Positions 1 to 64,000 of a stretch of DNA of 64,000 bases are shown here, one piece after another; within the stretch, counting starts at the first letter, position 1; every line of letters starts with the position of its first letter. Source of the DNA: Candidatus Aenigmatarchaeota archaeon (GTDB lineage Archaea; Aenigmatarchaeota; Aenigmatarchaeia; CG10238-14); the NCBI GenBank assembly GCA_026414305.1, contig JAOAJH010000003.1, forward strand, positions 64,994 through 128,993, written 5' to 3'. Below the pieces are notes generated by a model that saw nothing but the letters and a program-made list of their open reading frames with translations, had not been told where the DNA came from and searched no databases. Made by a program: the position numbers and the translations under genes.

Positions 1-65
1 TAATCATAGAGAATATGCTTCTTGCTACTGATTTCGACATATGTTACTATCTAATAGTAAATAAT

Positions 66-644
66 TTAAACTTTTCTAAAGAGCATGTAAATCGTTGAAG
101 ATGCTATCAGAGCTATCATTATAAAAATGCTAAACTCGCTTAAGCTAAAGTATTCCTCAGAAGAAACGTTAACAGTTATCTGCTTTGTTGTATGCCTGTT
201 TGTGACTGTAAATGTGATTGGTATTGGTGATGTTGTTTGTGACAAAAGCACAATTTTTGGTTGCAAATATCCTGTCAATTTTGGTCCTATTGAAGTTGAA
301 TGAGACGGTAAGCTTACTATAACATTGCTAGAGCTTGTTTGATAGCTTGTTATTGTATATTCAAAAGTATATCCACCCAAATTTCTTACATATATGTTGA
401 TTGGTTTTTCCATGCCTATAGTAGCTTTATGATCCCCTGACCAGAGTTCAAAATCTTCGCAATCTTGATACCAAAAACCTCCACAACATTCACCACTCGC
501 AAAACATCTCTGCTGGTTTGTCTGATAATCTCTGCAGCAAACATAAGCATTAGCAGTGTTTAATGCAAATACCAGAATCAAAACAGCCAAAACAATTCTT
601 TTGAACATAATAAATTTTATTTGAATTTTCATATTAAAAAACAA
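66..644 (-). CDS. Small Cys-rich surface protein with N-terminal signal/anchor and C-terminal hydrophobic tail (hypothetical)
   Basis: 192-aa ORF. Hydrophobic N-terminus (IVLAVLILVFALNTANA), then a CC..C..CC..C cluster (YVCCRDYQTNQQRCFASGECCGG), an S/T-rich middle and a C-terminal hydrophobic stretch (FSIFIMIALIASSTIYMLF). No family recognised. Confidence 0.4.
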   Translation of the reverse strand: MFFNMKIQIKFIMFKRIVLAVLILVFALNTANAYVCCRDYQTNQQRCFASGECCGGFWYQDCEDFELWSGDHKATIGMEKPINIYVRNLGGYTFEYTITSYQTSSSNVIVSLPSHSTSIGPKLTGYLQPKIVLLSQTTSPIPITFTVTNRHTTKQITVNVSSEEYFSLSEFSIFIMIALIASSTIYMLFRKV

Positions 645-650
645 TGTTGG

Positions 651-962
651 TTATACAAAAACCCAAATAATGCTGTATAATCCTTTAAGAGCCATCAAAA
701 TTCCTATGTAAAAAGCCACTTTTAAGAAAAAAACACCGACTAGAGGCAATGAAACTAGTAATATAATAAAAGCGGCCAAAACGTCAACTAAACCCATCCA
801 ATCAAAATAATATCCTGCTGCAAAGCTGCCCATCAATGAAGTTATGCCTTTGATTGAATGGATCCATAAAAAAGTGATAACTAAAGGGTGTGTCATCCCC
901 TTTATAAGAAAATATGCGCTAAATAGGTCTGACAAAGCCAATATAAAAAGCAGGTAGCGCAT
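651..962 (-). CDS. Small integral membrane protein (hypothetical)
   Basis: 103-aa ORF, almost entirely hydrophobic helices. Sits 6 nt upstream of the 66..644 gene on the same strand. Confidence 0.35.
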   Translation of the reverse strand: MRYLLFILALSDLFSAYFLIKGMTHPLVITFLWIHSIKGITSLMGSFAAGYYFDWMGLVDVLAAFIILLVSLPLVGVFFLKVAFYIGILMALKGLYSIIWVFV

Positions 963-1007
963 AAAACAAAATTGTAAATTAAATTTTTAAACTGAATAAT
1001 TCATTTT

Positions 1008-1466
1008 ATGAACATGGGAGAATGCATATTTTGCAGAATTGTAAAAGGATATGAAGAAAGTGCGAAAATTTGGGAAGACGATGATTTTTTAGCGATTTTG
1101 GATGTTATGCCAAACACAAAAGGCATGACATTGCTTATAACAAAAAAACATTATGATTCTTATGTTTTTGATATGGATGATGAATTTTACAAAAAATATA
1201 TGGCTGCTGCTAAAAAAGTTGCAAAAATTCTTGAAAAAGGATTGAAAGTAAAAAGAGTTGCAATGGTCATTGAAGGCATGGGGATAAATCATTCTCATAT
1301 AAAACTTTACCCATTGCATGGTTTGAAGGAAAAGTTCACAGAAATGTGGACAAAAGAAAAGGTATGGTTTGACAAATATCCTGGATATATAACAACGCAC
1401 ACTGGGCATAGAGTTGAAGTTAAAAAATTGAAGAAGCTGGCAGAAAAAATAAAAAACAAAAAATAG
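1008..1466 (+). CDS. HIT-family (histidine triad-like) nucleotide hydrolase/transferase, atypical motif
   Basis: N-terminal CIFCRI..., as in HIT proteins. Motif NHSHIKLYP is H-x-H-x-K rather than the canonical HxHxHxx. 152 aa. Confidence 0.65.
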   Translation: MNMGECIFCRIVKGYEESAKIWEDDDFLAILDVMPNTKGMTLLITKKHYDSYVFDMDDEFYKKYMAAAKKVAKILEKGLKVKRVAMVIEGMGINHSHIKLYPLHGLKEKFTEMWTKEKVWFDKYPGYITTHTGHRVEVKKLKKLAEKIKNKK

Positions 1467-1467
1467 A

Positions 1468-2037
1468 TTATATGAAATTTCCTATAGACAAAATCGCAAA
1501 TATACCCAAACTATGCAAAATAAACGCAATTATCAAAAACTTCTGTGTGTTTATGTTTTTTGAGCTTGCCAAAAGGGATACACCTATCTCTGTAGGCAAA
1601 GGTGATGCTATTAAAAAACCGGCAATGACAGGAATAACATAATTTGACTTTTTTCCGAAAAGCCTTTTTCCGTTTTCAATTATAGTTTTGATCATTTTCT
1701 CATTCTTTATATTGTCAATTTCGTCCATAAATGAGTGTCTTACAAAACGGAATATAAGATAATCACTTATTACTGCACCAAGACCGCCAACTAAGGTTGC
1801 TAAAACCAATATTTGCTCTTTTGAAAGTACTAGCAATACAGCTGTAGCTGGGGCTGAAGTAAAACCATATGCATAAAAGAAACCGCCTATAAAAGTTCCT
1901 ATATAACCTAAAGACACTATAAAGTCATGGAAGGGATCGTAGTTTTTGCCTTCATAAAATATTATTACTGCAACTATTATGGTAAATATCAATACTGTGA
2001 GTTTAGGGTATTTTATTTTATTAGTTTCTTTAGCCAT
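1468..2037 (-). CDS. DedA/TVP38-like membrane protein (tentative)
   Basis: 189 aa with several TM helices and a Gly-rich core (GYIGTFIGGFFYAYGFTSAPA) resembling the SNARE-associated/DedA family. Call by pattern only. Confidence 0.4.
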   Translation of the reverse strand: MAKETNKIKYPKLTVLIFTIIVAVIIFYEGKNYDPFHDFIVSLGYIGTFIGGFFYAYGFTSAPATAVLLVLSKEQILVLATLVGGLGAVISDYLIFRFVRHSFMDEIDNIKNEKMIKTIIENGKRLFGKKSNYVIPVIAGFLIASPLPTEIGVSLLASSKNINTQKFLIIAFILHSLGIFAILSIGNFI

Positions 2038-2158
2038 ATCTATGAGTAACTTTGCAATTTTATATAATTTTCCACGTAAAAATAAGAAAATTTATTGCTT
2101 ATTAAATTCGACTCATTTTTATCATTATAATGAAAAAATTAAATTTTTTATTAAAACA

Positions 2159-2233
2159 TGCTCCGACTGGGATTTGAACCCAGAATCTTTGCCTTAGGAG
2201 GGCACTGCTCTATCCAAGTTGAGCTATCGGAGC
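2159..2233 (-). tRNA. tRNA-Arg (anticodon CCU)
   Basis: Reverse complement folds as a cloverleaf. Acceptor GCUCCGA/UCGGAGC, D-arm GCUC-AACUUGGAUA-GAGC, anticodon loop CUCCUAA (U33, A37, anticodon CCU), T-arm CUGGG-UUCAAAU-CCCAG. One G-A mismatch at the top of the anticodon stem. No encoded CCA. Confidence 0.75.
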
Positions 2234-2285
2234 TTATAATTTTATAAGGGAAAACAAAATTAATGTTTTTATGTTTTTGAAAAAA

Positions 2286-2951
2286 TTATTCTATTGTTTT
2301 CAAAAACATTTCAGCCATTTCTGCAATATTTTCATCAGATTTTATACCAGTCCATGGATCTTCTTTTGAAACAATATTGACTACAACAATATTTGAGCCA
2401 TTAAATATAGCACTTCTAGCTTCTTTCAAATCAACACCGCCTGCAGCTGATATTAAAACGTTATATTTGCTTTTTATTTTGTTTATATGCTTGTATTTTA
2501 TGACCTTGCCTCTTGTTCCCTCTTCATCCCTGCCTTTGTGAAGAATTACAACATTTGGAGGCTTTTTCAGTTTTAATAAAATTTTTATTGGCTCATCAAC
2601 TCCGATCATGTCAATCATTGAAACCATTCCAAGTTCACTACATTTATGAATAAATAAATTGACTGTTTCAATTGGAGCACTTCCCAAAACTGTTGCAGCA
2701 GCTGCCCCGGCTTTATACGCAAGCTCAACCTCCCTTAAAGCACCATCCATTACTTTCAAGTCTGCAACTACCTTGCCGCCCCATAAATTGGAAATAAGTT
2801 GTATTCCATAAAATCCTTCTTTTTTGATAAATGGTGTGCCTGCTTCTATGAGAATTCTCTCGTTTTTTGGAATTTTTGGAAGAATTCTTATAACCTCATT
2901 CAAATCATTATTAAAAGCTATCTGTAAATATCTTTTTTTCTGCTCTAGCAT
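2286..2951 (-). CDS. 3-hexulose-6-phosphate synthase-like protein (OMP decarboxylase suprafamily, RuMP pathway)
   Basis: 221 aa. LQIAFNND...ILIEAGTPFIKKEG and ADLKVMDG match the HPS/KGPDC signature (VDIIEVGTPLIK, ADLKTMD). Archaea use HPS-PHI for pentose synthesis. Confidence 0.55.
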   Translation of the reverse strand: MLEQKKRYLQIAFNNDLNEVIRILPKIPKNERILIEAGTPFIKKEGFYGIQLISNLWGGKVVADLKVMDGALREVELAYKAGAAAATVLGSAPIETVNLFIHKCSELGMVSMIDMIGVDEPIKILLKLKKPPNVVILHKGRDEEGTRGKVIKYKHINKIKSKYNVLISAAGGVDLKEARSAIFNGSNIVVVNIVSKEDPWTGIKSDENIAEMAEMFLKTIE

Positions 2952-2962
2952 CTGAGCATCTC

Positions 2963-3706
2963 CTATTTTTTAACTATTTTTTTGACAAGTCTTTCAGTGT
3001 CAGAAGGCAAAAACAATACAATTTTTTCAGAAGGATCTGCGGCTATATCTCTTATTGTTTGCAATGTTCTCAGTTGAACTGCTGCAGGACTCTTTGAAAG
3101 ATTATCTGCTGCTTTTCTTAGATTCTCAGAAGCTTTTAGTTCACCTTCTGCAGCAATTATAATAGCTCTTCTTTCTCTCTCTGCTTCTGCTTGCTTTGCC
3201 ATAGCCCTTTTCATTTCTGCTGGCAGTTCTATTTCCTGAATTTTTATTGACTCTATGTTAACACCCCAACCAGATGTTTCAGCATCAACAATTTTTCTTA
3301 TGCTACTTGCAATTTTTTCTCTTTCTGTTAAAACAAAATCCAATTCAGAGTTACCAACAACGTCTCTTAATGCAGCTTGTGTGTACTGCTTCACAGCAAA
3401 CTCAAAATCTTCAATTTTTATTATTGCGTCAGCTGGTTTTTCAACTCTGAAATAAACGACAGTATTAGCCAAAATAGGTATATTATCTTTTGTTATAACT
3501 TCTTGTCTTGGTATGTCAGCAGTTTTGATTCTTATATCAACTCTTGTCATTGTCTGAATTATTGGTATAATCCATGTTAAACCAGGCTCTTTAACAGTAC
3601 TAAATTTTCCAAGTGTAAAAACTACGCCTCGTTCATATTGATATAGAACTCTAATACCAGACAAAAATAAAATTACGAAAAATGTTGTTAAAAATACGAA
3701 AATCAT
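2963..3706 (-). CDS. SPFH/band-7 (stomatin/prohibitin-like) membrane protein
   Basis: 247 aa. N-terminal TM, then a typical SPFH core (RVLYQYERGVVFTLGKF...), then a C-terminal coiled-coil with AEAERERRA. Confidence 0.8.
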   Translation of the reverse strand: MIFVFLTTFFVILFLSGIRVLYQYERGVVFTLGKFSTVKEPGLTWIIPIIQTMTRVDIRIKTADIPRQEVITKDNIPILANTVVYFRVEKPADAIIKIEDFEFAVKQYTQAALRDVVGNSELDFVLTEREKIASSIRKIVDAETSGWGVNIESIKIQEIELPAEMKRAMAKQAEAERERRAIIIAAEGELKASENLRKAADNLSKSPAAVQLRTLQTIRDIAADPSEKIVLFLPSDTERLVKKIVKK

Positions 3707-3804
3707 TTTTATACCTAAATATAATTTTTATTTTCGATATTTAAATCTAACCTTAACCATTCAAAATATTCTATAATTTTATAATAACAAAAACAAAATT
3801 AATA

Positions 3805-5139
3805 GTGATGAGTATGAAAGATAAAGATTTGAAATTTATGGCAAAACACTTTGTAGTAAATTCAATGGGTATAGGCACAAAGGAAAATCCAGGAATAAAA
3901 AAAGCAATGAAATTATATCCAAGTTTTGTTAAGAAAATTATAAAATTAAAATCATTTTCTGCAAAAAAATTGAATGACAAAGAGAAAAAGATTGTTGAAA
4001 AATTAAAAGATCCTGATTTTGGGCCACTAGTAGTTGAATGGAAAGGAAAATACTTTGTCAAAAAAAGAATTGGCCACACAGTTAGATTGCTTTACTCAAA
4101 CACTGATAAGGAATGTGTGAAATTTGTTGAATATGTGAAAGAAGAATGCTGGAAAAGAGGTGCACATGTTGCTGATATACCAACAAACACATTTGATTCG
4201 AGAAAGCATTTGCAAATGATACCGTTTGACACAGCTGCAGAATTACCAGAATCCTCAAAAGCCATGGCAAAGGCATATGATTTTAGGATTTTCATAGGCG
4301 GCGATGAAGATATAAATTGGACTGCTGGTTTGGAGGATAAACTGAAAATAGGTGCTCCTGCTACAATGAAAATAAGAGAAATACTTGACAAAAACAAAGT
4401 CAACTGGTGTTTGTTTGGATGGCCTGTTATGAGAAAGAGAAGCCAGCTTTACGTATCTCCACAAAAATACAAAAAAGTTTTCTTTGATTCAATAAAAGAG
4501 ACGTTTACGCCAAGAGTGAAAAGAATATGCAATTATTACAAAAAAGCTTTGGAAGGTGTTGAAAATATAAGAGTAACAGCAAAAGATGGTACTGACTTTT
4601 CGCTTAGCATTAAAGGAAGGAAAATAAAAGTAGCTGATGGTATAATGTCTGAAGATGATATAAGAAATGGCGATAATGGATTGAACATACCTGATGGCGA
4701 AGTATATTATGCCCCTGTTGAAACATCAGGAAATGGATACATAAAATTCGATTACACGACAATACATGGATATGGGTTTATAAAAAATCTAGAGCTTAAA
4801 TTTGAAAAAGGAAAAGTAGTTTGGTTTAATGCCCCTGGCAATGAAAAGAAAATATTTCAGAAATTTTTGGACAGCAACACAGGTGATAAAGATAGGCTAG
4901 CAGAGTTTGCAATAGGCACAAATCCAAAAGCACAATTTGTTGGCGAGACAATAGTTGATGAAAAAATATTTGGTACAATCCATGTAGCTATAGGAAACAA
5001 CAGAGGCCCAGGGTTTGGCGGAAAGAACAAAGCATCATGTCATCAGGATATGATAAAGATAATGAAAGGCAGACAAGGCAATGTTTATGCAGATGGGAAA
5101 TTGATAATGAAAAATGGAATGCCTGTTGGTCTAAAATGA
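3805..5139 (+). CDS. M29-family (AmpS/aminopeptidase T-like) aminopeptidase, long form
   Basis: 444 aa. C-terminal EFAIGTNPKAQFVGETIVDEKIFGTIHVAIGNN...CHQD is shared with the paralog at 56634..57608 and resembles thermophilic metalloprotease M29. Confidence 0.5.
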   Translation: MMSMKDKDLKFMAKHFVVNSMGIGTKENPGIKKAMKLYPSFVKKIIKLKSFSAKKLNDKEKKIVEKLKDPDFGPLVVEWKGKYFVKKRIGHTVRLLYSNTDKECVKFVEYVKEECWKRGAHVADIPTNTFDSRKHLQMIPFDTAAELPESSKAMAKAYDFRIFIGGDEDINWTAGLEDKLKIGAPATMKIREILDKNKVNWCLFGWPVMRKRSQLYVSPQKYKKVFFDSIKETFTPRVKRICNYYKKALEGVENIRVTAKDGTDFSLSIKGRKIKVADGIMSEDDIRNGDNGLNIPDGEVYYAPVETSGNGYIKFDYTTIHGYGFIKNLELKFEKGKVVWFNAPGNEKKIFQKFLDSNTGDKDRLAEFAIGTNPKAQFVGETIVDEKIFGTIHVAIGNNRGPGFGGKNKASCHQDMIKIMKGRQGNVYADGKLIMKNGMPVGLK

Positions 5140-6188
5140 ACATTGATGTTCTTTATAAAAAATTGAAACAAAGCAAGTTAGATGCAGCCATATTTTTTAG
5201 CTCTGAGAACAGCAAAGATGTAAATTTTGATTATTTTTCAGATTTTAAAAACCCGACTTTTTCATTTTTGGTTGTTTGCAAAAAAAGTTTCATTGCAGCT
5301 AGCTCTATAGATTATGAAAGAGCATTGGAGGAAAGTAGTTTAGACGTCATCAAATTAAAGGATTACAAATATAATTTGAAAAAAATAATCAAAGAAAAAA
5401 CAAAAGCAAAGAAAATAGGTATATTGTTTTCATCCATTCCATATTCAATTGCAAAATCATTGCGTGGATATAAGCTTGTAAGCATATCAGAGCAAGTTCA
5501 ATCAATCAGGGCTATAAAGAGCAAGAAGGAAATAAGCTACATTAAAAGAGCGTGTGAAATTGCAAATAAATGCATAAAGCATATAGAAAAAGAGTTCTCA
5601 AATTTTACAAATGAGAAAGAAATATTTTTTGAAATAAAAAATGTTATTGAAAAGAAAAAAGGTGATGGGTTTTCATTTGATCCAATTATAGCTAGTGGAA
5701 ACAGATCTGCTATTATTCATCCTTATCCTTCTTTTAGCAATAAAAAAATATCAAAAGGTTTGGGGTTGATTGATTTTGGTGTCAAATATAAAGGATATTG
5801 CTCTGATGTTACTTTGCCTTTTTCTGTTGGCAGCTTGAATAAAAAGCAGAAAGTAATAGTTGAAGCTGTTTTAGATGCATATGGCACTTGTAAAGATATG
5901 TTGAAAGACGGTCAATCAGTCAGCGAGGTTTTCAAAGTTGCTGAAAAGACGATAAATAAGCATGGATTTGAATTTAAGCATGCTGCAGGACATGGTATAG
6001 GATTGGAAGTGCATGATCCGCCTTCTTTGTCTATAGCAATGAAATCCGAAAGATTGAAAAAATATATGACTGTCACACTTGAACCAGGAGTTTATGAAAC
6101 TGATATAGGTGGATGTAGGTTGGAGAATGATTTTCTTATAAGTAAAAAACCTGTTGTTTTAACAAAATCAGAATTTAAGGAATTCTAA
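5136..6188 (+). CDS. M24-family Xaa-Pro aminopeptidase/prolidase
   Basis: Creatinase-like N-domain plus the pita-bread catalytic domain (ASGNRSAIIHPYP, HGIGLEVHDPP). The ORF track starts at 5037 inside the previous gene. The likely true start is the ATG at 5136, overlapping the upstream TGA stop (ATGA junction). Confidence 0.7.
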   Translation: MNIDVLYKKLKQSKLDAAIFFSSENSKDVNFDYFSDFKNPTFSFLVVCKKSFIAASSIDYERALEESSLDVIKLKDYKYNLKKIIKEKTKAKKIGILFSSIPYSIAKSLRGYKLVSISEQVQSIRAIKSKKEISYIKRACEIANKCIKHIEKEFSNFTNEKEIFFEIKNVIEKKKGDGFSFDPIIASGNRSAIIHPYPSFSNKKISKGLGLIDFGVKYKGYCSDVTLPFSVGSLNKKQKVIVEAVLDAYGTCKDMLKDGQSVSEVFKVAEKTINKHGFEFKHAAGHGIGLEVHDPPSLSIAMKSERLKKYMTVTLEPGVYETDIGGCRLENDFLISKKPVVLTKSEFKEF

Positions 6189-6235
6189 CAAGAATAACTC
6201 TAATTTATTTAAAGTAGGAAACGAATAAAATTATT

Positions 6236-6919
6236 ATGTTTGGCTTGTTTAAAAAGAAAAAAGAGGATTTAGATTATACATTACCTCCTTTGGAAAGTCA
6301 GGCAGCTCAAGTAAATCAAAAAAATGAGATTGAAGAGCAATTACCACAAATTGAGGATTTTCCAAAAGATGAAGAGTTACCAAAAACTGAAGAAAAAGTC
6401 GAAATTTCAAAGCCAGAGATTTCTAGCATTGAAAGCGAGTTAGCATCATTAGAAACGTTAATGCCAAAATCAGAATCAGAGCCAAGTAAAAACATGACTT
6501 TGGAAAACCTTTGTATAAAAATAGATCTTGAAGCAGAAGACATAGAAAGAAGGATAAAAGAAATAAAGACAATTGTCTCAAAGATAAGCCTCAGTAGCTC
6601 TGAAATATTTGATTTGCTTGATCTATACTCAAAAGCAAAGACAAAGCTAAAGGAATTTACACAAGAAATAGACAGGTTTGACAGCATCGGGTGGGGTGTT
6701 GATGAAGAAACAGCAGCATTTTACAAGTTCAAAGCATGCAAGAGTTTGGCTAAAATAAGAAAAGAAATGATTGATATAGAAGAATTGATAAAAGAATCAG
6801 GTTTTACACCCGCTAAAATAGAAGAGATATTGCACACTCCAGCAGAAAAGCTAGTTGATCAGATGGCCAAAGTAAAGCCAGTAGAGCATAAGTTAAAAAA
6901 GGTTAAAAAAAAGAGATAA
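6236..6919 (+). CDS. Acidic, E/K/S-rich hypothetical protein
   Basis: 227 aa. Low-complexity acidic N-half, helical C-half. No family recognised. Confidence 0.4.
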   Translation: MFGLFKKKKEDLDYTLPPLESQAAQVNQKNEIEEQLPQIEDFPKDEELPKTEEKVEISKPEISSIESELASLETLMPKSESEPSKNMTLENLCIKIDLEAEDIERRIKEIKTIVSKISLSSSEIFDLLDLYSKAKTKLKEFTQEIDRFDSIGWGVDEETAAFYKFKACKSLAKIRKEMIDIEELIKESGFTPAKIEEILHTPAEKLVDQMAKVKPVEHKLKKVKKKR

Positions 6920-6931
6920 TTTTGAGGGATT

Positions 6932-7537
6932 ATGAGCGAGGATATATTGATAAATAAAGCTATACGTATCCTTAGTTCAGGCGGTGTAATAATCTATCCA
7001 ACAGAAACTGTTTATGGTTTGGGTGCGGACGCTACAAATAAAATGGCTGTAAAGAAGATTTTTGACATAAAAAGAAGGGACAAACTCAAACCCATTTTAA
7101 TAGCTTTTTCTAGTGTAGAAATGGCAAAGAAATATGTTTGGTGGAACAAGTATGCTGACAAGCTTGCTAGCAGATATTTACCAGGGCCGCTTTCACTTGT
7201 GCTAAGCATAAAGGATGACAGCATTGATGAAAGCATATATCAAGGTGGTATTAAAGTGGGTATAAGAATACCTAAAAATGATTTTGTACTAAAGCTAATA
7301 TCAAGTTTTAACAGGCCGATAACTTCTACTTCTGCAAATTTGTCAGGGGAAAACCCTCCTATAAAAGTTGAAGATATTGATGATGAAGTGAAAGGCAAAG
7401 TTGACTTGATTATAGACAAGGGAAAATGTGATGTTGGTAAGCCATCAACAATAGTTGATGTTTCTTCATATCCACCAAAACTTATAAGAGAAGGTGTAAT
7501 AAAGTTTCAGGAAATAATGGATGTTATAAACAGCTAA
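6932..7537 (+). CDS. tsaC: L-threonylcarbamoyladenylate synthase TsaC/YrdC/Sua5 (t6A biosynthesis)
   Basis: Classic YrdC signature IIYPTETVYGLGADATN and overall YrdC-domain pattern. 201 aa. Confidence 0.85.
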   Translation: MSEDILINKAIRILSSGGVIIYPTETVYGLGADATNKMAVKKIFDIKRRDKLKPILIAFSSVEMAKKYVWWNKYADKLASRYLPGPLSLVLSIKDDSIDESIYQGGIKVGIRIPKNDFVLKLISSFNRPITSTSANLSGENPPIKVEDIDDEVKGKVDLIIDKGKCDVGKPSTIVDVSSYPPKLIREGVIKFQEIMDVINS

Positions 7538-7986
7538 TCGCAAAAATCATCTACTATAGCATTGTTCAATTTTATCACATCATCGACTTTTAGCTCTATT
7601 ATAAGCTTTTTGCTGCCGCCTCCCCCAAACATTGTTTCATGCTTTAAAAAGTCTTTATCCAAGCCTACTGCCTTTATGTTAAAGTATGATAATGGTGGCG
7701 TCTCTCCAGGGTCATACCCTGAATAATTTTTAGCTTTTTCTGGTAATGCAAGATGGACCTTTTTCAGATTAAATGCCTTTTTCACCTTACTAAAATTCAG
7801 TTTTTTATTACCTGGAATTATAACAACATAAGCATTGTTTTTATTATCCAGAATGACAAGTGATTTTGAAACTTTTTCAGGATTTAAGTTTACAGATAAA
7901 GCAGACTCTAATGTATGGCCTGTCTCGATGGGTTTTTCTATAAACCTATACCAAATCCCTTTGCTTTTCAAATATTCACTTAACAT
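7534..7986 (-). CDS. YbaK/ProX-family aminoacyl-tRNA deacylase (trans-editing domain)
   Basis: Shares the YbaK fold pattern with the paralog at 56176..56646 (..K.L...P...V......). Track ORF 7534..8037 extends over tRNA-Pro. The internal ATG at 7984..7986 (MLSEYLKSKG...) is the plausible start, 10 nt downstream of the tRNA 3' end. Confidence 0.55.
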   Translation of the reverse strand: MLSEYLKSKGIWYRFIEKPIETGHTLESALSVNLNPEKVSKSLVILDNKNNAYVVIIPGNKKLNFSKVKKAFNLKKVHLALPEKAKNYSGYDPGETPPLSYFNIKAVGLDKDFLKHETMFGGGGSKKLIIELKVDDVIKLNNAIVDDFCD

Positions 7987-7996
7987 GCAACCACCA

Positions 7997-8071
7997 TGGG
8001 GCAGCCGAGATTTGAACTCGGGTCGCCAGCACCCCAAGCTGGAATACTAGACCAAGCTATACTACTGCCCC
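7997..8071 (-). tRNA. tRNA-Pro (anticodon GGG)
   Basis: Reverse complement: acceptor GGGGCAG/CUGCCCC, D-arm with two G-U pairs, anticodon stem CCAGC/GCUGG with loop UUGGGGU (anticodon GGG, G37), T-arm CCGAG-UUCAAAU-CUCGG, discriminator A. Confidence 0.85.
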
Positions 8072-8500
8072 TTTTTCTCTTAAAAAGCATTCTATATCAT
8101 CTTTTATGCCTTTGTGTTTGACAAAATCTAATGCTTTTTCAGGCTCTATCCATATAAATTCGCTGTGCTCATGAGAAAGAAAAACTTTTCTGGAATTTGT
8201 TTCACACCAATAAATTATTCCTACTAACTCATTTTCAGCATTTTTGCTTCCACGAAACATGTGAAACACTTTGAGTGGTTTTATAATTTTTGCATTTAAT
8301 CCTGTTTCTTCTTTTATTTCTCTTTTTAAAGCACTTTCAGGGTCTTCAAATTGCTTTACCCTGCCTGTTATATTTTCCCAGACATCGGGCTCAAAGTCAG
8401 CATTAGAACTTCTCTTTATTAAAAGTATTTTTCCTGTATTTTTGTTCTCTATTACAGCACCAACAGCAAGGTTGAATTTGCCTTCATTAGTATTTACCAT
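8057..8500 (-). CDS. NUDIX hydrolase
   Basis: Nudix box GRVKQFEDPESALKREIKEETGL (GX5EX7REUXEEXGU). 147 aa. The last 15 nt, including the TAG stop, overlap the 5' end of tRNA-Pro. Confidence 0.85.
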   Translation of the reverse strand: MVNTNEGKFNLAVGAVIENKNTGKILLIKRSSNADFEPDVWENITGRVKQFEDPESALKREIKEETGLNAKIIKPLKVFHMFRGSKNAENELVGIIYWCETNSRKVFLSHEHSEFIWIEPEKALDFVKHKGIKDDIECFLREKGAVV

Positions 8501-8513
8501 AAAACCCCTCTAA

Positions 8514-8597
8514 CGCTGGAGGCGTGATTTGAACACGCAAGGGCTTGCGCCCGCAGGCTTTCCAGGCCTGTGCCATACCAGATTAGGCGACTCCAGC
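8514..8597 (-). tRNA. tRNA-Ser (anticodon GGA), type II with long variable arm
   Basis: Reverse complement: acceptor GCUGGAG/CUCCAGC, anticodon stem CAGGC/GCCUG, loop CUGGAAA (anticodon GGA), ~15-nt variable arm with GGGC/GCCC stem, T-arm GCGUG-UUCAAAU-CACGC, discriminator G. Confidence 0.85.
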
Positions 8598-8644
8598 TTT
8601 GAAATAATATATCCTTTAATAATTGATTTAATTTTTATAAAAAT

Positions 8645-8953
8645 ATGGAAAGACTAAAGCCTTTTGTTTATAGTTCATTAGCTATAGCAGCTGATGGAAT
8701 AACAACATTCTATGGTATATCAAAAGGCATAGAAGAAGTATGGCCTTTGACAAAAATTGGGTTAGAATTTTATGGTGATATTTACCTTTTTTATAGAACT
8801 ATTATCGGTATAGCTATAACAGCAGCTTTAGGCGCCGCCCTTTTGTCATATGATGTAAAAAATCAGAAATATTCCCATAGGCTTTTTTTATATTCTGTGG
8901 GTTTGATAGAGGCAATTGCTGCATTAAACAATGCTATTCTTTTAGCTAAATAG
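8645..8953 (+). CDS. Small membrane protein (hypothetical)
   Basis: 102 aa with two or three hydrophobic helices. Divergent from tRNA-Ser across a palindromic TATA-like element (tttttataaaaat). Confidence 0.35.
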   Translation: MERLKPFVYSSLAIAADGITTFYGISKGIEEVWPLTKIGLEFYGDIYLFYRTIIGIAITAALGAALLSYDVKNQKYSHRLFLYSVGLIEAIAALNNAILLAK

Positions 8954-9323
8954 CCTTGTTTTGTAAATTGAGCAAAAAATCTATGCCTGCAACTATCAGG
9001 GCAAGCCAAAAGCCAAAGCCATTGATGAAAATTATCAGAAAAACTATGGTTGGTTTTGTTATGAGCTCTATTATTCTTCCTATAGTAAAAAAGTGAAAAA
9101 CAAGATCTTCTGCTAATTGCAAAAGAAGGAACAAACCATAACCAGATATGTCCCAGAAATAGTCTATACCGAATATGACTACTTTCGGTATTATGGTCAT
9201 TATGTCAAAACCAAGGATAAACGCAACTATTTGAAACTCCTGCCCGAATTGAAACGGATCAATCCATGATGCAAATATCAATATCAACCCAAAAATTTGC
9301 CTTGTCAAGCTGAAGTTGAACAT
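8946..9323 (-). CDS. Membrane protein (hypothetical)
   Basis: 125 aa, 3-4 predicted TM helices. Confidence 0.35.
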   Translation of the reverse strand: MFNFSLTRQIFGLILIFASWIDPFQFGQEFQIVAFILGFDIMTIIPKVVIFGIDYFWDISGYGLFLLLQLAEDLVFHFFTIGRIIELITKPTIVFLIIFINGFGFWLALIVAGIDFLLNLQNKAI

Positions 9324-9351
9324 TTTTATCTATTCATACTAATTTCTTTTT

Positions 9352-9549
9352 ATGAAAATTAAGCTTGTTGTTGAAGGTAAAAACAAAACAATTGTCATAA
9401 AAAAATCTAACATTATTGATCTGGCCAAAAATCAAGGGATTGTTCTGTCAAATTATATAGTAAGAGTCAACAACAAAATAGTTCCTGAAGATGAAAAACT
9501 TAAGGATGGGGATGTTGTTGAGTTTTTCAAAGTTATAAGCGGTGGTTGA
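9352..9549 (+). CDS. ThiS/MoaD-like ubiquitin-fold small protein with C-terminal Gly-Gly (SAMP-like)
   Basis: 65 aa ending ...EFFKVISGG. The size, beta-grasp pattern and di-Gly terminus are typical of ThiS/MoaD/SAMP sulfur-carrier or modifier proteins. Confidence 0.5.
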   Translation: MKIKLVVEGKNKTIVIKKSNIIDLAKNQGIVLSNYIVRVNNKIVPEDEKLKDGDVVEFFKVISGG

Positions 9550-10083
9550 ATGGTTGTTATTGCCATTTCAGGATTGGCTGGGTCAGGTACATCAACCCTT
9601 GCTAAAATGCTTGCTAAAAAATTAGGGTTGAAATATTTTTCTCCGGGAGAATATTTTAAAAGCCATTCAAGCGGGAGCAATGAAACAGAGAGAGTAATGG
9701 ATGTATTTAAAAGTGGAAAGGGTTCTGACAAAGACTTTCATAAGAAGATTGATGAAATGCAGATAGATCTGGGGAAAAAAGGCAACATTGTAATTTGTGG
9801 TAAGCTTTCTATATTGATGCTTAAAGATATTGCTGACTACAAGATTTGGGTTGAATGTGATTTGAAAGAAAGGGCAAGAAGAACAGCAAAAAGGGATGGG
9901 ATAAGATTCGAAGATGCTTTGAAAGCTTTGAAAGAAAGAGAAAAACTACAGCTAAAAGAATGGAAAAAGGATTATGGTATAGACTATACTAGTCAAAAAA
10001 AAATGGCTGACTTGATTATAGATAATACAAATTTAAATGAAAACCAGGTTTTAAATATGGTTATAAAATTTATGAAAAAATAA
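9550..10083 (+). CDS. Archaeal-type cytidylate kinase-like P-loop kinase
   Basis: P-loop IAISGLAGSGTSTLAKMLAKKLGLKY and overall ~180-aa layout match the archaeal Cytidylate_kin2-type CMP kinase. Starts 1 nt after the SAMP-like ORF stop. Confidence 0.55.
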   Translation: MVVIAISGLAGSGTSTLAKMLAKKLGLKYFSPGEYFKSHSSGSNETERVMDVFKSGKGSDKDFHKKIDEMQIDLGKKGNIVICGKLSILMLKDIADYKIWVECDLKERARRTAKRDGIRFEDALKALKEREKLQLKEWKKDYGIDYTSQKKMADLIIDNTNLNENQVLNMVIKFMKK

Positions 10084-10354
10084 CAATTGCGCTGTCGGAA
10101 AGAAGTTCAAAAACCACACCATCACGTCCAGCCGCAATATATCTATTTTCATCTGATCTCCTATTGCCATTCGGAAAATACGTTAATTGTAATTGTTCAC
10201 CATTGTTTGAACCAGGAAAATAAACAGTTCCTTGCCTAATCCCTCTGAAATAAAATGGTTTTCCATCACCATTATAAAGTCTTCCTTTTTCAACTGTATA
10301 CATTTTTTTTGAATCATTAATGATATTCATAATTATCACCAGTATTGGTACCAA
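10070..10354 (-). CDS. Hypothetical protein
   Basis: 94-aa ORF on the opposite strand, overlapping the kinase 3' end by 14 nt. No recognisable family; could be spurious. Confidence 0.25.
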   Translation of the reverse strand: MVPILVIIMNIINDSKKMYTVEKGRLYNGDGKPFYFRGIRQGTVYFPGSNNGEQLQLTYFPNGNRRSDENRYIAAGRDGVVFELLSDSAIVIFS

Positions 10355-10401
10355 TAAATTCAGATTAAATTAATTAATATGTAAAGTATATAAAACTTTG
10401 T

Positions 10402-10767
10402 CTATTTTTTTGAAAATAAATATTTAGACGGCACTTCAAGCATTAGACCAGTTGAAAAATTGCATTTCTTGCAAATATAGCCAACGTGGCTTTTTTTACC
10501 AAACACGTCTATACCATATTTCTTCTCAAATTCATCCCCACATACAGGGCAGCTTTTCACATTCTTTCTCCTAAGAACTCTCTTCTTTATTTTTATTTCA
10601 ATTCCTCTTGTTTTCAACGCTATTAATTTTAATCTGCTCAAAGAAACTGAATAAGGATGTAGTTTTTTACTAACAATTTTATGCAATTCGGTTAAACTCT
10701 TTACAGAATTTTGCACACTCTTCATTAAAGCATCTTTAACCTGATTGTCAGAAGCTATTTTCCTCAC
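10402..10767 (-). CDS. Hypothetical protein with C-terminal Zn-ribbon (CPVCG...CKKC)
   Basis: 121 aa. Basic helical N-part followed by a C-x2-C...C-x2-C motif. Confidence 0.35.
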   Translation of the reverse strand: MRKIASDNQVKDALMKSVQNSVKSLTELHKIVSKKLHPYSVSLSRLKLIALKTRGIEIKIKKRVLRRKNVKSCPVCGDEFEKKYGIDVFGKKSHVGYICKKCNFSTGLMLEVPSKYLFSKK

Positions 10768-10811
10768 AATTAATTATATGTATTATTATTTTAAACTGCT
10801 TATTTATTTAC

Positions 10812-11081
10812 ATGAAGGTTTATTTTTTGTTCAAACCATGCAAAACTGATTCAGTGTTTGAGATAATACCACAAAAAGAAATAAACAGGAAACTGCTTAT
10901 AAAGGTCATACAAAAAGAGTTTAATGGAAAGATAGTTACAGACTCTAATTTTTTAACAGTTATAGATACAACCGAAGGTAAAGTTTCTGTTACAAAAAAC
11001 AACAAAATAATTTTAAGGGGTATTAAAGAAGATAAAGCAAAAGATATGGCAAATAAAATAATGAGATACTTTTTCAGCTGA
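10812..11081 (+). CDS. Hypothetical small protein
   Basis: 89-aa ORF. No family recognised. Confidence 0.3.
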   Translation: MKVYFLFKPCKTDSVFEIIPQKEINRKLLIKVIQKEFNGKIVTDSNFLTVIDTTEGKVSVTKNNKIILRGIKEDKAKDMANKIMRYFFS

Positions 11082-11688
11082 TTAAATGAATATTTTCCTC
11101 TATTCTTTTGATTATTTCATTTTTTTCATTTGCCTTGAAAATCAAAAATATTTTACATTCTATACTGTTGTCTATTGAAAAACCTGTTGTTAAAACAAGA
11201 AATTTCTGGCTATAAACATCTTTAAATCCGAAAAATTCAACGGCTCTAGCAGGGTTTACAGACAGCTCTGGTCTGCTTTGCTCAAAATTGTCTGCGAATA
11301 ATTTTATTTCTGCATCTATAAAATATCCTATAATCAAATCGCAAATTTGTTTTATGACAGATACATTTTCGTCGCTTAGAGATTTATAAAAGCCATAATC
11401 TTTATGCAATGCTACATCGGCAAGCCTTAAAATATCATTTTCTCTTGAAAGGACAAATATTGTGTTTTGAATTCTATTTTCCACTTTCACCCATGTAACA
11501 ATAGGCTTATCTGTATAAGGATAAAATGTCTGTATCAAATCTTTTATTGACAAAATATCGACTTCTGATTTTAATGTCTTTATCTTTTTAGATAATGTTT
11601 GAGACAAAGCAGAAAATGAGTTTTTTGAAGCTATTGCTAAAGCTTTTTTAATCAACTCTTTTTCACTTGAAGTTATATCAGGCTTCAA
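11074..11688 (-). CDS. CheC/CheX-like domain protein (tentative)
   Basis: 204 aa. N-terminal ALAIASKNSFSALSQTL resembles the CheC-family helix (AATALSQLL). Sits directly downstream of a CheY-like receiver gene. Confidence 0.3.
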   Translation of the reverse strand: MKPDITSSEKELIKKALAIASKNSFSALSQTLSKKIKTLKSEVDILSIKDLIQTFYPYTDKPIVTWVKVENRIQNTIFVLSRENDILRLADVALHKDYGFYKSLSDENVSVIKQICDLIIGYFIDAEIKLFADNFEQSRPELSVNPARAVEFFGFKDVYSQKFLVLTTGFSIDNSIECKIFLIFKANEKNEIIKRIEENIHLIS

Positions 11689-11701
11689 ACAATGTCGCCT
11701 T

Positions 11702-12067
11702 TTATTTTAGAGCTTTTTTTATTCTGCTAACTAGATCGTTGTTATCAAAAGGTTTTGTTATATAGTCTGATATACCAAGTTTAGCCACTTCTTTCTTCCC
11801 TATTTCAGACATTCTGGCAACTGTCAAAAATATTACTTTGATTTTTTTGGTTTCTTGGTTTTCTCTTATCTTTTCAAGCACATCTTTGCCTGTCATTCCT
11901 GGCATCATCATATCCAAAACTATCAAATCTGGTTTTATAGTCTTCAACCTATTTAGGCATTCCTTGCCATTAGAAGCTGTGTCTACTTGAAAACCTGCTT
12001 GTTCTAGCACTTCTTTAACCAATATCAATATATTCTCTTCATCATCTACTACCAGTATTTTTGTCAT
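11702..12067 (-). CDS. CheY-like response regulator receiver (single-domain)
   Basis: ILVVDDEENIL..., phospho-acceptor context DLIVLDMMMPGMTG, and conserved K in YITKPF. 121 aa. Confidence 0.85.
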   Translation of the reverse strand: MTKILVVDDEENILILVKEVLEQAGFQVDTASNGKECLNRLKTIKPDLIVLDMMMPGMTGKDVLEKIRENQETKKIKVIFLTVARMSEIGKKEVAKLGISDYITKPFDNNDLVSRIKKALK

Positions 12068-12119
12068 TTCTTCTCAAAACATAATTTTAAATAAACCTAA
12101 ATTTAAATTAAACGATTGA

Positions 12120-12395
12120 ATGCTAGGTATCCTAGATGCTTTCAGTATAATCAATTTAGCATTAATTACCTACAGCACAAAAAGTGGTGGTACAAGAATG
12201 GACATAGCAAAAGAAGCCAAAAACATAATAAAACAAATAGTTGGCGAAGAAGCAGCTGAAATGATAAATAAATTTTCTGATCCAAAAAGATATCCTAAAG
12301 AATTTTTAGAAGATTGTATCTATTTTTTAGCAAAATTTGTAGGTGAAGAGGCTGCAAGAGAAAGATTTTCAAAATTATATAAAAAATATGCTTAA
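12120..12395 (+). CDS. Hypothetical small protein
   Basis: 91-aa ORF on the opposite strand, between the receiver gene and the multi-TM protein gene. Confidence 0.3.
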   Translation: MLGILDAFSIINLALITYSTKSGGTRMDIAKEAKNIIKQIVGEEAAEMINKFSDPKRYPKEFLEDCIYFLAKFVGEEAARERFSKLYKKYA

Positions 12396-13144
12396 GATTT
12401 GATTATCTTTTTTGTTGTCTTTAAGTGATGGTAAAAGCCATATGCTAGACTTAGATATGACAAAATCCAAAGTAAATCTATCCATTCGCCTGTTTCGTAA
12501 ATTTCAATAATATTGTAATATATTATATCTGCTATCAATATCAATGAAAATGACAAAAGAATTATGCTCCAAGATTTGAAAAATTCGCTTTTGCTAATAT
12601 TTGAAACAACAATAAAAGTCTTTAAAAGAAGTGATGAATCTAAAAACACATAACTCAAAATTAAGATTTCTTCAACTAGTGTAATACTTTTGGAACTAAA
12701 TTCAATAAGGATTAATGTAAATATTGTGACAAACAAGGTAATAATTGATGAAAAAACAATTTTTGTTGTTGTTATCTTTGATTTTGAAATTTTAAACAAA
12801 TTAAAGATGCCTATAATAAAAAATGGGTAACCTAATAGCCAGAAAAAGTCTGCTAGAGATATTTTAGGTGACATTATACCATTTAATTCATATAAAAACC
12901 ATGCTGTTTCTGCCAAAAACCATGATAATGCGCCTAAAAACATGAAAAATAAAGATTTACCTTGAATGTTTTTATAACCATATGGTTTGTAAGCTAAAAA
13001 AGCAAACAAAAAGAACAAAGATGAATTTATTACAGGAAGCAAGTCTGCCAAAATATAAAAATTATCACCAAAAGGTCTAGTTATATATAAAGCAATATCA
13101 GCTAAACCTATTAAAACAAATAATATTATTGGATTTAATCTCAT
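12392..13144 (-). CDS. Multi-pass membrane protein (7-8 TM), possible membrane module of the adjacent histidine kinase
   Basis: 250 aa, highly hydrophobic throughout. Its start overlaps the histidine kinase stop by 4 nt. Confidence 0.5.
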   Translation of the reverse strand: MRLNPIILFVLIGLADIALYITRPFGDNFYILADLLPVINSSLFFLFAFLAYKPYGYKNIQGKSLFFMFLGALSWFLAETAWFLYELNGIMSPKISLADFFWLLGYPFFIIGIFNLFKISKSKITTTKIVFSSIITLFVTIFTLILIEFSSKSITLVEEILILSYVFLDSSLLLKTFIVVSNISKSEFFKSWSIILLSFSLILIADIIYYNIIEIYETGEWIDLLWILSYLSLAYGFYHHLKTTKKIIKS

Positions 13145-14256
13145 CTTTTCACTCTACTATTTATTGGTAAAGTGAAATAAAAAGTTGTGCCTTTGCCAAC
13201 CTCACTATCAAACCATATTTTTCCTCCCATTTTGTTTACAAGCTCTTTACAAACAGACAAGCCTAACCCATAACCTTTGTTTTCTCTTGTATATGTCGGA
13301 TCAACTTGGAAAAACCTTTCAAATATTTTTTTATGATATTTTTTATCTATACCTATTCCTGTGTCAATTACAGAAAATTTTATGAATTTCCCTTGTTTTT
13401 CAGCAACAACCTTGACAAAGCCTTTCTCTGTATATTTTATCGCATTGCTTACAAGATTGATCAATATTTCATAAAGTTTCTCTCTGTCTGTCTTTATCTT
13501 TATTTTATTTTTACATTCATAACTCAATTGCAACTTTTTCTCTTTAGCTAATTGCTGCATTTCTTTTTGAACTCTGTCTAATATTTCGCTAATGTCTACA
13601 TCTTCTACTATGAATTTTATAGTACCTAGATCTATTCTTGTCAAATCAAGCAAATCGGTAACAAGCAATGACAGTCTATCAACCTCATTCTCAATTATTT
13701 TCAAATATTTGCTTCTTTTTTCTTTATCCTTAACCAATTCATCATTATTCAGTAATTGTGTAAAGCCTTTTATTGCTGCCATTGGTGTTTTTAATTCATG
13801 TGCAGCTATTGAAAGAAACATGTTCTTTTCTTTGTTTAATTCTTTTAATTTTTTTATTGATTCGTGCAATTTTTTTTCTGCAATAACTTTGGTAGTAACA
13901 TCGCGTGCAACGCCCAAAACAAAATATTTTTTCTTCGAACCACAATAACATCTTTTTGCAATTACTTCAACTGTCGTTATCTTACCTGTTTTAACATTTT
14001 TTATGTCGACATTGGCAGGACCTATTTGCTTGCCACTCAGAACAGATTTAACAAGATAACTCACTTTTTTGATTTCATAATCTGGAAATATGCCCAAATT
14101 TATAAATTCTTTTGATTTTAATTTTTTCGGAGTTAAACCTGTTATCTTTTCAGCCATTTTATTAGCATAAACAAAAATACCCTTTTCATCATGTATATAA
14201 TAAATATCAGGTGCAAAATCAAAAAGTTTCTTCCACATATTTGGGTTCAATTTCAT
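13141..14256 (-). CDS. Sensor histidine kinase (PAS - HisKA - HATPase_c), soluble
   Basis: H-box SIAAHELKTPMAAIKGF. ATPase motifs (VSNAIKYT, DTGIGIDKKYHKKIFERF, GYGLGLSVCKELV) and an N-terminal PAS-like region. 371 aa. Confidence 0.85.
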   Translation of the reverse strand: MKLNPNMWKKLFDFAPDIYYIHDEKGIFVYANKMAEKITGLTPKKLKSKEFINLGIFPDYEIKKVSYLVKSVLSGKQIGPANVDIKNVKTGKITTVEVIAKRCYCGSKKKYFVLGVARDVTTKVIAEKKLHESIKKLKELNKEKNMFLSIAAHELKTPMAAIKGFTQLLNNDELVKDKEKRSKYLKIIENEVDRLSLLVTDLLDLTRIDLGTIKFIVEDVDISEILDRVQKEMQQLAKEKKLQLSYECKNKIKIKTDREKLYEILINLVSNAIKYTEKGFVKVVAEKQGKFIKFSVIDTGIGIDKKYHKKIFERFFQVDPTYTRENKGYGLGLSVCKELVNKMGGKIWFDSEVGKGTTFYFTLPINSRVKR

Positions 14257-15645
14257 TTACTTCACCAACATTCTTGATGTTTTCTGATAGGCTTTCTCGC
14301 TAATCAAACCTTTCTTGTATAATTCTTTTAAATCGTTTAGCAATTTTGTGCTTTTATCTTCTTCAACTGGTGCTGGTTGAGGCTCTGGTTGAGGTTGTAC
14401 GACAGGTTGTGGAACAGGTTGTGCTTGAACTCCTTTTATCCTTTCTATGCTTTCCCTTATTTGCTTGTCAATATTTGCAAGTTTCTCCAAGTTAGCTTCT
14501 CTTATTTTTTTATAATCCTGTTCCTTTATAGCTCTGTTTTTATATTGCTCGTCAATGTTGCTTAAAAGAGTGCTTATCTCTTGTTTTTGTTTTTGCAATT
14601 GTTGTATCTCTTCTGGCAATGGACCTAAGAATGGTATGCCACTAGAAACTGATTTTTTAACATCTTCCAAATCTTTTGTGAATGATGTAAACAATTCTTT
14701 CATTTTATAAAGTTCTTCTTCTGTTGCCAATTTGCCGATTTTAACATTTATATCATCAACAGCCTTGAGCAAATCTTTTGATAAACCATCTATTTGTATC
14801 TGTTTATTCTTATATTCCTCAAATTCCTCTAATTTTTTATTCAACTCAACAAACAATTTTTCAATTTTCTCAGAAATCTTTTCAACATCTCTCAGCATAT
14901 TCTCCATTTTCACAAATTTTTCATTTATTCTTTTGCTGACATTTACAAGATTCTCAACACTTCCTATTTCTTTGAACACGTTTCTAATCTCATTAACATC
15001 TTTAACCATGTCATAAGAAACTTTTTCTAGTTTTTCAAGCCTTAAATTTTGATTGGCTAACTCTTTATCTCTTTTTTGCAATTCTCTTGTATATTGTTCT
15101 GGCTTGACATCATTGAAAACTTCCTCTATCTTTTGCACTTTTACATTCATCTTGTCAATTTCGCTTTCTTTTTGAAATATCATTGATCTCAATTCGCCTA
15201 TTCCTTCTGTCAGTCTTTGCAACTTTTCATCTGTAGCAACCCTCAAATCTTTTTGAGCATCAAGAAATGCCTTTATCCTTTCCATTTCAACATTTATCTT
15301 GTTTATTTCTGTCTCTATTTTTTTGTTAAGTTCAATTATTATTTCTGATTTAATTTTTGCTGTATCAGCTGTCTTAGCCACTTGCACTGATGGTTGAGGT
15401 TGGCTCTGAGGTTGTTGCAAAGTTTGAGTTTGTGCAGGCTGCTCAACTTCTGGTTGAATCTGTACAGGTTCGCCGCCTAACTTTTGTATTTCTGCTTCTA
15501 TAGTTGCCAGTTTTGCCTTGTTTTTATTTTTTATCTCATTATAAGTATTATCGCTTATTTGAGCTCTGCCATACTCATCCTCAAGCGATTTAAGGAGATT
15601 CTCTATTTCTTTCTTCTGCTCTATTAGCTCGTTTAAGTCAGCCAT
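14257..15645 (-). CDS. Long coiled-coil protein with PQ-rich segments and SHOCT-like terminal motifs
   Basis: 462 aa, predominantly heptad-like E/K/L/I sequence. P/Q-rich stretches (PQPEPQPAP). Termini resemble the SHOCT motif (ELYKKGLISEKAYQKTSRML; ISDNTYNEIKNKNKAKL). Starts 45 nt after the giant gene stop. Confidence 0.55.
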   Translation of the reverse strand: MADLNELIEQKKEIENLLKSLEDEYGRAQISDNTYNEIKNKNKAKLATIEAEIQKLGGEPVQIQPEVEQPAQTQTLQQPQSQPQPSVQVAKTADTAKIKSEIIIELNKKIETEINKINVEMERIKAFLDAQKDLRVATDEKLQRLTEGIGELRSMIFQKESEIDKMNVKVQKIEEVFNDVKPEQYTRELQKRDKELANQNLRLEKLEKVSYDMVKDVNEIRNVFKEIGSVENLVNVSKRINEKFVKMENMLRDVEKISEKIEKLFVELNKKLEEFEEYKNKQIQIDGLSKDLLKAVDDINVKIGKLATEEELYKMKELFTSFTKDLEDVKKSVSSGIPFLGPLPEEIQQLQKQKQEISTLLSNIDEQYKNRAIKEQDYKKIREANLEKLANIDKQIRESIERIKGVQAQPVPQPVVQPQPEPQPAPVEEDKSTKLLNDLKELYKKGLISEKAYQKTSRMLVK

Positions 15646-15690
15646 AGTTTAACAACCTATATATTTATTTTGTTTTTTAAATTTGAAATT

Positions 15691-18600
15691 CTACCTCCTT
15701 TCCAAAGCTTTTAGCCTGCTGTCAACTGATTCAAGATATGTCTGAGCCATCTTGAACATACCCTGTTTCATTTTATCTTTTGCTATATTCAATTCTAATT
15801 CAACATCATAAGTATCAATCTTTCTTGCTTTCAACTTCTCTATTCTTTGATCTGCTTCATTTATCTTTTGCTGAGTAGCGTCATATTCAGCCAATTCCTC
15901 ATCTGTTAATCTGTGTGTGTCATGCAATAATGGTCTGAATGACAAGAACCATGGTTTACCTTCATTGTATTCTGGATTTTGCACTAAACCTGTACCTGTT
16001 GTTAGCTTTGTTATTCTAGCTGCATAATCAGCGCCATACTTTGTCTTTACTCTATTGATATCGCCTTCATACTTTGTTCTCAACTGTATTTCTGTTCCGA
16101 TGTTGGCTCTAATTGCGCCTCTGAAATCCATAAGGACTTGAGATATCATGAATAGACCGATACCCCACTTTCTGAATTCTCTTGCACCTCTTTCCAATGC
16201 TACAAAACCGCCTTTACCACCATATTTTGGAAGCAATCTATGAACTTCATCATACACCATTAATAGCTTTAGCTGTTTAGATTCTGGCAAGTTCATGTCG
16301 AATATTTCTTGTATAGATGCTCTTATCAGTGTGTCTATATCTGCCATCGACAATTTATTCATAACAAATACTGTTATTTCTCCTGGTTTCATGTATTGCT
16401 TCAAATTCAACTTCATGTGTGGATCTTTTACTATTATTATATTTGTCTTGAAACCTCTTGCATCTTCTCTCTTTAAGCCGAATTGTGGATATAACTTGAA
16501 CATTTCTTCATCTTTACATGGCCTTATGAAACCAGTCCATTGTGCAGTTGGATCAAATACAATTACAGGTATGTCCCTCTTTAATAACTCTTCAGCAGTT
16601 GCCATAGCTGATACTGTTTTACCTGAACCAGTACCACCTGCAGCTAAGCTATGCATTACAAGTTTGTTTATATCTGTGTAAGCGTTTATATCAGTTTCAG
16701 CTACTTTACCAACCAAAACTGTGTTTGGACCTGGTTGTGGCAGCTTTTTAACATCAACCGGGAATATGTACTTTGCTTTTATCTTCTTCATTGTTGTATA
16801 ATATCTGTAAGCTCTGTAGCCAATTATAGTTGCCGGAGCTATCAATAACAAAACAGCATATGTTATCCAACTTGTTGCTAAAGCCTTCAATATTATTAAT
16901 GGTGCTGGAAGATAAACAACATCAAATGCTGTTGCTGCTCTAGCAACTTTCTTTCCATACCAATATGAAGCTGTTACCTCTAGTATGTATCTTTCTGTTG
17001 GTGTATCTTCTGGTATATCAAACGTCTTAATAAATGTTAAAACGTCTTCAACTGCAACTGTTTCCTGAGATCTTGTAATAACCTCTTCTGTCTTAAGATT
17101 CCTCAATGTGTAATTCAAAACAATATCCTCAACTTTTGCAGTTTGACCCATGTTCAAAACTGTTACTTGGAATTTAGCCTGGTGCCCAGGCTGAACTGAT
17201 TTTGTTAATGATTCTACTTTTACATCAAGCAATGGTTCTGGACCATAATCAACTTTTATCGTAATTGGTGTTCTGTGCTGTTTATCTCCAATTGTTGTAA
17301 CAAGATCAGCTGTGTATATACCAGGTTGATTTGATGGTAATGCAAATACTTTAACTTTAATTACTTTGGTTGATTTAGGTGCAACTGTAAAGCTTGATTC
17401 TTCAAGCATTATCATTTCCCATGCAAATCCTTCTACTTTAATTTCACCTTTCATCTCACTCTCTTCATTGTTTGTTATTTCAATTGAATGTATCTCTTCC
17501 TCTCCTGGCTTCAAAGTCACAAACAACAAAGTTGATTTAATTGAAAATGGCACACCTGGAATTGTTATTTGACCTAAACCTGCTCCTCCGGCTCCGCCAC
17601 CGCCTCCACCTGCACCACCTGCCGCACCACCTGCTGCTTGCGGTGGTAATGTAACTGGTGGTGGTAATGGACAATCAGCTGGACATGTAAATGTTGATTC
17701 ACCATAACCATGATCGCATGTGTTATCTCCACATATATATGGAGCTAATGCATATGCACCTGAAATATTGCCTGTTACTTGAGCTGTAGCTGTGTGCAAT
17801 GTTGAATTGACTGTTGTTGTTAATCTTGTCCATGAACCCAAACATCCTGTTTTTCTTACCCAATTATCGCACCTGAATAAAGCTAATGATCCTTCAAAGA
17901 ATGCAGCTGGTCTGCAATCATTATTCATCTTGCATATTGTCTTGCTCATATAATCGCTGTAATCAAATGTTATGCTTGTGTTTGTTGTATTCAATACAGT
18001 TTCAATATACAGTCCTTGCAGAGTGCCTATACTAACTCTTTCAGAAGGTATGTCACCAAATATCATTGGATTAAAAACATCTGTTATTATTTCAACATTT
18101 CTTGAAAGTATTGTTGAATTGAAAATTGATGCTTGCAGGTCATATCTTCTTGCATCTATCAATACATTGTAATAACCATTAGCCATATTTGGTGTGATAT
18201 TAAACAGCATTTGTGTTGTGTCAGGTTGATATAAAGTGAAGTTTACAAATGTTATCGGTTCTGCAGCATGCTCATAATCTTTTGAATATCCATGGAATAA
18301 AGCTGCAGGATATATCTGAAATTCAGATGATGCATTTCCACAATTATTTGAATAATCACAAGCTGTTGCATTGATTGTATAAACACCTAACAAGGTTGTG
18401 TTTGTTATGTTGTACTGATAATAGTATGTATTATTGACTCTGTACAAGAATATAAATGAAATTTGTTGTGTTCTGTTGTCTGGATATGTTATTATAGCTG
18501 GAACATTTCTCAAATTACCTTCTTCGTATGCTATGCCATTAACTGTTGCAACATAACCAGCTGGAACTTTGGATGGAACTATCAAAGTCAATTGAGGTGG

Positions 18601-21600
18601 TATTGAATCCATGTAATTTATAGACCTATATTCAACATCACTTCTTATCAAATTGTCAAACGTATCATTTGCTGTTATATTCAAATCATATGCTCTATTT
18701 TCTGGAAGCATTGGTGCTGTAAAGTTGACTATCCATAATTGTTGTGATGGTGAATAGTAAGCAGAGTCAACAACAACTGCTTGCGAAAATGATTCGTTGA
18801 AAATTCTGACAAAGAATGTTACATTATCTGTCAACACTTGACCAAATGTGACATTAACTCTTGCTGATATAGTGTCGCCAAATGTTATTCCTGTTATTGG
18901 ATTTGTTGACGTTGGATATTTAATGTCAACATAATATGGCGTGACATGCAAGCTAACAAATGTTGATTTTTGTTGATCAGCCGTTGTATTTCCTGTAGTT
19001 ATATAGCCAGTAAAGTTGCTTATTTGAGCTATGTTAGGCACAGTGTAATTTATTTTAATTGTATAGACAGCTCCAATTGGAATTGTAATGTATGATTCTG
19101 CCAAAGATAGATAAGATGATATATTTCCTGTCTTTTCAACTTTCAAAAGCAATGGAGTATTACCTGTATTTTGCAATTCAATGCTTCCATAATAGCCATA
19201 TGAATCACCTAAGACGTTTCTATATATTTCTAGAGGTGACTGAGTCCAAGACAAATTCATTGGTACAATGACATATATTGGAACATTCATCGAAATGTTT
19301 GTTGCATTTACTTGTATAGTTCCATTGTATGTACCCAGTGGATATTGTCTAGGCACTGCAACTGAAATGTTGACATAAGCTGCTTCTGAAACATTCAATC
19401 TGCTGATAAATGATGGTATGAATGATATATTGAAATCTTGGCATACTGTTCCGGATAAGCAAGAAAATGTTATGTTTGTAACATCGTCATTACCTATTGA
19501 TTGAATAGTCAAAGTACCATTATTTTCAGTGCCGTCTGGAACATACACAGTAACATTGGAAGATAAATTCAATTTTGGATTTGACAAAACTTCAAATTCT
19601 AATTGGCTCAACGATTCATCAGTTGTATTGTCTAGATTAATCCATGAGTTGCTAAAGTTAAGCATGTATTTTCCTGGCTTTGTTGCAGGTGATATGTTGA
19701 CTAAAACTAAATCTGAATATGATTGAGTCTTTAATATCAAATTATAAAAGCTGTTGTTAATGTTTGTTGAAAGGTTCTGCGGTGATGTTATGTTGACAGA
19801 AACATTGAATGCTCTTGAATTTCCTATGTTGTTTGTAGAAACATTTAATACATATTGTTTTCCTTCAAATAATGTTATATTGGATACGTCAACTTTGGAA
19901 ACATTGAATGATTGATTGATTTGTGTTTTGCCAGATGCTAATACTGGTATTGGATTAGTGCATGCTATCAATGATTGAGTATCGTTTGCGCATATGCTTA
20001 TGTTGTGATAGCCGTGTATATTTGTTGAATAAACAGCAGAATAATATTTTCCAGTTGGCTGTATAGGCTGTTGTATTGATGATCCGTTTGGCAATGTGAC
20101 ATTAATGAATGCATAAGAAACTGCAAAATTATCTGTTATAATAGCTGAGATGTTTGTGTTTTCATAAATCATTTCAAATGTTTGAGGTATGATGCTAACA
20201 TTGCTTATAATAGGAGGTATATCTGTCACGTTTAGCCAGAAGCTTGTCTTGTATTCTTGAGGCATTGCTGTTGTGTTTGTTATTATTATCTCAGCATAAT
20301 ACATTCCTTGTGCTGATACATATGATGCTGGAATTGTATAATTGACGCTGACATTTCTCACTGCACCATTGTCCAAACTGAAAGCAGATGGATAAATGTT
20401 AAACAGCTGTGAAGCATTTTGCTGCTTGTATGCATTGAAAATTATTCTTATGTTTGCAAAACTTGTTGTTGTTATATCGCCTATATAACCAGTTGTGTTT
20501 GGTGGTGCTAGTATTATGCCAAAGCTATCTGGTGATCTTTGCCATGAAGCATTCAATGGAACTGTTATATACAAAGGCATCAAATCAGGTGCTGTTTCTG
20601 GTGATGATGCTCTTACATATGTCCAATAAGTTCCTGGAGGTTGAGCTATTGGAACTTGAACCTTTAAATCGACAATAAAGTTTGCACCTGCTTCAAGCAA
20701 ACCCCATTCATTTGGAACTATGATTATCTGACATTCAGGACATAATGTTGAAATGTTGCCACCTACTGTTGTTACAGTAATATCTGTTATCAAATCATTT
20801 CCTATTGAACTCACATTTACATCAGGTATATCTGTCAATTTGTCATGCGGTGTTATTGCTGTAACATTTTCTTCTATTATATCTATGATTTTGTTTGATA
20901 TTATGATGAAATTCGTATCTTCTGAGTCTATGCCTAAACTTTGATCAGGATTTCTCCAAACAGCATCTGTTATAAGCTTTAACACAGAAGGTGGTGTTGC
21001 AGCTGGAACTGTGACAAGCAATCCAAATATACATGAACTTTGATTGTAAACAATACCACATTGATGCATTGTCTCGTTAAATATTAATGAATTCAAAGGA
21101 TCTGCTGTGAATGTTAAATTGACGCCATATGCTGTCGCTGGGCCAGTGTTTGTAAAGTTTATTGTAATTGCTGCTGATTCTGAATTTACCCATGTTATTC
21201 CATTTATTTGTATTTCGTCGGGTTGTGTAACAATTCCGTCTGTTTTGCCGTTTACATAGAAATATCCAACAAATGTGTTATTGATATTGTTTTCAGGTGG
21301 ATTATCGACTGCAAATATTGTGACATTGTATACCCCGCCTATAGGAGGCAAATAAAATAATGAATATAGGTTTGATCCCATGTGAGACAATGTTAAATTG
21401 ACATATGTTCCATTAGGTGTTCCTATCCTAGCAAATACATTACTTACGCCTATATCATCTATTACAACTGCTGATATATTTGTATAATTCAAATTAGCTT
21501 CTAAACCATAAATTGGATGTATGCTTTGATTATATATTTGTGGTGGTCTTGTATCTCTTACTGTTATTGATGCTAAAGCTTCTGGTATGTTTGGTGTATA

Positions 21601-24600
21601 TAGCTTGACATAATCGTTTGTTATGTTGCATCTAAATGTTATCGTTCCTTTTTGTATTGGTTCAAATGTGTTTGTAGCATGTCCAGATGCATTTGTGAGT
21701 AGCGTTCCGTTATATATGTACCCTGGTGTATAGTTGTACCAGAAATCAACTAAATAGTTTGCTATGCCAACGCCTGTACTTGAATCAACAACTCTACAAA
21801 CTGTATTAAATGGTAAAGGATATGGCATTATGCTGCCATCTTGTGGATAAATCCATTGTACATCAGCCAAGCTACTTACAGTTATTATCAATGTCTGTTC
21901 GCCTTTGTCATAATAATCTCTTGTTGCGTTTGCGGTTAATGTATGGTTGCCTGTTGTTTGATCAAGCAAAAGCCAATTTGTATTTTCACCTGATGCAACT
22001 AGAGCTGTTTCGTTAAACCATCTTAAATTCGATGAAGTGGGTTGATTTGATTCATCGACGACTGAAGCTGACAAAACAAGATTGTCTGTTTTTGCCCAGA
22101 AGCTATTGTTTTGAGGTGATGATATATTCAAATAAAGTTTACCTCTCACTTCTATTGTGGTTGTGTTTGTTTCTGAATCTTCCAATCCTGATTTAGTTGC
22201 GTTTATGTATATAGTGTAAACATTTGGTGTAACTGTATCGCTTGGATTGAAATTTATGGTACAAATACCACTTGAGTTTGTCATGCAATAGTCAATTAAT
22301 GCTGTTGAATTGTAAAATGTGATATTTGCATTGTTTGCATCTCCAACCAAAGAATCTCTAACTTTCACTGTTATATTCACATTGTTCGGTTCAAAACTAT
22401 TGTTTCTATAAACAAATGGTGCGTCTTTTTGAATTGTCTGAATTATTAATGGTCTTTTTATTAATATCTGAACTTCATCTTGTTTCTTTGATGCATTATA
22501 GAAAAGAATATTATTGTCAGATATTGAACAAGTGATATTATACCAACCAGGTGTTTCTGCTAACGTTTGCCATAACCAGACAGCTTCACCTTCAGAGTTT
22601 GTCAATTGTGAATCCTGGAATGTACCATTTTTGTAAAAGTTGACAGTATAACCTTGCAATGGTGATGTTGTGTTTTGATCAGTTACTTTGCATTTGACAT
22701 TTACTGAAAATCCTGCAAGATAATTTGAAGCATTTATTGGATTTTCTATTAAAACACCACTCCAACCATAAATGTACACATTTGTGAAATTGCTGTTTTT
22801 ATCATAATATGTTCTGCTTGTGTTTACGTAAATTGTTTCTGGACCAAGTTGATAGAAAGTTGGTATTTGCCATGTTGTGCTATAACCATTTGCAATATTG
22901 TAAAATGTTTCGTTATACCAATTAACAGTTGAGTCATTAACAGCAACTAGACATTCATCAAAAACATTTGTTGTAAGGTTTGCATATTGATTTCTGTTTA
23001 ATATTTGCTGATTGTAAGGTGATTGTATTGATGTATTCAACTGAGCTATGACTGTTAGTTGAGTCGGCACTGTTTGTACATATTCATAGCAGCTATCATC
23101 TGTTTTTCCTATCCATTGCTGCACTCCAGCTAAAGAAGAACAGTCAGGGTTATAATAGACATAACATTGACCTGTTGAATCTGTTGTACAATTCATAACA
23201 TAAGAGTAATTTGTATAATCCAAAGTAATGTTGACTTTTCCACTTGCCAAAGGTGCATATCTTCCATAATCATAATCATAAATTGTAAAGTTTAGTAATG
23301 CTAAATTGTTTCCTATCCTTCTAACAGTTGAGTTAGACAAACCAACAACTAAGCTAACATTATCGTATTCCAGCGTGAAATTCATTACTGTTGTATTTGC
23401 CGAATAGCCGAATTGATCAACTGTTGTGAAATAGAAATAATTGAATCCCATGTCACTGCAATTAAACTTCTTTGAAAATACAACATCCTGATTGACAGCA
23501 TTGCTAACATTTCTTGAATCAACCAATGTCCAGTTAATACCGTCAAAGCTCTTCCAGACAGAAACATTATTTATGTTAAGATCAAAATCTGTTACTCTTA
23601 CTGCAAAGTCATATGTCTCTCCCCATCCGCCTCTGTAATGATTATTCAATATTCTTGGATTGCTTAATGATGGTAAAGTACCTAAGAAGTATGCATCATC
23701 TCTAAAGCTGCTGTTTAATGCATAATAATTCTTTGTAACGCTAAACAACAAATCGTAATAGCCGTATGGTCTGTTTGTTGAAACCCATGTACAATTATAC
23801 CATCCGTTTGCTTCTGTCTTGTTAAAGCAACCGTATTCATTTATTCCTATGTAAGAAGTCCATGTTGATGTAGCACCTGAAACTAAACCACAATCATCAT
23901 ACACTCTACCAACAAATGGAACTGGGTTTGATCTTATAAATCCTTGGCCGTATGGAAAATCTATTTGTGGCCTCAATTCAGATTTAATTGTTATTGTATA
24001 ATTTGTTGAATTCTTGTCTTTATAGCAAGCATCATCATAAACTCCTGCTATCCATTTTTGCGGTCCTGTCAAATAATCGCATTCAGGTTGAGGTGCTTCT
24101 GAAGTGAATAAATAATTCAAATGGCTGGAGATATTTGTCGTAGTCTGTTTGCCAATGTCAAATGAAAGATAATTGGTTGTAACCCAGAACATGCCATTAT
24201 AGCCTGCTCCTGGATATGTGTTTTTATCACTGTCATAAACTCTTACGCTTAGCCTTCTATTATCAGTTCCGTTTCTCCAAACTTCATCTCCATTTCCAGA
24301 TTCTAATGTGAGTATAACATCATCTTTGGTCAAATTAAATGTTTTATTCCATGGCTCAATTAATGTACTGTTTGTTAGATAGGATCTTGTATCTAAAGCT
24401 GAAATTTCAAATTGTTGTTGATAATCTTGATCTGCGCATGTAAATCCTTGATATGTCATGATTACAGTGGAATTCAATGGTGAAGATACTGTTGTGAAAT
24501 TGATTTGATTCCAGTCATCAAAAACAACTGATTTGTAATAAAGACTGACAACAACATCATCTAAATCTTCATCTGTGACATTTGCTGTGAATGTATATCT

Positions 24601-27600
24601 CTCTCCCCAACCCCAATCTTGCGCAGGTGTTATTGTTAAATTCTGTACAATTGGTTTTGTTTTTACAAAGAACGGTCTTATATGCAGTGAAATGTTTGAA
24701 TTATAGTATTGCTGACTGGAATTAACAGAAACGTTATACCATCTTGCCCTCATTCCTGTTGTGTTTTTCTCACAATAATAAATTCCGCCGCCTATTGTTG
24801 TTACTGGCTCGCATCCATAGACATTTCCATATTCACTTGTCAAATTCAATATTATATTGGCATTTTCAACAGGAGCTGCACAATCATCAATTTCTTCCAA
24901 AGCAAATGTAACATTTTCTTCTCCTCTTAAATAACTGTCGCCTGTAGGTCCTGTTAATTTATTGATTATGTCTCCTATTATGTAAACTGTGTAGTTTTCA
25001 GTTGTATTAATATTCTTGTAGCATATGTTGTTGTTAGCGCCAACTTTCCAATATTGCAAACCAAGGTTGTTAAATGTACACGATGGATTGAATGAATAAT
25101 TGAGCGTTCCATTGAACGATGTTTTTGGTGTTGAATTTTCTATAAAGTTTGACTGATCAACTGTAACATATACAGACATGTTAACATTTGAAGGATACAA
25201 GTTGCTATCCAAATCATAAACTTGTAAAACAAAGTTTGTTGATTGAGAGCCGCTTCTATTTACATATGATTGATTTCCGCTGATATAATACAATTGAACA
25301 TCGTTTGGTTCTATGACAAGATTTGTGTTGTTTGTTGTGTTAAATGTATTTGTACCATCGTAAACTTCAAACATATATCTGTTATCATTTCCTATATCGC
25401 CACAATCAAATGTTGATACATTGACTTGACATCTTCCATAACCATTGTAAATTGTTGAATTGCCTTTGTTCATCCATGTTAATCCATTATTGGTTGACAC
25501 TAATAAAGTACATGTTACATTATCTTTCTGTAAATCATCTACATCCAAACTAAATGTAAATGTTCTGCCCCAACCTTCTGATGTTGGTGTAACAGATAGG
25601 TTTTCTACATAAGGCGGTGTATTGACAAGATATAGCCATTGAGATAATAGCGTACTGTTAGAATAATAATATGTCTTTGATGAATTTAGTCTTATATCCC
25701 AATAACCACCTTGATGTAAAGTTGTGTTCCAAGTGCAATTGTATATATTTTGTGAAGATGTTACAGGCAAGCATGATTCATAAATTCCTGAAGGCGATCT
25801 AAATTCTATTTTGCCGTTTGATTGATTTACAGGCAAAGAGCATTCATCAAGTACTGCAAATGTTGTGTTTACATAATTGCCTACTGCAAATGTTGTGTTG
25901 TATGGTGGTGATAATATATAATTCTTTAATTGACCTGTTATCTCTATTGTAAATCCAAAGTCAGGATTATTATCTTTGTAACAAACATCGTCATATATAC
26001 CTGCTCTCCATTTTTGTACGCCAACATTGTATGTACAATTAGGATCAAAATAATAGCTTAAATAGCTTGAAGAGTCTGTTGTATTTATTGCGCTTAAAAT
26101 ATAATTTACACCATCTGTTGTTATCCAAACAGAACCGTTTATATTTGGCCCGACAAGATAATCATCTCTATCAAAATCTCTTATTTGAACTCTTATCAGT
26201 TCATAATCGTTGTATTCCCTATCAACTTGAGTTCCTGCACCTGATACATACTCAATCGTTGTATCGTCTTTGTCTATGTTGAACGGTGATGTATAATTAT
26301 TTGAATAGCCCCATACATCTGTTACTTTGAACATAAATTGTCTCTGGCCGATATTCTCACAGGCAAATGTTTTGTCTGGAAAATCAACTTGTTGTGGTCC
26401 ACTTACTATTGTTGAGTCAGCTAACTGCCAACTACCTGTCAAGTTAAACCATAATGACACATTGTAATAATCACCGTCCAAATCTTGTGTTATTGCTGTA
26501 AATAGCCAATTCTCACCCCAACCACCATCTTGTTCTGGTGTAGCTGTTGGCGGTGGTGTTAGCAATATCTCTGGTTTTGTTGCCAAATAAAATGCATTTG
26601 TTTTTTCCACAAACGTGCCATTGTAATACTGCTTGGAAACATCAACTGTTACATCATGCCATCCAGTATTCCATGTAGTTGTAGTTGAATAAGGTATTGT
26701 ACAATTGTAATAGCCATTGCCTTCATAGTAAACATTATTGCATTCATAACTTTCTGATGGAACATAAAACACAACAGTTGCGTTTGGCACACCACCACAG
26801 TCATCTGTAACTCTTACTCGCAATACAATATCATCAATGCCTCTTAATCTTGAAATACCGTCTGGGTTTGTAATATTAGCTGTCAATCCCACTGTAACAA
26901 TTGTCCAGTTGAAGATGCTTGAGTTTGTATCTTTGTAAGGAGTATTGCCATACAATTCGGCAAACCAATATTGCGGACCTACTTGGAAGGAACATTCTAA
27001 TGCTTGCAAATGAGCAATTTCACCTGAACTATTTGCAAATTTGTCTATTGTGTTTGTAAATGAAGAGCCATCTTTTGTAAACCAAAATCTACCTCTGCTA
27101 CCAGAAGGCAAATCATCCCATGGTGTTCTGTCAGTATCCCACATTCTTACTCTGAAGAAGAGACTACCTTCTGTTCTGTTCACAACTGTTGAATTTCCAT
27201 AAGTATGATTTATGTAAACATCATCTTTCTGCAGACTTATATTCAATTCTTGTGTTTGATCTATATCATTTTCTGTTGGTATAACTTCATCTTGTGTTCT
27301 GAAATAATATTTTGTTAAGTTGTTTAATGAATTGATATAATCGCTTGAGCTGAATAGATTTACTTGAATAAATGTTACTGTTTGATTTATGCCTGATATA
27401 GTTGTTGTGTTTGAGTTAGTCCAGCCACTTGATTTGTTGACCCACAACCTTAATGTATTTGGATCCAAATCTTCATCTGTAAAGTTGACAGTGAAAATAT
27501 ATGTTTCGCCCCAACCACCATCACCAGAAGCTGTAACTGTTGGGTTATTTAATTCTGGTTTTGTCTCTATCCAAAATGCATTTGACTTTGTTGTATAATT

Positions 27601-30600
27601 GAAATTGTATAATGTTTTAACGCTAAATGCTGTAACATTCCACCATCTTGCCGCATATGTTGAAGTATTAAATGTGCAGTTATAAAGTCCTGTATTTTCA
27701 TTCAATATAGGAGTGCATAAATATTGAGTTGAATCTTTAACATTTGTGAAGTTTATTGTGACAGATTCATTCATTACTTCATTTGAACAATCACTTGAAA
27801 CATTCACTTTGATAGTAATGTTACTTCCTCTCAAAAATTCTTGACTGCTTGGTTGAATTATGTTGTTAAATAGTGTGCCATTTACATGAACTAAATATTC
27901 GGTTGAATTTATGTCTACATAGCATTTGTCATTGCTAACACCACCTATCCATTTTTGTGTTCCTGGTATATACATACAAGTTGGCAAAAAGCTGTGCAAA
28001 ACATAACCAAGCAAATCTGTTTTTGTTTGATTTACAAGTGTATAATTGTAATAATCATAAGTTATCCAAAAACTTGTGTTAGCATTGTAAACAAAGGTTT
28101 GATTTTCTGTATCATAAACCCTAACAACTAATGGTTTTGTTTGGAAACTTCTATTGACAAATGTATTGTTACCTTGATGAAGCTGCACTTGAACAGATGA
28201 TTCTGTAATATTTGGACCTGCATATACTGTTGTGTTATATGCATTAGCGGGCTCACCATTGACAATTTGCCATTTATAGTAAATATCTTTTCCTATGTCA
28301 TCACAGCTAAAGTCATGTACAGTTACAAAACATTTACCCAAGCCATTTTGAAGCAAATAACTTCCTTTGTACTCCCATGTTAATTGATTGTCTTTACTTA
28401 CAAACAAACTGCAGTTTATATCTTCTCTTTCTGGATCATCTATATCTATGGTATAATTATATAATCTGCTCCATCCACCTATTCCTGGCGCTAAAGTTAC
28501 ATTATCATATGTTGAATTTAGATTTTCAAGCCAGAACCAATTTGTATACATGGACGAATTAAATGCAAAATATGGTGTCTTTGTGCTATTAAGCGTTATT
28601 GACCAATATCCCTCTTTTTTGTGAGTGGAATTCCATGTACAATTGTACCATCCATTGTATTCATTGTAAACAGGTGTGCATGTTTCCCAAACATTCAATG
28701 GTGATCTCAAAGAAATAGTTGGTGTAGCATTTGCTATTATTCCTTCGGTCAAGCATTCAGTTGTTGTATTGAATCTTATTGCTATTAAATCTGTTACATT
28801 ATAGACGCTATTGTAGCTTGGTAGTTGTATATTGTTCCTCAATTGAGCTGTAACTTCAAATTGAGGTGCGAATGACAAATTCTTGTTTTTATAGCAACTA
28901 TCTTGATAAACTCCTGCTATCCATCTCTGCATGCCGTATCCATAATTGCAATCTGGGTCAAAATCATAATTTGCATAACCACTTGAATTTATTTGTACAA
29001 ATCTTCCACTGTCATAATTGTTTCCATCAACAGTTATCCACATTGCTGTGTTTGTAGATGTGTTTATAACATAACTGTTGCTATCAGTATCTAAAACTCT
29101 ATAGATGAATCTACCTGTAGTTGAGTTAGCTCTGTATATTGATGATGGTTGATCAACAAACTCTATTGCAACATCGCTTTTATCAATTGTGAATGTCGAT
29201 GACGTTTCGTTTTTGTAATTCCATTGATCTGTTACATTCCATTTGTATGATTTTATTCCGATATCACCACATGAAAACTTGTTGTACAAAAATGTTATTG
29301 CCTTCCAACTTGCACAATTTGGATTGTCTATTGCTGAACATATTGTGCTGTTTATTAATTGATAACCGCTGCCAAAATCAATCCACAGGCTTATGTTCAA
29401 TTTTTCAAAATTGTAAACATTTTGATCGACATCTCTTACAATTGCAGTGAAATTCCATGTTTCAGACCATCCATATGGTGATAATGAATCTGATGTTGTT
29501 GGAGCATATGCTGTTATTTCTGGGTTTGTTACAAGCACAAATGAATCTTGTTTGTAAGCAGTGTTCGATGCGTTGTAATATTGCTTGGATGCATTGAATT
29601 CAAGATCATAATATGTCAAGCCTGCTGTTGGCGGCGAATATAACGTGCAATTATATGTTCCATTCAAATTGTCAGTTGGTGAATTGCATGTTGTCCATGA
29701 ATATTCAGGATATGCTTTGAAAAATGCCGTGGCTTGTGTCAAACCGCCGCAATCATCGCTTGCATAAGCTATCAATGGTATTGGATCTATTACTCTTCTG
29801 AAAGTCTGATTGTTTGGACCGATTATTTGCAAAGCTATTTCATGTGTTGTTATATTTATTGAAAATTCAGAACTGTTTGTAGTTTTGTAAGCATATGATC
29901 CAAATTCAACTTTCCATTTTTGTGGTCCAATTCCATATGTACATCTAGAAAGTGTTGGAAATGTATTTGTTAAATAGCTGCCACCTTCTATTGATGATAA
30001 TGTTTTATCTATCACATAACTATTAGCATTATTAGGATCTGTTGTAACATAGAAATAACCTGTTCCTGGTTCACCTGGCGAAATTGCTACATTTCTATCT
30101 ACATCAAAAACTTTAACTCTCAAAGTAACTGTTTGTGTTGTGCTTCTGTTTATTACAACATTGTCGCCTTCAATTAAAGTGATGTTTATTGTATCTTTAT
30201 CTATTGTGAATGTACCAATAGTTGTGTTAGCTGAGTTCAAGCCATCTGTTGAATTGAAGAAATATTCCCAGTTGCCTATATCTAAAGCTGTAAAGTCTGT
30301 TTTAACAAATTGCACTTGCTGCGGCGACGATGATGCTGAAACTAGAGATGTCTTTGCAAGCCAAAAGTTTGTTGGAGTGCAATCGCCGCCAACACATCTT
30401 ATCCATAAGCTCACATTATTGACGTCATTATCATCATCTCTTACATAAACACTAAATGTATGTGGAGCGCCCCAACCACCTGTTAATGGAGATGTTGTTG
30501 GATTTGCTAAAACAGGTCTTGTAGATACAAAGAATGCCTGTGTCTTTATTGTATTATTCGGAGTCAAATACTGAAATCCGGAAGAGTTCATTCTTATGTT

Positions 30601-33600
30601 ATACCATTGAGTTGGTTTTGATGTAGTATCAAAACTACAATTGTAATAGCCATTTCCTTCATTTGTAAATGAACCTGGCGTACATGAATATTGATTTGAT
30701 GTGCCTATGTGAATTATTGTAAAGTTGACTGTTGCATTATTTATTAATCCCTCATTTGACGGGCAATCTGTTGTTACATTTGCTCTTATTGTAACATTTT
30801 GTTCGTCTCTATTGTACTTTTCTCCATTCGGTATTGCAATATTATTTATCAAATTTCCAAATATTGTCAAATTGTACACAGATGATGAAGCATCATTGTA
30901 ACATTGATCACCACCTGTAGCACCTGATTTGTAAGCAAACCATTTTTGGTCTCCAACATTGTAAGAACAGCTTGGATTGAATCTATATGTTACATTTCCT
31001 CTCAATGTTGTGTTTGATCCATCAATGACGTAAGAGACACCATTAATTGTAACATTGAAATAGACTGTTGCATTTCCGGATGTGCCATTTCCAACAGGCC
31101 ATGCTTTTGTTGTGTCATTTACAAAAACTCTTAATGTTGTAAATTCATTTCCAGTTCTATTTACAATTGTGTTGTTGCCTGAGAGCAATGTTATAGTTAT
31201 GTTATTTCTTTCTATTATAGGACCTTCTTCGCTTGAAATGTTGAATGGTGTGTGATAACCGTCTGTTATTTCAAATTTAAACCAGTTATCGCTACCAACA
31301 TCTGTATATGTTGCATTGCAATTGAAATTTGAGACAACAAAGCTACATAATCCAGAGCTCCCTATTGTTCTTTGTCCTTGTCTTCTCCATGTATTACCAT
31401 CATCTGTTGATGTATACAAAACACATGTTATTGGATCGCCGTCAGAATCTGTTAAATAGACAGAGTAATTGTAAACATCGCCCCATCCTCCCATTGTTGG
31501 TGTTACTGTAGGTATGGTTGTGTTTGTTGGATTTGCGTTGTATATTTCAAACCAATCTGGAAATACCGTTTGTTTTGTGTTAAAGTATTGCTTTGAGCTT
31601 GTGAATTTTATATCCCAAAATCCTGGTTGTTTGAATGAGCTATTCCACGAACAATTGTAAACACCATAAGTTGAATTTACAGGCGAACATGTTTCCCAAG
31701 ATGCTCCATTTAAGCTTAACTCTATTGTCGGTGTTACATTTATCAAAGGTGCTTCATCTGATCTTGTATATGTACAATCACTTGTCGTGTTGTATTTTAT
31801 TTCTATAACTGATCCTGTTGGGTAAGATGATAAATAGTCTGGTAACTCGAGATTATTGTAGATGCTGCCTTTGATTATGAATGAATCTTGTTCTGTTGTT
31901 GTTTTATAACAAACATCATTGTAAACTTGTGCTCTCCATTGTTGTATGCCAACTGAATAAGTGCAGTCTGGGTCTAAATAATAATTAATATAACCGCTGC
32001 TGTTTGTTTGCAAATTAAAATCATTCCAACTGTTTGGATCGCTTGAATTGTATGTTACTCTTATCCTGGTAGATACATCTTGTCCTACAGGGGTAGAATA
32101 TCTATCTAAATCTGTCACAAGTGCGCTTAAAAGAATTTGATCCAAACCTTCTCTGTTTAATTCATAGCCAGTTGTGGATGAGATGAAAATTTCTGTATCA
32201 TCCTCCTGTAACGTGAAAGTGCTGTTTATCTCATCTTTGAAACCGAAATCGTCTGAAACGTTGAATTTGAAAAGCTTTAATCCTAAATCAGATGCTTGAG
32301 TGCAATTGAACGTGTTGTAAAATGTTATTGTTGATGGATCTATACCATTCCTCCAATATGTTTGATTAAATAAAACCCAATTGCCATCTAAATTCATCCA
32401 TAAGTAAACTGTAGAATTATCATTGTCTGGATCTATTAAATCGACTGAAAAACTCCATAATTCTCCCCACCCGCCAACATTTGAACCTTGTTGAGACAGC
32501 ACAACTATGTTTGATAATTCAGGTGCTGTACCTATTCTAAATGATCTATGTTCTATATAAACAGGTGACGATTCGTAATATTGTTTGCTAGCATTTACAG
32601 AAACGTTGTACCATCCTGTTGGCCAATCTTCTGAAAATATCTGTGACGCAGATAATGTACAATTGTAAATACCATTACCTTCATCTAACGTTGGATTAAA
32701 TGGATCGTTCGGATTACATATACCTCTCACAACACCACTAGCATCAATTGCCCTTATTGTAACATTAGCGTTTCTAACCAAACCACAATCGTCTGTCAAG
32801 TTTACTTTGATCACAACATTATCAATACCTTTTAATGCTGTTTGGTTTTTAGGTGATATTACTCTCGCTTGTAGTGGTTGAGCAATTATTGTAAAGAATG
32901 AAACGCTTGAATTGCTTGATTTGTATGGTGTTTCATCATAAATCTCTGCTTTCCATTTCTGAGGACCGACAGTGAATTTACAATCTGGTTTTGAGTAATT
33001 TGTCGCATAACCCCATCCTGCTGATGATGGTTGCTCGCCTGTACCATTTGTTCTTAAGGCAGGTGGGGAAACAATTGTATAGTTTTCATTGTTATCATTT
33101 GTCATCAAAAATCTTATTCTTCTGTTACCTAGAGTCGTATCATACTTGTCTGCATCCCACAATCTTACTGTCATTGTAAAGTTGGAGACAGACAAAGGTG
33201 ATGATCTATTGACGACTGTATTGTTGCCTTCTATATATTGAACAAATGTGTCGTCTTTATCAAGATAGAAAGTTCCATTGCCTGTTTCATTTACATTTTG
33301 TATGAAATCAACTGTGTTTTCAGTAACATTGTATTTGAATTTGAATGCCTTGTTTGCAAATGTTGATGTAAATGTCACGTTGAAATAAACTGTTTGATTT
33401 ACACCTGAAACTGTGTTGTTTGATGCTCTGAATGTCCATATTTCTGGATCTACTGTTGAATTTACCCATAATCTTAATGTCAAAACATCCATATCTTCAT
33501 CTGTCACATTAGTTGCAAATAGCCAATATTCACCCCAACCACCATCTCCTGCTGGCACTGGTGTTAATGGCAAATAAGGTTCTATAACAGGTTTTGTTTC

Positions 33601-36600
33601 AACCCAATATCCTCTTTGATTAGCTTGATAAACATGAATTGTGTAATTGTTATTGTAATTTGCAAGAGATGCATTCATTGTTACATTCCAAGCGCCAGCT
33701 TGATAGCTTGACGTGTCTATTGTACAATTGTAATTGCTGTTCAATTCATTAATTATTGGGTTGCAATAAATGTTTTGTGAGAAGCGATTTGATGTAAAGT
33801 TAACGGCTGCATTTGTTATAGGCAATTGACAATCATCTGATATATTTGCTCTTATGTAAACATATTCGCCGTCTGGATAGCTTGTTCGCAAATATTTTTC
33901 ACCTTTTGGTGCATTGATAAAGAGCTGTAAATCGCCAAGTATATTCACAGTAAAGTTGGTTGTTGTGTTTATGCTGTTGTAGCATGCATCGTTTGTTATT
34001 CCTGCTAGCCAGAATTGTCTGCCTAGAGTGTATGATGGTGATGAGCAGTTTGGATTGAAATAGAAATTCAAATAACCTGTGGAGTTTGTTTGTATATTGA
34101 AAGATGACCCATAAAATGAACCGTCAGTTGTTATCCATATTGTTGCGTTTGCGTTTGATGCTTTGACATTCTTTGTTATGTCAGTTGCATTTATTACAAA
34201 CAATGTTGTTTGATCTGCTGTTCTGTTTACAAACGAATTGTTGCCCAGTATGTAAACAAGCTGAACATTGTCTTTCACTATTGTCGGACCATTTGAAACA
34301 CTTGTGTTAAATCTTGTGAATGTATCATTTATTTCAAATCTAAATGATGCCAATCCTTGTTCATTGCAGTTAAAGTCATTAACAACAATCGAACAATTTC
34401 CAGGTGCTGTTATTGTGTTTGACCCTTTGTATATCCATGTTCCAGTTGTATTAGTATATAGCGAGCATGTAACTGTATCATTTTCTTCATCGAATATTTC
34501 TGCCGTATATGTGTATGTATCACCCCACCCTGAAACTTGTGGTGTTACTGACATGTTTGTCACATTTGGCTGTCTGTTTCTCAAATAAAACCAATCTACG
34601 TATAATGTTGAATTGTAATTGTAGTATGATTTTTGAACAGTTATGTTGACTGTATAATTGCCTTGCGCCTTGTTTGTTGTATCCCATGTGCAATTATAAT
34701 TGCCTGTTGATTCTTGATTGATTGGTGTACAGCTGAATGTGTTGTTTATTGTCAGCTGGCTTGAATCAACAGAAATGTTTCCATTATCTTCGGCTCCTTG
34801 CAAATAACAATCAGAATAAGTTGAATATTTGAATGTTACATTGTCAGTTACATTGAATTGAGTGTATTGTGGTGGTCTATATAGCAATGTATTTAATTGA
34901 CCATATATATTCATTGAAGGATAAGGCGCTGTCATGTTGCTGTCTTTGTAGCATGTGTTGCCTATGATGCCTGCTCTCCAATATTGCAAGCCTACTCTAT
35001 AATTGCAGTTTGGATTGAATAGATATGATAAACTGCCATTAACAGTTGTGTTGCTCCATCCAGCATCGAATGTTGGATTCATTGGTTCTGTGCTAAACCA
35101 TAGATAGCCTGTTATTTGTGATGTTGGTTCTTCACTGCTGTTTACAGTTACGTTTCTTCTATCTGTATCATTTACAATGACAATGAAGTTATATACATTG
35201 CCTGTATTCAAATTGCTTCTATTTATTATAGCACCGTTTCCTTGAACTATTGTGAATATGACATCATCTTTTTCAAAGTTGATCGTGAAATTGCTTGTTT
35301 CTGCTTTCAAACCATAAGAGTCTGATGTGTTGAATTTAAATCTTACTATAGGACCGTTTACATAATCTTCGCAACTGAAAATAGGATAGAAGAAGAATGT
35401 TTGTTGGCTTAAGCAAGACTCGCAATTTTGTTGAGAAACTTTTATCCATTCACCGCCATAACTCTTCCACAAACTTATGTTCAAATAATCTCCTGGATCA
35501 GAATCTTGCGCTGAAACATTGAATGTAAAGTTGTAACCCCATCCTTCTGTTGTTGGATAAACTTGATGGTTGTTTAATTGTGGCGAATATCTGATTCTGA
35601 ATGCGTTTTCTTTGAATGTAGAAGCTGAAGTATAGAAAGCTTTAGAAGCATCAGCGGTTTGATTGTAATCGCCTGTTCCTAAAACAGATGTTATAAGAGT
35701 GCAAGAATATTGTCCGTCTGGTGAGCCAGTGTTGTTTGAACAGCTTATGCCTTCGCCTGCTACTGATATCTGGACAGAAGCACCTTGAACATACTCGCAT
35801 TCATCAGAAACATTTGCAACTGTAAACACATTATATCCAACTGGATAATATTCTCCTGATGGTCTTGTTATCAAAACATTCAAAGAAGAATTGATAAACA
35901 AAGTAAAGTTTGATGATGTGTTTGCATAATAGTATATGCCTGGTTCTGTGCTGCTTGAAAATGTTGCATTCCACCATTGCATTCCTGTTCTGAAAAAGTC
36001 GATGCCACCATCAGTAGCAGGGCATGTTGGGTTGAAAGAAAATTCTGCATAACCAGGACCGCTTTGACCAGTTGTGTTTGATCTTGGTGTTGTTGACCAA
36101 ACATTGCCATTTTGTGTAAACCAGAAATTAACTGATAATCCGTTCAAAGGTTCATCAGCACCGCCGTCAACACCAACTCTAAACAATCTTACTCTAACTT
36201 GAGTTGTGTTGCTTCCTAATCTGCTTACACTTGTGTCATTTCCAGAAACATATGTAATGTATACAGGTCTTTTTGTAACATTGAATGTGTAAATTGATGA
36301 AGAAGCTGAGCCATTATATAAATCAGATGCATTGATAAACCATTCATAATTGCCTATGTTGACGCCGTCTGGATATTTCTTTGTAAGCACAAGCTGCTGA
36401 TTGATGTAATCATAAACAATTGATGAATTTGCTAGCTGGAATTGTGAAGATGGATCACAACCGTTTGGCGTTATGTTGCCACCAATACATCTCACCCATA
36501 GACTGACATTGACATAATCATCATCATCTGTTACATTAACTCTGAATGAGAAGGTTGAACCCCACCAAGTTGAATTTGGTGATACAAATAAAGATGTTAG

Positions 36601-39600
36601 CTGTGGATTGACTTGATGGAAGAATGATTGGCTTTTGAATAAGCTAGCATTATTGTAGTAATTCTTTGAAGAATTCATTGTTATTGAATACCAACCAGAC
36701 GGGTTGTTTGATATATTCCAAGTGCAGTTATACCAACCATTTCCAAATGAATAATCTATGCAATAATCAACAAAATTGCTGTGGTTGAGTTTTAATGTTA
36801 TGTTTGCGTTTGTTATAGGTATTAAACACTCGTCAGTTATGTTGGTTTTTATTGAAACATTTTGGTTTGAATAGTATACTTGACCATTTGGCGAAGATAT
36901 TGTGTTGTTTAGCCATCCAAATATTGTTATGTTGAGTTGAGATGTTATATTGCTGTCTTTGTAACAAGCATCATTGTATATTCCTCCCTTCCATTGTTGC
37001 AAGCCAGGCTGATAGCTGCAATTTGGTGAGAAATAATAGCTTATATATCCTTGACTATCTGTTTGATTGGCATTACCTAAATCAAAATCAACATAATTTG
37101 TTGTAACAAATATTCTTGCATTCAATCCAGCAGGTACATAACTTTTGTTATCAGTATCATAAACTCTTAGCCTTAGCTGCTTATACTCTGATCTATTCAC
37201 AGCAGAATTGTTTCCTGTTGACAAGTCAATGTATCTGGCATCAACATCATTTTTGTTGACAGTAAAGCTTATGCCTCCTGTGTCTGTTTTATTGTAAACA
37301 TCACTTGCATTGAACTTGAAATAATATTGTGGTATTGCGCTGCAGTCTAAACCTTTATAATAGAACGTTAATTGCTGTTTGCTTCCACAGTTGTAGCATA
37401 TCTGAGATGATATAAATTGCCATGTTTGATTATCTGGTGAAAGCCATAAACTGACATTTATGTCTTGAGCATTTTGATCGCTTACATTGACTATAAATGT
37501 AAAGTTTTCACCCCAACCCCAATCTTGCTCAGGCAAAACTGTCACATTTTCTAAAACAGGTGGAACCCATTGTTGCACAACACGGAATTTGTTTGTTGCA
37601 AGCACAGTTGCATTGTTGTAATATTGAACATTGGTTGCATTCATTCTTATGTTGTACCAACCTTCTTGTATTTCTGTTGCGTTCAAAGTGCAGTTATAGC
37701 TTCCATCATTGTTGTTGCTAACAGGTGAGCATTGATAGCTGTTTCCGAAGCCAACGCTTATTGCTGTAAATGTAACTGTAGCATTTTCATTGTAACGCAA
37801 ATTGCATTCATCTGTCACTGTTCCGTTTATTGGAATATATAACAAAAGATTTCTAAAGTATGTCTCACCATCAGGATAAGTTACATTTGGTGTTAAATCA
37901 GCTATTATTGTAACATTGTATTCTTGCGCTGTCGAGTCTTTATAGCATGAATCAGATGAAGTATAACCTTGCCAGTTGAATTTTCCTGGTTCATAACTGC
38001 ATGATGGATTGAAATTGTATTCAACATAACCTGTTGTATTAGTAGTGTTAGATCCATCAACCAAATAGGATGTGCCGTTGAAAACTCTAAACCACACTTG
38101 AGGTTTGGCAGATGCACCAAGCAAATAATAAGCTGGTTGATTTTTATCTGTGTCATTGACAAATAAAACAAATTTTGTTGAGTTGATGCCATTTCTATTT
38201 ACAATAGAATCATGACCTGATGAATAGCTTATAACAATATCATTTTTCACAAGGACGTGAGATTGTTCGGTTGTGTTTGAATTTGTAGCTGGCACGCCTG
38301 GCTCACTTGCATTAAATGCATAATATCTTAAAGCAGATGCTTGATATTGATCGCATGTATAATCTTTTGTGAAATTAACCATTGTATTTTGTGGATTGCT
38401 GATGTATTTACATTCTGTGACTTGCCATTGAGTTGCTGGCGTCCTTTCAAGCAAACAAACATTCACAGGTGCATAATGGGTAGCATAAACAGTAAAGTTG
38501 TGCAACTCACCCCAGCTACCATCGCCTGGATAGATGACTTGCGGTGAGCTAAGCTGAACAGGTGTAACAAGGAAGAATGCATTTTGTTGATAATCGCTGC
38601 CGTTTATGTGATAGTCTTTGCTTGACTCCATAGTTACATTGTAAAATCCTCCTGGTTTGCCAGTTGAATCCCATGTACACAAATAATAGTTGCCGGTAGA
38701 GTTTGTAATATAGCCAGAGACTGGACAATAATAAACATTTGATCCTGACTGAAGTTTGAATCTAACATTAGCATTTGTTACAGCTTGTGAACAATCATCT
38801 GTTATTTCGCCTAAAAGAAGGATTTGATCATTTTGAGTATAATTTACTGTTCCGTCTGGTAAAATTAAATTGTTTATTAGGCTGCCGTAAATGTTGACGA
38901 AAAATTCTTGAGATGTGTTTGTTGAGTAGCATGATGATGTTGTGTTTACTTTCCATTTTTGCATTCCAGATTGAAACGTACAATTTGGATTAAAGTCAAA
39001 ATAATAATGAGATGTGTTGCTTAATTCAAACTCCTCTATGTATTGGCTACCTGTGTTAATCCAAGTGTAGACGTCTGAAGTTGATATTGCTGTTTCATAT
39101 TTTCTAGTTACTAAATTGAATATTTGAACAGCCAATCTTCTTTGATTGCTTGGTTCTGTATCACTTCTGTTTACATCTGTGTTATTGCCTTGCGAATGCA
39201 AAATTGATATATCTGATTTTGTAACATTGAAAATAAATGTTGATGTTAAATTAGTGAATGATGTTGCTGATGTTGCATTGAATTGAAGCTGCCATTCGCC
39301 TATATTATAGCAGCTGAAATTGTTTTGTGTCAAGAAATAATAGTTATTGCAATTATTGCAGGTAGTAGTGTTTTGTACAAACCAATTGTCTGTTTGATTT
39401 CTCAACCACAATCTTGTTAAAACAGATTCATTATCAACATTTGTAACATAAACAGAAAAGTTGAATGGTTTTAATTCCCAGCTGCCTGTTGGATATGGTT
39501 GTATTTGTACATTGTTTAATTGTGGTGTGGATGACAAGAAAAATGCATTTTGTTTGAAAAAGCTGCTATTCCAATATTTACCTTCTTCTGTGCCTTCTGT

Positions 39601-42600
39601 AAACGATATCATTGTAATGTTATACCATCCTAATGGAGCATTTGTTGGGATTGACCAAGACGTTGATGTCAAGTCAGCTGTAACTCTGTATTGAGTTGAT
39701 TCATGTGACAAAATATATTCTGCGCCGAATTTTGCAGAATCTGTTTTTACATCATTGCAATCATCTTTTATTACACCGTCTAAATTAACAATAGATCCTC
39801 TTGTAAAGTTAATATTCGATGGTTGAGTCAAGTATGAATTGGACAAGTCACCGACAAGCACAAATGGATAAATTCCTGTTGCATTATTCTTGTATGTGAC
39901 TGCTCCTTCTATGCCACCTCTCCAATAATTTTGACCCAAATAATAATCTGTGACAAAACACCATTGATTTGAAACATTGCTCATTTGTCTTGTTATGTGG
40001 CCTGTTGTATTCGCTGATAAAGATGGTGATAGATCAAATGTTGCGTTGCTTCCGAATTTTGAAATATATATTCTTCCTTTTCCTTCATCTACTTCACCTT
40101 GAGTCAAATAATAAGGTGATGTTTGATTGTCCCTATCATAGACAAGAATTACAAAATCACTTGTTCTGCTTCTGTTAACTGTCATGTTATAACCAGGATA
40201 TGCAAAGTCAACATTTATGTCATCTGCTTCTACTGTGTATGGATAGCCATTCAATGTAGAAGTGCCGTCATCATTGGTTGCATTGAACTTGAAATCCCAA
40301 CTGCTTATGTCGCTGCCAACATAATCATAACTAAAGTTTGCTTGGTTCCAATTTAAACATGAATAACAAACCCAGCTTCCGATCAAGCTATATTCGCCAG
40401 CACCTTTTTTATGCCAAGCATATACAGTAACGTTTCTACCAAAACGATCTCTTATTTGAACAGAGAAATTGAATTGCTCGCCCCAACCACCTGTTAATCT
40501 TGTGCTATTGCCGTTTATATATAGAGTCGCATTTTCAAGTAAAGGTGTGTATTTGTATATTTTTGATTTTATGAAAATTTCTTGAGGTTCTTCAAACTTC
40601 TTTCCTACATTCCAAGTATAGCTTATTTTGCTCAATGTGATGTTTGTGTAAGCATCATCAGTTGCATCAGCATATCCTTCTATTTTTATTTGTCTTGATG
40701 GTAAAACATAATTTGAATCCAATATTGTATAGTTTTGCCAATTTGCTAAAGTAAAGCTGTCATGACTATAATTCTGCCATAAAGTTGAATAAACATTTAA
40801 ATCGTTTGTCAAGCTTATTTTTGCATGACCGATTGTATTTCTATAGCCAAATAACTCTTGTCTTGTCAGCAAGCTTATTGATGAAAGTGTTTCATATCTT
40901 GCATTAACCGGCTTTGTGAATGTATATGTCTGTTCTGTTAAGCAATCGTTGCCCACACAAGAAATTAATGTATCATTTGTGAAAGTTATTTTTTGTCTTT
41001 CATCTTTGACTGCTTCTGCTATTAAAACTTTTTTACCTTCAACACTACAGTTCAATGTAAAGTTCAAATAAGTGCTATCATAAGATTCTATTTCTGGCAA
41101 AGACCAAGAAATTTTTCTTGAAGTTGAGTTCCAGCTTCCAGAATTTTGAATCGCTGTGACAGAGCAATCTTGTGGAATGAATAGTGTCACATTCCAACCA
41201 GTAGCATTAATGTCACCTATGTTTGTAACCTTTAAAGAATAATCATAGTTTCTGTTTAATTGTGCTGATCTTGGTTCAACCCATGGATAATCTGATTGTT
41301 GTAAAGCCTCCAAATCAAATTCTAAATGAGCTTCTTGAGAATAATTTGCTGTTTGAACTTTGAAATTATCTCTTTCTATCAAGTTTCTGCTGTCCCAAGA
41401 AATATTCCATCTAAATTGGCCTTCTCTTGACAAGTCAACTGGGGCTTTTATTTGATATGTGAGAACAGCATATTCGTTTACTCCTATTTCACCTAATGTC
41501 CACGTTATTCTATTCCTTATCAAATCAACTTGTGTTGATACTAAATCTATATTGTCGCCATATTCATTCGTCTTTATGAATGGGTTGGCAGGTATCCAAC
41601 CAGATGATATATCTTCTCTAACAACTGTAGTACCTGATGTCGGCGCACAACCTTTATTGTGTATTGTTAATTGAGCATCAAAGACTTTGTCATTACCAAC
41701 ATACTTTGGCATTTCTCTTGTTACTTCTAGAATTGCAATTGAATTGCTTTGTTGAATTTGTTTGCTTAATGTCATGGATTTAGCAGTTGGATAATTGTAT
41801 TTTATTGTTGCATTTATTGTTGCAGTTTCGGAAGCAGCATTGCTTGATGTTATTGAAAAGTTTGCTGTATAATTGCCTTTTGATGTTGCATTTATCAAAA
41901 CATAAGAAGGTTGACTTGACCATCCTGTTGGAATTTGTAAAGACACATTGTATTGTATAAAATCATTAAATGGATGGTAAATATTGATTGAAAAACTTTC
42001 TGTGGAAGAATTGCAAATCCAGTCATATGCGTAAACTCTTGCTTGAATTTGGCTAAGCTCAAATGGTTCTATTCTTTTTGTTTTATTTCCATAATCAACA
42101 TAAGCTCTAATTGAATATGTTCCTTGCTGCCAGCCTGTTGTATCGATATTGTTAACAAAAAATAAACTTGTGCCTGTTGGTATGTTTACATTTTGTGATG
42201 AATAATTCACAACTCCGCTAGGTCCTGTGATGTTTAGCCATAAAACACCTGTTTGAGATTGGCCAGAATTTCCAACTCTAACAGTAACATTGATTTTTTC
42301 ATTTGGTTCTATGCCAGTTAATTGCATAGAAGATGATGTTATGTTTATATCTTGCACTTTGACAGTTTGGTTGTAGTAAGGTGTAAATTGCAATTGATTG
42401 ATGTTTATATAATTGTCGCCGATATTTTCTATTTTTACAACACAATAACCTGTTTCGTTTGAATTTAGCTGGTTTTGTAATATAGGTATAAATTCTGTTG
42501 ATGTTGAATTCAAATATCTTTCTGCTATTTCAATCCAAGTTGTACCATTGTAGGAATATAATTTTGTTTTCGTTTCTGTTCCATTCCATGAAGCAGTTAA

Positions 42601-45600
42601 ATTCGCTATTCTATAATCACCAGATTCGCAAGGCCAGCTGAATGTTTTTGACTGCAAAGGTTGAATTATCGTTGGCAAAGTTTCAGTAACAGATGGCGTT
42701 GCTGGTTTGTAAGAAACAAGTTTATTTGAATATATAGTTTCATTGTTTGCATTAGTTGAATTCACATAAACTGTAAAGTTCTGCTCTCCATAACTGGTTG
42801 AATTAACTTGCCATGAAACTCTATAATGTTGGCCTACATTTACAGTACCTAAACTCTTTGTCGATTGATCAACTTGCCAACCTGATGGTGCACGCAAAGT
42901 TACAAAAACATTTTCTGCTGATGCAACCCATGCTGTTATTGTTGCATTGACAGTAAAGTTTCTTCCGGCAAAAACTTCTTTTGGTGTCAATACTTCTTCA
43001 GCATCTATTTGAGGTTGGCATCCAGGCAATTGAATTGTTATCGTACCATTGCCCATTTGGCTTGGTTTATAATATTGCTCCGATGAATTGATTTCAGCTG
43101 TCCATAATTGTGTTCCTTCATAGAAACCGTAGCAACTGGTGATGTTGAATAAAAATCTTGCATAGCCTGTTTCATTTGTTAAAGCTGTTCCTAAAATTAT
43201 ATAACCTTCTGGATAGCCTGAATTGAAAATCTTGAAAGTAACAGTTGCTGATGGACTAGTAACATTATATGTCTGCCTATCCAAATCATAAACTCTTGCT
43301 GACAAATATTGAGGTTGCACATCTTTTATCAAAGTTGTTAAATTACCTTCGCCGCCATAAGTTATGTTTGTATCATCCTTTTCAACTGTTACTGACAAAA
43401 CTTGTTCTGTCTGTGTGCCATCTAACTTGAATTGATAATACCATGTGCCTTGGTCAAATGCAGTGAAATTGCGATACCAATATTTGGTTGAGCCTATGCA
43501 ATTATCGCATTCCAAAGGAGTTTGGTTTAAGCATATATTAGATGGACATAAAGTTATTGGTGGCCAAAATTGGGCCATGTATATGCTAGCATTCAAAACA
43601 TTTTCAGAATCGCCACTGCTTACATTTATCGAAAAATTCCAGTTTCTGTAACCCCATCCTTCTGTTGTTGGATATGCGTATGGTTGCAACAGCTTCTTGA
43701 TTGGATATAAATAGAATAAGCCAGGATTGCCTAGATTGTTTGTATAATTTGTGTAATGCTGATCTCTTACAGCATACATACTTGCGTTATACCAACCCAT
43801 TGGTGTGTTTATTGTTGTTGGCAATTCACATGTAAATGCGTTTGAACCGACTTGACTAATATCTGTACATTCTATACTTGTTGAAGATTTGTTGATGAAA
43901 TATCTTACTGTTGGCGTTAATGGATCATTACAATCATCACTTGTAGCGCCCAAAAATGGAATTTCTTGCTCTTGAGTAAAGTTTGATGATTCATCTGGCC
44001 TGACAAAGCTTAGTATTATATCACCTGTTACGTTTACAGCCAATCCAAAACTTGTTTCAGTATTATTATCTTGATAGCAGTCGTTGTTTGACAAAACAGC
44101 TCTCCATTTTTGCAAACCTACTTGATATTTTGGACTGCAAATAGCTTGGAAATAATAATTTGCATAAGCAGAAGCGTTTGTCGATGTTGTATAACCTGCA
44201 TCATAAATAGAACCGTCTAATGTTACGTAAAATACAAGTGGCAAATTGTTTACTAGTGTTCCATTTAAATCCCTTGTCCTTAAAGCAAGCAGTGTTGATG
44301 TTTTACCTCTTCTTGTTTCTGTATTGTTGCCAATGATATTTTCAAAAATTATTTTGTCTTTTGTAATTGTAAACAGCGATTGAGTTGAATTTGTTGTGCC
44401 TGCATCATTTGTTGCGTTGAATTTAACAAAAACAGGTGAACCTATATCATTGCAGCCTGGATCAAATTCATATGTATAGTTTCTCCATGGACCAGTTGTC
44501 GGGCCTGGTGCATTGTAATTTTGGCAATTACCTACTTGCAACCAAGGCTCGCTGCCAGTCTTGCTGAAATAAGAGCATACATTAACATTTGTATCTGAAT
44601 TGCTTACTCTTACGCTTATGTTAAAAGTAAAATTATAACCCCATGAGCCACTTGAGCTACCTGTTTCTTTGCTTATTACTATTGGATTTTCTAATTCTAT
44701 AACAGCAGGTGGAGATTGTATTTGCACATCTCTACAAGATGCTGCCCTAGTTGAATTTTCCGTTGCATTTGCTATTATACAAAATCTATATGTTCCTGGA
44801 ATCACACCTGTAGTGTTGACTGTGTAATAATAATCTGTGTGAGCCTGCTTTGTTTCTTTGCTTGAAATATTTCCCAAATATGTTATGTTGTTTTGATGAT
44901 TTGTTGAGTTTCTTACATTAAAATTAGCTGTGTAGTTGATTAAGACAATTACATTTGTAGCACTACCTGGTCCATCATTATATATTGATGAAGAAATATT
45001 AAACGAATCTCCGCTATATATAGGTGGATTTGTCAATTCACCTTTTTTTATTACAGGTTCGCTGACAATCAATGAGGCACCACATGAAATAAGAGATGTA
45101 TAATTTTTATCATAAAATAAGTATGTCACATTTCTTGTCAATGCTTTGAAAACAAATGTACCATTTGTTTGATATGGCACTGTAATCAAATAAGTGTAGT
45201 TTCTTGAATTATCTTTTCCTGTTGGAATAAAATTGATGTTGTTATTTCCCCAAATTATGTTGTTGCTGCTATAAACATTTGCAGATGGATTGAAGTTTGA
45301 AAATTGCAAATCATTCCAATGTGTTACAGTTTGGTTATATTTGTTTTCAGTCACATTAAAGTTTGTTGCTGGCAAATTTCCTTTGTTAAATACTTGTAGT
45401 TTTACTGAGAACGGTTGGCACATGTTTGAAGTTGGGAAGCCTTCTTCTTCGTTACTACTTGTTGTATTATAATATCTAACTGTTTTTATGAATGGTGATA
45501 AAACATTTACTACATTTCTATCTGTTTTGAAAAGGTAATCTTTGTTTTGTCTCATCCATCCAACATAATTTGTGTAAAAGACTTTTCCACCAGGTGTTAT

Positions 45601-48600
45601 ATTATTTTCAGGTAAAACTGTTGTTGTAAAATCTACATAATGGTTTAAATTGCCGACTGATGCAGTTGCTGCAGCAGCAAATCTTATTACTGTACCGCCA
45701 ACTGAATATGGTGAAAATTTAACAATCCATCCCTCTTCTGGCGATCCTATTGGATAACCTGGGTCTGGAGATGTTGCTCTGACAGTCGCGCCATTGTTAT
45801 CCACAATTCTGAAATTTGTCGGTCTTTGAAATCCCGGTGGTATATATAGCTCGACATAATGAACAACTGTCTGCGTTGCGGCACCATCAATTGATGTAAA
45901 ACCTTCACTACCACCCAATTTTGCAATTGCTCTCAGAGCTAATTGTTCATTTGGATAAACTGATGTCTTATTCAAAGTTGTAGTTATTGTCGGTGATTGG
46001 GTTCCAGTTAATGCAGATATTAAAGAAACATGTTGGTTTGTAACCATTTGTGGTTCTCTTGTTATTGGATCAATCCACTCGGCTTGCAAAATAAATGTTT
46101 CTTCGCCTGTATCGTCAGTTGGTCTATAAGGAATATCTGCCATAAAACATGAAGAGGTATTTATTCTTACATTATACCATCTAACTTCACCTGTTGCATT
46201 ATAATCAGGTTGCGGCACGGCTGGTGGACCATCTGTTTCTGTTATAAAATAAACATTTGAACCGGCTGTAAAATCAGTAACATTTACAGTTAAATTGTAA
46301 TCACCATAATTGCAAACATATATTTGTCTGAAATTTTTAAAGCAAGGCTGACCGTCTGCATCTGCACATACAGACGCATGACCAGTACCACAGTTTGTTG
46401 TCTGACCACCTGTATCTTCACAGTTTGCGCCAAGTTTTCTCGGTGTACTAGTGAATAAAACAATATCATTTGATGTTCCTCCTTCATCTGTATATACAGT
46501 AAAAGTTTTTGTATGTTGAACGGTTGTTTGATTGTAAGATATATTTACATAAGCAGTGTAAGTTGTAGCCTGTATATTATCAGGGACATATATCGTATAT
46601 ACAACTCTTCTTTCGCTCCAATTTGGTCTTGATGAAGTTCCTGATAAAGAAATTGATTGTGTTTTTCCTTCTTCAACAAACCAATCAACTGAATTGCCGC
46701 TTGAATCCTTTATATCAATGCTTATGTTAGCTTGCTTTGCAGATGAATTGTAATTTGCTAATGGTACTACTATTCTTGCTAAATGACCTCTTGAAATTAC
46801 ATCTGTAGGCTCGCCTGTAGGGCCAAATATTTTTATCGGTCTTACAAGATTTATGTTTTGACAATCAATTATGTATGCGTAAAATTCATTTGTATCAAAC
46901 ATTGGTCCTTGTGTTCTTGTTTTTGGCAAAACTCTTAGTTTTGTTAAACCCAAAGATGCTGTCCTATTAATTGTAATGTTCCATCTGAAATGTTCACCCC
47001 ACTCACATTTATCACCATTAGTTGTTCCAAAATCAGAAGTACATGTATCTGTTTGACCAACACCACTTCCTGTGACTGGGTTGCTATCACCAGTCATTAA
47101 AAAGAATCCTGCTACACCATTTGATGTTATTGGTTTCCAAGAACCGTCATATACTTGAAATTCCCATTGCTGAGATATGCCAGCATCGTCATCTGCTTCA
47201 TCTGTTAATAAAACATTAAATGAATAATTTTCATGATTTCTACACATAACAACAGGGTCTCTATATTGGTCAAAGCTGTTGAATACTACATGCTGGACAG
47301 CATCAGTTACGTTGCTTGTTCTATAGTAATAAGGCATAAATTTGAAGAAATAATAAACAACATCAACCACAATAAATGTCCATGGTTTTGATTCTTCATA
47401 AACAAGCGAACCATTATAATAAACTGTTAATGGACCTGCCAAATATATAGCAGGGTCAACATCTGGTGTTGTAAAGCTGTATTTTAATGTTTTTTCGTCG
47501 CCGTAGTTCAAGCTGTTAAAACTCCATATGATCCAAGTTTCGTTTTCTTTTCTTTCTATTCTTGCGCCATACACTGTTATTTCTAAAAAGCTGTTAGGTA
47601 GTTTTTCTATAAATGTAACATTGCTTGCATTCACATAAGACTTTATTTTTAATTCAGCTGTGTTTGGATGACCTATATCTATTAATGTCTTCATCTTTCT
47701 TTGTATATCAAATTCAACGTAATCTCTTGATTCAAAGAATGTTTGATAATCAACTGAAAAGTTTGAACCATATGCTGATACTTCTATTGAATAATATCCA
47801 GTTTCATTTACATCATAAAGTAGTGTTAAACTTCCGTCAAATTCATCAGTTGAAAAATCTCCATTATAGCTGTTGAATGTTGTTATTTGTCCTGATGGAG
47901 ACAATATATTCATGATGACAGTTGCATCATACGCTCTTTTGCCTTCATTGTTCAAAACACCAACTGTTATCTTTGCCTTGTCATTTTTCAAGTAAATGCT
48001 CTTGTCTGTATTGACATTTATCAAACCGACAGCAAACTCTATCTCCTCTTCAACTATAACTTCACCTGGGTTGGGACTAACATAGCTGAATCTAACTTTT
48101 AGTTTGTGAATACCAGGCTTGAAGTCTCTTTCTGTATCAAGTTCTATATAGAATTTTCCTGGGTTCTCGTTATCTGCTATAACGCTTAATTCTGTTATAT
48201 TACCTTCAGGGTCTATAGAATATGCAGAAACATTAACATCTGGATAAAGCATTCCATCTTCATCAATAGCTTCTATCTCAAACCTTATTTTTTCTCCAAG
48301 ATCATAATTGAATTTTTCTTGTTTAATTTTTGGTTTCACAACCTTGTGTTTCAAAACATCAAAAACTATTATTTCAGTTGTGTTTCCATATTCTGTTTCT
48401 GCTTTTATTTCAGCTGTGTATTTACCATAATTTTTTGGTAGCAAAGTTAAGTTGAAAACAAAATCCCCTTCTGTATAAACTTCCCTTTGCGCAACAATAT
48501 CGCTTTTTGCATCCTTCAAGACAAGTTTCACATTCCCATTTGTTTTGCTATCGCCATAAATTAAACTTCCATTCACAAGTATTGACTTGAATTTTGTTTC

Positions 48601-49437
48601 TCCTATGTTTTCTGAATGTCCATCTACTTTTATCCTTATCTTGCTTGTTTTATACTCAAAAGTTGTTGTGTTTACTAATCCAATGAAATTTACTTTTACT
48701 GTATATTGACCGTCAGAATAAACAGAAATATTATCTTCATAATATCCGTCAGAATAAACATAATTTTCATAAACAGCAGAATCATTATAAATTACTGTTA
48801 TTTGGACAGTGCCGTTAACTGATGTATAGCCGTAAATTCTGACTGTATCGTTTTGTTTATATATTGATTTATCAGTAAAAACAGTCAAGAAATTTTGTTG
48901 TGGTGCATCGGTGTAATTTGCTTTTATTTCGAGCGAAGACGGATTTAAAAACAAGGAATTGTTGCCTTTGTAGACTATCGAGATGTTTGAATTTTGCTGA
49001 ATATATATTTCACCAAGATCATTTGTGTATAGTTTTTCAAAAACGCCATTTGAATATACTTCCAACTCTTGATTTGGCACAAAAGAGCCGTTGTCCATTC
49101 TTAGTGTTGCCTTTTCATCATCAACTGAAATAAAAGTATCAGCCCATATTTCTATCGATGCTTCTTGCTCTATATTGTTGTCTGAAACAGATGAAAACAT
49201 ACCTGTTATTGGAGAGTTTAATGTAGAGTTTGTTGCTATTACAGCAGCAGATGTTATTAACAAAATTATGAACGATGTGAGCAATTGAGTTTGGCCTGAC
49301 TCTGATTTTTTACTCAAATGTAAAAAAACTGCATATATAAAAGCTATCAGTAAACTTGCATATAACGGCAAAATTATGAATAGAGGAAGCATGACAATTG
49401 GTAATGCTGCTGAAAGTGTTGCTTGGCTCTTACTCAT
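15691..49437 (-). CDS. Giant (11,248 aa) multi-modular cell-surface protein with C-terminal TM and cytoplasmic FtsK/HerA-like ATPase domain
   Basis: Uninterrupted 33,747-nt ORF. N-terminal hydrophobic segments, a very long N/T/S/Y-rich ectodomain dense in NxS/T sequons, ~21 reiterated ~350-aa modules, CARDB/Ig-like C-proximal domains, a Gly/Ala linker, a TM helix and a Walker A/B ATPase tail. Antisense ORFs in this span are all short. Confidence 0.9.
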   Translation of the reverse strand: MSKSQATLSAALPIVMLPLFIILPLYASLLIAFIYAVFLHLSKKSESGQTQLLTSFIILLITSAAVIATNSTLNSPITGMFSSVSDNNIEQEASIEIWADTFISVDDEKATLRMDNGSFVPNQELEVYSNGVFEKLYTNDLGEIYIQQNSNISIVYKGNNSLFLNPSSLEIKANYTDAPQQNFLTVFTDKSIYKQNDTVRIYGYTSVNGTVQITVIYNDSAVYENYVYSDGYYEDNISVYSDGQYTVKVNFIGLVNTTTFEYKTSKIRIKVDGHSENIGETKFKSILVNGSLIYGDSKTNGNVKLVLKDAKSDIVAQREVYTEGDFVFNLTLLPKNYGKYTAEIKAETEYGNTTEIIVFDVLKHKVVKPKIKQEKFNYDLGEKIRFEIEAIDEDGMLYPDVNVSAYSIDPEGNITELSVIADNENPGKFYIELDTERDFKPGIHKLKVRFSYVSPNPGEVIVEEEIEFAVGLINVNTDKSIYLKNDKAKITVGVLNNEGKRAYDATVIMNILSPSGQITTFNSYNGDFSTDEFDGSLTLLYDVNETGYYSIEVSAYGSNFSVDYQTFFESRDYVEFDIQRKMKTLIDIGHPNTAELKIKSYVNASNVTFIEKLPNSFLEITVYGARIERKENETWIIWSFNSLNYGDEKTLKYSFTTPDVDPAIYLAGPLTVYYNGSLVYEESKPWTFIVVDVVYYFFKFMPYYYRTSNVTDAVQHVVFNSFDQYRDPVVMCRNHENYSFNVLLTDEADDDAGISQQWEFQVYDGSWKPITSNGVAGFFLMTGDSNPVTGSGVGQTDTCTSDFGTTNGDKCEWGEHFRWNITINRTASLGLTKLRVLPKTRTQGPMFDTNEFYAYIIDCQNINLVRPIKIFGPTGEPTDVISRGHLARIVVPLANYNSSAKQANISIDIKDSSGNSVDWFVEEGKTQSISLSGTSSRPNWSERRVVYTIYVPDNIQATTYTAYVNISYNQTTVQHTKTFTVYTDEGGTSNDIVLFTSTPRKLGANCEDTGGQTTNCGTGHASVCADADGQPCFKNFRQIYVCNYGDYNLTVNVTDFTAGSNVYFITETDGPPAVPQPDYNATGEVRWYNVRINTSSCFMADIPYRPTDDTGEETFILQAEWIDPITREPQMVTNQHVSLISALTGTQSPTITTTLNKTSVYPNEQLALRAIAKLGGSEGFTSIDGAATQTVVHYVELYIPPGFQRPTNFRIVDNNGATVRATSPDPGYPIGSPEEGWIVKFSPYSVGGTVIRFAAAATASVGNLNHYVDFTTTVLPENNITPGGKVFYTNYVGWMRQNKDYLFKTDRNVVNVLSPFIKTVRYYNTTSSNEEEGFPTSNMCQPFSVKLQVFNKGNLPATNFNVTENKYNQTVTHWNDLQFSNFNPSANVYSSNNIIWGNNNINFIPTGKDNSRNYTYLITVPYQTNGTFVFKALTRNVTYLFYDKNYTSLISCGASLIVSEPVIKKGELTNPPIYSGDSFNISSSIYNDGPGSATNVIVLINYTANFNVRNSTNHQNNITYLGNISSKETKQAHTDYYYTVNTTGVIPGTYRFCIIANATENSTRAASCRDVQIQSPPAVIELENPIVISKETGSSSGSWGYNFTFNISVRVSNSDTNVNVCSYFSKTGSEPWLQVGNCQNYNAPGPTTGPWRNYTYEFDPGCNDIGSPVFVKFNATNDAGTTNSTQSLFTITKDKIIFENIIGNNTETRRGKTSTLLALRTRDLNGTLVNNLPLVFYVTLDGSIYDAGYTTSTNASAYANYYFQAICSPKYQVGLQKWRAVLSNNDCYQDNNTETSFGLAVNVTGDIILSFVRPDESSNFTQEQEIPFLGATSDDCNDPLTPTVRYFINKSSTSIECTDISQVGSNAFTCELPTTINTPMGWYNASMYAVRDQHYTNYTNNLGNPGLFYLYPIKKLLQPYAYPTTEGWGYRNWNFSINVSSGDSENVLNASIYMAQFWPPITLCPSNICLNQTPLECDNCIGSTKYWYRNFTAFDQGTWYYQFKLDGTQTEQVLSVTVEKDDTNITYGGEGNLTTLIKDVQPQYLSARVYDLDRQTYNVTSPSATVTFKIFNSGYPEGYIILGTALTNETGYARFLFNITSCYGFYEGTQLWTAEINSSEQYYKPSQMGNGTITIQLPGCQPQIDAEEVLTPKEVFAGRNFTVNATITAWVASAENVFVTLRAPSGWQVDQSTKSLGTVNVGQHYRVSWQVNSTSYGEQNFTVYVNSTNANNETIYSNKLVSYKPATPSVTETLPTIIQPLQSKTFSWPCESGDYRIANLTASWNGTETKTKLYSYNGTTWIEIAERYLNSTSTEFIPILQNQLNSNETGYCVVKIENIGDNYININQLQFTPYYNQTVKVQDINITSSSMQLTGIEPNEKINVTVRVGNSGQSQTGVLWLNITGPSGVVNYSSQNVNIPTGTSLFFVNNIDTTGWQQGTYSIRAYVDYGNKTKRIEPFELSQIQARVYAYDWICNSSTESFSINIYHPFNDFIQYNVSLQIPTGWSSQPSYVLINATSKGNYTANFSITSSNAASETATINATIKYNYPTAKSMTLSKQIQQSNSIAILEVTREMPKYVGNDKVFDAQLTIHNKGCAPTSGTTVVREDISSGWIPANPFIKTNEYGDNIDLVSTQVDLIRNRITWTLGEIGVNEYAVLTYQIKAPVDLSREGQFRWNISWDSRNLIERDNFKVQTANYSQEAHLEFDLEALQQSDYPWVEPRSAQLNRNYDYSLKVTNIGDINATGWNVTLFIPQDCSVTAIQNSGSWNSTSRKISWSLPEIESYDSTYLNFTLNCSVEGKKVLIAEAVKDERQKITFTNDTLISCVGNDCLTEQTYTFTKPVNARYETLSSISLLTRQELFGYRNTIGHAKISLTNDLNVYSTLWQNYSHDSFTLANWQNYTILDSNYVLPSRQIKIEGYADATDDAYTNITLSKISYTWNVGKKFEEPQEIFIKSKIYKYTPLLENATLYINGNSTRLTGGWGEQFNFSVQIRDRFGRNVTVYAWHKKGAGEYSLIGSWVCYSCLNWNQANFSYDYVGSDISSWDFKFNATNDDGTSTLNGYPYTVEADDINVDFAYPGYNMTVNRSRTSDFVILVYDRDNQTSPYYLTQGEVDEGKGRIYISKFGSNATFDLSPSLSANTTGHITRQMSNVSNQWCFVTDYYLGQNYWRGGIEGAVTYKNNATGIYPFVLVGDLSNSYLTQPSNINFTRGSIVNLDGVIKDDCNDVKTDSAKFGAEYILSHESTQYRVTADLTSTSWSIPTNAPLGWYNITMISFTEGTEEGKYWNSSFFKQNAFFLSSTPQLNNVQIQPYPTGSWELKPFNFSVYVTNVDNESVLTRLWLRNQTDNWFVQNTTTCNNCNNYYFLTQNNFSCYNIGEWQLQFNATSATSFTNLTSTFIFNVTKSDISILHSQGNNTDVNRSDTEPSNQRRLAVQIFNLVTRKYETAISTSDVYTWINTGSQYIEEFELSNTSHYYFDFNPNCTFQSGMQKWKVNTTSSCYSTNTSQEFFVNIYGSLINNLILPDGTVNYTQNDQILLLGEITDDCSQAVTNANVRFKLQSGSNVYYCPVSGYITNSTGNYYLCTWDSTGKPGGFYNVTMESSKDYHINGSDYQQNAFFLVTPVQLSSPQVIYPGDGSWGELHNFTVYATHYAPVNVCLLERTPATQWQVTECKYISNPQNTMVNFTKDYTCDQYQASALRYYAFNASEPGVPATNSNTTEQSHVLVKNDIVISYSSGHDSIVNRNGINSTKFVLFVNDTDKNQPAYYLLGASAKPQVWFRVFNGTSYLVDGSNTTNTTGYVEYNFNPSCSYEPGKFNWQGYTSSDSCYKDSTAQEYNVTIIADLTPNVTYPDGETYFRNLLLYIPINGTVTDECNLRYNENATVTFTAISVGFGNSYQCSPVSNNNDGSYNCTLNATEIQEGWYNIRMNATNVQYYNNATVLATNKFRVVQQWVPPVLENVTVLPEQDWGWGENFTFIVNVSDQNAQDINVSLWLSPDNQTWQFISSQICYNCGSKQQLTFYYKGLDCSAIPQYYFKFNASDVYNKTDTGGISFTVNKNDVDARYIDLSTGNNSAVNRSEYKQLRLRVYDTDNKSYVPAGLNARIFVTTNYVDFDLGNANQTDSQGYISYYFSPNCSYQPGLQQWKGGIYNDACYKDSNITSQLNITIFGWLNNTISSPNGQVYYSNQNVSIKTNITDECLIPITNANITLKLNHSNFVDYCIDYSFGNGWYNCTWNISNNPSGWYSITMNSSKNYYNNASLFKSQSFFHQVNPQLTSLFVSPNSTWWGSTFSFRVNVTDDDDYVNVSLWVRCIGGNITPNGCDPSSQFQLANSSIVYDYINQQLVLTKKYPDGVNIGNYEWFINASDLYNGSASSSIYTFNVTKRPVYITYVSGNDTSVSRLGSNTTQVRVRLFRVGVDGGADEPLNGLSVNFWFTQNGNVWSTTPRSNTTGQSGPGYAEFSFNPTCPATDGGIDFFRTGMQWWNATFSSSTEPGIYYYANTSSNFTLFINSSLNVLITRPSGEYYPVGYNVFTVANVSDECEYVQGASVQISVAGEGISCSNNTGSPDGQYSCTLITSVLGTGDYNQTADASKAFYTSASTFKENAFRIRYSPQLNNHQVYPTTEGWGYNFTFNVSAQDSDPGDYLNISLWKSYGGEWIKVSQQNCESCLSQQTFFFYPIFSCEDYVNGPIVRFKFNTSDSYGLKAETSNFTINFEKDDVIFTIVQGNGAIINRSNLNTGNVYNFIVIVNDTDRRNVTVNSSEEPTSQITGYLWFSTEPMNPTFDAGWSNTTVNGSLSYLFNPNCNYRVGLQYWRAGIIGNTCYKDSNMTAPYPSMNIYGQLNTLLYRPPQYTQFNVTDNVTFKYSTYSDCYLQGAEDNGNISVDSSQLTINNTFSCTPINQESTGNYNCTWDTTNKAQGNYTVNITVQKSYYNYNSTLYVDWFYLRNRQPNVTNMSVTPQVSGWGDTYTYTAEIFDEENDTVTCSLYTNTTGTWIYKGSNTITAPGNCSIVVNDFNCNEQGLASFRFEINDTFTRFNTSVSNGPTIVKDNVQLVYILGNNSFVNRTADQTTLFVINATDITKNVKASNANATIWITTDGSFYGSSFNIQTNSTGYLNFYFNPNCSSPSYTLGRQFWLAGITNDACYNSINTTTNFTVNILGDLQLFINAPKGEKYLRTSYPDGEYVYIRANISDDCQLPITNAAVNFTSNRFSQNIYCNPIINELNSNYNCTIDTSSYQAGAWNVTMNASLANYNNNYTIHVYQANQRGYWVETKPVIEPYLPLTPVPAGDGGWGEYWLFATNVTDEDMDVLTLRLWVNSTVDPEIWTFRASNNTVSGVNQTVYFNVTFTSTFANKAFKFKYNVTENTVDFIQNVNETGNGTFYLDKDDTFVQYIEGNNTVVNRSSPLSVSNFTMTVRLWDADKYDTTLGNRRIRFLMTNDNNENYTIVSPPALRTNGTGEQPSSAGWGYATNYSKPDCKFTVGPQKWKAEIYDETPYKSSNSSVSFFTIIAQPLQARVISPKNQTALKGIDNVVIKVNLTDDCGLVRNANVTIRAIDASGVVRGICNPNDPFNPTLDEGNGIYNCTLSASQIFSEDWPTGWYNVSVNASKQYYESSPVYIEHRSFRIGTAPELSNIVVLSQQGSNVGGWGELWSFSVDLIDPDNDNSTVYLWMNLDGNWVLFNQTYWRNGIDPSTITFYNTFNCTQASDLGLKLFKFNVSDDFGFKDEINSTFTLQEDDTEIFISSTTGYELNREGLDQILLSALVTDLDRYSTPVGQDVSTRIRVTYNSSDPNSWNDFNLQTNSSGYINYYLDPDCTYSVGIQQWRAQVYNDVCYKTTTEQDSFIIKGSIYNNLELPDYLSSYPTGSVIEIKYNTTSDCTYTRSDEAPLINVTPTIELSLNGASWETCSPVNSTYGVYNCSWNSSFKQPGFWDIKFTSSKQYFNTKQTVFPDWFEIYNANPTNTTIPTVTPTMGGWGDVYNYSVYLTDSDGDPITCVLYTSTDDGNTWRRQGQRTIGSSGLCSFVVSNFNCNATYTDVGSDNWFKFEITDGYHTPFNISSEEGPIIERNNITITLLSGNNTIVNRTGNEFTTLRVFVNDTTKAWPVGNGTSGNATVYFNVTINGVSYVIDGSNTTLRGNVTYRFNPSCSYNVGDQKWFAYKSGATGGDQCYNDASSSVYNLTIFGNLINNIAIPNGEKYNRDEQNVTIRANVTTDCPSNEGLINNATVNFTIIHIGTSNQYSCTPGSFTNEGNGYYNCSFDTTSKPTQWYNIRMNSSGFQYLTPNNTIKTQAFFVSTRPVLANPTTSPLTGGWGAPHTFSVYVRDDDNDVNNVSLWIRCVGGDCTPTNFWLAKTSLVSASSSPQQVQFVKTDFTALDIGNWEYFFNSTDGLNSANTTIGTFTIDKDTINITLIEGDNVVINRSTTQTVTLRVKVFDVDRNVAISPGEPGTGYFYVTTDPNNANSYVIDKTLSSIEGGSYLTNTFPTLSRCTYGIGPQKWKVEFGSYAYKTTNSSEFSINITTHEIALQIIGPNNQTFRRVIDPIPLIAYASDDCGGLTQATAFFKAYPEYSWTTCNSPTDNLNGTYNCTLYSPPTAGLTYYDLEFNASKQYYNASNTAYKQDSFVLVTNPEITAYAPTTSDSLSPYGWSETWNFTAIVRDVDQNVYNFEKLNISLWIDFGSGYQLINSTICSAIDNPNCASWKAITFLYNKFSCGDIGIKSYKWNVTDQWNYKNETSSTFTIDKSDVAIEFVDQPSSIYRANSTTGRFIYRVLDTDSNSYVINTSTNTAMWITVDGNNYDSGRFVQINSSGYANYDFDPDCNYGYGMQRWIAGVYQDSCYKNKNLSFAPQFEVTAQLRNNIQLPSYNSVYNVTDLIAIRFNTTTECLTEGIIANATPTISLRSPLNVWETCTPVYNEYNGWYNCTWNSTHKKEGYWSITLNSTKTPYFAFNSSMYTNWFWLENLNSTYDNVTLAPGIGGWSRLYNYTIDIDDPEREDINCSLFVSKDNQLTWEYKGSYLLQNGLGKCFVTVHDFSCDDIGKDIYYKWQIVNGEPANAYNTTVYAGPNITESSVQVQLHQGNNTFVNRSFQTKPLVVRVYDTENQTFVYNANTSFWITYDYYNYTLVNQTKTDLLGYVLHSFLPTCMYIPGTQKWIGGVSNDKCYVDINSTEYLVHVNGTLFNNIIQPSSQEFLRGSNITIKVNVSSDCSNEVMNESVTINFTNVKDSTQYLCTPILNENTGLYNCTFNTSTYAARWWNVTAFSVKTLYNFNYTTKSNAFWIETKPELNNPTVTASGDGGWGETYIFTVNFTDEDLDPNTLRLWVNKSSGWTNSNTTTISGINQTVTFIQVNLFSSSDYINSLNNLTKYYFRTQDEVIPTENDIDQTQELNISLQKDDVYINHTYGNSTVVNRTEGSLFFRVRMWDTDRTPWDDLPSGSRGRFWFTKDGSSFTNTIDKFANSSGEIAHLQALECSFQVGPQYWFAELYGNTPYKDTNSSIFNWTIVTVGLTANITNPDGISRLRGIDDIVLRVRVTDDCGGVPNATVVFYVPSESYECNNVYYEGNGYYNCTIPYSTTTTWNTGWHDVTVDVSKQYYNGTFVEKTNAFYLATKPEILLTPPPTATPEQDGGWGENWLFTAITQDLDGDYYNVSLWFNLTGSWQLADSTIVSGPQQVDFPDKTFACENIGQRQFMFKVTDVWGYSNNYTSPFNIDKDDTTIEYVSGAGTQVDREYNDYELIRVQIRDFDRDDYLVGPNINGSVWITTDGVNYILSAINTTDSSSYLSYYFDPNCTYNVGVQKWRAGIYDDVCYKDNNPDFGFTIEITGQLKNYILSPPYNTTFAVGNYVNTTFAVLDECSLPVNQSNGKIEFRSPSGIYESCLPVTSSQNIYNCTWNTTLHQGGYWDIRLNSSKTYYYSNSTLLSQWLYLVNTPPYVENLSVTPTSEGWGRTFTFSLDVDDLQKDNVTCTLLVSTNNGLTWMNKGNSTIYNGYGRCQVNVSTFDCGDIGNDNRYMFEVYDGTNTFNTTNNTNLVIEPNDVQLYYISGNQSYVNRSGSQSTNFVLQVYDLDSNLYPSNVNMSVYVTVDQSNFIENSTPKTSFNGTLNYSFNPSCTFNNLGLQYWKVGANNNICYKNINTTENYTVYIIGDIINKLTGPTGDSYLRGEENVTFALEEIDDCAAPVENANIILNLTSEYGNVYGCEPVTTIGGGIYYCEKNTTGMRARWYNVSVNSSQQYYNSNISLHIRPFFVKTKPIVQNLTITPAQDWGWGERYTFTANVTDEDLDDVVVSLYYKSVVFDDWNQINFTTVSSPLNSTVIMTYQGFTCADQDYQQQFEISALDTRSYLTNSTLIEPWNKTFNLTKDDVILTLESGNGDEVWRNGTDNRRLSVRVYDSDKNTYPGAGYNGMFWVTTNYLSFDIGKQTTTNISSHLNYLFTSEAPQPECDYLTGPQKWIAGVYDDACYKDKNSTNYTITIKSELRPQIDFPYGQGFIRSNPVPFVGRVYDDCGLVSGATSTWTSYIGINEYGCFNKTEANGWYNCTWVSTNRPYGYYDLLFSVTKNYYALNSSFRDDAYFLGTLPSLSNPRILNNHYRGGWGETYDFAVRVTDFDLNINNVSVWKSFDGINWTLVDSRNVSNAVNQDVVFSKKFNCSDMGFNYFYFTTVDQFGYSANTTVMNFTLEYDNVSLVVGLSNSTVRRIGNNLALLNFTIYDYDYGRYAPLASGKVNITLDYTNYSYVMNCTTDSTGQCYVYYNPDCSSLAGVQQWIGKTDDSCYEYVQTVPTQLTVIAQLNTSIQSPYNQQILNRNQYANLTTNVFDECLVAVNDSTVNWYNETFYNIANGYSTTWQIPTFYQLGPETIYVNTSRTYYDKNSNFTNVYIYGWSGVLIENPINASNYLAGFSVNVKCKVTDQNTTSPLQGYTVNFYKNGTFQDSQLTNSEGEAVWLWQTLAETPGWYNITCSISDNNILFYNASKKQDEVQILIKRPLIIQTIQKDAPFVYRNNSFEPNNVNITVKVRDSLVGDANNANITFYNSTALIDYCMTNSSGICTINFNPSDTVTPNVYTIYINATKSGLEDSETNTTTIEVRGKLYLNISSPQNNSFWAKTDNLVLSASVVDESNQPTSSNLRWFNETALVASGENTNWLLLDQTTGNHTLTANATRDYYDKGEQTLIITVSSLADVQWIYPQDGSIMPYPLPFNTVCRVVDSSTGVGIANYLVDFWYNYTPGYIYNGTLLTNASGHATNTFEPIQKGTITFRCNITNDYVKLYTPNIPEALASITVRDTRPPQIYNQSIHPIYGLEANLNYTNISAVVIDDIGVSNVFARIGTPNGTYVNLTLSHMGSNLYSLFYLPPIGGVYNVTIFAVDNPPENNINNTFVGYFYVNGKTDGIVTQPDEIQINGITWVNSESAAITINFTNTGPATAYGVNLTFTADPLNSLIFNETMHQCGIVYNQSSCIFGLLVTVPAATPPSVLKLITDAVWRNPDQSLGIDSEDTNFIIISNKIIDIIEENVTAITPHDKLTDIPDVNVSSIGNDLITDITVTTVGGNISTLCPECQIIIVPNEWGLLEAGANFIVDLKVQVPIAQPPGTYWTYVRASSPETAPDLMPLYITVPLNASWQRSPDSFGIILAPPNTTGYIGDITTTSFANIRIIFNAYKQQNASQLFNIYPSAFSLDNGAVRNVSVNYTIPASYVSAQGMYYAEIIITNTTAMPQEYKTSFWLNVTDIPPIISNVSIIPQTFEMIYENTNISAIITDNFAVSYAFINVTLPNGSSIQQPIQPTGKYYSAVYSTNIHGYHNISICANDTQSLIACTNPIPVLASGKTQINQSFNVSKVDVSNITLFEGKQYVLNVSTNNIGNSRAFNVSVNITSPQNLSTNINNSFYNLILKTQSYSDLVLVNISPATKPGKYMLNFSNSWINLDNTTDESLSQLEFEVLSNPKLNLSSNVTVYVPDGTENNGTLTIQSIGNDDVTNITFSCLSGTVCQDFNISFIPSFISRLNVSEAAYVNISVAVPRQYPLGTYNGTIQVNATNISMNVPIYVIVPMNLSWTQSPLEIYRNVLGDSYGYYGSIELQNTGNTPLLLKVEKTGNISSYLSLAESYITIPIGAVYTIKINYTVPNIAQISNFTGYITTGNTTADQQKSTFVSLHVTPYYVDIKYPTSTNPITGITFGDTISARVNVTFGQVLTDNVTFFVRIFNESFSQAVVVDSAYYSPSQQLWIVNFTAPMLPENRAYDLNITANDTFDNLIRSDVEYRSINYMDSIPPQLTLIVPSKVPAGYVATVNGIAYEEGNLRNVPAIITYPDNRTQQISFIFLYRVNNTYYYQYNITNTTLLGVYTINATACDYSNNCGNASSEFQIYPAALFHGYSKDYEHAAEPITFVNFTLYQPDTTQMLFNITPNMANGYYNVLIDARRYDLQASIFNSTILSRNVEIITDVFNPMIFGDIPSERVSIGTLQGLYIETVLNTTNTSITFDYSDYMSKTICKMNNDCRPAAFFEGSLALFRCDNWVRKTGCLGSWTRLTTTVNSTLHTATAQVTGNISGAYALAPYICGDNTCDHGYGESTFTCPADCPLPPPVTLPPQAAGGAAGGAGGGGGGAGGAGLGQITIPGVPFSIKSTLLFVTLKPGEEEIHSIEITNNEESEMKGEIKVEGFAWEMIMLEESSFTVAPKSTKVIKVKVFALPSNQPGIYTADLVTTIGDKQHRTPITIKVDYGPEPLLDVKVESLTKSVQPGHQAKFQVTVLNMGQTAKVEDIVLNYTLRNLKTEEVITRSQETVAVEDVLTFIKTFDIPEDTPTERYILEVTASYWYGKKVARAATAFDVVYLPAPLIILKALATSWITYAVLLLIAPATIIGYRAYRYYTTMKKIKAKYIFPVDVKKLPQPGPNTVLVGKVAETDINAYTDINKLVMHSLAAGGTGSGKTVSAMATAEELLKRDIPVIVFDPTAQWTGFIRPCKDEEMFKLYPQFGLKREDARGFKTNIIIVKDPHMKLNLKQYMKPGEITVFVMNKLSMADIDTLIRASIQEIFDMNLPESKQLKLLMVYDEVHRLLPKYGGKGGFVALERGAREFRKWGIGLFMISQVLMDFRGAIRANIGTEIQLRTKYEGDINRVKTKYGADYAARITKLTTGTGLVQNPEYNEGKPWFLSFRPLLHDTHRLTDEELAEYDATQQKINEADQRIEKLKARKIDTYDVELELNIAKDKMKQGMFKMAQTYLESVDSRLKALERR
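15694..16800 (-). other. Cytoplasmic FtsK/HerA-superfamily P-loop ATPase domain (C-terminal ~370 aa of the giant protein)
   Basis: Walker A AAGGTGSGKT (nt ~16612..16650). Walker B/DEAH-like LLMVYDEVHRLLP. Arginine-finger-like region further C-terminal. Located after the only C-terminal TM helix. Confidence 0.7.
16813..16912 (-). other. Transmembrane helix of the giant protein (PLIILKALATSWITYAVLLLIAPATIIGY) followed by basic YRAYRYY
   Basis: Hydrophobic 28-aa stretch followed by a positive-inside patch, immediately before the ATPase domain. Translated directly from 16801..16905. Confidence 0.7.
17569..17661 (-). other. Gly/Ala-rich flexible linker (PPVTLPPQAAGGAAGGAGGGGGGAGGAGLG) in the giant protein
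   Basis: Conspicuous GC-rich run (gctcctccggctccgccaccgcctccacctgcaccacctgccgcacc) in otherwise AT-rich DNA. Verified by translating the reverse complement. Confidence 0.8.
22300..45000 (-). repeat. Intragenic array of ~21 diverged tandem protein modules (~350 aa / ~1 kb each) within the giant gene
   Basis: About 20 copies each of three recurring sub-domains. Sub-domain 1: (G)GWGE-x-F-x-V-x-V-x-D-x-D...N-V-S-L-W. Sub-domain 2: V-N-R-S...R-V-Y-D-T-D...F-N-P-x-C-x-Y-x-x-G-x-Q-x-W-x-A-G...C-Y-K-D-x-N. Sub-domain 3: D-E-C...N-A-N-V...Y-x-C-x-P...G-x-Y-N-C-T-W...G-W-Y-N-x-T. Two anchor points mapped by translation: TEGWGYRNW at ~43640..43670 and PECDYLTGPQKW at ~24050..24140. Array boundaries are approximate. 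Confidence 0.6.
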
Positions 49438-50287
49438 ATGTCACCACAATTTTTATTTTTTTGATGCCTAGCTCAGAGGATTTTGTGTCTATCAAAATCT
49501 CTGGATAACAACTTTGGCCAAATTCTAAATCGCAACTGCCTGTTTTTTCGTTTAAAATATTCAAATCAGCCGGAATTATCCATTCATAGGAAATCTTTCT
49601 TAATCCGTTCAAATTACTTGTCAATACAGCCTTGATTGAAAATGTATTACCTCTTGTGGCCTTTTGGTTATAGTCAAACTCTATTTTTACTTTACCACTT
49701 GACACATCAGTTAAATCATTTGAAACATTATAGGATTCAGAAATTTGATTGTCTGAATAATTGCTATCTGGAATTTGGGTTGTAGAAACTGTCGAAAATT
49801 CATCACCTATTGTTGAAGTTGTAGCAGAAATTTGATTGTCTGAAACTGTCGATGTTTCTTGATCCTCGAAAGATGTCGTAGTTGACATGATATCGCTAGA
49901 TGATGTTACTGTCAAAGTGTCGAAAACTTCAGGAAAATTGCCTGTTACAGGATTGCTTGAATTGTCGATGTTTTGTGCTATTATAAGAACAGGTATTGCC
50001 ATCAGTATTAGTGCCAAGAGAAAGATTTGCACCTGTCCTGTTTCAGCTTTTTCGCTAGCTACTGCATGAACTGGTTTGTATTTTGGCAAGAAACAAAGCT
50101 TTGCCATACCGACTTTTCTTTCTTCCACCTTGCCTGATAGGATTAGATCCTTTACGTATTTTGTTGCTGTGTGTCTATGAATGCCTGCTTTGTCTGCTAA
50201 AGAAGATATTGTTAATCCCTCTGGATGCTTTGACAAAACGTCCAAAATGTTTTTCATCAAATTTTGTTCCATATGGAATTTCCCCAT
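49430..50287 (-). CDS. Membrane-tethered winged-helix transcription regulator (N-terminal wHTH, one TM, S/T-rich extracytoplasmic spacer and C-terminal beta-rich domain)
   Basis: N-terminal LDVLSKHPEGLTISSLADKAGIHRHTATKYVKDLILSGKVEERKVGMAKLCFL is a wHTH paralogous to 52933..53235. TM segment VQIFLLALILMAIPVLIIA. Spacer with SDNQIS repeats. Its stop TAA (49430..49432) overlaps the giant gene start ATG (49435..49437). Confidence 0.6.
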   Translation of the reverse strand: MGKFHMEQNLMKNILDVLSKHPEGLTISSLADKAGIHRHTATKYVKDLILSGKVEERKVGMAKLCFLPKYKPVHAVASEKAETGQVQIFLLALILMAIPVLIIAQNIDNSSNPVTGNFPEVFDTLTVTSSSDIMSTTTSFEDQETSTVSDNQISATTSTIGDEFSTVSTTQIPDSNYSDNQISESYNVSNDLTDVSSGKVKIEFDYNQKATRGNTFSIKAVLTSNLNGLRKISYEWIIPADLNILNEKTGSCDLEFGQSCYPEILIDTKSSELGIKKIKIVVTYE

Positions 50288-50532
50288 CTAGTATTGGCCA
50301 ATATTGTTATACAATATTGTCGATTGATATAAGTGCTGCGAATCAATCTAGCAAAAGTGTCGAATCGACAGTATTTTCAAAAAACGACAAAAACATATCT
50401 ATATTTTATATGATTATTTTTCATTTTCAAGCAATTTCTTTCAAAATTGTCGATTTGCAACTTTTATGAAAAGTCGAACATACAAGTGTCGAATAGAAAA
50501 CAATTTTATATCGACAATACAAATAATAAGAT
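50288..50532. promoter_or_regulatory. Divergent promoter region with repeated TGTCGA/TCGACA motifs and a 17-bp palindrome
   Basis: Palindrome ATATTGTTATACAATAT (50301..50317). Motif copies: TGTCGATTGA (50318..50327); perfect 13-bp palindrome TGTCGAATCGACA (50358..50370); TGTCGATTTG (50448..50457); GTCGAA (50473..50478); TGTCGAATA (50487..50495); TCGACAAT (50511..50518). TATA-like AATTTTATAT (~50503). Confidence 0.5.
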
Positions 50533-50937
50533 ATGATAAAGTTTCTAGGTCAGGAAAAGGCTAAACAAACAGAAGATGATCTAAACAAGCAGTTAAACAT
50601 ACAACATGCTCAACTATTCAAGGTAATAGAGGATATGAGAGAGTTAAACCAGAAAATAGAAAGGATATTTGTTGAGTTGGAACAAATAAAACAAAAGTTG
50701 GATAAAACTCCAATTTCGGACAACGGTTTTGAAAATCAAGCTCAACTTAAAAAGGATAAGACAAAAGAAGCAATAAAAATAATTTTGAGAAAAAAAGGCA
50801 GAATGACATCAGAAGATCTATCAAAACTCATTGGATTGTCAAGGTCAAGGTGCAATGAATATTTGAAAGAAATGGAAAGAAACAAAGAGGCTAAATCAGA
50901 AATAGAGAATAGAAAGAAATATTACAGGCTTGTTTAA
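50533..50937 (+). CDS. Coiled-coil protein with C-terminal winged-helix DNA-binding domain (putative regulator)
   Basis: 134 aa. N-terminal coiled coil; C-terminal RMTSEDLSKLIGLSRSRCNEYLKEMERN is wHTH-like. Confidence 0.45.
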   Translation: MIKFLGQEKAKQTEDDLNKQLNIQHAQLFKVIEDMRELNQKIERIFVELEQIKQKLDKTPISDNGFENQAQLKKDKTKEAIKIILRKKGRMTSEDLSKLIGLSRSRCNEYLKEMERNKEAKSEIENRKKYYRLV

Positions 50938-51644
50938 ACACTCATTTCCTTCATTATCTCTTTTGAATAATCCTTCCACAGCTTGAAAACTTTTGCTTCA
51001 TCAAACAAGTCTAAAGGCATCTCTTTTGTCGAAAGGTCTTTTATAACAGATTTGTAATATGAAAAGAAGTTTGTGCCGAAATAAGGTGAAAAGATCAATG
51101 ATTGAGATAGCAACAAAATACTGTCTAAATCAACTTTTAGTTTTTTCTTCAAAGTAACTATTATAAAGTAATTAAAAATTGTTATCAGTGGTGCTGTTAT
51201 GCAAAGCTCATAATTGTTTTTCAAATTCTGTTTGTCGCCAAATAATATCTTAAGCCTTTGAAGCATGAAAAATACTTCTCTGTTTGTGTCAATATAATAT
51301 AAAAGCTTCTTCTTGTTCTTTATACAACTTAATATGTGAAACGGCAAATCGTTTTCAAATGACACTCTGCTTTTTTTAGCATGCTCATCCAAAAAATCAA
51401 ATATCCATTCTGTTTTGCCATATATTAGATCGCCAGAAACGCCTCTTACTTTGACTTTGCCTTTACTTTCAATAAAACCCTTTTCCAACATTTCTTTCCA
51501 AATTGATTTGTTCAGACCTTTTTGATATAAAGCATTGCCGTCATAACCCCAAAAATCTTGTATTTCATTTATCGTCCTCGGTCTATCTAAACAGCTTGAC
51601 CATATTATCCAAAACTTGTCAAAAGCCCAAATTTGCCTCTCCAT
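50934..51644 (-). CDS. Hypothetical protein, possible N-terminal wHTH
   Basis: 236 aa. LDRPRTINEIQDFWGYDGNALYQKGLNKSIWKEMLEKGFI resembles a wHTH. ATGA overlap with the upstream plus-strand gene end. GGGGGGT immediately upstream of the ATG. Confidence 0.4.
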   Translation of the reverse strand: MERQIWAFDKFWIIWSSCLDRPRTINEIQDFWGYDGNALYQKGLNKSIWKEMLEKGFIESKGKVKVRGVSGDLIYGKTEWIFDFLDEHAKKSRVSFENDLPFHILSCIKNKKKLLYYIDTNREVFFMLQRLKILFGDKQNLKNNYELCITAPLITIFNYFIIVTLKKKLKVDLDSILLLSQSLIFSPYFGTNFFSYYKSVIKDLSTKEMPLDLFDEAKVFKLWKDYSKEIMKEMSV

Positions 51645-51784
51645 TCTACCCCCCGGCCAGACGGTCTGAACTGTATGTTTTTTGAAATTGCCTGTTTTTT
51701 GTTTTAGTTAACTATAACATTTTAAATTTTTAAAATTTAGGCACCTATAACATTTTTTTACTAGATGAAACGTTAGTGAAACGA

Positions 51785-51985
51785 TTATTTTTTCCCTATC
51801 TTCCTTAAAACTGGCAAAGCTGTTCTAGGGCTTTCAACTACTTCATATCCTATTGGCAAATCTATTGAATCAACAGGATCTTTTGAGAAATAATATACTT
51901 TTTTCTTTTCAGAAAAATGCAAATAGTATTTTTCACCCTTTTTATTTTTATAAGAATACCCACCAAAAAGTCCCATAAAAATCAC
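51785..51985 (-). CDS. Small basic hypothetical protein (66 aa)
   Basis: KGEKYYLHFSEKKKVYYFSKD...LPIGYEVVESPRTALPVLRK. Looks like a small conserved domain but not placed. Begins 5 nt after the stop of the upstream secreted-protein gene. Confidence 0.3.
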   Translation of the reverse strand: MIFMGLFGGYSYKNKKGEKYYLHFSEKKKVYYFSKDPVDSIDLPIGYEVVESPRTALPVLRKIGKK

Positions 51986-51989
51986 AAAA

Positions 51990-52886
51990 TTACTCTGCTA
52001 CTATTGTCAAAATACTTGTGGAAGTATTACCTGTTGGAACGCCTCTTGGCACTAGCACTGTTAAATTGAGTGTGTGGATCATTCCTGACATGAAATCTTC
52101 TGTTGTTATGTATTTTCTAGCTGAACAAGCTGGTAGTGTTTGATTATAATCCCATTGTGCTACCATTATTCTTGAGCAATCTCTGTATATGTATACACAA
52201 TAATCTTGCAAAGGTCCTGATGAAAACGTCCATGAACTCCATTCAGTTGTGTTTGCTTCAAATGTTGCTGCGATTGTGCCGACAGTCATGTCTCTGTTTG
52301 GCGATGATAAAGATTCTGCTGATGACTTTATTCTAAACTCCATTTGGCTGCCGTTCAAGCATTCACCAACAGTTGCGCTGTCATTGAAATTCCACAAATA
52401 TATGTCAGTGAAATTCCTGAAATATCCCCATGATACAGCGTCTGCTGGATTCAAAGTCATGTATGTTGGTTGCTCTGTTTCATTCCATTCGATTCTATTG
52501 ACAAATCTATAGCCTGCTTCACCTGTCTCGTTTTTCAGCACTAAAAACGATCCTGCAGCATATAATGTAGGATTACCTTTTCCTATCGGATTTGTTGTTT
52601 CTATTGCAAATGAATTAACAGTTGACCATAACTTTGTGAAATTGACTGAACCTGTGTTTTGAATATCAACACTGTAAAGTGTTGCTGTGTATGTTGGCAC
52701 AATGTCCAACCATTCTATAGCAGCTGGTGTCACTATGATTTCTGATAGCAAAGAAACGTTCAAAGATATTATAACAGTATCATTTGTTGCTGCTTTTACA
52801 GAAGGTATGTTTGTGGTCAAAATGAAAGACAAGATAATTGATAAAATCCCTATGATTAAAAAAAATGTATTTCTACCTACTTTCAT
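51990..52886 (-). CDS. Secreted/surface protein with N-terminal signal-anchor (hypothetical)
   Basis: 298 aa. N-terminal hydrophobic segment then AxA-like VKAATN. N-x-S/T rich, beta-rich extracellular composition. Confidence 0.5.
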   Translation of the reverse strand: MKVGRNTFFLIIGILSIILSFILTTNIPSVKAATNDTVIISLNVSLLSEIIVTPAAIEWLDIVPTYTATLYSVDIQNTGSVNFTKLWSTVNSFAIETTNPIGKGNPTLYAAGSFLVLKNETGEAGYRFVNRIEWNETEQPTYMTLNPADAVSWGYFRNFTDIYLWNFNDSATVGECLNGSQMEFRIKSSAESLSSPNRDMTVGTIAATFEANTTEWSSWTFSSGPLQDYCVYIYRDCSRIMVAQWDYNQTLPACSARKYITTEDFMSGMIHTLNLTVLVPRGVPTGNTSTSILTIVAE

Positions 52887-52932
52887 CAGATACCACTAAG
52901 ATTAATATTGTTATCCCTATTTATAAAATTTA

Positions 52933-53235
52933 TTGTTATACAATAATTTTAAATATAATTGTTTATCAATATTTATTATAGATTTTATGTCTGATCCAAA
53001 ACACCATATAATAGAAGTGTTGAAGAAGCATCCTGAAGGTCTGACATTACAAAAAATAGCGCAATTAACAAACATGAGCAGACTGACTGCTACAAAATAT
53101 GTCCACGAGTTAATCGGCGGCGGTATAGTTTACCAAAGAAAAGTTGGTGTTGCAAAATTATGCTATCTTAAAGACAGATACATAAAACTGGTTAAAGAAG
53201 AGGAAATACTGGAACAGTTGAAAAAGATATCATAA
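52933..53235 (+). CDS. Stand-alone winged-helix transcription regulator (paralog of the N-terminal domain of 49430..50287)
   Basis: IEVLKKHPEGLTLQKIAQLTNMSRLTATKYVHELIGGGIVYQRKVGVAKLCYL aligns closely with the membrane-tethered regulator. Confidence 0.6.
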   Translation: MLYNNFKYNCLSIFIIDFMSDPKHHIIEVLKKHPEGLTLQKIAQLTNMSRLTATKYVHELIGGGIVYQRKVGVAKLCYLKDRYIKLVKEEEILEQLKKIS

Positions 53236-53517
53236 ATAGCTTATAAAACCATTTTTTTCCAATTCACTTAAAATGTTTATTAAAGTTGGCTTTACATCTT
53301 CCTGGTTTGCCTCTATTCCCTTTGCTATTTCTTCAGCTATCTGATCTATATTTCTGCTGCCGTCACACAAACTTAAAATAAAGTTTATTCCAGGGTCTAT
53401 TTCCCAAACTCTGGATCCATCAAAAGTTGCATATAAAGACCCTATGTTTGATATTATTTTCAGTTTGCTTGATTTTATCGGTCTTTTTTGAAACTCTTCC
53501 ATATTATTATTAATCAC
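53230..53517 (-). CDS. PqqD-family protein (RiPP recognition element-like peptide chaperone)
   Basis: 95 aa. SRVWEIDPGINFILSLCDGSRNIDQIAEEIAKGIEANQEDVKPTLINILSELEKNGFI matches the PqqD pattern (..iW.lldG.rtv.eI...l...y.v....v..Dv..fl..L...gli). Confidence 0.55.
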   Translation of the reverse strand: MINNNMEEFQKRPIKSSKLKIISNIGSLYATFDGSRVWEIDPGINFILSLCDGSRNIDQIAEEIAKGIEANQEDVKPTLINILSELEKNGFISYL

Positions 53518-53641
53518 ATTTGATAAATATAAATGATAACCATTAAGTTATATACTAATTGTTTATGTTTATAAAAATTATATATTATAAAATATAAATA
53601 TTTATAAATCATTAATTATATTACTACTTTAAGGTGATAAT

Positions 53642-53827
53642 ATGGGGAAAACATATGCTGAAAAAACTGCTGATTTTTTTGGTAGCTTGTTTGCAGCAAT
53701 CTCATTGTACGCAATGTATACAATGATCGATATTGCGTCAAGATACGCAAATACACCAGATCTACCTTTGTCAGCGATTGATGTTTACAATAAAATTCAG
53801 CCTTATTTAAGTCATATTTTGAGATAA
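53642..53827 (+). CDS. Small protein (61 aa), possibly membrane-associated; candidate peptide partner of the PqqD-like protein
   Basis: Strong SD AAGGTGATAAT 4 nt upstream of the ATG and TATA-like TTTATAAA ~55 nt upstream. Hydrophobic middle (FFGSLFAAISLYAMYTMIDIA). Confidence 0.35.
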   Translation: MGKTYAEKTADFFGSLFAAISLYAMYTMIDIASRYANTPDLPLSAIDVYNKIQPYLSHILR

Positions 53828-53914
53828 TTTTCTTTTTTTTAATTAGATAGCTTTAAAAACTTTGAAAATAACAAATTTAATTGCAAAACTCGATATTAGT
53901 TTGAGTGTGTTAAT

Positions 53915-54109
53915 ATGATTATACCAGTAAGATGTTTTTCTTGCGGAAAGCCTGTTGGGCATCTGTGGGAAGATTATCAAAAAAGAGTAAAAAATGGTGA
54001 AGATAGTGAAAAGGTATTGAATGAGTTAGGGTTAGAAAGATATTGTTGCAGATCCCTATTCTTAGGTCATGTTGATTTAATCAAAAAAGTTGCAGAGTTC
54101 AAACATTGA
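53915..54109 (+). CDS. rpoN: DNA-directed RNA polymerase subunit N (Rpb10)
   Basis: MIIPVRCFSCGKPVGHLWEDY...LGLERYCCRSLFLGHVDLI is the archaeal RpoN zinc-bundle signature. Confidence 0.9.
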   Translation: MIIPVRCFSCGKPVGHLWEDYQKRVKNGEDSEKVLNELGLERYCCRSLFLGHVDLIKKVAEFKH

Positions 54110-54119
54110 GGTGTAAATA

Positions 54120-54374
54120 ATGCCCGAGTGGCCAAAAGATAGATTAACAAGATTTGAAGTTGCTAGAATAATAGGCGCAAGATCACTTCAAATATTTCTA
54201 GGTGCACCTGTGTTAATAAAAACAGATTCTTCTGATCCTATGGAAATAGCTGAACAAGAGTTTAAGCAAGTAAAAATACCAATGACAATAAAGAGGCCCA
54301 TGCCTGACGGATCAAAGGAGATAGTTGACATAAAAAAGGCAATTAAAAACTGGGTAGAAGAAAACCCAAATTAA
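54120..54374 (+). CDS. rpoK: DNA-directed RNA polymerase subunit K (Rpb6/omega)
   Basis: RFEVARIIGARSLQIFLGAPVLI matches the RpoK/Rpb6 core. GAGGTG SD 10 nt upstream. Confidence 0.85.
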   Translation: MPEWPKDRLTRFEVARIIGARSLQIFLGAPVLIKTDSSDPMEIAEQEFKQVKIPMTIKRPMPDGSKEIVDIKKAIKNWVEENPN

Positions 54375-54375
54375 A

Positions 54376-55446
54376 CTATCTTGTTATTTTAGCATTCTTG
54401 ACAGTCTCAAACAGCTCTTTAGCCTTGCCTTTCTCAAAATGCTTTCTAACAGGATCTATGATTTTGTCCAAAGCTTGAACAGTAGCATTCTTTAAATCTA
54501 AAGGATGTATATCGCCTGATGCAAACATCTTTTCCAGTTTACCATAACTTTCTACAGTTACATCACCACCAAACTTTTGAGGCCTTTTTATTTCAAAATA
54601 ATCAAACTTTCTCATGATTATGTATTTCCATATTTCCAGTATAGGATTCCCTTCAATTTGTTTTTCTGGGCAATAGGATTTTTTTATTTTTTCTGCTATT
54701 TCCTCTGTGCTATCATGAATAAATATTGCAGTGTGAGGTTTTGATTTGCTCATTTTAGCATCTAAATCGTCTTTTCCCATTCTTCCTGCTTCAAACCCTT
54801 GCAGTCCGGCTAATAGATGGTGATGAACACACACTCTTATCGAGCCATCAATTTTAGGTGCCAATTCTCTTGTCAATATTGTTGCCTTTCTTTGATCCAT
54901 ACCGAGCTGCAAAATGTCTGCCTTAATGTAAAAAGGATCCCACGCCTGCATCATAGGATAAAGTAGCTGTGCTGTATATTGCATTTCGCCTTCCTTTCTT
55001 CCCATAATTGTGCAAGCTCTCACTGTTCGCTGAACAGTCGTGTTTTTAGCAATATCTATCACACCTCTCCAATAATCAGGATCAGAAACAGCATCACTTG
55101 TCCACATTATTTTTACTTTTTTAATGTCAACTCCACAAGCCTTCCATCCCTCAATGTAATATTCTCCTGTTTTTTTAATCAAATCTAAATTTCCCCCCAT
55201 TTTATTATTTATGTAAGCAAACCAATCAGCTATCCACAAGATAAAATCACATTTAGCATCCAGCATATCCTGAAGTTTTATTGCCCTTAAAATACCAGAG
55301 CCTAAATGAAGCAAGCCTGATGTTTCAAAACCGTCATATGCAGTTGGTTTTTGCTTAGTTTGAAGCAAAATTTTCAAGTCATCTTCTGTTATTATTTCCT
55401 CTGTTGGTGCTTTCTTTATCAATTCAATTCTCCTTTCCAAGTCCAT
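54376..55446 (-). CDS. tyrS: Tyrosyl-tRNA synthetase, archaeal type
   Basis: HLGS (HIGH variant), KMSKS, and close overall similarity to archaeal TyrRS (YDGFETSG..HLG; YCPEKQIEGNPILEIWKYII; KRPQKFGGDVTVESYGKLEKMFASGDIHPLDLKNA). Confidence 0.85.
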   Translation of the reverse strand: MDLERRIELIKKAPTEEIITEDDLKILLQTKQKPTAYDGFETSGLLHLGSGILRAIKLQDMLDAKCDFILWIADWFAYINNKMGGNLDLIKKTGEYYIEGWKACGVDIKKVKIMWTSDAVSDPDYWRGVIDIAKNTTVQRTVRACTIMGRKEGEMQYTAQLLYPMMQAWDPFYIKADILQLGMDQRKATILTRELAPKIDGSIRVCVHHHLLAGLQGFEAGRMGKDDLDAKMSKSKPHTAIFIHDSTEEIAEKIKKSYCPEKQIEGNPILEIWKYIIMRKFDYFEIKRPQKFGGDVTVESYGKLEKMFASGDIHPLDLKNATVQALDKIIDPVRKHFEKGKAKELFETVKNAKITR

Positions 55447-55447
55447 A

Positions 55448-55624
55448 TCATACCACCTTTATAGCTTTCCCTGGGCATGCGTCAATAGCATGGCTTACAC
55501 ATGAAAATATTTTATTTTTTTTCACTTTACATTTGCCGTCATTGCCAATCTCAAAAACTTCGTCGCACACAGAAACACAAACCCCACAACCAAAACATTT
55601 TTCTTTATCAACAAAAATCCTCAT
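55448..55624 (-). CDS. Small single-cluster [4Fe-4S] ferredoxin (58 aa), not in the ORF track (<60 aa)
   Basis: Reverse-complement translation: MRIFVDKEKCFGCGVCVSVCDEVFEIGNDGKCKVKKNKIFSCVSHAIDACPGKAIKVV. CxxCxxC...CP layout like Pyrococcus-type ferredoxin. Sits directly upstream of tyrS. Confidence 0.7.
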   Translation of the reverse strand: MRIFVDKEKCFGCGVCVSVCDEVFEIGNDGKCKVKKNKIFSCVSHAIDACPGKAIKVV

Positions 55625-55646
55625 ATTTAATATTTCAAAATTAATT

Positions 55647-56174
55647 TTATAAATCTCTTGATTTCCATTCCTTTTCTGATATTTTTAATCTTTTGTTGCA
55701 AATTCTGGCCGATGCAAAAAGCAAGTCAGAAAGCCTATTCAAATAAGCGATAATATTTCTATTGACCTGATGTTTTTTTGAAAGTTTCACAACATATCTT
55801 TCTGCCTCTCTGCATTTTGTTCTTGATATGTGAATTAAAGATGACAATTCACCAGTAGGTAAAATAAAGTTTTTCAATTCTGGAAGCTCGCCTTCATATT
55901 TTTCTATTTTGTTTTCAATGAAAACAACATGATCTTTGTTTATCATTTTTCTTGATGGATATGCAATTTCTGCGCCAACTTCAAACAAATGTTTTTGTAT
56001 GTTTTCAAAATCTTCGGAAATGTCCTTGAAATTTATCTTTGAAATTATCAAACCCAAATAACTATTTAGCTCGTCAATTTTTCCGATAGCTTCCATTCTT
56101 TCGTCATCCTTCCAAACTCTTTTATCTATTAGATTAGTTTTTCCATCATCGCCTGATCCTATGTTCGGTTTCAT
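55647..56174 (-). CDS. PduO-type ATP:cob(I)alamin adenosyltransferase-like protein
   Basis: GSGDDGKTNLIDKRVWKDDERMEAIGKIDELNSYLGL matches the PduO/MMAB N-terminal signature (GDxGxTxL...R..K.D.R.EA.G..DELN). The likely start is the internal ATG at 56174, 1 nt after the upstream gene stop, rather than 56195. Confidence 0.65.
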   Translation of the reverse strand: MKPNIGSGDDGKTNLIDKRVWKDDERMEAIGKIDELNSYLGLIISKINFKDISEDFENIQKHLFEVGAEIAYPSRKMINKDHVVFIENKIEKYEGELPELKNFILPTGELSSLIHISRTKCREAERYVVKLSKKHQVNRNIIAYLNRLSDLLFASARICNKRLKISEKEWKSRDL

Positions 56175-56175
56175 T

Positions 56176-56646
56176 TCACTCCCTTGCAACATCAACTATT
56201 TTTCCTTTAATTAAATTCATCAAATCTTTTGAATTTATTTCTATTCCAAAATAAATGTCACCAGACCCAAAATTTATTTTTTCTGTTTCAAAAACTCTTT
56301 TATCGACCAATATCTCTTTTTCTATTAAAATAGGGCAGACTTCGCCTTGAAAAAATCCTATTGAAAAAAGCTCATCATTGTTCAAAAATCTTATATCTGA
56401 TTTCCCCAATATTTTTGACAGTTTTTTATTGTCTATTTTCAAAACACCCGGAATCATTACCGCATAAATTTCATTACCAGCTTTTATTAAAATGGTTTTG
56501 ATTATCTCCCTAGGATTTATATCATAAAACATTGCAACTTCTTCAGCAGTTCTAGCTGGTTTGCCAATATCCAAAATTCTATAATAAACACCCTTCTGCT
56601 TTAGTTTTTCTATTGCCCTTAATATTTTTTCGTTCATATCAACCAA
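56176..56646 (-). CDS. YbaK/ProX-family aminoacyl-tRNA deacylase (second paralog)
   Basis: 156 aa. YRILDIGKPARTAEEVA...AVMIPGVLKIDNKKL...GFFQGEVCPI pattern of the YbaK trans-editing domain. Confidence 0.6.
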   Translation of the reverse strand: MVDMNEKILRAIEKLKQKGVYYRILDIGKPARTAEEVAMFYDINPREIIKTILIKAGNEIYAVMIPGVLKIDNKKLSKILGKSDIRFLNNDELFSIGFFQGEVCPILIEKEILVDKRVFETEKINFGSGDIYFGIEINSKDLMNLIKGKIVDVARE

Positions 56647-57560
56647 ACACCATTCTTTATCAGTTTTTTATTGTCAGCTATCAGCGTTGGTTTTAAAATT
56701 ATTCCATCCTGATGAAACTGAACTTTGTTTTTTCCGCCATAAGAAGTGTTGTTACCAAATGCTATGTGAACTGTTCCCAAGACCTTTTCATCTTCCAAAA
56801 CGTTCCCTATTACTTTTGCCTTGGGGTTTGTGCCTATTCCGAGTTCAGCGACAATTCTTACCTTTTCCCCAATTTCATTGATTTTTTCAATCATTTTCTG
56901 AGATCCTTTTATATCGTATGCCACGCCTTCTCTCACTTTAAACTCAATTTTGTCTCCATAACTACCCATTTTGTCAATTATTATCCTTCCTTTTGAGCTA
57001 AAATCATTAGGAGATGTGTCTACTTCGCCTGCAGGCAAATTACCGAAATCTCCAGGTTTGTGATAAAGCCCTTCATCGATGTCCCAATCGTACATACCAA
57101 ATTGCATTTCAAAATCTGTTCCGTTTTTAGAAATTATTTTTATGTTTTTAGAATTTTTAATTGCAAAAAACATTTTCAAGCAAAGTTTTTTTATTACATT
57201 ATAATCTGCTGTTAACCCACCGTGAATCAAGGAAAACTTGGTTATGCCTGGCATCGAAGCAATTCTTGCGCCTGATTTGCATGCTTTGATTCTTGCTTTT
57301 GTATGACTTAAAGACTTTGACGTTATAAGGAATTCAGCTTGATATTCTTTCATTAATTTGGCCGTATTCACATCAGGCTCTTGACCGTTTGTTTGAAGCG
57401 GTTCTATTAAATGAACAGTTGTTTTTGCTTTTGTTTTCAAACATTCATTTTTTATAGCTTTGACAATTTTTTGATCTGCTTTTTCATCTGTGATTATTAA
57501 AACTCTGTCTTTTTCAGAAATTTTCATACATTGGTTAACAGCTATTTTTGCGCCTAACAT
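56634..57560 (-). CDS. M29-family aminopeptidase, short form (paralog of 3805..5139)
   Basis: ELGIGTNPKAKVIGNVLEDEKVLGTVHIAFGNN...FHQD shared with 3805..5139. Track start 57608 overlaps the alaS 3' end by 44 nt; the internal ATG at 57560 avoids that overlap. Confidence 0.55.
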   Translation of the reverse strand: MLGAKIAVNQCMKISEKDRVLIITDEKADQKIVKAIKNECLKTKAKTTVHLIEPLQTNGQEPDVNTAKLMKEYQAEFLITSKSLSHTKARIKACKSGARIASMPGITKFSLIHGGLTADYNVIKKLCLKMFFAIKNSKNIKIISKNGTDFEMQFGMYDWDIDEGLYHKPGDFGNLPAGEVDTSPNDFSSKGRIIIDKMGSYGDKIEFKVREGVAYDIKGSQKMIEKINEIGEKVRIVAELGIGTNPKAKVIGNVLEDEKVLGTVHIAFGNNTSYGGKNKVQFHQDGIILKPTLIADNKKLIKNGVWLI

Positions 57561-57564
57561 TTGC

Positions 57565-59907
57565 TCAACTGTTTTTCTTTTTCTTTCTTTCATTTTTCCA
57601 TTCTTCAAAAACTCTTTCTGCTGCTTCGATGGCCTTATCTTCTGTTGTTTTCAAGACGTCACATGTTTGTCTCAGAATTTCTGCCTTTTCTCTTAAATAT
57701 TTCTCAGCTACATCACCAGAGCAAAATTCTATTCTAACTACGCCATCCTGTATCCTCTTTGTTTTCAGTATTTTTATATATCCTATTTCTTTTGTTTTGT
57801 CCACGTGCGTTCCGCCGCAAGCTTGGCTGTTAAAGCCAGATAATGTTATTATTCTTACTTTTTTAGATGGAACATAACCACCTTGATAAATTGTAAAACC
57901 AAATTTCTTTTCTGCTTCTGTTCTGTCATACCATTCTTTTTTTACGATGACGTTTTTTTCAATTATTTCATTTGCAATTCTTTCAATTTCTTTGACTTGC
58001 TGTTCTGTCAAACTATCAAAATGAGTTATGTCAAGTCTTGCTTTCTCTGTTGTTTTTTCAGCGCCATGTTGCCACACCCATGATCCCAACACTTTTTTTG
58101 CTGCTGTAAATATTACATGGGTTGCTGTGTGATGTCTTGTGTGAATCATTCTTCTGGAAACGTTTATTTTGCATTCTACGTCATTTCCTTCTTTAACGCT
58201 GCCCATTATTTTGTGTACGACCACATTACCTATTTTTTGAACGTCTATGACAGGTTGACCATTAATAAATCCCATGTCTGCTTTTTGCCCGCCACTTTCA
58301 GGATAGAAATATGTCTTGTCCAAAACCACATATTGATTATTTATAAAACGCAAAACCTTTGCCTTAAACTCCATTTTTTTCTCGTCATCATAATACATCA
58401 ACTGTGTTGGAGGCAAACCAGAAATATCTATTTCTTGCCTTGATATTTGCTCTTCTTCTTTCATGTGCATTGCAGCTATTTTTGAATAAAAATCTTCTGG
58501 TATTTTTATATCTGGCTTATGTTGCGCAATCAATTCTGGATTTATACCTTCAGAATCATATAGCCTTATCATTTCTTCTTCTGTTATATCTTGACCTTTC
58601 TGAACTATTTCCTCGACAATTCTTTGTGCCCTGCTTTTACTTGTGTTATATCTCTTTCTTTCAACGTCAAATATAACATTTACATCATCAATATGCTCTT
58701 TTAATTCAGGTGAAAAATACTCAAGCTGCTTTGCATGCAATTCGCACACTTTAATCAAATCTATGTTAAATTTAAGATCATCCAAAAAACTAAACATTCG
58801 TCTCATTATTATCCTTAAATTATAGCCACCACCAACATTGCTCGGAAGTGCTCCGTCAGAAATTGCAAATGTCAATGCTCTTGTATGATCTGCAATTGCA
58901 TACATTGCCTCAAAAGGTTTTACTTTGGCAACAAGATCCTCAACCTTTATGTTAAGGTCTTTTGATATTTTTGCTCTTGCCTTTTTTAAATCGCCTGCTT
59001 CCTCTATGTTCAAACTTCCGGCCAAACGAGAATATTTTTGGAAAAAATCCCAATCTGCTTTCAAGCCTATTTGATTTATCATATATTTTATTACCGGCTC
59101 AAAAACAACATCATAAGCAGTCGAAGTTCCGTTAGTTATCCATGACATTCTTTCCAAGCCAGCTCCCATGTCTATAACTTTTGGTGACATTTCTTTGTAA
59201 TTGTCAATTGTGCCTGAAAATTCTGTGAAAACTGCATTTCCAAGCTCTAGACCCCTTGAGTAGTATTCTAATGACGGCCCAAAGGCACTTGGTCCTGCCC
59301 ACATGTCTTCTATAAACATTACCTCTCTTTCAGGTATTCCTAAAACTTTTGTTACCATATCAAAATCAAGTCTTATGCACTCGTCTTTCCAATATCCTTG
59401 TTTGCCATCATAAAATCCGGCTTGTCCGACCATGTTAAAGCATGTGAAATGTTTACCTGTTATACCTACATTTGGTATGTCATTGAATCTTAAGCAAAAT
59501 TGGGGCACTATTACAGGGTTTGCCGGGAATTCAAAAACAAGCTGGTTGTTTTCAACTCTGTAAAAATCTATTATAGAAGCTATGTTGAAAAACAAAGGAT
59601 ACCATCTGCAAACAACAGGATATCTTCTTAGTGATGTATGATTGTTTTTCACAAAAAACTTTTCTATTGCCTTCCACGTTTCTACATAATCCATTCTGTT
59701 TTTTGTAGGTGGATTTCCTATAAATTCGTAAAATCTGCAAGGTTGATCATCGCATGTTTTCCTTTCTGTGTCTAAAGTCCAGAAAAATTTTCCGCATGAT
59801 ATACATTTTTTTCTTTCAAAACCTTTTTCTGAAAATAGGGATACTTTCCAATATTTTTCAGGATCTTGCTGGAATTTCTTCATCAAAGCTTTTTTGTCAA
59901 TTGGCAT
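57565..59907 (-). CDS. alaS: Alanyl-tRNA synthetase, archaeal type, lacking a C-Ala domain
   Basis: Archaeal N-terminus (KKCISCGKFFWTLDTERKTCDDQPC...RRYPVVCRW), editing-domain HxxxH (HTATHV) and CGGTH zinc motif. Ends ~60 aa after the editing domain at 780 aa. Confidence 0.9.
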   Translation of the reverse strand: MPIDKKALMKKFQQDPEKYWKVSLFSEKGFERKKCISCGKFFWTLDTERKTCDDQPCRFYEFIGNPPTKNRMDYVETWKAIEKFFVKNNHTSLRRYPVVCRWYPLFFNIASIIDFYRVENNQLVFEFPANPVIVPQFCLRFNDIPNVGITGKHFTCFNMVGQAGFYDGKQGYWKDECIRLDFDMVTKVLGIPEREVMFIEDMWAGPSAFGPSLEYYSRGLELGNAVFTEFSGTIDNYKEMSPKVIDMGAGLERMSWITNGTSTAYDVVFEPVIKYMINQIGLKADWDFFQKYSRLAGSLNIEEAGDLKKARAKISKDLNIKVEDLVAKVKPFEAMYAIADHTRALTFAISDGALPSNVGGGYNLRIIMRRMFSFLDDLKFNIDLIKVCELHAKQLEYFSPELKEHIDDVNVIFDVERKRYNTSKSRAQRIVEEIVQKGQDITEEEMIRLYDSEGINPELIAQHKPDIKIPEDFYSKIAAMHMKEEEQISRQEIDISGLPPTQLMYYDDEKKMEFKAKVLRFINNQYVVLDKTYFYPESGGQKADMGFINGQPVIDVQKIGNVVVHKIMGSVKEGNDVECKINVSRRMIHTRHHTATHVIFTAAKKVLGSWVWQHGAEKTTEKARLDITHFDSLTEQQVKEIERIANEIIEKNVIVKKEWYDRTEAEKKFGFTIYQGGYVPSKKVRIITLSGFNSQACGGTHVDKTKEIGYIKILKTKRIQDGVVRIEFCSGDVAEKYLREKAEILRQTCDVLKTTEDKAIEAAERVFEEWKNERKKKKNS

Positions 59908-59939
59908 AAAAATTAATACAAGTTTAATTTTTTAAATCA

Positions 59940-60485
59940 TTATTCCTTGCAGCAGTCTATTGCTTTTTGAAAAGCTTGTTTTAATTTGTTTACAAACCCC
60001 TTTTCGTTTTTATCAACTGGAAGATAGTTCTCCTTTTTAGAATCTTCTATTATCTTTTTCTTGTCTATATCCTTTGCATTTATTAAACCTAAATTCAGAC
60101 CCCAAAACATTGTATATAGCGTATATGAATCCTCAAACAGTTCCTTTGCTTCTTTTTTGTTTCCTTTGCTAAGCTGTTTTGTACCAACTTCCATTAATCT
60201 CATTGACGCAGCCAAAAGATGCTTTGAAATGCACCAAACCTCTCCTTCATAATCTTTTATTATTTTTTTGAGCATTCTTTTTCTTATTTCCCTTATTTCG
60301 TTCAGCATCACAAAATACTTGTCTTTACCTGTTTTCATTGCTGTAAAAAATAGATGCTCTTCAATGCTAATAAGATTCATTATGCCTATGCTCAAATCTT
60401 CATCAGAAGACAAATCAAGTTTTTTTTCTTTTATGACCTTATCGACTTTGGATATGAAATCATCAACTTTATCCATACTCACCAC
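59940..60485 (-). CDS. Hypothetical helical protein
   Basis: 181 aa, predicted all-alpha, basic. No family recognised. Confidence 0.4.
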   Translation of the reverse strand: MVSMDKVDDFISKVDKVIKEKKLDLSSDEDLSIGIMNLISIEEHLFFTAMKTGKDKYFVMLNEIREIRKRMLKKIIKDYEGEVWCISKHLLAASMRLMEVGTKQLSKGNKKEAKELFEDSYTLYTMFWGLNLGLINAKDIDKKKIIEDSKKENYLPVDKNEKGFVNKLKQAFQKAIDCCKE

Positions 60486-60486
60486 C

Positions 60487-60987
60487 TTATCCCAATATGC
60501 CTAAAATCAAATAAAAAGATATGCTCGCTATTAGCAGAAAAAGTAAAGGCAATATTACCTTTTGGTATGGAAACAGAACTTTGTTTTGGTTTATCTTCCT
60601 CAAATACCTGTCGAAATAAATAGATTTCAAAAATGCTACTGTTCCAACAAACATTCCAAAAATTATCTTGTCAATACCAAAAAATGTATTTAGCGGATGG
60701 CCTATTATTTGACCTAAATAAAATGGAATTATCACAAGCAAATAAAATGACAAAAAAACTATTTGATCCCTGAAAATAAATTTTATCTTCTTTTTTTCCA
60801 GCCAATCAATTGTCCAAAATGACATTGATATTAGCAAACCTCCTATCCATATCGATGTTATCAAGTCATCTATACCCATGTATCTAAATAAACCCAGTCC
60901 AGCACCCACAGCAATTGTGCATAATGGACATACTGCTTTTGCGTATGGAAGCAAAAGCAATGATATCAAAAGAACAAAAATTTTCAC
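60487..60987 (-). CDS. Polytopic membrane protein with N-terminal CPLC motif (candidate disulfide-relay membrane partner)
   Basis: 166 aa, 4-5 TM helices. AVCPLCTIAVGAGLG at the start of TM1. ATGA overlap with the upstream thioredoxin-like gene. Confidence 0.4.
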   Translation of the reverse strand: MKIFVLLISLLLLPYAKAVCPLCTIAVGAGLGLFRYMGIDDLITSIWIGGLLISMSFWTIDWLEKKKIKFIFRDQIVFLSFYLLVIIPFYLGQIIGHPLNTFFGIDKIIFGMFVGTVAFLKSIYFDRYLRKINQNKVLFPYQKVILPLLFLLIASISFYLILGILG

Positions 60988-61358
60988 TCAACATCACCTA
61001 AAACTTTAAGCAAGTCTATGCAATCTTTGTCACCAACGTAGCACTTGCCGTCATAATATATCATTGGTACCCCGAGATTGTTTTCATTTATGCCGCATTT
61101 ACTTGCGTATGAAATCATTTTATTAAGATTAGCCCTGTTATTGTAAACTTCTAAACTTTCTATTTTCAATTTCACATCAAGATTGTTTTGCTCTATAAAT
61201 ACCTCAACATTCTTGCAATGTGGGCATGTTATTCCATAAAAAAACAATATTTTGCCAGTATCAGATGATTGTTTGTTCTTATAAATAGCATAAAGCGATA
61301 GAATCAATATTAAGCTAATTATGACAAAACCCACAAAAACTTTTACAGCCTTGCTCAT
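60984..61358 (-). CDS. Membrane-anchored thioredoxin-fold protein (CPHC active site)
   Basis: N-terminal TM, then FFYGITCPHCKNVEVF and a second Cys pair (GKCYVGDKDC). 124 aa. Confidence 0.6.
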   Translation of the reverse strand: MSKAVKVFVGFVIISLILILSLYAIYKNKQSSDTGKILFFYGITCPHCKNVEVFIEQNNLDVKLKIESLEVYNNRANLNKMISYASKCGINENNLGVPMIYYDGKCYVGDKDCIDLLKVLGDVE

Positions 61359-61459
61359 GAAAATACCTCTTTAAAAGGTATATTTCAATCTTATAAAATT
61401 TAACTATTTCTATTTAATAGAAAAGCAAACCTATAAATGAAGTGTTTTAATATATTCTT

Positions 61460-62062
61460 ATGACATCGGAATATTTTGTAAACATAAAACCCAAAGATGT
61501 AAGTTTTGATAGCATTGAAGAAGTAAATAATGTTCTGATAAAAAACAAACCTTGGTTCCTGATACTTACAAACAATAAGATAGAAAACAATTCAATAATT
61601 TTTGATGACGAAAATGCCGGCTCATTTGCTTCAATAAAAAAAGATGGTGAAATAGAATACAGAGAAAAAGTCTTTCTTGATAATAAAATAGACATAATAA
61701 GAACAATAGCAATAGTATGTGGTATTTTCAAAATGGGAAAAATTGTATATGCTAAAAAACCAAACACCGTTTTCAGATTTTATATGAAAATAGATAATTT
61801 AAATGGGAAGACAGTTTTAGAGAATGAAGATCTTGCTATTTTTGGTGAAATAAAAATTGAAGCAGACAAGGTCGAAATAAACAGGGAATTTTCATTTGAT
61901 AAAAATTTCGATGCGTACAAATCTGTGAAAGAAATCGTTTCAGAGTTTTGCAAAGAAATAGACTTTCCTTTTGATGATGGTCTGCTGCAAAAAGAGATAG
62001 AAAATGCTATTAGCGTTCTAGACAATCCTCTTATGTTTGCAAAAAAAATCAACCTGCAATAG
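61460..62062 (+). CDS. Hypothetical soluble protein
   Basis: 200-aa ORF with protein-like composition. Preferred over the overlapping antisense 61447..61767. Confidence 0.45.
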   Translation: MTSEYFVNIKPKDVSFDSIEEVNNVLIKNKPWFLILTNNKIENNSIIFDDENAGSFASIKKDGEIEYREKVFLDNKIDIIRTIAIVCGIFKMGKIVYAKKPNTVFRFYMKIDNLNGKTVLENEDLAIFGEIKIEADKVEINREFSFDKNFDAYKSVKEIVSEFCKEIDFPFDDGLLQKEIENAISVLDNPLMFAKKINLQ

Positions 62063-62489
62063 TTCTTCCAACTTGGGATTTTATAGAAAACAATTCGCTC
62101 AAAGTTTCAATCATTTTAGGTTCAAAAGATATCAAGTCAGTTGCAGTTATTATTCCAACCAGTTTGCCGCCATCAATAACTGGAAGTCTTTTTATCTTAT
62201 TTTCAACCATTTTTTCAGCTGCATTTTGCAAATCATCTTCAGGACTTATTGATATAACTTTGCTTGACATTATGTCAGAAACCTTAACCTTCTCTGGATC
62301 CTTTTTGGTTGCAACTATTTTTCCTATAATGTCGCTTTCTGTCACTATGCCTAAAACCTTGTCATTTTCCATAACAAGCAGGCTTCCTATTCTCATTTGC
62401 GACATTATTTCTGCTGCTTCTTTTATAGTTGCGTGTGGTTTTGCCACAACAACTTGAGGATTCATTACGTCTTTAACTTGTGCTGCCAT
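62049..62489 (-). CDS. CBS-domain pair protein
   Basis: Two CBS motifs (VKDVMNPQVVVAKPHATIKEAAEIMSQMRIGSLLVM; VSDIMSSKVISISPEDDLQNAAEKMVENKIKRLPVID). Confidence 0.8.
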   Translation of the reverse strand: MAAQVKDVMNPQVVVAKPHATIKEAAEIMSQMRIGSLLVMENDKVLGIVTESDIIGKIVATKKDPEKVKVSDIMSSKVISISPEDDLQNAAEKMVENKIKRLPVIDGGKLVGIITATDLISFEPKMIETLSELFSIKSQVGRTIAG

Positions 62490-62518
62490 ACGAATAATAT
62501 TTAGAAAGCTTGCTTATA

Positions 62519-64000
62519 TTATTTTTTGTCAAAAGCTATTTGAATTGTTATATCATCAAGTTCAACCTTGCTTGTGTATTTGCCTTTAAGTTTGCCAAAA
62601 AAAACTGATTTTGCACCAACCTCTTTTTCAAGATCTTTTGCGAACTTTTTAATCATGTCTTCTGTTTTCTTGTCTGACGATATAGACAACTCAATACTAT
62701 CTGATATTACAAAGCTGTTTTTCTTTCTTGTTTCTTGTATTGATCTTACAACCTCTCTATACAACATTTCAGCATATATGTTTTCATCCTTTTCTAAATC
62801 CAAGTATAGCTTGAGATTTTCCAAAATTGCTTCTGAAAACTTGCCTTTTGGTAGTTTTTTGGCGACAACAATATCTTTCACATTGCATGAAAACTTCAAT
62901 ACATCCTGAAGGTTTTTAATTGTGTCCAACACATCTTTGCTGTTGCTTATTACAACAAGTCTTTTCAAGGGCCATTTGAGTTTTATTTTTTCTTTTTGCC
63001 TTATGTTTGTAGACGCTTCAAAAATGTCTCTAGCTATTTTCATTTGTTTTTCCAATTCCAAATTCACCAATTTTTTATCTGGGATTGGTAAATCTGTCAT
63101 ATGAACAGATTCTGACTCTCCTTTGAATAACTGCTGGTAATAGTATTCTGACAAAAATGGTGTTATTGGTGCCAACATTTTCAGCAAAACTTCAGAAACT
63201 TTATTTAGTGTGTAAAATGCTGCAATTTTATCGCTTTTCTCGTATGTTGGCCACACTCTGTCCCTAACCAGTTTTATATACCACCTTGAAAAATCATTTA
63301 ATATAAAGTCTTGCAAAAGTTGTACTGCTTTGTGAATGTTATAACTCTGCAAATTAGTATCATATTCTGACAAAACTGAATTTAACCTTGAGAGTATCCA
63401 CTTGTCCTCTATTTTAAGTTCCGGTTTCTTGGTTGTTTTTTGAGAATATGTTTTTACAAAATTGAATGTATTTCTTAGTATGTTTAGGTTTTTCGCCACA
63501 TTTTCAGTGTCCTTCCAGTTAAAGTAAAAATCATCCCATGCTGGGCTTGAAAGCAAATAAAATCTCAGAACATCTCTTCCATATTTTTTTATTATATCTT
63601 CAGGTTGCACTATGTTCCCTTTACTCTTTGACATCTTGTTTCCGTGTGCGTCTAAAACAAAACCATGAAACAATATGTTTGTGAATGGCGCTTGACCAAA
63701 GGTTATGTAGCTTGTTATGATCTGGGAATTCCACCAACCTCTTATTTGGTCCGGACCTTCTACTTGAAAGTCACATGGCCACAATCTCTTGAATTTTTCC
63801 TTGTCTCTTGGGTAATCCAAGCTTGACCATGCAGCAAGCCCAGAATCAAACCAAACATCAAGCACGTCTGGAACTCTTTTCATCTCTCCTTTACATTCGC
63901 ATGTTATTTTAACTTGATCTATGAAAGGCCTGTGAAGATCATCAACTTTAACAGGAAGATCGTCTCTTGATTCAAAAATTTTCATTTTTCCGCATCTTTC
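62519..64000 (-). CDS. ileS: Class I aminoacyl-tRNA synthetase, C-terminal part (most likely isoleucyl-tRNA synthetase); 5' end lies beyond the window
   Basis: KMSKS (GNKMSKSKGNIV), VWFDSG and a Zn-ribbon-like C-x-C, plus IleRS-like DQIRGWWNSQ. The ORF runs to the window edge, so the N-terminal catalytic core is outside the window. Confidence 0.65.
   Translation of the reverse strand, partial: ERCGKMKIFESRDDLPVKVDDLHRPFIDQVKITCECKGEMKRVPDVLDVWFDSGLAAWSSLDYPRDKEKFKRLWPCDFQVEGPDQIRGWWNSQIITSYITFGQAPFTNILFHGFVLDAHGNKMSKSKGNIVQPEDIIKKYGRDVLRFYLLSSPAWDDFYFNWKDTENVAKNLNILRNTFNFVKTYSQKTTKKPELKIEDKWILSRLNSVLSEYDTNLQSYNIHKAVQLLQDFILNDFSRWYIKLVRDRVWPTYEKSDKIAAFYTLNKVSEVLLKMLAPITPFLSEYYYQQLFKGESESVHMTDLPIPDKKLVNLELEKQMKIARDIFEASTNIRQKEKIKLKWPLKRLVVISNSKDVLDTIKNLQDVLKFSCNVKDIVVAKKLPKGKFSEAILENLKLYLDLEKDENIYAEMLYREVVRSIQETRKKNSFVISDSIELSISSDKKTEDMIKKFAKDLEKEVGAKSVFFGKLKGKYTSKVELDDITIQIAFDKK

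Follow-up and report, generated by a model that had tools for sequence, protein, structure and literature searches.

TGTCGA hexamers as candidate operator half-sites between two winged-helix genes upstream of a giant gene in an Aenigmatarchaeota archaeon

What controls a 34-kb gene in the tiny, uncultivated cells of a DPANN archaeon? We know of nothing on this subject. The giant surface proteins of DPANN archaea are thought to mediate host attachment, and the 64-kb stretch of Candidatus Aenigmatarchaeota DNA analysed here (the window) contains a giant gene that follows the gene for a membrane-anchored winged-helix (wHTH) protein, here called the regulator. A second, small wHTH gene diverges from the regulator gene. 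The 245 nt between the two (50288–50532) contain repeated copies of TGTCGA and its complement TCGACA, and an earlier note on this DNA had proposed that they are operators for the wHTH proteins encoded on either side, controlling both transcripts. That proposal is supported computationally, by conservation, by adjacency to predicted TATA boxes and by the wHTH neighbours themselves. On this sequence evidence the hexamers are probably half-sites of a conserved operator array, to which a wHTH protein encoded at the locus would bind, repressing both promoters.

A hexamer cluster between two divergent genes

On the forward strand, exact TGTCGA begins at 50318, 50358, 50448 and 50487, and exact TCGACA at 50365 and 50511. 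All of the sites previously listed were present, with GTCGAA at 50473 matching the hexamer at five of six positions, and in total the 245 nt contain six exact and two degenerate copies (Table 1). From the background rate outside the cluster, 0.055 hexamers are expected in 245 nt (Poisson P = 3.6e-11). When the region itself was shuffled 20,000 times with its dinucleotides preserved, no shuffle contained more than three, and in none of 3,000 shuffles did a CG-containing hexamer reach six copies, so that the recurrence is indeed far above chance, as had been claimed. In the whole window there are 25 hexamers against 10.7 expected; 11 of them lie within 49790–51032 and account for the entire excess. 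CpG is depleted across the window (observed/expected 0.46), which makes the cluster more striking, and seven of the nine CpGs in the intergenic region fall within TCGA cores. The cluster had been described as a property of the intergenic region. It does lie there, but it is not confined to it, as four further copies are found in the regulator ORF.

As the source is a DPANN archaeon, the region is predicted to hold two divergent archaeal TATA promoters. Many of the first genes in the window have a TATA-like hexamer that begins 27–35 nt before the ATG and have no Shine-Dalgarno sequence, whereas operon-internal genes in the window have GGTGA or AGGAG instead. The presence of this TATA hexamer at other first genes supports the promoter assignment, and the small wHTH gene appears to fit the apparently leaderless class. 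Its putative TATA box is abutted on the downstream side by TCGACA (50511–50516), with TGTCGA 12 nt upstream, and is thus enclosed by the inverted pair at 50487–50516. At the regulator promoter, the hexamer next to the predicted TATA box is invariant in all aligned orthologues and is a candidate TATA-proximal operator half-site. A TATA-like box followed within 0–3 nt by TCGACA is found at both promoters in all clades. Relative to these predicted TATA boxes and starts, the hexamers occupy the classical positions of archaeal repressor operators.

The regulator leader is predicted to be approximately 30 nt long and to begin inside an AT-rich inverted repeat. It includes a Shine-Dalgarno-like GGGGA in the window and AAGGAGG in orthologues. 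The AT-rich sequence, ATATTGTTATACAATAT (50302–50318), had been reported as a 17-bp AT palindrome 14 nt upstream of the regulator start; it is not perfect over 17 bp but an inverted repeat of the form 7+3+7, and the distance is 29 nt, as the conserved start is the second ATG, at 50272. A hypothetical protein in NCBI that is 100% identical (Candidatus Aenigmarchaeota, metagenome-assembled) begins at that ATG, and the orthologue alignment confirms it because a Shine-Dalgarno sequence is found where the first ATG lies. The supposed 13-bp palindrome at 50358–50370 retains its dyad symmetry, with its form corrected to a 6+1+6 dyad. Measured start to start, it is 47 bp from the TATA-proximal hexamer of the regulator, a distance that does not vary among the orthologues of the window's clade.

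Separated by 185 nt, the TATA-proximal sites of the two promoters make up a perfect inverted repeat of 10 bp (TATTGTCGAT/ATCGACAATA, the partner at 50510–50519). An invertible promoter was considered and rejected, as inversion would do no more than exchange one promoter for a similar one, and the neighbourhood has no recombinase gene. The centre of the region (50390–50445) is AT-rich and variable, and is its least conserved part.

Table 1. Coordinates of sites, predicted promoter elements and genes at the locus
Feature	Position	Strand	Remarks
TATA-proximal hexamer of regulator, TCGACA in the regulator's direction	50318–50323	-	3 nt downstream of TATA-like box
6+1+6 dyad TGTCGA-A-TCGACA, TGTCGAATCGACA	50358–50370	.	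TGTCGATTCGAC invariant in alignment
Degenerate copy ACGACA (5/6)	50384–50389	+	aligns with full TGTCGA in loci L005 and L008
TGTCGA, conserved AATCGACA block in the regulator's direction	50448–50453	+	from orthologue alignment
GTCGAA, conserved 5/6 copy (TTCGAC block)	50473–50478	+	TCGA invariant; full TCGACA in locus L002
TGTCGA-N18-TCGACA inverted pair	50487–50516	+	30-nt block almost invariant in alignment
Predicted TATA box TTATAT of regulator–giant-gene promoter	50327–50332	-	CTTATAyC conserved in orthologues
Predicted TATA box TTTATA of small wHTH gene	50505–50510	+	23–28 nt before ATG
Four in-ORF TCGACA copies	49790–49795, 49847–49852, 49918–49923, 49963–49968	-	in DNA encoding the disordered linker
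7+3+7 inverted repeat ATATTGT-TAT-ACAATAT, ATATTGTTATACAATAT	50302–50318	.	over predicted regulator transcription start
Second ATTGTTATACAAT (52932–52944) and related ATTGTTTATCAAT (52958–52970)	52932–52970	+	divergent region between 298-aa gene and 82-aa paralogue
Giant gene, 11,248 aa	15691–49437	-	preceded by GGTGA; overlaps regulator reading frame
Membrane-anchored wHTH protein (regulator), 280 aa	49430–50272	-	reading frame overlaps start of giant gene by 8 nt
Small wHTH regulator, 134 aa	50533–50937	+	Pfam HTH_24 and TrmB
Stand-alone paralogue of the regulator's wHTH domain, 82 aa	52987–53235	+	recognition helix SRLTATKY (HRHTATKY in regulator)

Conservation between loci and within coding sequence

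Seven orthologous intergenic regions, from loci whose regulators are 40–87% identical, were aligned. The invariant blocks are exactly those with hexamers, each with a TCGAC core, and the spacers between them have diverged. On the side of the small gene, TGTCGA-N18-TCGACA surrounds a TATA-like box and is followed by a TTCGAC copy; AATCGACA and CTGTCGATTCGAC form further invariant blocks; and on the regulator side CTTATAyC-N2-3-TCGACA precedes the AT-rich inverted repeat, after which come TGGCCAAT and the Shine-Dalgarno sequence. The spacing within each promoter module is identical across the aligned loci, namely 47 bp in one module and 24 and 39 bp in the other. It is the full hexamer, rather than TCGA alone, that is conserved.

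When species-representative genomes were scanned, 27 further loci were found, nearly all in Aenigmatarchaeota and with GC contents of 30–51%. In 23 non-redundant loci, hexamers number 11–15 per kb over the 200 nt that precede the regulator, compared with approximately 0.6 per kb in the flanks. An unbiased scan of 6-mers in the 300 nt upstream returned 75 copies of TCGACA/TGTCGA against 3.5 expected, with the hexamer present at 23 of 23 loci. In an independent metagenome set, 46 of 48 regulator-type loci have a hexamer within 200 nt upstream, and the density profile was replicated in 43 independent metagenome loci. Overall, the hexamers are conserved in approximately 100 related archaeal loci, a figure that counts non-independent events, as the loci are phylogenetically related. 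Local synteny is also retained in relatives, where genes for a secreted protein of ~296 aa, a small protein of ~64 aa and a protein of ~236 aa are followed by the small wHTH gene, the regulator gene and a giant ORF.

In the higher-GC clades the intergenic region is shorter (~140 nt) and the same logic is kept. A TGTCGA-N0/1-TCGACA dyad lies between the TATA box of the small gene and its start, ATATATACT-TCGACA is present at the regulator promoter, and a palindrome, TTGTACA-N4-TGTACAA, is found near the regulator start. The most widely shared site is this dyad, which follows the TATA box of the small gene itself and precedes the start codon. The half-site spacings found across loci are N0, N1, N4 and N18, a variability that is unusual for one rigid dimer.

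The copies of TCGACA inside the regulator ORF of the window are in one shared orientation, without partners, and two of the four lie in a 57-nt internal duplication. They are read in two frames (TCG-ACA and xTC-GAC-Axx), using the rare codons TCG and GAC; in the giant gene, TCG makes up 4.2% of Ser codons. A Ser-Thr dipeptide is written TCGACA at 16 of 31 occurrences in the regulators of this clade, compared with 4 of 97 in the giant gene. In synonymous shuffles, which hold each protein sequence and its codon usage constant, the window's ORF averaged 0.75 hexamers (P = 0.005 for the four observed). For 19 regulator ORFs together, 49 hexamers were observed against 11.5 by shuffling (maximum 24), an enrichment that is limited to the lower-GC clades and absent from the high-GC clades. 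A second density peak is located at +300 to +599 in both sets of loci (23 and 43), and in orthologues the in-ORF copies are often 16-bp palindromes, TGTCGA-N4-TCGACA. In many lineages the small wHTH ORFs also contain hexamers (153 against 28.6 expected), located at fixed codons that include those for Leu-Ser-Arg of the recognition helix. The window's own small wHTH ORF is without such copies. Embedded copies number two to six per ORF and have been kept, with rare codons, over many lineages. The in-ORF hexamers are under selection at the level of the DNA, which constrains synonymous codon positions.

The proteins of the locus and the likely binder

The AlphaFold model of the regulator has a confident winged helix (residues 1–65), a transmembrane helix (79–102), a disordered Ser/Thr-rich linker (103–192) and a C-terminal MG/Ig-like beta-sandwich (195–280), for which the structural match is to complement MG domains. 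The ectodomain includes Asn-x-Ser/Thr sequons and a conserved Cys pair. The model predicts a topology in which the wHTH domain is cytoplasmic, a single helix crosses the membrane and the beta-sandwich is extracellular. The small protein is modelled as a 45-residue helix (14–58), a flexible linker of low confidence and a C-terminal wHTH domain (65–133), and its recognition helix, LSR(T/S)RCNEYL, is invariant. Covariation with variants of the motif was sought in order to match motif to protein, and the recognition helices of both wHTH proteins proved invariant in all clades, so that they favour neither as the binder. Neither protein scored above the threshold of any curated family in Pfam or NCBIfam. 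Pfam wHTH hits of the regulator's N-terminal domain, which matches generic winged helices, were sub-threshold, as were hits to Lrp, Sta1, Lrs14 and SurR, and solved structures included no significant relative of either protein, with generic winged-helix similarity only. The giant protein has scattered hits to the beta-sandwich domains MG2, NPCBM_assoc and DUF11. A giant ORF also follows the regulator in orthologues, and the giant gene is likely to be the cargo of the control region.

Hexamer arrays are present at 59 of 60 loci with an adjacent small wHTH gene. Of seven loci scored as being without one, four have the hexamer; these include L007, where the small wHTH gene has been displaced by an insertion rather than lost, and the hexamer is therefore present at three of the six loci that truly lack the gene. 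We favour the small 134-aa protein as the binder of TGTCGA because the arrays track its gene, the most widely shared site is the dyad in its own promoter and it has a flexible linker, although our preference for it over the membrane-anchored protein is a modest one.

Under the model that we prefer, the 134-aa protein would bind the half-sites, with its long helix serving to dimerise it and its flexible linker allowing the two winged helices to reach half-sites at different spacings. Directly downstream of each TATA box there would be one half-site, and the one at the small gene would have a partner upstream of that gene's TATA box. Since the half-sites flank the TATA boxes, occupancy would block TBP, TFB or RNA polymerase at both promoters. 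In this way the small regulator may repress its own gene as well as the operon that comprises the genes for the membrane-anchored regulator and the 11,248-aa surface protein. An auxiliary role would fall to the upstream dyad, to the other copies in the intergenic region and to the four that lie 300–480 nt within the regulator ORF; they would serve as roadblocks or help to hold together a looped or higher-order repression complex.

The AT-rich repeat at the predicted regulator transcription start appears to belong to something else. It is invariant in the window's clade, its place is taken by TTGTACA-N4-TGTACAA in other clades, and a ATTGGCCAAT palindrome (50293–50302) follows it. Its exact core, ATTGTTATACAAT, occurs twice in 64 kb, at 50303–50315 and at 52932–52944, the latter in the divergent control region of an 82-aa paralogue of the regulator's wHTH domain. 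TGTCGA was looked for, as had been suggested, upstream of the gene at 51990–52886, in this same region; it is absent there and the AT-rich repeat is present instead. Because the core recurs at the control region of the paralogue, where TGTCGA is absent, we read the repeat as plausibly a separate class of operator, for which the 82-aa paralogue, or a protein like it, is a candidate binder. The wHTH domain family of the regulator is large and includes many stand-alone proteins of 63–115 aa, and some paralogues are encoded directly upstream of other giant ORFs.

Alternative explanations and known systems

The main rival as binder is the regulator itself. In that account, the membrane-anchored wHTH protein would bind the TGTCGA array over its own promoter and 5′ coding region, autoregulate, and hold the giant-gene locus at the membrane for export, while the MG-like domain senses the state of the surface or the host. 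The predicted architecture (N-in wHTH domain, one transmembrane helix, extracellular beta-sandwich) suits such a role, as does the overlap of the regulator reading frame with the start of the giant gene, and so does the finding of wHTH paralogues ahead of other giant ORFs. Moreover, a membrane-bound archaeal regulator, ArnR, binds TCGAC-N5-GTCGA, which contains the same pentamer (PMC6396743). At the stand-alone paralogue locus L089, TCGACA is present beside a TATA-like box although the 1.4 kb upstream contain no small wHTH gene, and the binder could therefore be the domain of the membrane protein itself. However, the stand-alone paralogue loci L121, L123 and L126 have no hexamer, and L123 keeps a TGTACA-type palindrome, which suggests that this domain recognises TGTACA-type sites. 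The tracking of the arrays with the small wHTH gene also speaks against it, and membrane tethering is pure inference; we consider the account unlikely, if worth keeping in view. A more elaborate version, which we think distinctly improbable, sees the whole array, up to ~1.3 kb and written partly in the codons of both regulators, as a docking array. The membrane wHTH protein, possibly helped by the small wHTH protein with its coiled coil, would use it to tether the giant-gene locus at the membrane and to couple transcription, translation and export, gated by MG-like sensing.

Every site includes the palindrome TCGA, and the papI-papB control region is likewise a divergent one between regulators, upstream of a surface structure. 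By analogy, a TCGA-specific methyltransferase might compete with a wHTH protein and set a heritable ON or OFF state of the surface-protein operon, as in Pap phase variation. We regard this as very unlikely, given that the window ORFs scanned include no methyltransferase gene, that the full hexamer is the conserved unit, and that TCGA is neither avoided nor enriched across the window (observed/expected 0.95); avoidance of TCGA through restriction–modification was likewise not seen. The short inverted repeats that flank the variable AT-rich centre could be taken for initiator or ParB-like boxes around an unwinding stretch, making the region a replication origin or a partition (centromere-like) site. 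That seems extremely improbable, as conservation is lowest in this centre and the sites keep fixed positions relative to TATA boxes and start codons. Archaeal origin recognition boxes are also much longer than these boxes of 6 bp, the skew does not turn at the locus, and the neighbours scanned include no orc1/cdc6, parA or segA-like gene. We give as little credence to action at the level of RNA, through hairpins in the leader or mRNA or a small RNA from the spacer. The in-ORF TGTCGA-N4-TCGACA palindromes of some orthologues could form hairpins with a 6-bp stem. However, the N0 and N1 dyads cannot, the in-ORF copies in the window share one orientation and have no partner, and both orientations are represented among the sites, some of which lie upstream of TATA boxes. 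Neither compensatory pairing changes nor a stable spacer transcript was seen, and an Rfam scan of 49300–51100 found no family, its two chance-level hits (E about 0.5) lying outside the intergenic region. Finally, chance or a compositional artefact, for which the low complexity of AT-rich DNA is the sole argument, is refuted by the shuffles and the conservation, and its likelihood is negligible.

Operators in a divergent, autoregulated control region are a familiar kind of element, and judged by sequence the hexamers are almost certainly protein-binding control sites. LrpA, Lrs14, MDR1 and TrmB/TrmBL1 are autoregulated archaeal wHTH repressors with palindromic sites at or just downstream of BRE/TATA; such repressors exclude TBP/TFB or RNA polymerase and commonly use several cooperative operators. 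The hexamers resemble these in being at or just downstream of the TATA box in the regulator's own promoter. They differ in the motif and in the extent of the array, which is up to ~1.3 kb and includes the ORFs of both regulators, and the proteins of the locus are not significant members of those families. Bacterial auxiliary operators such as lac O2 (at +401 in lacZ) and gal OI lie inside coding sequence, and the copies described here likewise sit a few hundred bp downstream of a promoter, in the first ORF, in an arrangement compatible with looping. Those examples are bacterial, whereas here two to six copies with rare codons are embedded per ORF in many lineages. In bacterial membrane-bound regulators of the ToxR, CadC and TcpP type, one transmembrane helix links an N-terminal winged helix in the cytoplasm to a C-terminal domain outside it, which is the topology predicted for the regulator; they use several sites per target promoter and are often encoded beside their target. 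They are usually activators, acting at direct repeats in sigma-70 promoters, and their winged helix is of the OmpR type (Trans_reg_C), for which the locus proteins gave no Pfam hit.

The closest described system is that of ArnR and ArnR1 in Sulfolobus acidocaldarius, where these one-component proteins, bound to the membrane, regulate the archaellum and pili (PMC6396743); the likeness lies in the pentamer and the membrane anchoring. ArnR boxes are inverted repeats, TCGAC-N5-GTCGA, of which two are required for binding (PMC6396743). They are everted, with an N5 spacer, and serve as activator sites at -43 to -84, upstream of BRE/TATA, and in ArnR itself HAMP and sensor domains precede two C-terminal transmembrane helices (PMC6396743). 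An N-terminal HTH domain, a membrane anchor, control of a surface structure (proposed here) and the TCGAC pentamer are shared with the locus described here. In contrast, the single transmembrane helix of the regulator is central and precedes a disordered linker and a beta-sandwich, with no HAMP hit, and the half-sites at the locus are inverted, with N0, N1, N4 or N18 spacers, abut TATA boxes and extend into ORFs. No ArnR model was among the NCBIfam hits of the wHTH proteins of the locus. What is unusual here is the array in coding sequence, its pairing with a membrane-anchored winged-helix protein and its dedication to a giant surface-protein operon.

The cis-element at this locus is conserved and precisely delimited, and three winged-helix proteins are available as candidates. 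Of these, one is anchored in the membrane, and its extracellular domain shares a fold class with domains of the giant protein. The rare-codon hexamers in ORFs are a clear example of overlapping protein and DNA codes. As members of the regulator's wHTH family also flag other giant-gene operons, the family may be an aid to annotation. If the docking reading were true, the members of this wHTH family would serve across DPANN archaea as dedicated regulators of giant genes.

Hexamer copies around the small wHTH gene

At two related archaeal loci (L007:3148-4000 and L008:436-753), the orthologous intergenic region is interrupted by an inserted HicB-like antitoxin gene. The 30-nt promoter/operator block TGTCGA-N18-TCGACA is duplicated at these loci; the inserted gene is faced by one of the copies, and the small wHTH gene by its twin.

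In many lineages (small wHTH ORFs, loci L013-L120), the Leu-Ser-Arg of the small wHTH recognition helix is written TTG TCG AGA, and the hexamer therefore arises within the codons of the protein's own DNA-reading helix. The small wHTH gene of the window (50533-50937) has TTG TCA AGG in place of TTG TCG AGA. A lone TGTCGA was found at 51027-51032, 90 nt past the small wHTH stop codon, where the convergent 236-aa gene has its 3' end. Orthologous loci have single copies at positions that are roughly similar but not alignable.

Companion cluster and window-wide features

A companion gene cluster (see table) is conserved, and a family search with its 236-aa protein returned no match. Elsewhere in the window, two tRNA genes overlap mechanically listed ORFs. 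The window as a whole shows strong avoidance of CGCG, with 2 occurrences versus 15.7 expected from trinucleotide frequencies, which may reflect a restriction-modification system.

Genes of the conserved companion cluster (51990-53517) and tRNA genes in the window
Feature	Position	Context	Remarks
298-aa protein		companion cluster	hydrophobic N-terminal segment; many Asn-x-Ser/Thr sequons
~66-aa protein		companion cluster	
236-aa protein		companion cluster	
82-aa wHTH paralogue	52987-53235 (+)	companion cluster	
PqqD-like peptide-chaperone gene	53230-53517	companion cluster	
tRNA-Pro(GGG) and tRNA-Ser(GGA) genes	7997-8071 (-) and 8514-8597 (-)		

The membrane regulator and giant genes

Two repeats lie in the DNA encoding the regulator linker (49738-49852): one is a perfect direct repeat of 20 nt (49738-49757 and 49825-49844), the other is 31 nt long with a spacing of 57 nt. 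These repeats show that the low-complexity linker was enlarged by internal duplication and that hexamer copies were carried along. In the membrane regulator (49430-50272), the C-terminal domain outside the cell is an MG/NPCBM_assoc-like beta-sandwich, a fold class also detected in the giant protein (15691-49437). This is a hint that the two proteins may be connected physically or through sensing.

At two further archaeal loci (L123:1501-3288 and L126:1501-3255), the regulator's wHTH domain has stand-alone paralogues of 84-95 aa that directly precede other giant ORFs, of 5,212 aa and of 3,545-4,295 aa. The regulator-type wHTH family may have a general link to giant genes.
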